Shown in pieces: positions 1 to 32,000 of a DNA stretch of 32,000 nt (positions are counted from its first letter, which is position 1; every line of letters starts with the position of its first letter). The DNA comes from Thermodesulfobacterium commune DSM 2178 (GTDB lineage Bacteria > Desulfobacterota > Thermodesulfobacteria > Thermodesulfobacteriales > Thermodesulfobacteriaceae). The stretch covers positions 660,001-692,000 of the forward strand of contig NZ_CP008796.1 of assembly GCF_000734015.1 (NCBI RefSeq). The letters are read 5' to 3'. Made by a program: the position numbers and the translations under genes. A model generated the notes under the pieces. The model was not told the DNA's origin. It made no database searches and saw only the letters and a program-made list of their open reading frames with translations.

Positions 1-396
1 GATGTTGAAATAGGTGCTAATTCTACAGTTGATAGGGCTGTTTTTGGGTTTACTGTTATCGGAGAAGGAACTAAAATTGACAATTCTGTCCAAGTTGGGC
101 ATAACGTTAAAGTAGGAAAACAAAACATTTTAGTTTCTCATACTGCTATAGGAGGGAGTGCTGTTTTAGAAGATTTTGTGATGATCGCAGGACAGGTGGG
201 AATAGCTCCTTCAGCTAAAATTGGTAAAGGCGCAAGAGTAGCAGCTAAATCAGGGGTTGTAGGGGAAGTCCCTCCTAACACCGAGGTGGCAGGAATACCT
301 GCTATAAAGGCAAATGTATGGAAAAGAGCTATAATTATTTTTGAAAAGCTTCCTGAACTATACAAAGAGCTTAAAAAATTCCTAAAGACTTTTTAG
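1..396 (+). CDS. lpxD: UDP-3-O-acylglucosamine N-acyltransferase, C-terminal part (5' end outside window)
   Basis: Frame 1 is open from base 1. Left-handed beta-helix hexapeptide repeats ([51 protein letters not shown]) and a C-terminal helical tail ([12 protein letters not shown]...) are collinear with the LpxD C-terminus. Confidence 0.85.
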
Positions 397-430
397 TTTC
401 TTCCACAATCCTGTGGACGTCTCCTAAACA

Positions 431-589
431 TCAGGTCTTTTTGGGATTTTTAAGATGACATTCACATTGGCCCTTTCTTTTTTTATCCATGATAAACTCT
501 AAAATTTCAGAACGTCCTTGGTTTTCTTTTACATCTCTTACGATATCCTCTTTAGTAAAACCAAAACAATAACACACCAGTTCTTCCAT
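431..589 (-). CDS. Small BFD-like [2Fe-2S]-binding-domain protein (52 aa, below ORF-track cutoff)
   Basis: Hand translation: MEELVCYCFGFTKEDIVRDVKENQGRSEILEFIMDKKRKGQCECHLKNPKKT. CxC...CxC spacing resembles the BFD-like domain. GGAG-rich RBS (aaggagag) lies upstream of the ATG at 589, 24 nt downstream of the flavin reductase stop. Confidence 0.5.
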   Translation of the reverse strand: MEELVCYCFGFTKEDIVRDVKENQGRSEILEFIMDKKRKGQCECHLKNPKKT

Positions 590-613
590 ATCTTTTATCT
601 CTCCTTTTTCTCC

Positions 614-1132
614 TTATTTCACCATATAAACCTTTTTATCGCAGAAAACAAAAAATCTTCCTGTTTTATGTAAGGGTAACTTCCAAAACTCTTTAAAACC
701 TTCTTCGTCAAAATCTTTAGCCTCCCAAAACAAAACCTCTCCTATGTAAAAAACATGATCTCCTACCTCGATGCCCTCTAACACTTTACATTCAAAAGTT
801 GCCATACTCTTCTCTAACAAAGGTAACTTAAAGTTAGGACTTGGTTTAGTTTTTATGGCAAATTTTTTAATTTTATCGATTTCTCTTCCCTTGACAGAAC
901 CTACTTTAAAAATAAGCTCATAATCTTCTGTTATATTTACCGAAAAAGCTTGATACTTATCGATAAGCTCTTTTGTATAATGTTTAGTTGCACAGGCAAA
1001 ACCTATGGTAGGAGGTTCTACAGAGATAGGAGTTATCCAGGAACAAGCCATAAGATTAGTTTTTCCTTGTTCTACATTTCCGCTTCCTACAATTACAGCC
1101 GGTCTTGGATGAAGAGCCCTGTAAAATTTCAT
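614..1132 (-). CDS. Flavin reductase-like domain protein (flavoredoxin family)
   Basis: 172 aa. N-terminus RALHPRPAVIVGSG...NLMACSWITPIS is typical of the FMN-binding split-barrel flavin reductase domain. Confidence 0.8.
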   Translation of the reverse strand: MKFYRALHPRPAVIVGSGNVEQGKTNLMACSWITPISVEPPTIGFACATKHYTKELIDKYQAFSVNITEDYELIFKVGSVKGREIDKIKKFAIKTKPSPNFKLPLLEKSMATFECKVLEGIEVGDHVFYIGEVLFWEAKDFDEEGFKEFWKLPLHKTGRFFVFCDKKVYMVK

Positions 1133-1324
1133 ATTTAGCCCCCTTTAGTTTTTTAAGCTTATATTTTAAACACTGGTTATTTTATCTTACCAAAATAAAA
1201 AAACAATAACTAACCCACCGGGTCCTCAAACCTGATTTTTTTTGCTATTTATTATTGACAAAAAAAATTTTTAAGCTACTTTTCTACTATTAATTATAAA
1301 AAAACAACATTTAGAGGTAAATCC

Positions 1325-2227
1325 ATGTTAGTAAAAGACGTGATGATCGATGACGTCTTTAAGGTTGACCCTGAAAGTAGCCTATTAGAATTGGTTTCTT
1401 GTTTTATAGATAAAGAGATCGGAAGTGTGGTTGTAGTAGATCAACAACAAGAACCCATCCAGATTATTACTCTAAGAGACCTGCCTAAAATTTTCTTATT
1501 TGCCCCAACACCTTCTAACGTAGAAGAAATTCTCCAGACTTTAGGTAAAGACAAGAAATCTCTTATAACTGTTAAAGTTGGAATGCCCCTTATAGAAGCC
1601 ATAAACCTTATGGCCAGGTTTAACATAAGCCATCTTCCGGTAGTTGATGATAATTCTAAACTGGTAGGTCTTCTAAGCTTAAAAGACATAATAAAGTCTG
1701 TACCTAGCATGATGTATATAGACCATCTTACTGGGCTAAACAACAGACTTTACCTCGATTTACTAATCCCTAAACTTAAAAGAACTAAAGGTCCTATTGG
1801 TTTTATTATGGCAGACATAGACAACTTTAAAAACATAAACGACCTCTATGGACATCTGATAGGAGATGAAGTTTTAAAGGTAGTTGCCCAAACCTTGAGA
1901 AAAAACGTAAAAATAAGTGATGAGGTTATAAGATACGGAGGAGAAGAATTTCTAATCATCCTATACAGGTGTGATTTAGATAAGGTAAAAATGGTGGGAG
2001 AAAGGTTGAGAGAACGGGTTATGAAAATAAGTTTTGAAACTAATCCTAATCTAAAGGTTACGATTAGTTTAGGGGGGTGTGAATACAGAGGAGAAAAAAA
2101 CATAATGGAATACATTTCTTTAGCTGATCAAGCGCTTTATCAGGCAAAACAGTTAGGTAAAAACCGGGTTGAAGTTTTAAGATTAGAGGAAAAACAAGAG
2201 TTTTGTGAAATAGGCCCTATTTTATAG
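1325..2227 (+). CDS. CBS-pair / GGDEF diguanylate cyclase
   Basis: The N-terminal ~125 aa has two CBS-like units (VKDVMIDDVF..., ISHLPVVDDNSKLVGLLSLKDI). The C-terminal GGDEF domain has DHLTGLNNR and an intact GGEEF motif (IRYGGEEFLII). Confidence 0.85.
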   Translation: MLVKDVMIDDVFKVDPESSLLELVSCFIDKEIGSVVVVDQQQEPIQIITLRDLPKIFLFAPTPSNVEEILQTLGKDKKSLITVKVGMPLIEAINLMARFNISHLPVVDDNSKLVGLLSLKDIIKSVPSMMYIDHLTGLNNRLYLDLLIPKLKRTKGPIGFIMADIDNFKNINDLYGHLIGDEVLKVVAQTLRKNVKISDEVIRYGGEEFLIILYRCDLDKVKMVGERLRERVMKISFETNPNLKVTISLGGCEYRGEKNIMEYISLADQALYQAKQLGKNRVEVLRLEEKQEFCEIGPIL

Positions 2228-2687
2228 TCTCTCTTTTTAGTCTAAAGAATTCTTTTAAAAGTTGGGCTGCTTGTTGTTTCAATAAACCTTCTTTCATTTT
2301 AATCCTGTGGTTTAATCTTAGATCACTGATTATTTGATAGAGGCTAACACAAGCTCCTGTTTTTTCATCTCGGGTAGCAAAGATCAATTCTTCTATTCTT
2401 GCAAGCACAAGAGCATAGGCACACATCGGACAGGGCTCAAGAGTCACATACATCTTACATCCCAAAAGTCTAAAATTACCAATCCTTTGACAGGCCTCTC
2501 TTATGGCTAAGATTTCGGCATGCGCGGTTGGGTCGTTTTGTTTTAGAATTTGGTTTCTTCCTCTACCTATGATTTCCCCCTTAGGAGAAACTATCACTGC
2601 CCCAACAGGTACTTCATCTTCTTCAAAAGCCTTTAAAGCCTCTTTAAGGGCCTCTTCCATAAAAAATAGGTCTTCTTCTTTAAACAT
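2217..2687 (-). CDS. tadA: tRNA-specific adenosine deaminase
   Basis: CDA zinc motifs HAEILAIREA and PCPMCAYAL; 156 aa. Confidence 0.9.
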   Translation of the reverse strand: MFKEEDLFFMEEALKEALKAFEEDEVPVGAVIVSPKGEIIGRGRNQILKQNDPTAHAEILAIREACQRIGNFRLLGCKMYVTLEPCPMCAYALVLARIEELIFATRDEKTGACVSLYQIISDLRLNHRIKMKEGLLKQQAAQLLKEFFRLKRETIK

Positions 2688-2694
2688 TTTTATA

Positions 2695-4338
2695 CTACCC
2701 TAAACTTCTAACAAAAAAACCACACGCTAAAAAAGCTAAAGAAACTATAAAAACTAAGGTTTCTAAGTATACTACCTGCCCAAGAGGTCTCTTTTTAACT
2801 ACTAAACCAAGAAAATAAGCTACTCCCCAAACCAAAAAGAATACTCCAAATTTGTAATGAAAAAGAGTTGTTAAGCTGGTTATCAATAGTCCTATTAAGA
2901 TAGTTAAGTTCAAAATTTTAAAGAAAATTTTAGGCTCATACGAAAAGGTAGAAAGTAAAAAATTTTTCGGCAAAAAGCCATCTGTCTGAAAGTAAACGAT
3001 CTCTAAATAAAGTTTTAGGTATAAAATCACAAGAACAGCTTGCAAAAAAATGACTCCAAAACTAAAAGTCCAAAAGGGATATAGATAAAGAGAAAGGGCT
3101 GACAAGAAAAGTATCTCCCAAAAAAAGGTTAATGCACTTCGATAGGTAAGAAAGTCAATCAACAAAAGTGCTATCACCAAACTTATTATCCTTGGTTTAT
3201 AAAGAAAAGCGGTTATTAAGGTAAAAAAACCCGTTAGCACAGCAAAAAACAAAAGTTTTTTTTGATGTTGAGAAAGAAACCTGTATTTTATCGGAAGGTA
3301 AAACTTAAAACTTTCTTTTAAAAGATTTTGGTTTAAAAGGTTTCTAAAAAGACTAAAACTTAAAAACCATAAAAGAAGATAAGAAAACTTAGAGTTTAAA
3401 GGATGGTTAATCCCTAACAACAGCCCAAGAAAAATTAAAAATAGGGTTAACGACCAGGTAGCCGAAGAAAAACACATAGCTTTTAAAAACTTATAAAAAA
3501 AAGAAGTTCTATTCTTTAAAACATCGACCACCTCGTTTATTAGCCAGTTTGGTGTTGAGGCTCCTGCAGTTATACCTACTGTTTTATGTTTCTTTAAATC
3601 TTCCCAAGAAAGTTCTTCAGGACTTTCGACAAGAAAAACATCTTTATTTTCTTTTTTAGCTACGTCTGCTAACCGGTTGGTGTTTGCACTAAACTTTCCA
3701 CCTATAACCACGATAGCTGAACATTCCTCACAAAGTTTTCTAACCTCGTTTTGTCTGACTGCTGTAGCATTACAGATGGTATTGATGATCTTTCCGTTAG
3801 GATAAAGAGACGTTATTCTTTTAGAAAGATGGTTAAACAGTTTTTCGTCTTGGGTAGTTTGAGAGAGGATGACATAATCTTTAAGAGGGGGAAGGGTTAC
3901 AACGTCTTCTTCTGAGGAAACCACATATCCTTTACCTTCACAATAACCAAGAATACCCTTAACTTCTGCATGATCTTTATCTCCTATGATCACTACCTCT
4001 TTTCCCTCTGATACAGCTTTTTTAGCCAAGGCCTGAACCTTAAGGACCCTTGGACAGGTACCATCTATAACCTTATGTTTTTCTGTCAATGCTTTATATT
4101 CCTTTGGAGGTACCCCATGGGCACGAATGATTACCACACCTGAGGGAAGGTTTTCGTTAGGGTCTTTTAACACCTGTACTCCAAAAATATCAAGAAGTTT
4201 TAAAGTCTGAGGATTATGGATTAGTGGTCCGTAAGTATAAATATATGATTTTTTCTCGTTTAAAGCCTTTAATACTAAATTTACCGCCCTTCTTACCCCC
4301 ATGCAAAACCCAGCTTTTTTAGCGATTTTTATCTTCAT
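2695..4338 (-). CDS. ispH: 4-hydroxy-3-methylbut-2-enyl diphosphate reductase (IspH) fused to a C-terminal polytopic membrane domain
   Basis: aa 1-276 are a complete IspH with three cluster Cys (GFCMGVRRAV, DGTCPRVLKV, NTICNATAVRQ) plus SQTTQ and SANTNRL. aa ~280-547 form about 9 hydrophobic segments with no recognisable catalytic motif. Single uninterrupted ORF. Confidence 0.85.
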   Translation of the reverse strand: MKIKIAKKAGFCMGVRRAVNLVLKALNEKKSYIYTYGPLIHNPQTLKLLDIFGVQVLKDPNENLPSGVVIIRAHGVPPKEYKALTEKHKVIDGTCPRVLKVQALAKKAVSEGKEVVIIGDKDHAEVKGILGYCEGKGYVVSSEEDVVTLPPLKDYVILSQTTQDEKLFNHLSKRITSLYPNGKIINTICNATAVRQNEVRKLCEECSAIVVIGGKFSANTNRLADVAKKENKDVFLVESPEELSWEDLKKHKTVGITAGASTPNWLINEVVDVLKNRTSFFYKFLKAMCFSSATWSLTLFLIFLGLLLGINHPLNSKFSYLLLWFLSFSLFRNLLNQNLLKESFKFYLPIKYRFLSQHQKKLLFFAVLTGFFTLITAFLYKPRIISLVIALLLIDFLTYRSALTFFWEILFLSALSLYLYPFWTFSFGVIFLQAVLVILYLKLYLEIVYFQTDGFLPKNFLLSTFSYEPKIFFKILNLTILIGLLITSLTTLFHYKFGVFFLVWGVAYFLGLVVKKRPLGQVVYLETLVFIVSLAFLACGFFVRSLG

Positions 4339-5084
4339 AAGATTTCTCTCCTTATCTCTGCCTTTAACCTGTCTATATCTCCTTTTTCAGCCATACTGTA
4401 GTATCCATTTTTACCTACGATAACATGATCAAGCACTTTAATCTGAAGAAGGTCTCCTGCCAAAACCAGTCTTTTAGTAAGCATTAAATCTTCTTTAGAA
4501 GGGGTAGGATCTCCAGAAGGATGGTTATGCACTAACACTATGGAAAGGGCCTTCTTCTCCAGTGCCTTTTTAAAAATTTCTCTTGGATATACCGCACTTT
4601 CATGTAGGGTTCCTTCAAAAAGGGTTTCTCCTCCTAAAAACTTAGACTTAGCATCAAGAAAAAGAACTTTTAAAACCTCTCGGTCCAAATTTTGCATTTC
4701 ATACTTGAGATATTCATATACCTCTTGTGGAGACCTTAGATATTCTGACTTTGTCGCCCTACTCTGAAGATACCTTCGAGCAACCTCATGAATAACCTTT
4801 AAAGGTAAAATAGCCCTTTCCTTAAGTCCCTTAAACTTTTTAAGTTCTTCTAAAGGAGCATCAAGTACCTGATCTAAAGTTTTATAATGTTCTAAAAGGG
4901 TTCTTGCAAGTTTTCTGGTATCTCTGTAAGGAAGGCTAAACATTAAAAGAAGCTCAAGTAAGTCTTCATCTGTAAAACTTTTTGGCCCTTCTTTAAGAAA
5001 CCGTTCTTTTACCCTAGCTCTGTGGCCTTTTGCCTTTTCATACGCCTCTATCAAAATTTTTTGAGAATATTTTTTTTCAGGCAT
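4335..5084 (-). CDS. radC: RadC-family JAMM/MPN protein
   Basis: HNHPSGDPTPSKED JAMM motif and helix-hairpin-helix-like N-terminus (DEDLLELLL). ATGA overlap with ispH. Confidence 0.85.
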   Translation of the reverse strand: MPEKKYSQKILIEAYEKAKGHRARVKERFLKEGPKSFTDEDLLELLLMFSLPYRDTRKLARTLLEHYKTLDQVLDAPLEELKKFKGLKERAILPLKVIHEVARRYLQSRATKSEYLRSPQEVYEYLKYEMQNLDREVLKVLFLDAKSKFLGGETLFEGTLHESAVYPREIFKKALEKKALSIVLVHNHPSGDPTPSKEDLMLTKRLVLAGDLLQIKVLDHVIVGKNGYYSMAEKGDIDRLKAEIRREIL

Positions 5085-5548
5085 GTTTAAAACACGATCG
5101 TTTTAAAAACTCATCTGAAATTGAGCCCTTCCGTGAACCTGAAAAATTCCATCTTTTATATGATAGGTCATACCCTTTCCCCTAATCAACATACCTTTTT
5201 GTTTTACTAAAACTTCTTTTTCCGTAAAAAGATAGTTCTTTTTAGGAAAAAATATCAACTCTTCGGTATATACTTCTCCATAGTTTTCAGTAACCAATTT
5301 TACATTGCCTTGAAAAACCATTTTATCCTCTTTGGGATAGTAATAACCTCTCTGAGAAGAGACGTTAATTCCTTTGGATGGACTGATTAAAGTTAAACCC
5401 TCTGCCCAAAAAGTACCTTCTTTATCACGTTTAAAGAAAGATGCTTTAAGCTTCCAAAGAAGTCCTTCTTTACTGTAAAAACTGTATTCCAAATCTTTGG
5501 CTACCATACGAAAATCTTTGGATAAAGAAGGAGAAACTAAAAACAAAA

Positions 5549-6893
<1,345 letters not shown>

Positions 6894-6935
6894 TTAAAAA
6901 GTATTTTATAATCAATTTGACATACTTGCAACCCT

Positions 6936-8516
6936 ATGAAAAATCTTATGGACTATACAAGGTTTGAAAAAAACTTTTTCCGTAAAAAATGGACAGGAAG
7001 AATTTCTATAGCTTTAGTATTTCCTAATCATTATCAGGTTGGGATGTCTAACTTAGGTTTTCTTTATGTCTATCAAAGACTTAACCTTTATCAAGAAATA
7101 GTATGTGAGCGGGTGTTTTTACCAGAAAAAAATGAAAAAATAAGGTCTATCGAAAGTTCTCGTCCTCTTAAAGATTTTAACCTTATACTTTTTTCCATAC
7201 CCTTTGAAGTAGACTATATAAACGTGGTAAAAATCCTACAAAAAGGAGAACTTGGGTTAAACCCTACTCAAAGGACACAACCTGTGTTAGCAGGAGGAGT
7301 GGCTACTTGGTTAAACCCAGAACCAATCTCTTCTTTTGTTGATGCTTTTTTACTTGGAGAATGGGAAGAAATAGAAAAACATGTAGTTCCTATTTTTATA
7401 GAACATTTTAACCACAAAAAAATACTTCTTGAAAAATTAAGCACTTTAAACTTTGTTTACCTTCCTCTGTCCTCTGACCAGAAGAAAATAAAAGTAGCCA
7501 AAATAAAAAAACCAGAAAAGGTGGTTTATTCAGATCTTATCAGTCAAAAAGCAACGTTTTCTGAAACCTATCTTATAGAAGTAGCCAAAGGCTGTGGGAG
7601 AGGTTGTAGATTTTGCGCCGCAGGTTTTATGTATCGTCCTCCCAGAGGTTATCCAGAAAAAGCTCTATCTGACGTACTCGAAAACATACCAGAAAACTCT
7701 AAGGTTGGTTTAGTGGGGCTTGAATTTGCTAATAAACAAGAAATCCTTGAGTTTGGAAAAAAACTTTTAGAAAAAAGTTGTACCCTTACCTTTTCTTCTC
7801 TTAGGATAGATGCCTTAAACGAAGATTTTTTAGAACTTTTAAAAGGGACAAAAAGTGTAGCCATTGCACCTGAAACAGGGTCTCAAAAACTTAAAAAGGT
7901 TATTAATAAAAACCTCACCCCAGAAGAAATCTTTGAGGTGTTAGAAAAATTTCAGCAAAGGGGTTTAAAAAACATAAAATTTTATTTTATGTTAGGATTA
8001 CCCTTTGAAACCCAAGAGGATTTAGAAGAAACGGTAAAGTTTATAAAAAAGTTACTTGCACAAAAATATAATCTTAATCTTTCTTTTACCTTTTCTTTCT
8101 TCGTTCCTAAACCTCATACCCCTTTTCAATGGGCAAAATTTTCAGATTTAAAGAATTTAAAAGAAAAAGAGAAATGGGTAAAAAAAGAATTAGGATATGT
8201 TAAAAACCTAAAGGTTGAACCTCCTGAGGAGGCACTTTTACAAACTTTGATAGCCCGAGGTAGCAAAGAATTAAAAGATTTTTTAATTAGTTTAGCTCAA
8301 GGTCAAAACCTAAAAAGGATTATAAAAAGTATGCCTAAGGTTTTAAAAAGTTTGTGCCCACAAGATTCGTTAGAGACAGAATTTCCGTGGGATAAGATTG
8401 ATTTAGGAGTAAATAAAGAGTTCCTATGGAATGAATGGCAAAAGGCAAAAAACTTAAAACTAACTGGTTTTTGCCATCCTGAGAAATGTAAACTCTGTGG
8501 AGCCTGCGAAAAATAA
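6936..8516 (+). CDS. Radical SAM protein with B12-binding-like N-terminal domain (TIGR03960-like, function unknown)
   Basis: N-terminus ISIALVFPNHYQVGMSNLGFLYVYQRLN; radical SAM cluster motif CGRGCRFCAAG; C-terminal extra Cys cluster CHPEKCKLCGAC. Confidence 0.8.
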   Translation: MKNLMDYTRFEKNFFRKKWTGRISIALVFPNHYQVGMSNLGFLYVYQRLNLYQEIVCERVFLPEKNEKIRSIESSRPLKDFNLILFSIPFEVDYINVVKILQKGELGLNPTQRTQPVLAGGVATWLNPEPISSFVDAFLLGEWEEIEKHVVPIFIEHFNHKKILLEKLSTLNFVYLPLSSDQKKIKVAKIKKPEKVVYSDLISQKATFSETYLIEVAKGCGRGCRFCAAGFMYRPPRGYPEKALSDVLENIPENSKVGLVGLEFANKQEILEFGKKLLEKSCTLTFSSLRIDALNEDFLELLKGTKSVAIAPETGSQKLKKVINKNLTPEEIFEVLEKFQQRGLKNIKFYFMLGLPFETQEDLEETVKFIKKLLAQKYNLNLSFTFSFFVPKPHTPFQWAKFSDLKNLKEKEKWVKKELGYVKNLKVEPPEEALLQTLIARGSKELKDFLISLAQGQNLKRIIKSMPKVLKSLCPQDSLETEFPWDKIDLGVNKEFLWNEWQKAKNLKLTGFCHPEKCKLCGACEK

Positions 8517-8566
8517 ACAGATTGTGTTGATATTTTAAAAATTTGTGGTAAGATTAGTTTTTAACT

Positions 8567-8884
8567 ATGAGTGTGTTAATGGGAATAAGTATCTTTCCTG
8601 TAGATAAAGGAGAAAGTTTAAGTAGTTTTGTAGCTCGAGCTGTAGAAACCATACAAAAGTCCAACTATCCTTATATAGTTACTCCTATGGAAACCGTGGT
8701 AGAAACGGAATCTATAGAAGAAGCTTTGAGGCTTGCTGAAGAGTGTTTTAAAGCTTTAGAGGTAGATTGTAACAGGATCATCGTTAACATAAAAATCGAC
8801 TACAGAAAAGGCAAATCAGGTCGTATCAAAGGTAAGGTTGAATCGGTACAAAAGAAGATCAACCAACCATTAAATACTGTCTAA
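8567..8884 (+). CDS. MTH1187/YkoF-family (DUF77) thiamine-binding-like protein
   Basis: ~100 aa with the ferredoxin-like pattern GISIFPVDKGESLSSFVA...PMETVVE typical of the family. The start could be the internal ATG at 8579. Confidence 0.7.
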   Translation: MSVLMGISIFPVDKGESLSSFVARAVETIQKSNYPYIVTPMETVVETESIEEALRLAEECFKALEVDCNRIIVNIKIDYRKGKSGRIKGKVESVQKKINQPLNTV

Positions 8885-8914
8885 GAATATCTAAAAAGGA
8901 GGTTCTTTTCTCAA

Positions 8915-10117
8915 ATGCCTAATAAAATTGTCTTAGCTTATTCTGGTGGACTTGATACTTCAGTAATTTTAAAATGGCTTATAGAAAGGTATCAATGTCC
9001 GGTGATTGCTTTTTGTGCAGACCTTGGACAAGAAGAAGACTGGGAAGAGATTAAACAAAAAGGACTTAGTTGTGGAGCTGAAAAGGTTATTATAAGGGAC
9101 CTTAAAGAGGAATTTGTAAAAGAGTATGTATTTTTTGCCATAAAGGCTGGAGCAAGATATGAAGACTGGTATCTTATGGGAACCTCTCTTGCTCGTCCAC
9201 TGATTGCTAAAGAACAGATAAAGATTGCCTTTGAAGAAGGGGCTGATGCCGTAGCCCATGGAGCAACGGGAAAAGGAAACGATCAAGTAAGGTTTGAACT
9301 TACTTTTTCCGCCTTAGCTCCTCATCTTAAAGTGATTGCACCCTGGAGAGAATGGGATTTTAAAGGAAGGCAAGACCTGATTGCTTACGCCCAAAAACAT
9401 GGTATCCCAATTCCAGTAACCCCAGAAAAACCTTATAGCATAGATGCCAACCTTTTTCATATAAGCTATGAAGGAGGTATTTTAGAAGACCTGTGGACTG
9501 AGCCACCAGAAGATATGTTTCTTATGACGGTATCTCCTGAAAAGGCACCTGATAAACCAGAATATATCGAGATAGAGTTTGAAAGAGGAGAACCGATAGC
9601 AGTTAACGGAGAAAAATTAAGCCCTGCCAACCTTCTAAAGAGACTCAATGAAATAGGAGGAAGACACGGGGTTGGCAGAATCGATATGGTAGAAAACCGG
9701 TTTGTTGGACTTAAAAGCAGAGGCATTTACGAAACCCCAGGAGGAACCATCTTACATATAGCCCATAGAGCTTTAGAACAGATTACCCTTGATAGGGAAG
9801 TAATGAGGCTTAAAGATAGTCTTATGCCTAAGATAGCAGAAATGATATATTATGGTTTTTGGTTTAGTCCTGAGTTTCAGGCGTTGAAAACCATGGTAGA
9901 ACAAACTCAAGAAAGGGTTTCCGGAACGATAAGAGTTAAACTCTATAAAGGAAATGTAATAATAGCAGGGAGAAAAAGTCCTAACAGCTTATATAAAAAG
10001 CGTTTGGTAAGTTTTGAGGAAAAGGAAGGATACAATCCTAAGGACGCAGAAGGTTTTATAAGACTTCAGGGATTGAGATTAAAAATTTACAACCTATCGA
10101 AGGAGGAGGAAGCATGA
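8915..10117 (+). CDS. argG: Argininosuccinate synthase
   Basis: [14 protein letters not shown]-loop, [15 protein letters not shown], 400 aa. Good RBS (aaaggagg). Confidence 0.95.
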
Positions 10118-10770
10118 AAATCTTTGTTGACACCGCTAAGATCGAAGAAATCAGAAAGGTTAAAGAATGGGGTATCCTTGATGGAGTAACTACCAACCCT
10201 ACCCTTCTTTCTCAAACAGGGAAACCTTGGAAAGAAGCTGCCCTTGAGATTTTAAATGAAGTCCCAGATTTGCCGGTTTCTTTAGAGGTTTTAGCTACAG
10301 ACTTTGAGGGTATGGTTAAAGAAGCGAAAGAACTGGCTAAGATGGGAGATAATGTAGTTATTAAAATCCCCTTTACTGTAGATGGAATAAAAGCTGTCCA
10401 AGCCTTAGCTGCAGAGCAAATTCCTACAAACGTTACCTTAGTTTTTAGTCCTATGCAAGCTCTTATTGCTGCCAAAGCAGGAGCCACTTTTGTTTCTCCT
10501 TTTGTAGGAAGAATAGATGACATCTCCTATGATGGAATATCAGTCCTAGAAGAAATTATCCAGATTTACGCAGCTTATGGGTTTGAAACTGAAGTTATCG
10601 CTGCAAGTATACGTCATGTAGACCATGTAAGAAAATGTGCCCTTTTAGGGGTAGATATTGCTACCATTCCCTTTAAAGTAATAGAACAGATGTTTAAGCA
10701 TCCTCTCACTGACATAGGCCTTGCTAAATTTTTAGAGGATGCTAAAAAAGCCAACATTTCTATCCTGTAA
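10114..10770 (+). CDS. fsa: Transaldolase / fructose-6-phosphate aldolase family (short type 3B)
   Basis: [13 protein letters not shown]...[10 protein letters not shown] and [11 protein letters not shown] (Schiff-base region); 218 aa. Tal versus Fsa activity cannot be told from sequence. Confidence 0.85.
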
Positions 10771-10793
10771 AAGACTGAGTTTTAAGGGTTGCC

Positions 10794-11387
10794 TTGTTTT
10801 TATGTGAGTTAGACCTCAAATTATTTTATGTCATAAACCAATTTAGACATAGGTTATTAGACTTAACCTTACCTTATTTTAGCCATCCAGACCTTATTTA
10901 TGTCTTTTTTGTTACGTCTGGATGGCTTATCCTTAAAAAGAAAACTTTACTACAAAGTTTGATAATCTGGATTTTTTTAATCTTAGGGTATGTATGGGTA
11001 GATTTTAGTTGTGCTAAAATTCTTAAGCCTTATTTCCAAAGACCAAGACCTTTTGTATCTCAGGAAAACCTTTATTATTACTCTGATCAAAAACATCGTT
11101 ACCTCAACCAACCTTTAAAAAAAGAAACTTCCTACAGTTTTCCTTCAAATCATGCCTCAAATGTCTCTTTTGCTTCCATTTACTTAAGTCTTTTTTATCC
11201 TCCTTTTGCCTGGGGCTGGATATTGTTTATGTTGTTGGTAGGTTGGTCAAGGATATACCTTGGGCACCATTATCCCTTTGATGTGCTGTCTGGTTTTTTC
11301 TGGGGTGGTTTTTGGGGATGGACGTTTTATCTTTTGGTAAAAACCCTTCTTAAAAAATTAAGACATGAAAAAAAACTTTCTGCTTAA
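10794..11387 (+). CDS. PAP2-family lipid phosphatase (membrane)
   Basis: All three acid-phosphatase motifs are present: KPYFQRPRP, PSNHAS, SRIYLGHHYPFDV. TTG start taken from the ORF track is uncertain. Confidence 0.8.
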   Translation: MFLCELDLKLFYVINQFRHRLLDLTLPYFSHPDLIYVFFVTSGWLILKKKTLLQSLIIWIFLILGYVWVDFSCAKILKPYFQRPRPFVSQENLYYYSDQKHRYLNQPLKKETSYSFPSNHASNVSFASIYLSLFYPPFAWGWILFMLLVGWSRIYLGHHYPFDVLSGFFWGGFWGWTFYLLVKTLLKKLRHEKKLSA

Positions 11388-12777
11388 ACCACTTTTCTTC
11401 TTATTCTCTTTGTTTTTGATAAAACTTTTATATCTCCTACTTTTAGACCTCCCTCTTTCTTATGACGAGTCTTATTATTGGGACTGGTCAAGGAATCTTG
11501 CTTGGGGATACTACAGTAAACCACCGATGGTTGCATGGCTGATTAAGATTTCAACCGGTTTTTTTGGAAATTATGAATGGGCAGTCCGGTTACCTGCACT
11601 TTTTTCTATTACCTTTACCACTTTATTTTTTTATCTAATCCTAAAAAAACGCCTTCCTTATGAGAAAGAACTTCTTTTAGGTCTAACCTGTCTTAGCTTA
11701 ATACCTTTACTTACTGTATACAGTTTTATCATGACCATAGACCCTCCTCTTATGCTTTTTTGGACTGGAGCTACCTATTTTTTTATAAATTATTTAGAAA
11801 CGCTAAGGGTAAGACACGCTTTTTTGGCTGGTCTCTTTATGGGCTTAGGTCTTCTTACAAAACAAACGATGTTGGGGTTTATAGCGATTGCCATAGGATA
11901 TATCCTATGGTTTAAAAGACCAGCCTTAAAAAAACCTGTAACTTTTCTTATGTTTGGATTACCTTTCTTGATGATTCTACCCAATCTTTACTGGAACTGG
12001 ATAAATGGTTTTGTTATGTTTAAACATACAGAGGAACATTTTTCAAGAACCGGGATAGAGTTGTCCAAGGGAATAAAAACAATACTTGAGACCTTACTAC
12101 TTTATACCCCTTTAGCTTTAGGTTTTATACTCATGGCACTAAAAAACTTAAAAGATGAGATATACAAAACCAGAGATTTTATTTATTTTCTTGGGCTTCC
12201 GTCTTTATTATTCCTGGGGCTTTCTTTTATGGTAGAAATAAACGCAAACTGGATCTTACCTTTTATGGTTTCAGGACTAATCTGGGTAGTTTATACCCCT
12301 CCTTTTCCTAAATTTATCACTTTTCTCAGGTTTAACCTCCTTTATGGTATTTGTTTCCTTATACTGGCCTTGTCATTTGGAGCCTTTTTTGACCGATTTC
12401 CAGAGTTTACCCGAGACCTTTTAAAGAAATTTATAGGATGGAGAGAACTTGCCTCTTATGTTGAGACCTTTTATGATGGGAAAACTCCTATCGTTGTCTC
12501 TTATCGAGATATAGCTTCCTCTTTAGCTTTTTATCTAAAGTCTCATCCAGAAAACATTTATGTAGTACAAAAGCACCCTTACCCACAAAATCAATACCAT
12601 CTATGGAGAAAAGACTCAGATTTATCAGGAAAAGAGGTTATCTTTATCCAAAAGAACCCTATCCCTCCTAAAAACCTTAGAAACCCTGTTAAACTTGGTG
12701 AAGTTCGGGTTAAAATATCTCAAAAAACTTATAAAGAGTTTTTTATCTGGAAAGGAATTTGGGAAAAGGAAGGATAA
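11365..12777 (+). CDS. ArnT/PMT-family (GT-C) glycosyltransferase, polytopic membrane
   Basis: N-terminal signature YDESYYWDWSRNLAWGYYSKPPMVAWLI, then more than 10 hydrophobic segments and a soluble C-terminal domain. Overlaps the PAP2 gene by 23 nt. Confidence 0.8.
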   Translation: MKKNFLLKPLFFLFSLFLIKLLYLLLLDLPLSYDESYYWDWSRNLAWGYYSKPPMVAWLIKISTGFFGNYEWAVRLPALFSITFTTLFFYLILKKRLPYEKELLLGLTCLSLIPLLTVYSFIMTIDPPLMLFWTGATYFFINYLETLRVRHAFLAGLFMGLGLLTKQTMLGFIAIAIGYILWFKRPALKKPVTFLMFGLPFLMILPNLYWNWINGFVMFKHTEEHFSRTGIELSKGIKTILETLLLYTPLALGFILMALKNLKDEIYKTRDFIYFLGLPSLLFLGLSFMVEINANWILPFMVSGLIWVVYTPPFPKFITFLRFNLLYGICFLILALSFGAFFDRFPEFTRDLLKKFIGWRELASYVETFYDGKTPIVVSYRDIASSLAFYLKSHPENIYVVQKHPYPQNQYHLWRKDSDLSGKEVIFIQKNPIPPKNLRNPVKLGEVRVKISQKTYKEFFIWKGIWEKEG

Positions 12778-12780
12778 AAC

Positions 12781-14109
12781 ATGGCTTACTATTGTCAGGA
12801 ATGTGGTTATAAAAGCCTTAAATGGTTAGGACGCTGTCCTGAATGTGGGGGATGGAATACCTTTATAGAAGAAAAAGAAAGCTCGATAAAAACAAAAAAC
12901 AAAACCAGAATAAATAATAAACCGATAAAGGTCTTAAAACTTTCAGACATAAAGTATGAAGTAAAACCAAGGATTTTAACAGGTCTTAGCGAACTTGATT
13001 TGGTATTAGGAGGAGGATTTGTGCCTGGGTCTTTTATCCTTATAGGAGGAGATCCAGGGATAGGGAAATCTACCCTTCTTACTCAAGTAGCAGGTGTGCT
13101 TGCAGAAAAGGGACTAAAAATAGTTTATCTATCTGCCGAAGAATCTGCTGAACAAGTTAAGTTAAGGGTTGAAAGACTGGGGTTGGGAGATGAAGTCCTT
13201 TTTATAGGAGATACTGAACTTTCCACGATAATAGAAGAGTTGAAAACCATAAAACCTGACCTTCTGATAGTAGACTCCATCCAAACAGTTTTTTTACCTG
13301 AGTTAGAAAGCCCTCCAGGTGGGGTTTCTCAAATAAGAGAGTGTGCGAATCTCCTTATGCGCTTTGCTAAAGAACAGGAGGTGGTAACAATTGTGGTAGG
13401 CCATATTACCAAAGGAGGCTTGATTGCAGGACCAAAAGTTTTAGAACATTTGGTAGACGTGGTACTTTATTTGGAGGGAGAGAAAGAAACAGGATTTAGG
13501 ATTTTAAGAGCAGTAAAAAACCGTTTTGGTCCGGTAAATGAGATAGGAGTCTTTTTGATGACCTCCAAAGGATTGGTTCCTCACTCTCAATGTGAAGACC
13601 TTTTTCTATCAGGAGAAGAAAATGCGGCTGTATTTTGTGTGATAGAAGGAACAAGACCTTTGCTGGTAGAGGTGCAATCCTTGGTTGCCAAAAGTTTTCT
13701 TGCTTTACCAAGAAGGACAGCAGTTGGATTTGACCCTATAAGGCTATCTTTACTTGTTGCTATCTTAGAAAAAAAACTAAATTTCAATTTTAGTAATCAA
13801 GACATTTATGTTAAAATATCTGGGGGGCTCAAGATCACCGACCCTTCTGCAGACATGGCAGTAGCTGTTTCTTTGGTGTCAAGTTTATTAGAAAAACCTC
13901 TTCCAGACAAAACTATTTTTATAGGAGAAATCGGGCTTTCCGGTGAGATAAAACCAGTAAGAGAAATAGCCCTTCGGCTAAAAGAGGCAGAAAAGAAGGG
14001 GTTTAAAAGAGCTTTTGTTCCAGAAAGATTAAACCTTCCTAAGCATAACCTATCATTAGAAATAATCCCTTGTAGAAAGCTTTTAGAAGTTTGTGAAAAA
14101 ATCTTTTAG
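12781..14109 (+). CDS. radA: DNA repair protein RadA/Sms
   Basis: Zinc ribbon CQECGY...CPECGGWNTF, Walker A GGDPGIGKSTLL, KNRFG motif and a Lon-like C-terminal domain. Confidence 0.95.
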   Translation: MAYYCQECGYKSLKWLGRCPECGGWNTFIEEKESSIKTKNKTRINNKPIKVLKLSDIKYEVKPRILTGLSELDLVLGGGFVPGSFILIGGDPGIGKSTLLTQVAGVLAEKGLKIVYLSAEESAEQVKLRVERLGLGDEVLFIGDTELSTIIEELKTIKPDLLIVDSIQTVFLPELESPPGGVSQIRECANLLMRFAKEQEVVTIVVGHITKGGLIAGPKVLEHLVDVVLYLEGEKETGFRILRAVKNRFGPVNEIGVFLMTSKGLVPHSQCEDLFLSGEENAAVFCVIEGTRPLLVEVQSLVAKSFLALPRRTAVGFDPIRLSLLVAILEKKLNFNFSNQDIYVKISGGLKITDPSADMAVAVSLVSSLLEKPLPDKTIFIGEIGLSGEIKPVREIALRLKEAEKKGFKRAFVPERLNLPKHNLSLEIIPCRKLLEVCEKIF

Positions 14110-14128
14110 TAGAAAAATATAAAACCCT

Positions 14129-14734
14129 ATGTTTGAAGATTTTATAAACCTTTGGGATAGCAGAGAAGAAATAAGGGTTTTTGTAAAAAATCATCCCATA
14201 GCCGGAGGTATTTTATTTGTTTTTTTACAAGCTTTACAAGTAATAATAGCCCCCCTCCCTGGAGAAGTGACAGGATTTTTTGCAGGTTTTCTTTTCGGAG
14301 GGATCTATGGGTTTATGTTAAGTATGGCAGGCTTGATGGTAGGGTCTTTAATTTCTTTTTATATAGCAAGGTTTTTAAGAAAAAAATTTTTTAAAAAATA
14401 CCGTCAATCTCCCATCTATTTGAAGGTAAAGAAAATTTTTTATAAACATGGGCTTACTGGAATGTTTTTACTTTATCTTTTTCCTGGGTTTCCCAAGGAC
14501 TTGCTAAACTATTTACTTGGTTTTATGCCTGTCTCTCTAAAAGGTTTCACGGTGGTATGTTTTTTAGGTAGAATACCAGGCACTTTTGCCCTTTCCCTTC
14601 AGGGGGATGTAGTATACGGTGGGCATCCTCAAAGTATAATTTTAGTAACTCTCACTTTTGTGATAGTTTTTTTAATTTTTTTGGTGATTAAAAAAAGAAT
14701 TGAAGGTTGGTTAGAAAAAGATCCTACCACTTAG
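14129..14734 (+). CDS. TVP38/TMEM64 (DedA-superfamily) membrane protein
   Basis: 201 aa, 4-5 hydrophobic segments, the [20 protein letters not shown] motif and a basic loop ([11 protein letters not shown]). Confidence 0.7.
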
Positions 14735-15503
14735 TTCTTACCTTTACCCCCTTTTTAGCTAAGTAATCCTTGATTTCTTTCACGGTATACATTCCATAGT
14801 GAACCATAGAGGCTATAAGCGCTGCATCAGCTTTACCTTCGGTAAGAACCTGATACAAATGTTCAGGGTGACCTGCACCACCTGAGGCAATAACCGGAAT
14901 GTTTACCGCCTCTGCTATCATCCTCGTAATGGTTAACTCATAACCTTCTTTAGTGCCGTCTGCATCTATAGAATTAAGACAAATCTCCCCTGCCCCTAAG
15001 TTTTCTGCTTCTTTTGCCCACCAAACAGCATCTATTCCCATAGGTTGTCTTCCACCCTTTATCCAAACCTCATATCCAGAGGGGATTTTAGAAGAAGGTT
15101 CAACCTTTTTCACATCCATACCAAGTACGATACATTGAGAACCAAAGGCCTTAGCCCCTTCGTAAATCAGTTTGGGATTAAGCACAGCCGCGGTATTAAC
15201 CGAAACCTTCTCTGCTCCTGCAAGCAAGACCTGTCTCATGTCTTCGACTGACTTAATTCCACCTCCTACTGAAAAGGGAATAAAAATCCGTTCGGCAGTC
15301 CTTCTAACCACGTCTATCATGATCCCTCGATGTTCTGCACTGGCAGTAATATCGTAAAAAACTATTTCATCAGCCCCTTCTTGATAATACTTTTCAGCCA
15401 TCTCTACAGGGTCGCCTACCTCTACATTGTCTTTAAACTTTATCCCTTTAGTCGTTTTACCATCCTTTACGTCAAGGCATACGATTATTCTTTTACTTAA
15501 CAT
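14724..15503 (-). CDS. hisF: Imidazole glycerol phosphate synthase cyclase subunit
   Basis: [16 protein letters not shown]..., [13 protein letters not shown] and [10 protein letters not shown] are collinear with HisF. Confidence 0.95.
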
Positions 15504-15526
15504 GTAAAACCCCTTTACACTTTTTT

Positions 15527-15546
15527 AAAAGGCAACCTGCCTTTTT
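15527..15546 (-). terminator. Putative intrinsic terminator after the zinc-ribbon gene
   Basis: On the minus strand, AAAAAGGCAggtTGCCTTTT: a 6-7 bp GC-containing stem with a 3-nt loop, followed by a T run. Confidence 0.4.
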
Positions 15547-15558
15547 CTCTTTTTAAGC

Positions 15559-15762
15559 TCAGCTAAAACCAAATCCTCCTCCACAAGAACTCTTCTTATA
15601 ATCACCTACCCCTTTCATCATCGCACATACATTAGATACTACCTTTTCTACCTTTTCTGAACCACAAAAGGGACATTTTACCTCTTGTTCTTCTGTTTTA
15701 CTAAAAATAAGTTTTTCAAAAATCCTCCCACAATCATAACACCTAAATTCATAAATAGGCAT
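15559..15762 (-). CDS. FmdB-family zinc-ribbon protein
   Basis: MPIYEFRCYDCGRIFE...CPFCGS is the hallmark of the CxxC_CxxC_SSSS family. Strong RBS (aggagggg). Confidence 0.75.
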   Translation of the reverse strand: MPIYEFRCYDCGRIFEKLIFSKTEEQEVKCPFCGSEKVEKVVSNVCAMMKGVGDYKKSSCGGGFGFS

Positions 15763-15818
15763 ACCCTTCCCCTCCTATATCCTTAAATTTAGCTTCGCAG
15801 TAAAATAATAAAAAATTT

Positions 15819-16151
15819 TTAAATTTCAACCCCTGTTTCTTGTAAAAGCCATCTATAAAAACAGGGGGTAACCTCAGAAACCTCTATTTTTGCGATGCAA
15901 GGACAAGAATAAGAATGGTTTTTAAGCACCTCTTTTTCTACCTCAGGATAAAGAGATTCGCGGGTTTTTACTATTAAAACAGCTTCTTGAGAAACTTCTA
16001 TCTTACCTTCCCACCAATACATAGAGTTAATGTTAGTAAAAAGGTTAACACAACCACAAAGTCTTTTCTCAAGGAGTATCCTTCCAACTTTTTGAGCCTC
16101 CTCTGAATTGGGAAAAGTTATGTAAACAAATACAATCTTATCTTGTGCCAT
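15819..16151 (-). CDS. cutA: Divalent-cation tolerance protein CutA
   Basis: VYITFPNSEEAQKVGRILLEKRLCGCVN...YWWEGKIE pattern; 110 aa. Confidence 0.85.
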   Translation of the reverse strand: MAQDKIVFVYITFPNSEEAQKVGRILLEKRLCGCVNLFTNINSMYWWEGKIEVSQEAVLIVKTRESLYPEVEKEVLKNHSYSCPCIAKIEVSEVTPCFYRWLLQETGVEI

Positions 16152-16246
16152 AATTACCTCCTGTTTAAATTTCTCTCTAAAAGAGCTAAAGTATAATTAT
16201 ACCTTAATCGTTATAAATTGCCAAAAAATAAAGGTTTTTTCTGTTG

Positions 16247-16274
16247 TTGGAAAATAACAAAAAGGTTTTATAAT
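16247..16274 (+). promoter_or_regulatory. Putative sigma70-type promoter of ndk-thiL
   Basis: TTGGAA (16247-16252), 16-nt spacer, TATAAT (16269-16274). The -10 box overlaps the ORF-track ATG at 16273, which argues for the downstream start. Confidence 0.4.
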
Positions 16275-16308
16275 GGAGCAAAAATTAGTTATGAGGAGGA
16301 GGGATCAG

Positions 16309-16731
16309 ATGGAAAGAACGTTGGTTATGATTAAACCTGACGGGGTCCAGAGAAACCTTATAGGAAAGGTTATTAGTATTTTTGAAGAAAAGGGTCTCAG
16401 GGTGGTTGCTTTAAAAAAAGTTAAACTATCTAAGGAGCAGGCAAAACAATTTTATGTCGTACACAAAGAACGTCCTTTTTTTGAAAGTCTAACAGATTAC
16501 ATGAGTTCTGGTCCAGTGGTGGCTATGGTTTTAGAAGGAGAACAGGCTATAAAAAGGGTACGTGAAATCATGGGAGCAACCGACCCTAAAGAAGCTCAAG
16601 AAGGTACCATAAGAAAACTTTTTGCGATAGACAAGGAAAAAAATACCGTTCATGGTTCTGACAGCCCTGAATCTGCCGCTAAGGAAATACCATTTTTCTT
16701 TAGTGAGTATGAACTTCTCAGCGCTGAATAA
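16309..16731 (+). CDS. ndk: Nucleoside diphosphate kinase
   Basis: MERTLVMIKPDGVQRNLIG... and catalytic NTVHGSDS. The ATG at 16309 is preceded by aggaggaggg at ideal spacing. The ORF-track start 16273 would add 12 non-conserved residues. Confidence 0.9.
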   Translation: MERTLVMIKPDGVQRNLIGKVISIFEEKGLRVVALKKVKLSKEQAKQFYVVHKERPFFESLTDYMSSGPVVAMVLEGEQAIKRVREIMGATDPKEAQEGTIRKLFAIDKEKNTVHGSDSPESAAKEIPFFFSEYELLSAE

Positions 16732-17675
16732 TGACTGAAAAGGAATGGATAACTTATTTAAAAAAACATCTTTTTGAAAAACCTCCTGTTTTTAAAACCT
16801 ATAATGAAGACTGTACTGTTATTCAAAAAGAGGAGCAGGAATTTTTACTTATTACAACTGATGCGCTAGTAGAAACAATCCATTTTAAATTAGATTATTA
16901 CTCTTTTTTTGACTTAGGCGTTAAATTAGCTAACTCTAATTTAAGTGACATCGCTGCCTGTGGAGGGGAGCCTGAATGGGCTCTCCTTACCTTAGGAAGT
17001 CCGATCCCTGTAGATGTTAACTGGGCAGAGCCGTTTTTACAAGGACTTAATCAAAGCTTAAATAAGTTTGGTGCCCATTTGGTAGGTGGAGACACAGTTA
17101 AAAGTCCCTTCTTTTTCTTTAACCTAACTTTATTTGGTAAAACCAACTTCCCTATTTTAAGAAAAGGAGCAAAGGAAGGAGATTTGATCTTTGTCTCAAG
17201 ACCCTTAGGAGGAAGTTCTGCTTTTTTAAGAATGGTTAAAACCTCTCCTTTAAAAGAAATACCTGAAAATCTCAAAAAAGCCCATCTTTACCCAGAACCA
17301 GAAATAATCTTAGGTAAAGAACTCTCTTCGAAAAATTTAGCTACCTCAGCTATAGATATCTCCGACGGTCTTTTACTTGACCTTTGGAGGATATGTGAAG
17401 AAAACTCAGTTGGGGCTGAATTATTACAAGAGGCTATACCTATAGAGCCCGGAGCTACCTTAGAAGATGCCCTTTCAGGAGGAGAAGACTATGCCCTTCT
17501 TTTTACTGTTTCTCCCTCTAACTTACACCAAATAGGTGAAATCGAAACCAAACTAAAAAGGAAGTTTTTCTGCATAGGAAAAATCTTACCTGAAAAAGAT
17601 CTTTATTTAGTTAGCGAAAAAAAAGAAAGATTAAAACTAAAACCCAAAGGGTTTGACCACTTTAATTTTAAATAG
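16731..17675 (+). CDS. thiL: Thiamine-monophosphate kinase
   Basis: AIR-synthase-related fold: ITTDALVETIHF, SDIAACGG, HLVGGDT, GEDYALLFT. TAATG overlap with ndk. Confidence 0.85.
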   Translation: MTEKEWITYLKKHLFEKPPVFKTYNEDCTVIQKEEQEFLLITTDALVETIHFKLDYYSFFDLGVKLANSNLSDIAACGGEPEWALLTLGSPIPVDVNWAEPFLQGLNQSLNKFGAHLVGGDTVKSPFFFFNLTLFGKTNFPILRKGAKEGDLIFVSRPLGGSSAFLRMVKTSPLKEIPENLKKAHLYPEPEIILGKELSSKNLATSAIDISDGLLLDLWRICEENSVGAELLQEAIPIEPGATLEDALSGGEDYALLFTVSPSNLHQIGEIETKLKRKFFCIGKILPEKDLYLVSEKKERLKLKPKGFDHFNFK

Positions 17676-17696
17676 CTTAATTTAAATTAATTTTAA

Positions 17697-17731
17697 TAAA
17701 AAACCCCAGGAAATTCCTCCCGGGGTTTCTC
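17697..17731. terminator. Bidirectional intrinsic terminator between thiL and hsp20
   Basis: AAACCCC (17701-17707) pairs with GGGGTTT (17722-17728), with an inner AGGAA/TTCCT pairing. A-run upstream and T-rich downstream, so a good T run follows on the minus strand. Confidence 0.55.
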
Positions 17732-17741
17732 TTCTAAAGAA

Positions 17742-18194
17742 TTATTTCTCTACGTTAATCTTGATAACTTTTTTCTTTTCTTCAGGCTTTTTAGGTAAAA
17801 TTATCTTCAAAACCCCATCTTTATAGGTAGCTTCTATCTTATCTTCTTCAACCTCACAAGGAATAGGTATAGACCTCATAAAACTTCCATAAAATCTTTC
17901 AATCCTATAGAAGTTTTCTTTTTTCTCCTCCTCTTCTCTTTTCTTTTCTCCTTTAATAACCAAAACATTCTCCATCAAGCTAATTTCCATATCCTCAGGA
18001 TTTACACCTGGTACATCAACTTTTACGATAACTTTATCATCTGTTTCCGAAACATCTACAGCAGGTGCCCAACTTATACCTTCCCATCTTTCTGTTAACA
18101 ATTCTTTACCAAAAAATTCTTGCCAAATACGATCCATTTCTTTTTTTAATTCCTGTAATGGACGCCAAAGAATTAAATCTGCCATATTTATCAC
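17742..18194 (-). CDS. Hsp20/alpha-crystallin small heat-shock protein
   Basis: Alpha-crystallin domain PAVDVSETDDKVIVKVDVPGV...ATYKDGVLKIILPK; 150 aa. Confidence 0.9.
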   Translation of the reverse strand: MINMADLILWRPLQELKKEMDRIWQEFFGKELLTERWEGISWAPAVDVSETDDKVIVKVDVPGVNPEDMEISLMENVLVIKGEKKREEEEKKENFYRIERFYGSFMRSIPIPCEVEEDKIEATYKDGVLKIILPKKPEEKKKVIKINVEK

Positions 18195-18232
18195 CTCCTT
18201 TTTATATTTTATTTTTGGAATTTCTAATTCTA

Positions 18233-18332
18233 AAAATAAGTATACACTTGCAAAGTTTCAAGTACCAATTTACCAAAATTTTACAAAAATTTTTAAAAGT
18301 TTTGACTATTGAAAGTGTAAACTTTGTATTTA
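18233..18332. promoter_or_regulatory. Divergent hsp20 / clpB promoter-operator region
   Basis: Minus strand: TTGAAA (18256-18261), 17 nt, TATTTT (18233-18238). Plus strand: TTGACT (18302-18307) with a weak -10 (TGTATT/TATTTA). Imperfect 18-nt palindrome ACTTGcAAAgTTTCAAGT (18246-18263) overlaps the hsp20 -35. AAAGTgtaaACTTT (18312-18325) lies in the clpB spacer. Confidence 0.35.
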
Positions 18333-18375
18333 ATTTTTAAACAAATAGTAATATTTAAAAAGTGGAGGTTAAACG

Positions 18376-20967
18376 ATGAAGCTTGACAGATACACTTTTA
18401 AAGCTCAAGAGGCTTTACAAGAAGCCCAAAAGTTAGCCGAGTCTAAAAACAATCCTCAGTTAGAACCAGAGCACCTTTTATTAGCTTTGGTCACCCAAGA
18501 AGGTGGAATTATTCCTACCATCCTGGACAGGCTCGGGGTAAACTCCAAAATCATTGCTTCTGAGCTTGAGGAAATTTTAGATAAATTTCCCAAACTTACC
18601 CAAGGAGCTTACCAGCTATATCTTTCTTTAAATCTTAAGCAAATTTTAGATAAAGCCGAGGGATTAGCCCGAGAAATGAGAGATGAGTATGTTTCAACAG
18701 AACATCTATTTTTAGCTATCATAGATAGTCCGACTAAAGCAGGAGAAATTTTAAGAAAACGTGGGGTTACCTTTAGCAACACAAAAGAGGTTATCAACAA
18801 AATAAGAAAAGGACAAAGGATTACTGACCAAAATCCAGAAGAAAAATATCAATCTTTAGAAAAATTTGGTAGAGACCTTACTGCTCTTGCCAAAGCTGGA
18901 AAACTTGACCCTGTGATAGGAAGAGACGAAGAAATAAGAAGGGTTATGCATATTTTAAGTAGAAGAACCAAAAATAACCCGGTGTTGGTCGGAGAGCCAG
19001 GTGTAGGTAAAACAGCCATAGTAGAAGGATTAGCTCAGAGGATAGTAGCTGGAGATGTTCCTGAGATTTTAAAAAACAAAAGAATTATACAACTTGATTT
19101 GGGCTCTTTGATAGCAGGAACTAAGTTTAGAGGAGAATTTGAGGAAAGACTAAAGGCGGTTTTAAGAGAGGTGCAAGCAAGTGAAGGAGAAATCATCCTT
19201 TTTATAGATGAGATACATACCTTGGTTGGAGCTGGTGCAGCCGAAGGAGCTATGGATGCTGCTAACATGTTAAAACCAGCCTTGGCAAGAGGCGAATTAA
19301 GATGTATAGGTGCTACTACCATAGATGAATACCGGAAGTACATAGAAAAAGATCCTGCCTTAGAAAGGCGTTTCCAACCTGTATATGTAGATGAACCCTC
19401 TCCAGAAGAGGCTATCGCTATTTTAAGGGGTCTAAAAGAAAAATATGAAGTGCACCACGGAGTAAAGATTACAGATAACGCTATCGTAGCAGCGGTAATG
19501 CTTTCTCACAGGTATATCACAGATAGATTTTTACCTGATAAAGCTATAGACCTTATAGATGAAGCGGCAGCTAAACTTAGGATTGAAATAGATTCTATGC
19601 CTACAGAAATAGATGAGATAGAAAGAAAAATCAAACAGTTAGAAATAGAAAAAGTGGCTTTAGAAAAAGAAACCGACCCAAAGGCCAAAGAAAGACTTAC
19701 TAAGATTTTAGAACAACTTCAAGACCTTAGAAATAAGGTAGAACAGTTAAAGGAACAATGGCTTAAGGAAAAAGAAATAATTCAAAAAATTAGAAAGCTT
19801 AAAGAGAGAATAGACCAATTAAAGGTCGAGGCTCAACAAGCAGAAAGAAAGGGAGACCTAAACCGGGTAGCAGAAATTATCTATGGTATCATACCTCAGC
19901 TTCAAAAAGAACTTGAAGAGGAAAACCGTAAACTTGCTGAAATCCAAAAAGAACATAAATTCTTAAAAGAAGAAGTAGACGCAGAAGACATTGCTCAGAT
20001 TATCTCTAAATGGACGGGAATTCCTGTAAGCAGGCTTTTAGAAAGTGAAAGAGAAAAACTGCTCAGGATAGAAGAAAAACTAAAAGAACGGGTGGTAGGA
20101 CAAGACCATGCTATTAAGGTCATCGCAGATGCTTTAAGAAGAGCCAGAGCTGGGCTAAAAGATCCCAATAGACCTATCGGTTCTTTTATGTTTATAGGTC
20201 CTACAGGAGTAGGAAAAACTGAGCTTGCTAAAGCTTTGGCTGAGTTTATGTTTGATACCGAAGATGCTATGATTAGGATCGACATGACCGAATATATGGA
20301 AAAGCATTCGGTATCAAGGTTGATAGGTGCCCCTCCAGGATATGTAGGCTATGAAGAAGGAGGACAACTTACAGAAGCTGTAAGAAGAAGGCCCTATTCA
20401 GTAATACTTTTTGACGAAATAGAAAAAGCTCATCCTGATGTGTTTAATATCTTATTACAGGTACTTGATGACGGAAGACTTACAGATGGAAAAGGTAGAA
20501 CAGTAGACTTCAGAAATACCATCATCATCATGACTTCAAACGTAGGTAGCTTTTACTTCCAAGACCTTTCCATAAGTCATACAGAAATAGAATCTAAAAT
20601 ACACGAACTTTTAAAGGCTACTTTTAAACCTGAATTTTTAAACAGGATTGATGAAATCATCATCTTTAATAACCTACAAAGAGAACATATCATAAAAATA
20701 GTGGACATACAGATCAAGTATCTAAACGAAAGATTAGCTGAAAAGAACATGGGTTTGGAACTCACCGAAAAAGCAAAAGAACTAATAGCTACCTATGGAT
20801 ACGATCCTACCTTTGGAGCAAGACCTCTCAAAAGAGCTATACAGCGTCACATAGAAAATCCTTTAGCCTTAAAGATTCTTGACGGGACCTTCGTAGAAGG
20901 GGATAAAATCATCGTAGATGTAAACGATTTCGGAGAGTTTGTATTCACCAAACAACCAGTTCATTAA
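18376..20967 (+). CDS. clpB: ATP-dependent chaperone/disaggregase ClpB
   Basis: Clp N-domain, two AAA+ modules ([30 protein letters not shown]) and a long coiled-coil middle domain; 863 aa. Confidence 0.95.
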
Positions 20968-20983
20968 TAATATAAGTAACTTC

Positions 20984-21030
20984 CCCTACCCCTCTATATC
21001 TTTCCAACTTTAAGGATATGAGGGGTAGGG
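20984..21030 (+). terminator. Long hairpin downstream of clpB (probable terminator)
   Basis: CCCTACCCCTC (20984-20994) is perfectly complementary to GAGGGGTAGGG (21020-21030), with further pairing inside the loop (atatcttt/aaggatat). The downstream T tract is only partial (attgaatttta). Confidence 0.45.
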
Positions 21031-21113
21031 ATTGAATTTTATATGAAAATTGGTAAACTTTATCATAAAAGGGAAGATAAATTTTTTAAATTTTATCTAA
21101 GGAGGGTTTACGA

Positions 21114-21623
21114 ATGATGGAATTTAATTTTACGTTTAAAGGTCTTGATCCTTCAGAGGCTATCAAACAGTATGCTGAAAAAAAGATTAGCAAGTTTGAA
21201 AAATATTTTGAAGGACCTGTAAACGTACAGATAGTTTTTAAGAGAGAAAAATTTAGAGAAATCGTAGAAATAGTACTTAAAGGAGATGGAGAGGTATTGG
21301 TGGTAAAGGAAGAAACTTCAGATATCTATGAAGCCATAGACCTTGCTTATGAAACTTTAGAAAAACAGGTGAAAAAATTAAAGGAAAAAAGAAAAGAGTT
21401 TAGAAAAGGAAGGACTGTTGAAATCTCAGGAGAAGCCTCAGTTTCTAACTATGAAATCAAAAAAGTTGAAATTAACCATCTTTCTACCGCAGAAGCTATA
21501 AATTGGTTTAAGAAAAACCATGAAGAAGATTTTTTTGTTTTTTACAACACTGATTATGATAAAATATGTGTTCTTTATTTAAAGGATGATAAACCAGTGG
21601 TTCTTGTACCAGAATTTGCTTAA
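21114..21623 (+). CDS. hpf: Ribosome hibernation-promoting factor (long HPF)
   Basis: N-terminus FTFKGLDPSEAIKQYAEKKISKFEKYF (S30AE/RaiA fold) plus a C-terminal dimerisation extension. RBS aaggaggg. Confidence 0.85.
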   Translation: MMEFNFTFKGLDPSEAIKQYAEKKISKFEKYFEGPVNVQIVFKREKFREIVEIVLKGDGEVLVVKEETSDIYEAIDLAYETLEKQVKKLKEKRKEFRKGRTVEISGEASVSNYEIKKVEINHLSTAEAINWFKKNHEEDFFVFYNTDYDKICVLYLKDDKPVVLVPEFA

Positions 21624-21625
21624 AG

Positions 21626-22498
21626 ATGCCTAATTTAATCATCATAACTGGCACCTCAGGTTCTGGGAAAAGCACAGCTTTAAAGGCTTTTGAGGATTTA
21701 GGCTACCTTGCTATAGACAACTTTCCTACCCGACTTTTAATTTCCTTTTTAAAGGAAGTTAAGGAAAGCCTGTCTACAGACAAGGTAGCCTTAGTAATGG
21801 ACCTAAGAGATAGATACTTTTTGCCTGAGTTTAAAACCGTACTTCCTCAGATACACAAGCTAGGTTATTTTTGGGAGCTCATCTTTCTTGATGCAAGAAC
21901 TGACGTTATCATTTCAAGGTTTAACCTCACAAGAAGATTGCATCCTCTTTTAAGAGAAAAAGAAGTTGGTTTAGAAGAGGTTATAGAGAGGGAAAAGGAA
22001 CTTTTAGCAGACATCAGAGAACTTGCTACTCTCTTTATAGACACCTCTAACTACAACGTCCATCAACTAAGAAATGAAATTTTTACAAGATATCAGACAA
22101 GAACTGACCTGAAAAATTTAGTCTTACATTTTATCTCTTTTGGATATAAATATGGAATACCTCCTGAAGCAGACTATGTCTTTGATGCAAGAATCCTTCC
22201 TAACCCTTATTTTAACCCAGAATTAAAACCTCTTAACGGAGAGAACCCTCTTATTAAACAATATTTACTAAACTACGATATAACCAAAACATTTTTAAAC
22301 TTTCTAACTGAGTTTTTAAATTGGTTAATACCTGTTTATGCCAAAAGCAACAAACGATATCTTACTTTAGCCATAGGATGTACTGGGGGTAGACATCGTT
22401 CAGTTGCTCTAATCGAATTTTTAGTAGAAAATTTAAAGAAATCTTTGTTTGAAGTAGAGTTTATAGTGTCTCATAGAGATATTAAAAAAGATGTTTAA
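21626..22498 (+). CDS. rapZ: RNase adapter protein RapZ (YhbJ family P-loop)
   Basis: ITGTSGSGKSTALKAFEDLGY Walker A and C-terminal GCTGGRHRSVA motif. Confidence 0.9.
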   Translation: MPNLIIITGTSGSGKSTALKAFEDLGYLAIDNFPTRLLISFLKEVKESLSTDKVALVMDLRDRYFLPEFKTVLPQIHKLGYFWELIFLDARTDVIISRFNLTRRLHPLLREKEVGLEEVIEREKELLADIRELATLFIDTSNYNVHQLRNEIFTRYQTRTDLKNLVLHFISFGYKYGIPPEADYVFDARILPNPYFNPELKPLNGENPLIKQYLLNYDITKTFLNFLTEFLNWLIPVYAKSNKRYLTLAIGCTGGRHRSVALIEFLVENLKKSLFEVEFIVSHRDIKKDV

Positions 22499-22928
22499 AA
22501 TCGAAGTTTTGGACCAAGAAAAAGACCTTGAGTTTATAGCCCTTACTGAAAAGGAATTGTTTAAAGATGAGTCGTGGGACTATACAAGACTTTTATCTGA
22601 GTTTAAGAATTCTTTTTCTCAGATATGGGTCTTAACCAAAGAAAAGGAAAAACTCGGCTATCTTGTGTTTAGGATAATCTTAGACGAAGCAGAACTATTA
22701 AGGATTGGGATAAAAAAAGAACATCAAAACAAAGGGTTAGGAACTTATTTTTTAAAGGAATTTTTAAATCATCTTAAACAGCAAGGGGTGAAAAAAGTAC
22801 ATTTAGAACTAAAAATAGACAACCATCCTGCACTTAAGTTATACCAAAAAATGGGGTTTCAAAAAGTATACGTTAGACCAAATTACTATCGAAATAGCGA
22901 TGCTTTAGTTATGACAAAAGACCTTTAA
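22491..22928 (+). CDS. rimI: GNAT acetyltransferase, RimI-like
   Basis: 145 aa with the acetyl-CoA motif HQNKGLGTYFL. Size and layout match ribosomal-protein-alanine acetyltransferase; the substrate is not provable. Confidence 0.65.
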   Translation: MFKIEVLDQEKDLEFIALTEKELFKDESWDYTRLLSEFKNSFSQIWVLTKEKEKLGYLVFRIILDEAELLRIGIKKEHQNKGLGTYFLKEFLNHLKQQGVKKVHLELKIDNHPALKLYQKMGFQKVYVRPNYYRNSDALVMTKDL

Positions 22929-22931
22929 ACA

Positions 22932-24887
22932 ATGATAGAAAAGTTCACTTCTAAAGCCTTATTAGCTAATTTAGCCTACACTTTTGTAGAAAACGTAGAG
23001 TACGACCCTAAGTATAATGTTTTCCCAGAAATTTATGCTAAGTTTCCAGCTCTTAGGCAACAAATAGAAACACTTTTAAAAGAGGCCTTCCATCCTTATA
23101 AAAATAATTTTCTTGTTTTAGAAGAACTTAGAAGTTACTTTTTAAAGAACCTTTCGATTTTACTTAAACATCCCTACAGAAACAGGGCTTACTGGTTAAT
23201 TTTTGACCTTTTATTTAAGTTTTTTGGAAAAGACCAAGAAACTAACATCAAAACCGCAGAGACTATTTTTTCTATACTTGATAAAACAGCTGACCTAATC
23301 GACCAAGAAACTTTTTACGAGCTAATCCCTGTTTTAAAAGAAATTTTAAAGGCCATAACCAACCTTCCAGAAGAATATTTTTTGAATTTTTTAGAAAATT
23401 ACTATTCTTTTAAACGTTTAGTTCAAAAGTTAAGCAAACTTTCTTTTTCTCGGGAACTTGAGTTGGTTTACATAGACCTTCTCAAAAAAACTTATATTTC
23501 GACCTATACTTTTTGGGGAAAATTAGCTAAAACCTGTGAAGCTAACCTTATTCAAAACACCTCAAGTATAAGGCTTAAAGAAGACTTTTTGACCTCAAAC
23601 TATTTTGAAAGTCTCATTAATTCTTTAATTGAAAAACCTGTGACTTTGTCTAATCTTTTATCTCTTCCCGATCATTTAGATTTACTTAAAAAATTAAAAG
23701 ATTTTATTTCTTCTATCAATCAACTGAACCATTACAATTTTTCTGACGAGCTAAAAATCAATTTTCTTTTTGATTTAATAAAGGCCCCTATTCTCAAACT
23801 TATCCATGAAGAATTGATCAAAGAAGTAAACCGTAACTTAATCTTAATGATTAACTCTAAACCTTACCAAAACTTAGACGAATTTATCAGAAAGTTTTTT
23901 GATATCCTAAAAGAAAAGCTCAACCTTTACCCACGTACTGCTCTTGAATGTATTAAAAACATAGGGATTTGTATTTTAAACAAAAAAGAGGTTTACCTTA
24001 TAGAGGTATTGATAAATGAAATCATAAAGTTTGGATTTCAACCTCCGCAGATCAAAGGTATTGGTTTAAATTGGAAGATTATCCAAAACCCACACCATCT
24101 CCTTAACATAAAAACTTGGCTTGAGATTTTTAAGGTCAATCCTGAATGGTGTAGCAGTCTTTTGGCTGCTATGATCTTAAACCTAAGACTATATGGAATT
24201 TCTATCAAAGATACAGACCTTTTCCAAAAGGAGATTACTCAGCTACTTAACGCTCCTATCAAACCAGTGTACAACCTTACCAAACAGTTTTGTAAACTAC
24301 TACCTGTTTATTACAACGAAATCGGAGCAGAAGGTCTTATAAGAGACCTCTCAACAGAATTAGATGAACTTTTTAACAGACAAGATTCTTTAATCCATTT
24401 TTTAAGAAAGTTTATACACATCGAAAACTCAAGCTTAGCAGTTGAATTTATAAAAGATATTCTTAAATACTGGTTTACCCTGGAAGATAGACATATTCTC
24501 AAATATTTACCTGAAGTACTTCATAACAAGTTAAAAAATGAAGAAATTGAAATTCATATCAAAATGCAAAGTTTGTTTCAGGCTGTTTTTCAAAAAGCAA
24601 ATTTAAAAAATTTTGAGGACTTTTTAAACTTAGAGCTTTCTTCTTTAAAAAAAATCCTTAACGACATAGATTTCGAAGAAATATATAAAAAAGAAACTCT
24701 ATCTTACGGTTTCTTTGTACCATTTAGAATGTCAAAAGTATTTTGGAGTTTTAAAAGACATAAACCTTTTGTTAATCCAATACGACGAAAAGGAATATCC
24801 ATTTATAGCAGAACTAAAGGACCTTCTTCAAAAAGAACCTCAGGACTTATATGTGATTTTAGAAAAGATCTTAGACTGGATGTCTGA
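22932..24887 (+). CDS. Large helical protein of unknown function; probably the N-terminal part of a frameshifted fusion with the next ORF
   Basis: 651-aa ORF, Leu/Lys/Glu/Phe-rich and helical-looking, with no motif I recognise. The last ~55 aa (RMSKVFWSFKRHKPFVNPIRRKG...) switch to Arg/Ser/Pro-rich out-of-frame-like composition, while frame 1 looks native from about 24670. Confidence 0.6.
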   Translation: MIEKFTSKALLANLAYTFVENVEYDPKYNVFPEIYAKFPALRQQIETLLKEAFHPYKNNFLVLEELRSYFLKNLSILLKHPYRNRAYWLIFDLLFKFFGKDQETNIKTAETIFSILDKTADLIDQETFYELIPVLKEILKAITNLPEEYFLNFLENYYSFKRLVQKLSKLSFSRELELVYIDLLKKTYISTYTFWGKLAKTCEANLIQNTSSIRLKEDFLTSNYFESLINSLIEKPVTLSNLLSLPDHLDLLKKLKDFISSINQLNHYNFSDELKINFLFDLIKAPILKLIHEELIKEVNRNLILMINSKPYQNLDEFIRKFFDILKEKLNLYPRTALECIKNIGICILNKKEVYLIEVLINEIIKFGFQPPQIKGIGLNWKIIQNPHHLLNIKTWLEIFKVNPEWCSSLLAAMILNLRLYGISIKDTDLFQKEITQLLNAPIKPVYNLTKQFCKLLPVYYNEIGAEGLIRDLSTELDELFNRQDSLIHFLRKFIHIENSSLAVEFIKDILKYWFTLEDRHILKYLPEVLHNKLKNEEIEIHIKMQSLFQAVFQKANLKNFEDFLNLELSSLKKILNDIDFEEIYKKETLSYGFFVPFRMSKVFWSFKRHKPFVNPIRRKGISIYSRTKGPSSKRTSGLICDFRKDLRLDV

Positions 24888-27099
24888 GCTTAAAGAGATT
24901 ATTTTGTCTAAGCAAACCTATCCTCCTATAGAAGAGATTCTTCAAAAAAGACACGTAGCTGCTGACATTCCTTCTATGTATGGGAGGTATAAAGAGAAAA
25001 AATTTGATGCCTTAGGACTCACCTTTCGTCTGGAATATCTTGCCAATCTTTTATTTGAAAAGCTTATAGAAAAGTTTGACCTTCAGTTTATCACAAGAGC
25101 CTCTTTTTTTAAAATCCTGAAAATATTAAAGCTTTTTAAAAAGGCTTTAGAGATCGATGGAATTTTTTCTCAAAAATTTGAATCTTCGTTAAATCTTCTC
25201 GAATATTCTTTGAAAAGTTATCCCCTAACCTACAGTCAATATTTAGATATTTTTCGTGGATTATTAGACGGTGTTCAACACATAGTAAAAGTTTACTATG
25301 TAAACCCTTTCCTCAAGGTCTTTCCTTTGGTATTTCAAACTCTAAATGAAGACGAAATTTTAGAAAAGTACAAGAAATGTTTGTGTGGTTTAGAAAAAGA
25401 GCAACGTTATTTTTGTATAAGTGAGGTGGTAATAAAAGACCTTATAGGAGAGGCTTTTAGTCTAACCCATCTAGACCGTTTTCTTAAAAAAATCTACGAT
25501 ATCCTTTCTTCTTATTTAGAAAAGATAGCTAAAGAGGACCTGAATTTATTAATGAGCTACGACCCAAGAAGAATTCTCTCTTCTCTACATAAACCTAATA
25601 ATTTAGTAACAGATTTGATTTACCTCGGTAACAAAGGATACATTCTTACGATATTAGCTCAAGAACAAAAGATAAAAAACAAAATCCCACCAGGTTTTAT
25701 TTTAACTACAGAAGTGTTTAGATGTTACCCTCTTATAAAAAAATATCCTGAATTATGGCTTGATTATACTGAAAAAATTGAACAAAATATCAAGATGTTA
25801 GAAGATATTTCTCAGAAAGTTTTTGGAGGTAAAGAAAATCCTCTGGTAGTAAGTATAAGAAGTGGAGCGGCCCTCTCTATGCCTGGGATGATGAATTCTA
25901 TCCTGAACGTAGGTTTAAATCTTGAGACAGTAGAGGGGTTGGCAAGGGCTTCTGGGAATACTTGGTTTGCTTGGGATACCTATCGCAGGTTTATTCAAAG
26001 CTGGGCTATGGCCTTTGGTGTCCCTCGAGATTTTTTTAACCATCTTATGCGAGAGCATAAACGAAAATACAAAGTAAAGAAAAAAAGAGAGTTTAGCGGT
26101 GAACAAATGCAAGAACTTGCGCTGCTCTACAGGAAAAGTATTCAAGAATTGGGAATTCCAGTCATCGATGATCCTTGGGAACAGCTTTTTAAAGGGATTG
26201 AATTAATTTTAACCTCTTGGTTTAATGAAAAAGCTAAGTCTTATAGAGAAATAATGCAGCTTTCTGATGAGTGGGGAACGGCTGTAATCATCCAACAGAT
26301 GGTTTTTGGAAACATAGGAGATCACACAGGTACAGGGGTAACACTTACTACCTCCCCTGTAGGCAAGTTTCCAAGAATTATTCTCTGGGGAGATTATACC
26401 TCCTATAATCAAGGAGAAGACATCGTATCAGGTTTGGTCAACGCCTACCCAATTTCTATAGAACAAAAGAAAATAGAAGAACGAGAAGGACCTTGTTTAC
26501 AAGAAGCCTTTCCAGATGTATATAAAGCTTTACTTGATTTAGCCTATTATCTAGTCTATGAAAAAGGATGGGGACATCAAGAAATCGAGTTTACTTTTGA
26601 AGGAAATGACCCAGATTCTCTTTATATTTTACAAGTAAGAGATATAATTCTTAGAGAAGAAAGGGATATTCCTTTCTTCTCTAAAGAATTGCTAAAAAAT
26701 TTAGAGTATATCGGGAAAGGAATAGGAGTTACAGGAGGTTTAATCTCAGGAAGGATAGTGTTTGGTTGGGAAGATATCATAACCATGGATACAGGAGATC
26801 CTTTGGTGTTAGTAAGATATGATACCGTACCGGACAACATTAAAGAAATTCATAAAGTAGATGGAATCCTTACGGCAAGAGGAGGGCAAACCTCTCATGC
26901 TGCTATCGTAGCCTCAAGATTAGGTAAAATCTGTGTAGTTGGTTGTGAGAATTTAAGCATAGATGAAATAAAGAAAGAAGCAAAAATTAATGGCCACAAA
27001 CTTAGATTAGGAGAATGGATCACGTTAAACGGGATAACAGGTCAAGTTTTTAAAGGAAAGATTGACCTTTTAACCAAAGCCTCTAAATATAATCTATAA
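24715..27099 (+). CDS. PPDK-like ATP-grasp + phosphohistidine swivel protein lacking the PEP/pyruvate TIM-barrel domain
   Basis: From about 25600: GNKGYIL, IPPGFILTTE, NPLVVSIRSGAALSMPGMMNSILNVGLN, WGTAVIIQQMVFGN, QGEDIVSG and GILTARGGQTSHAAIVASRLGKICVVGC (His codon 26896-26898) are collinear with pyruvate phosphate dikinase. The ORF stops where the PEP/pyruvate domain would begin. TTG start from the track; alternatives are the ATG at 24880 or read-through from 22932. Confidence 0.8.
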   Translation: MYHLECQKYFGVLKDINLLLIQYDEKEYPFIAELKDLLQKEPQDLYVILEKILDWMSELKEIILSKQTYPPIEEILQKRHVAADIPSMYGRYKEKKFDALGLTFRLEYLANLLFEKLIEKFDLQFITRASFFKILKILKLFKKALEIDGIFSQKFESSLNLLEYSLKSYPLTYSQYLDIFRGLLDGVQHIVKVYYVNPFLKVFPLVFQTLNEDEILEKYKKCLCGLEKEQRYFCISEVVIKDLIGEAFSLTHLDRFLKKIYDILSSYLEKIAKEDLNLLMSYDPRRILSSLHKPNNLVTDLIYLGNKGYILTILAQEQKIKNKIPPGFILTTEVFRCYPLIKKYPELWLDYTEKIEQNIKMLEDISQKVFGGKENPLVVSIRSGAALSMPGMMNSILNVGLNLETVEGLARASGNTWFAWDTYRRFIQSWAMAFGVPRDFFNHLMREHKRKYKVKKKREFSGEQMQELALLYRKSIQELGIPVIDDPWEQLFKGIELILTSWFNEKAKSYREIMQLSDEWGTAVIIQQMVFGNIGDHTGTGVTLTTSPVGKFPRIILWGDYTSYNQGEDIVSGLVNAYPISIEQKKIEEREGPCLQEAFPDVYKALLDLAYYLVYEKGWGHQEIEFTFEGNDPDSLYILQVRDIILREERDIPFFSKELLKNLEYIGKGIGVTGGLISGRIVFGWEDIITMDTGDPLVLVRYDTVPDNIKEIHKVDGILTARGGQTSHAAIVASRLGKICVVGCENLSIDEIKKEAKINGHKLRLGEWITLNGITGQVFKGKIDLLTKASKYNL

Positions 27100-27111
27100 A
27101 AGGAGGGTACC

Positions 27112-28335
27112 ATGAAATTAGGAATAAATGGATTAGGAAGAATTGGAAAACTTACTTTGTGGCATCACATAGCAAGAAAATATTTTGACGAAATTGTAGT
27201 CAACGTAGGTAGGGAAGTGGGAACTTCTTTCGCTGATATAGCAAGCTACATAGAGAAAGACAGCACCTATGGATGGCTCCCTGTTTATCTTTATGGGCAC
27301 AAAGGTAAAAGAGTGATTGAAAATTTGGACGAAAAAGAAGGAACGATGTATATAGATGGTATTAAGGTAAAAGTCTTGAGAACTAGTAGGAATCCGAAAA
27401 ACATAAACTGGAGAGAAGAAGGGGTAAAACTGGTGGTTGATTGTACTGGAAAGTTTAGAGACCCAAATACAGACCCGGAGGATTCTAAAGGTTCAATCAG
27501 GGGACATTTTTTAGGAGGAGCCGAAAAAGTAATTCTTTCAGCACCTTTTAAAATTAAAGATAAAGAAAAAGGTATTCCAGAAGACGCAATCACTATAGTT
27601 TATGGAATAAACGAAGAGGTTTATCAACCTAACAAACATAACCTTATTTCAGCTGCTTCCTGCACCACTACTTGTTTAGCTTATATGATTAAACCTCTTT
27701 TGGACTATTTTGGGGTAGATAGAATACTTTCTGCCTCGATGGTGACAGTTCATGCTGCTACAAGTTCTCAGGTAGTACTTGACCGTTTACCTAAGGAAGG
27801 GGCAAAAGATCTAAGAAGGATGAGAAGTATCTTTAATAATATCATCCTTACCACTACAGGGGCTGCAGAAGCTCTTAGTTTAGTCATACCTGAAATGAAA
27901 AAAGTAGGTTTTATGGCAGAAAGTGTAAGAGTTCCGTTAAACACCGGAAGCTTGATCATCCTGACGGTTAACATCCAAGATGAAAGCATAGAAAATCACA
28001 TAGATAGAGAACTTATCAACAACATTTATAAAGAAGCAGCCAATACTAAATACAAAGACTTTTTGATTTTCACCACAGAACAAAACGTCTCTTCTGACAT
28101 CATAGGATATCCTAAAGCAGCCGCAATAATTGAAGGAAGTGAAACCCATACCAGAACTGCAACTGCCAAGGTAGACATCTGTAAAGCCCTTCCGGAAGGA
28201 AATAGCATGACATGCACTCATGTAGAGATACCCATTACCCAAGTGGTGATTTACGGTTGGTATGATAACGAGCTCGGTTCTTACACCAACATGTTAGGAG
28301 AACTCACAGTTTACATAGCTGAAAAAATGATTTAA
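27112..28335 (+). CDS. Atypical long glyceraldehyde-3-phosphate dehydrogenase-family protein
   Basis: KLGINGLGRIGKL Rossmann start, catalytic SAASCTTTCLA (Cys codon 27661-27663), TVHAATSSQ (His), DLRRMRS and TTGAAEAL. At 407 aa it is roughly 70 aa longer than canonical Gap because of insertions. RBS aaaggaggg lies 12 nt after the upstream stop. Confidence 0.8.
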   Translation: MKLGINGLGRIGKLTLWHHIARKYFDEIVVNVGREVGTSFADIASYIEKDSTYGWLPVYLYGHKGKRVIENLDEKEGTMYIDGIKVKVLRTSRNPKNINWREEGVKLVVDCTGKFRDPNTDPEDSKGSIRGHFLGGAEKVILSAPFKIKDKEKGIPEDAITIVYGINEEVYQPNKHNLISAASCTTTCLAYMIKPLLDYFGVDRILSASMVTVHAATSSQVVLDRLPKEGAKDLRRMRSIFNNIILTTTGAAEALSLVIPEMKKVGFMAESVRVPLNTGSLIILTVNIQDESIENHIDRELINNIYKEAANTKYKDFLIFTTEQNVSSDIIGYPKAAAIIEGSETHTRTATAKVDICKALPEGNSMTCTHVEIPITQVVIYGWYDNELGSYTNMLGELTVYIAEKMI

Positions 28336-28351
28336 GTATGGTTAGGCAACT

Positions 28352-28780
28352 ATGATTAGAAGAAAAGGTAGAGAAATAGCCTTACAGATTTTATACCAGA
28401 AAGAACTTTCTAATGTGTCTATAGATGAAGCTATCACTCTTTATAAAAAGTTTCTTAATATAAACAGTCCTGAAGCTTTAAAGTTTGGAGAAGAACTAGT
28501 AAGAGGTATCTATGAAAACTTAGAGTTTATAGATTCTATCATAAGAAAATATACCCCTTCTTGGCCTTTAGAAAGGATAAACGTTACAGACAAAAATATA
28601 TTGAGAATAGCGGTATATGAAATGTTTTTTAGACCTGATATCCCTGAAGTGGTTTCTATCAATGAAGCGATAGAAATAGCTAAGATTTATGGTACCGATG
28701 ATTCGCCAAGTTTTATAAACGGGGTTTTAGACAGTATTTATAAAAAGGAAATAAAGGCGCATAAAAATGAAAAAACCTAA
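28352..28780 (+). CDS. nusB: Transcription antitermination factor NusB
   Basis: RRKGREIALQILYQ..., NILRIAVYEM and NGVLD are collinear with NusB. Confidence 0.9.
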   Translation: MIRRKGREIALQILYQKELSNVSIDEAITLYKKFLNINSPEALKFGEELVRGIYENLEFIDSIIRKYTPSWPLERINVTDKNILRIAVYEMFFRPDIPEVVSINEAIEIAKIYGTDDSPSFINGVLDSIYKKEIKAHKNEKT

Positions 28781-29447
28781 GATAATAACCATAGACGGAC
28801 CTGCAGCCTCTGGGAAAACCACCATAGCTAAGCTTTTGGCTAAATCCCTTGGATATTGTTTGTTAGAATCAGGGGCTTTTTATAGGTTGGTTACCTACCT
28901 TCTTTTAAAACACAATCTTTACGAAAAATTTATCCAAAAAAACTTAAACCTTATAGAAACATTAAGCAAGCTTTTTTCTTCGGTGAAGATAAACCTTACG
29001 GCTGAGGCAACACAAATTTTTTACGAAGGAAGGGAAATAAAATCTGAACTCAGAGAAATCCAAGTAGAGGAAAGAGTTTCTGTAGTAGCTTCTATACCAG
29101 AAGTAAGAGAATTTATCAACGATTTTTTAAGAAAGTTGGTGGACAACCGTTTAGTAGTAGCAGAAGGGCGTGATATGGGAAGTGTGGTTTTTAAAGATGC
29201 TGAGGTTAAAGTTTTTCTTACAGCTGATGAAAGGATTAGGGCTGAAAGAAGATTTCAAGAGAAAACCGAAAAAGAAAGTCTACCTTATACCCAAGTGATG
29301 GATAGTTTAAAAAAAAGAGACCAGCTTGACAGCACAAGAAAGGTAGCGCCTTTAACTGTTCCTGAAGGAGCTTTAATTTTAGACACCTCTCACTTAACAC
29401 CTGAGGAGGTATTAACCAAAATTTTAAATTACTTAGAAAAAATATGA
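28767..29447 (+). CDS. cmk: Cytidylate kinase
   Basis: ITIDGPAASGKTTIAKLLA P-loop, GRDMGSVVF and RAERR. Confidence 0.9.
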   Translation: MKKPKIITIDGPAASGKTTIAKLLAKSLGYCLLESGAFYRLVTYLLLKHNLYEKFIQKNLNLIETLSKLFSSVKINLTAEATQIFYEGREIKSELREIQVEERVSVVASIPEVREFINDFLRKLVDNRLVVAEGRDMGSVVFKDAEVKVFLTADERIRAERRFQEKTEKESLPYTQVMDSLKKRDQLDSTRKVAPLTVPEGALILDTSHLTPEEVLTKILNYLEKI

Positions 29448-29752
29448 AAAAAAATTTTTTGAGTATAGAGGAGTTTATAAAAAAAGAAAAGGAAAAAGCT
29501 CGTAAACTTAGACAAACAAGATGGTGGAGAAGACAGTTAGAAAGAGGTATATGTTATTATTGCGGAAGAAGAGTAGGCGCTAAAAATCTTACGATGGACC
29601 ATAAAATTCCTCTTTCAAGAGGGGGAACTTCGGACAGAGTCAATATAGTTCCTTGTTGTAAGGATTGTAACAATAAAAAAAAGTATCTTTTACCTTGGGA
29701 ATGGGACGAGTACATAAAAAGTCTCAAATCTAAAAAGGTAGACGGAGAATGA
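29444..29752 (+). CDS. Small HNH endonuclease-domain protein
   Basis: CYYCGRRV...LTMDHKIPLSRGG...VPCCKDCNNKK (a complete HNH zinc finger) after a basic N-terminal helix. ATGA overlap with cmk; stop lies 1 nt before the glmS ATG. Confidence 0.8.
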   Translation: MKKNFLSIEEFIKKEKEKARKLRQTRWWRRQLERGICYYCGRRVGAKNLTMDHKIPLSRGGTSDRVNIVPCCKDCNNKKKYLLPWEWDEYIKSLKSKKVDGE

Positions 29753-29753
29753 T

Positions 29754-31598
29754 ATGTGCGGAATAATAGGGTATATAGGAAATAGACCGATCATTCCTGT
29801 TTTGTTAGAAGGTTTAAGAAGGCTTGAATACAGAGGTTATGATTCAGCAGGGATAGTGTTTTTAGAAGACGAAGAAATAAAAATAGTTAAGACTAAAGGA
29901 AAAATCTTAAACTTAGAAGAAAAACTCTTTAATGATTTCCCTAAGAAAGCTAAAGCCCCTGGGTTAGGACATACCAGATGGGCTACCCATGGAGAACCTT
30001 CTGACGAAAACGCTCATCCTCATTTTGACTGTCATAAATCTTTAGCCTTGGTGCACAACGGCATCATAGAAAATTATTATGAGTTAAAGACTAAACTTAT
30101 AGCTAAAGGTCATAAGTTTTACTCAGCAACTGATACTGAAGTGATCGTGCACTTAATAGAAGATTTCTTAAACCAAGGAATACCACTTAAAGAGGCGTTT
30201 TTTAAGGCTCTAAAAGAACTAAAAGGTGCCTATGCTGTGGCCTTGATTCATAAAGAAAATCCTGATTTTATTTTGATTGGAAGAAACCAAAGTCCTGTAG
30301 TAATAGGTTTAGGAAAACAGGAAAATTTTGTAGCCTCTGACATCCCTGCTCTTTTACCTTTTACTAAAGAAGTTTTGTTTTTAAACGATGGGGAAGTAGC
30401 TATACTTAGGAAAGATCAAGTAGAAATCTATGATTTATCAGGCAATCCTGTTGCAAGAGCCCCATATCATGTGACCTGGGATATAGCCTCAGCTGAAAAG
30501 GGTGGTTTTGACCACTTTATGCTAAAAGAAATCTATGAGCAACCTGAAGCCATAAAAAACACGATGTTAGGAAGGATTGATTTGGATAAAAACCAGATTG
30601 ATTTTTCTCAGGAAGGATTAGACCAAAAATTTTTAGAAGGAATACAAAGGTTTTATATCGTTGCTTGTGGTACCTCTTATCATGCTGGATTGGTAGCAAA
30701 ATATCTCATAGAAAGGGAGTTAGGCCTTCCTGTAGAGGTAGATATTGCCTCTGAATTTAGATATAGAAACCCTATTTTAGACGAAAAAACCCTTTTTATA
30801 GGAATTTCCCAATCAGGAGAAACAGCTGATACCCTTGCCAGCTTACGTTTAGCTAAAGAGAAAGGTGCTAAAACCCTTTCTATCTGTAATGTGGTAGGAA
30901 GTACCATAGCCAGAGAAACTGAGGTTGTATTATATACTAAAGCTGGGCCTGAAATAAGTGTGGCTTCTACTAAGGCTTTTTCTACTCAGGTTTTAACCTT
31001 TGTCCTCTTTACCTTTTATCTAAAACAGCTATTATTTGGAGAAAATGAAAAAAAACAAAAAATCGAGGCTTTAATAAAACTACCCTCCCAATTAAAAATT
31101 TTTATCGAAAAGGTCCATTCTAAAGTTAAAACTTTGGCTCAAAAGTGGTATCAAGCACAAAATGCACTTTATTTAGGAAGAAACATCCTTTATCCTATAG
31201 CCTTAGAAGGTGCCTTAAAACTTAAAGAAATTTCTTACATCCATGCAGAGGGTTATGCAGCAGGGGAGATGAAACATGGACCTATAGCCCTGATAGAAGA
31301 AAAGGTACCTACTGTAATCCTTGCAGCCAAAGAAACAGGCATTGTTTACGAAAAAACTTTGTCTAACGCTGAAGAGGTAAGGTCACGTAGAGGGCCTATT
31401 ATCTCATTGGTAACCGAAGGGGCCAAAGAATTCCAAAAAATTTCTGACGAATACATAGAAGTTCCCTTGACTTTTTATGAATTTTTACCTATTTTTTATG
31501 TAGTTCCTCTTCAACTTTTAGCCTATGAAATAGCTACTTTAAGAGGTTGTGACGTAGATAAACCAAGAAATTTAGCCAAAAGCGTAACAGTTGAGTAA
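29754..31598 (+). CDS. glmS: Glutamine--fructose-6-phosphate aminotransferase
   Basis: MCGIIGYIG Ntn-Cys start, two SIS domains (GISQSGETADT) and C-terminal KSVTVE. Confidence 0.95.
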   Translation: MCGIIGYIGNRPIIPVLLEGLRRLEYRGYDSAGIVFLEDEEIKIVKTKGKILNLEEKLFNDFPKKAKAPGLGHTRWATHGEPSDENAHPHFDCHKSLALVHNGIIENYYELKTKLIAKGHKFYSATDTEVIVHLIEDFLNQGIPLKEAFFKALKELKGAYAVALIHKENPDFILIGRNQSPVVIGLGKQENFVASDIPALLPFTKEVLFLNDGEVAILRKDQVEIYDLSGNPVARAPYHVTWDIASAEKGGFDHFMLKEIYEQPEAIKNTMLGRIDLDKNQIDFSQEGLDQKFLEGIQRFYIVACGTSYHAGLVAKYLIERELGLPVEVDIASEFRYRNPILDEKTLFIGISQSGETADTLASLRLAKEKGAKTLSICNVVGSTIARETEVVLYTKAGPEISVASTKAFSTQVLTFVLFTFYLKQLLFGENEKKQKIEALIKLPSQLKIFIEKVHSKVKTLAQKWYQAQNALYLGRNILYPIALEGALKLKEISYIHAEGYAAGEMKHGPIALIEEKVPTVILAAKETGIVYEKTLSNAEEVRSRRGPIISLVTEGAKEFQKISDEYIEVPLTFYEFLPIFYVVPLQLLAYEIATLRGCDVDKPRNLAKSVTVE

Positions 31599-31616
31599 AA
31601 AGATAGGAGTAGGCTT

Positions 31617-31820
31617 ATGGAATGTAAAAGGGATAAAAACCTTAAAAATTGTAATTGCTCTTATGATCCCTGTCCTAAAAAAGGGATTTGTTGTGAATGT
31701 TTGCATTACCATAGAAAGATGAGACAATTACCAGCTTGTTTTTTTCCCCCTGAGTATGAAAAAACCTATGATAGAAGTTTTGAACTTTTTGCTAAATTAG
31801 TTTCTGAAGGGAAGGTATAG
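31617..31820 (+). CDS. Small Cys-rich cytosolic protein (DUF6485-like)
   Basis: 67 aa with CxC...C...CCxC..H...C pattern ([22 protein letters not shown]...ACFFP). The family name is from memory and was not verified. Confidence 0.55.
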
Positions 31821-31823
31821 GAC

Positions 31824-32000
31824 ATGGAAAGCAAAGTGTTGGCAGAAATAATCTTAAAGTTACTTGAAGATAAAAAAGCAGAAAACATAGTGCTTATTGA
31901 TGTAAAGGATAAAGTAGACTATGCTGACTATTTTATCATATGTAGTACCCATTCAACCAAACATACCCAGGGGCTTTCAGACTATATTTTGTTTGAATTA
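31824..32000 (+). CDS. rsfS: Ribosomal silencing factor RsfS, N-terminal part (3' end outside window)
   Basis: Hand translation: MESKVLAEIILKLLEDKKAENIVLIDVKDKVDYADYFIICSTHSTKHTQGLSDYILFEL. Matches the RsfS/Iojap pattern (DKKAEDI.V.DV...DYF.I..G.S.RQ). Confidence 0.85.
   Translation, partial: MESKVLAEIILKLLEDKKAENIVLIDVKDKVDYADYFIICSTHSTKHTQGLSDYILFEL

Follow-up and report, generated by a model that had tools for sequence, protein, structure and literature searches.

Pyruvate, phosphate dikinase (PPDK) has known relatives in which the PEP domain has been lost or replaced, and most of these phosphorylate small molecules; rifampin phosphotransferase (RPH) and the phenol and hydroxyphenylethanone kinases are instances. 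RPH carries phosphate from ATP, by way of a phosphohistidine, to an acceptor that is not pyruvate. Elsewhere (in the PEP synthase PpsA, in phenylphosphate synthase and in HpeHI) the ATP and acceptor modules are found rearranged or split. In VadK (Rv1127c) of M. tuberculosis only the ATP-grasp and His domains of a PPDK are left; the protein autophosphorylates at His422 and has methylcitrate-cycle enzymes, encoded nearby, as interaction partners (PMC13400623).

The protein considered here, to which we give the working name BIG, is a 1,388-residue PPDK-like protein encoded upstream of a 407-aa GAPDH in Thermodesulfobacterium commune DSM 2178. To judge from its sequence, it is PPDK-derived and belongs to an uncharacterised family that has exchanged the pyruvate-binding domain for a large, new, helical one. 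Coordinates below are those of the window, the 32,000-nt stretch of DNA that was analysed, and the features to which they are given lie on its + strand. An earlier note on this DNA had proposed that a giant dikinase and an atypical GAPDH form a two-gene phosphotransfer/redox module; its observations are largely correct and its interpretation is partly supported.

The gene and its product

In the window the giant gene of that note is not a single ORF but two, 22932-24887 (651 aa) and, in the +1 frame, 24715-27099 (794 aa), with one extra A between them. The locus is one gene for BIG, interrupted by a one-base homopolymer insertion in the DSM 2178 assembly: the run at 24687-24692 is A6, three related loci (L003, L004 and L163) read TATAAAAAGAAAC (A5) at the equivalent place, and deleting one base there restores a frame of 1,388 codons, in place of the ~1,440 aa previously estimated for the joined protein. 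Comparison of the window with L163 turns up exactly one gap across 14.4 kb. Frame 1 (22932-24692; residues 1 to ~587) encodes variable N-terminal helices and the first half of a conserved helical core; it is 96.6% identical to residues 1-588 of the homologue P0001, and neither Pfam nor NCBIfam holds a match for it. Frame 2 (24693-27099, containing the ORF at 24715-27099) encodes residues ~588-1388 and the stop codon and is 99.6% identical to P0001 residues 586-1388.

Might the gene be truly and recently inactivated in this strain, leaving no BIG function here? The frameshift is present in the deposited complete genome (1.76 Mb), for which the NCBI annotation calls only a 776-aa C-terminal piece, and the insertion falls inside one of two short divergent patches that are unique to this strain. 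A pseudogene is nevertheless unlikely: a single base in a homopolymer is the classic consensus error, 4.2 kb of sequence hold no other stop or indel, identity to an intact allele is 100% outside the two patches, and the intact 1,388-aa gene is found in other T. commune assemblies (as well as in sister species). WP_038060380.1 is one example of an intact BIG protein. Programmed frameshifting was rejected, the relatives being in frame with A5, and so was a diversity-generating retroelement: the substitutions in the patches are mixed transitions and transversions, and are not adenine-specific.

The C-terminal ~500 aa of BIG are PPDK-like, as the earlier note had it, by the combined testimony of Pfam, alignment and structural superposition. 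A PPDK-type ATP-grasp nucleotide-binding domain (residues ~895-1243; 25615-26661) is identified by Pfam PPDK_N (1.6e-24), by alignment with PPDK and by a Foldseek match to PDB entry 1kbl; a swivel phosphohistidine domain (residues ~1255-1388; 26695-27096) is identified by Pfam PEP-utilizers (3.7e-19), by alignment with PPDK residues 378-511 and by a match to 2fm4. Alignment with 1kbl (E=2.5e-78) takes in PPDK residues 25-337 and 378-511, and the ATP-grasp domain retains the equivalents of K22, R92, the SMPGMM loop, YRRF, E323, Q335 and R337. The catalytic T1320-S1321-H1322 (26890-26898, in the context GGQTSHAAIVA) is invariant in the family. Superposition of an AlphaFold2 (AF2) model of BIG on 1kbl gives 2.9 A for 539 columns; in the second of the two models the His domain is docked as it is in that structure. 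The chain ends just where the PEP/pyruvate TIM barrel should start, again as had been noticed: it stops 9 residues past the alignment, at the equivalent of PPDK residue ~511-518, and Pfam finds no PEP-utilizers_C. Scores against named families fall below every cut-off: 378.9 bits on TIGR01828 (the pyruvate, phosphate dikinase equivalog; cut-off 843.45), 76.9 on TIGR01418 (PEP synthase; 739.75), 275.5 on NF004531/PRK05878 (456) and 39.6 on NF041857 (rifampin phosphotransferase, in which the order of domains also differs; 999). NF004531 is an NCBIfam model of ~534 positions that we take to represent the Rv1127c-type short PPDK.

The rest of BIG, ~890 aa, is all-helical. The earlier note's description of some 900 helical residues without a recognised motif preceding the dikinase core thus stands: no sequence relative was found in Pfam, NCBIfam or the PDB, and sequence and Foldseek searches alike returned no characterised domain, a match to which had been named beforehand as grounds for abandoning the proposal. 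Two AF2 models cover BIG (pLDDT 88.5 with pTM 0.83, and pLDDT 87.6 with pTM 0.78), and they predict, with confidence, a new helical architecture that lacks a solved relative. What resemblance Foldseek detects is to HEAT/ARM-type solenoids only (TM 0.15-0.18), a fold whose usual ligands are proteins rather than metabolites.

Invariant columns were determined in 92 BIG sequences from phyla that share 31-35% overall identity. They define a conserved core at residues ~370-850 with ~18 invariant Asp, Glu, Arg, Lys and His residues, among them D427 and D429 of an invariant IKDTDLFQ loop (24204-24227, as translated). A second motif, KRHxAxDIPSMYGxYxExKFDALGLTFRLE (24946-25035), in which R673, H674, Y686, E688, K690 and E701 are invariant, forms a beta-hairpin in the AF2 model (strands 666-674 and 679-687) and is a candidate acceptor or docking site. 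In that model the polar residues that never vary are found in loops and in the beta-hairpin, off the repeat helices, a placement typical of a ligand-binding or catalytic site.

Family and gene neighbourhood

A profile search assembles a BIG family of 751 clusters (at 50% identity). Its members occur in Thermodesulfobacteriota, Nitrospirota and Magnetococcales, in no fewer than 588 species genomes. The architecture is constant. In all 65 of the matches listed that exceed 1,300 aa, the N-terminal match is followed by ~450-520 more residues; six of these were checked with Pfam, and all six have PPDK_N and PEP-utilizers. Every full-length member checked has the N-terminal domain fused to the ATP-grasp and His domains, and the PEP/pyruvate barrel was found in no member examined. 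Among the best 150 of the 751 clusters there is no alternative architecture of the N-terminal domain apart from a hemerythrin fusion: one subfamily has a hemerythrin sensor domain at its N-terminus and lacks a gap gene beside it. Sulfate reducers, sulfur disproportionators, cable bacteria and magnetotactic cocci are the organisms in which the family is found; AMP and PPi are just what their ATP sulfurylase/APS reductase pathway makes or uses up. Full-text literature searches found no description of the family, and no link to BIG was established for a proteomics paper on Dissulfuribacter. In hundreds of genomes BIG is labelled pyruvate, phosphate dikinase or phosphoenolpyruvate synthase; as it has no pyruvate/PEP domain, such labels can silently mislead reconstructions of gluconeogenesis in the organisms that harbor it.

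The adjacency of dikinase and GAPDH is conserved well beyond this genome, in at least three phyla: of 60 informative loci, 49 have a gap gene no more than 1.5 kb from BIG and in the same orientation, and 11 have none nearby. The usual order is gapS(334 aa)-BIG-GapL(407-425 aa)-pgk-tpi(-secG), with gapS-BIG-pgk-tpi at some loci, and BIG often stands between a GapS that contains Asp32 and a GapL that lacks it; it pairs with either type of Gap, on either side. The canonical 334-aa Gap alone accompanies it in 23 loci. The pairing persists in Nitrospirota and Magnetococcales amid unrelated flanking genes, and in the window, too, the pair is embedded among unrelated genes, as had been pointed out: clpB, hpf, rapZ and a GNAT gene on one side, nusB, cmk, an HNH gene and glmS on the other. 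In 24 loci of Desulfobulbia, and in this class alone, gapS-BIG is immediately preceded by a glycogen-synthase gene (glgA). In T. dismutans, BIG would be TDIS_2023, between the Gap genes TDIS_2022 and TDIS_2024; there pgk lies elsewhere in the genome, whereas in many other loci it is right beside BIG. PtsN-like and EIIA-Man genes occur upstream of BIG in some Thermodesulfobacteriota, which invites the thought of an ATP-driven stand-in for Enzyme I of the PTS; this linkage is lineage-specific (absent in the window, in Nitrospirota and in Magnetococcales), and the idea was discarded.

The GAPDH of the window, GapL (27112-28335, 407 aa; 100% identical to T. commune AIH03932.1), is a long-form type I enzyme by Pfam (Gp_dh_N, 64 bits; Gp_dh_C, 96 bits) and by alignment with GAPDH structures in the PDB. 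Its ATG at 27112 follows the BIG stop codon (27097-27099) after a 12-nt spacer that holds, on direct reading, its own Shine-Dalgarno sequence, AAGGAGGG (27101-27108), in agreement with the earlier note. The catalytic Cys184 (27661-27663) and His214 (27751-27753), which the note had also singled out as intact, are accompanied by SCTT, TVHA, TTTGAA and the equivalents of Arg195 and Arg231: all of the catalytic and phosphate-site residues are in place. GapL scores 344 bits on TIGR01534 (type I GAPDH), short of the 367.2 cut-off because of four insertions that total ~75 aa, and NCBI names its orthologues type I GAPDH. Replacement of Asp32 (N-x-G-R) suggests that it uses NADP or either cofactor.

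Is this GAPDH atypical, and is it dedicated to BIG? Probably not atypical, and not dedicated. In 31 of 61 informative loci, homologues of GapL (at least 60% identity) sit in plain gap-pgk-tpi operons without BIG, and in most of those 31 GapL is followed by pgk and usually by tpi; many BIG loci likewise carry GapL-pgk-tpi, and in the window itself it is nusB that follows GapL. Among the best 120 matches (down to ~50% identity) there is no second canonical Gap in cultured Thermodesulfobacterium species. GapL is probably an ordinary operonic Gap, and probably the sole type I Gap of T. commune. As GapL is just as frequent in the absence of BIG, and BIG is also found with a canonical Gap alone, there is no dedicated two-gene module: BIG is a dikinase-like gene inserted into a normal gap(-pgk-tpi) operon.

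What BIG may do

It is highly probable, judging from the sequence, that BIG works as an ATP-dependent phosphohistidine enzyme and represents a new family. About its acceptor one can be far less sure. The best reading, a tentative one, is that BIG uses ATP to work as a histidine phosphotransferase at the GAPDH/PGK node: the architecture is constant, the catalytic residues are intact and the AF2 models are confident; gap lies on the same strand in 49 of 60 loci and the pairing is kept across phyla; invariant polar residues cluster in the loops and hairpin; and most PEP-domain-less relatives have small-molecule acceptors. Mg-ATP would pyrophosphorylate or phosphorylate His1322 at the ATP-grasp site, with release of AMP; the gamma-phosphate would probably go to Pi, yielding PPi, because the BIG domain resembles PPDK more closely than it does PEP synthase. 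The C-terminal His domain would then swing over to the conserved core of the N-terminal domain and deliver its phosphate to an acceptor bound at a site there, presumably one belonging to the GAPDH/PGK node, given that several phyla carry BIG within the gap(-pgk-tpi) operon. The chance that this acceptor is a small molecule falls somewhat short of even. If one candidate is to be named, it is 3-phosphoglycerate, whose carboxylate would be phosphorylated to give 1,3-bisphosphoglycerate for the adjoining GAPDH, which would make BIG an AMP-forming, strongly driven counterpart of phosphoglycerate kinase; as a specific proposal for the acceptor it is improbable. The full reaction (ATP + Pi (or water) + 3-phosphoglycerate -> AMP + PPi (or Pi) + 1,3-bisphosphoglycerate, handed directly to GAPDH) is, if anything, more doubtful still. 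Were it true, it would constitute a new, strongly driven gluconeogenic bypass of PGK, as PEP synthase is to pyruvate kinase, and the reverse reaction would rebuild ATP out of AMP and PPi. Completeness of the pathway does not demand such a bypass, since pgk is found beside BIG or (in T. dismutans) elsewhere. An acyl-phosphate role for BIG and GAPDH, as the earlier note imagined, is possible; a regulatory role is about equally likely.

A phosphotransferase must also contend with an N-terminal domain that matches only HEAT/ARM-type solenoids, usually binders of protein, with a hemerythrin-fused subfamily that has no gap neighbour, and with the 11 of 60 loci at which gap is missing. The first two of these observations speak for something else: a VadK-like histidine kinase or scaffold that autophosphorylates with ATP while its solenoid binds the GAPDH encoded next door, so that flux through GAPDH or its direction is tuned by binding or by protein phosphotransfer, with a ligand or sensor input setting the state of BIG. 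VadK itself is the precedent, a truncated PPDK that autophosphorylates and interacts with enzymes encoded nearby (PMC13400623); the 275 bits scored on NF004531 agree with it, and a position between an Asp32-containing GapS and an Asp32-lacking GapL would suit a switch between catabolic and anabolic Gap. This regulatory reading, a serious but minority prospect, is nearly as likely as the phosphotransferase. However, ~18 invariant charged and polar residues at 31-35% identity suggest a catalytic or ligand site rather than a binding surface, and the insertions of GapL are equally present where BIG is absent and therefore are not a dedicated docking device. Two further proposals fare much worse. 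Public annotations imply a PEP synthase or PPDK, whose non-homologous N-terminal domain would bind pyruvate/PEP, and the gluconeogenic operon is a congenial setting for it; yet PEP-utilizers_C is absent, the TIGR01828 score is 379 bits against a cut-off of 843, and the conserved neighbour is gap, not eno, pyk or por, all of which renders it very unlikely. T. dismutans, moreover, has a separate PEP synthase, TDIS_0764 (PMC4911364), which rules out BIG as the only one in that organism. Least probable is that BIG acts on glucan (glycogen) as a dikinase, in the manner of the glucan, water dikinase of plants: the glycogen-synthase gene upstream of gapS-BIG in the 24 Desulfobulbia loci recommends it, but glgA linkage is seen in one class only, the Foldseek matches include no carbohydrate-binding module or (alpha/alpha)6 glycan-binding fold, and the order of domains is unlike that of glucan, water dikinase.

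Either way, the gap adjacency in several phyla suggests that central sugar metabolism contains a new reaction or point of control. An enzymatic BIG would mean that gap-pgk-tpi, the most familiar operon of central carbon metabolism, houses a conserved reaction that has gone unrecognised; a regulatory BIG would be a second case after VadK, and a far more widespread one, of a PPDK remnant turned metabolic control kinase.

Likenesses and differences

GapL resembles the type I GAPDHs (GapA/GapB) in both Pfam domains, in its catalytic and phosphate-binding residues and in occupying the gap slot of gap-pgk-tpi operons; it departs from them in its four insertions and in the replacement of Asp32. With PpsA and the split dikinases (phenylphosphate synthase, HpeHI) BIG would share His-swivel chemistry and AMP as a product, but their acceptor domains are homologues of the PEP-utilizers_C barrel or have other known folds, unlike the N-terminal domain of BIG. 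RPH (5HV1/5FBS), which Foldseek matches at E~1e-4, also has three domains, including an ATP-grasp and a C-terminal swivel His domain; its substrate domain, however, sits between these two and is unrelated to the N-terminal domain of BIG, and the two proteins are only marginally alike in sequence. BIG shares 31-33% identity with PPDK (EC 2.7.9.1; Clostridium symbiosum 1KBL) in the ATP-grasp and His domains, which superpose at the 2.9 A already cited, with T-S-H and all nucleotide-site residues kept; the differences are the missing PEP/pyruvate TIM barrel, the extra ~890-aa helical domain at the N-terminus, and a His domain that is C-terminal and hangs on one linker rather than two. VadK is like BIG in that ATP-grasp and His domains are its only PPDK parts and in being encoded near the metabolic enzymes to which it is linked, and alignments place in BIG the residues required for VadK-type autophosphorylation. 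VadK, at ~490 aa, has no added domain; BIG always exceeds the VadK-type size (ATP-grasp and His only, ~490-530 aa) by ~890 N-terminal residues, and belongs to other taxa and another pathway context.

The BIG gene and its split reading frame

The interval 22932-28335, in which the earlier note placed a single giant gene for an enzyme derived from pyruvate phosphate dikinase (PPDK) together with a GAPDH gene, holds three long plus-strand ORFs: 22932-24887 (651 aa), 24715-27099 (794 aa, in the +1 frame) and 27112-28335 (407 aa, the long-form GAPDH, GapL). The first two belong together as a single gene, which encodes the PPDK-derived protein BIG. An unbroken homologue of 1,388 aa (P0001) is 99% identical to both pieces, and deleting one base anywhere between ~24685 and 24704 regains the 1,388-aa frame. 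The giant gene is thus real, but in the window it is split by a frameshift, and its product is shorter than the ~1,440 aa that had been anticipated. The window has six A's at 24687-24692; there are five in T. hveragerdense (locus L003), in T. thermophilum (L004) and in L163, an assembly 99.5% identical to the window in which this homopolymer base is the sole gap across 14.4 kb of alignment. Only a 776-aa C-terminal fragment of BIG is annotated by NCBI in the T. commune genome with GapL entry AIH03932.1, while intact 1,388-aa BIG is present in other T. commune assemblies; the split therefore reflects a consensus error in the homopolymer, or else a lesion that arose very recently and in this strain alone.

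The same 14.4-kb comparison turns up 70 nucleotide differences, 60 of them within BIG; 53 of these fall in two 500-nt bins holding two short patches (23530-23680 and 24500-24760; 84% and 91% identical to L163). The stretch between the patches, and that beyond the second, is 100% identical. The parts of the protein surface that the patches encode are variable (aa 210-241 and 529-600), and the second patch contains the frameshift. Because the substitutions are of mixed type, the patches look like a recombination import rather than the product of retroelement mutagenesis.

A dikinase core joined to a new domain

Pfam recognizes PPDK_N and PEP-utilizers in BIG and no further domain. Matches to NCBIfam models are partial and all far under the equivalog cut-offs: 379 bits against 843 for PPDK, 275 against 456 for NF004531 (a 534-position PPDK model that we take to represent the short, Rv1127c-type PPDK), 77 against 740 for PEP synthase and 40 against 999 for rifampin phosphotransferase. 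Alignment to PDB sequences pairs BIG ~905-1243 with PPDK 17-337 and BIG ~1264-1386 with PPDK 378-511; the C-terminus, nine residues past the aligned part, coincides with the end of the swivel domain, ahead of the linker to the TIM barrel. The family conserves the residues of the PPDK nucleotide site, in part invariantly (the K22 equivalent in LGNKG, VSxRSG, SMPGMM, YRRF, QGEDIVSG, EFT, LQxRD), and the catalytic motif T1320-S1321-H1322 is likewise kept. An AF2 model of BIG 189-1388 (pLDDT 87.6, pTM 0.78) superposes on PPDK structure 1kbl at 2.9 A over 539 columns; in this model, the His domain is docked onto the ATP-grasp domain. Pfam, PDB alignment and superposition thus bear out the proposed C-terminal dikinase core with its T-S-H and without a PEP/pyruvate domain.

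The first ~890 residues are confidently modeled as a domain that is all-alpha and solenoid-like apart from a single beta-hairpin at 666-687 (pLDDT 88.5, pTM 0.83). As the earlier note had it, this region is without a recognizable motif: sequence searches of Pfam, NCBIfam, PADLOC and PDB yielded no relative, and its structural likeness is to generic HEAT/ARM solenoids only (TM 0.15-0.18). Sequence varies over the first ~280 residues. In the core (~370-850), a comparison of 92 sequences, of which those from distant lineages are just 31-35% identical to the query, shows many polar residues to be invariant; they include D427, D429, R471, S474, D478, R492, K493, H496, K602, R673, H674, Y686, E688, K690, E701, Q769, D772, E831 and D848, and lie mostly on loops and on the hairpin. 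BIG retains the ATP site of PPDK and its phosphocarrier histidine intact, has lost the PEP/pyruvate domain, and is obligatorily fused to a conserved new domain.

A large family and its place in the gap operon

A search profile built only from the N-terminal domain retrieves 751 clusters at 50% identity. Among the matches listed, all those longer than 1,300 aa (1,335-1,540 aa) continue for about 450-520 residues past the N-terminal match; C-terminal PPDK_N and PEP-utilizers were found in all six long members checked against Pfam. The sole architectural variation among the listed matches is an extra N-terminal hemerythrin domain in one subgroup. In its representative P0155 (locus L164, 1166-5788) this domain spans ~145 aa; at that one hemerythrin-BIG locus examined, a bacterioferritin-like gene lies upstream and a gap gene is absent nearby. 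Scanning one genome per species confirmed at least 588 BIG loci. Among Desulfobacterota the family is present in Thermodesulfobacteria, in Desulfobulbia (Desulfobulbus, Desulfurivibrio and Candidatus Electrothrix among them) and in other groups; it is also present in Nitrospirota (Thermodesulfovibrionales, Dissulfurispiraceae) and Magnetococcales. Public databases call its members "PEP/pyruvate-binding domain-containing protein", "pyruvate, phosphate dikinase" or "phosphoenolpyruvate synthase"; full-text literature searches turned up no account of them.

ORFs were clustered from 82 BIG loci, 60 of them readable on both sides of the gene, and a GAPDH gene was counted as a neighbor if it lay within 1.5 kb and on the same strand. 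It lies upstream only (canonical 334-aa GapS) at 23 of the 60, on both sides at 16, downstream only (GapL of 407-425 aa, as in the window) at 10, and on neither side at 11. The fullest order in Thermodesulfobacteriota is lptB-rpoN-hpf-(ptsN-like)-rapZ-(EIIA-Man)-GNAT-gapS-BIG-GapL-pgk-tpi-secG; some loci read gapS-BIG-pgk-tpi, Desulfobulbia have a glycogen synthase gene ahead of gapS-BIG, and Nitrospirota and Magnetococcales have only BIG-GapL in common, with unrelated flanks. BIG is therefore an insertion into an ordinary triose-phosphate operon, tied to gap in general and not to one type of Gap. The family is, in short, large, conserved, misannotated, uncharacterised, PPDK-derived and lodged in the gap operon.

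Several features of the surroundings may be recorded. PtsN-like EIIA and EIIA-Man genes stand around rapZ, upstream of gapS-BIG in the same gene string, at five loci of Thermodesulfobacteriota (L011, L023, L026, L029, L042), with no Enzyme I or HPr gene seen in the sequence examined around them. The window's co-directional string is hpf-rapZ-GNAT-BIG-gap-nusB-cmk-HNH-glmS (rapZ, 21626-22498; glmS, 29754-31598); in enterobacteria, RapZ controls glmS via small RNAs. The 102-aa HNH endonuclease gene (29444-29752) keeps its place between cmk and glmS in related Thermodesulfobacterium loci. Farther off, a 546-aa minus-strand ORF (2695-4338) matches IspH/LytB over its first ~273 residues only; its C-terminal half has no match at E<=1e-5.

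Is GapL the atypical partner that was proposed? The window's protein, 100% identical to AIH03932.1, keeps the two GAPDH domains, TTTGAA, the phosphate-site arginines, and the catalytic Cys184 and His214 that had been noted as intact, and carries four insertions totaling ~75 aa; it scores 344 bits against TIGR01534 (cut-off 367). In GapL and its homologues Asp32 of the NAD-binding motif gives way to a hydrophobic residue, after which G-R is invariant (N-x-G-R), a pattern that suggests use of NADP(H) or of both cofactors; the canonical GapS flanking BIG retains N-D. Among 61 informative metagenome loci at >=60% identity to GapL, BIG is directly upstream at 30 and absent from 31, the latter mostly plain GapL-pgk-tpi operons. 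A search with a close relative's GapS listed matches in Caldimicrobium, Thermosulfurimonas and Thermodesulfatator, and none down to ~50% identity in cultured Thermodesulfobacterium, all species of which are present in the GapL search. These results make GapL an ordinary Gap, and probably the sole one of T. commune, an outcome that the earlier note had named as refuting its proposal. The adjacency of BIG and gap is conserved, and the picture of a two-gene module with an atypical GAPDH is right only in part. GapS appears to be wholly absent in the window's lineage; in a Thermodesulfobacterium-like genome (L005, 4990-5994, upstream of BIG) its catalytic Cys and His are both gone (SNASSICVC, VVQSYT), as is the TGAA phosphate loop, and the copy looks like a pseudo-enzyme or a gene in decay.

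What BIG may phosphorylate

His1322 would be (pyro)phosphorylated by ATP with release of AMP; the C-terminal domain would then swing over to a site within the N-terminal core, where the phosphate would be handed to an acceptor. In many genomes pgk adjoins BIG, and T. dismutans encodes a PEP synthase (TDIS_0764) separate from the gene between its Gap genes TDIS_2022 and TDIS_2024 (PMC4911364); neither the PGK nor the PEP synthase step therefore depends on BIG alone.

Whether the acceptor is a metabolite, or BIG is instead protein-directed or regulatory, is a nearly even choice. Invariant Asp, Glu, Arg, Lys and His densely set in loops and hairpin speak for a small molecule, as does the fact that most PPDK relatives with a replaced PEP domain phosphorylate metabolites. 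The solenoid fold, the hemerythrin fusion known in the family and the precedent of M. tuberculosis VadK (Rv1127c), a PPDK cut down to the identical two domains, speak for regulation. We lean slightly toward a metabolite at the GAPDH/PGK node. The most economical specific guess, 3-PG to 1,3-BPG, is an unlikely one. The family appears confined to taxa in which ATP sulfurylase/APS reductase operates, and which thus turn over AMP and PPi; this hints at a link.

VadK autophosphorylates on His422 and binds enzymes of the methylcitrate cycle whose genes lie close to its own (PMC13400623). Like BIG, it keeps the ATP-grasp and His domains of PPDK, and has just those two. Compared with PPDK itself, BIG is without the PEP/pyruvate TIM barrel and has gained its N-terminal domain: its novelty is a new, putative acceptor or regulatory domain on a known type of enzyme.
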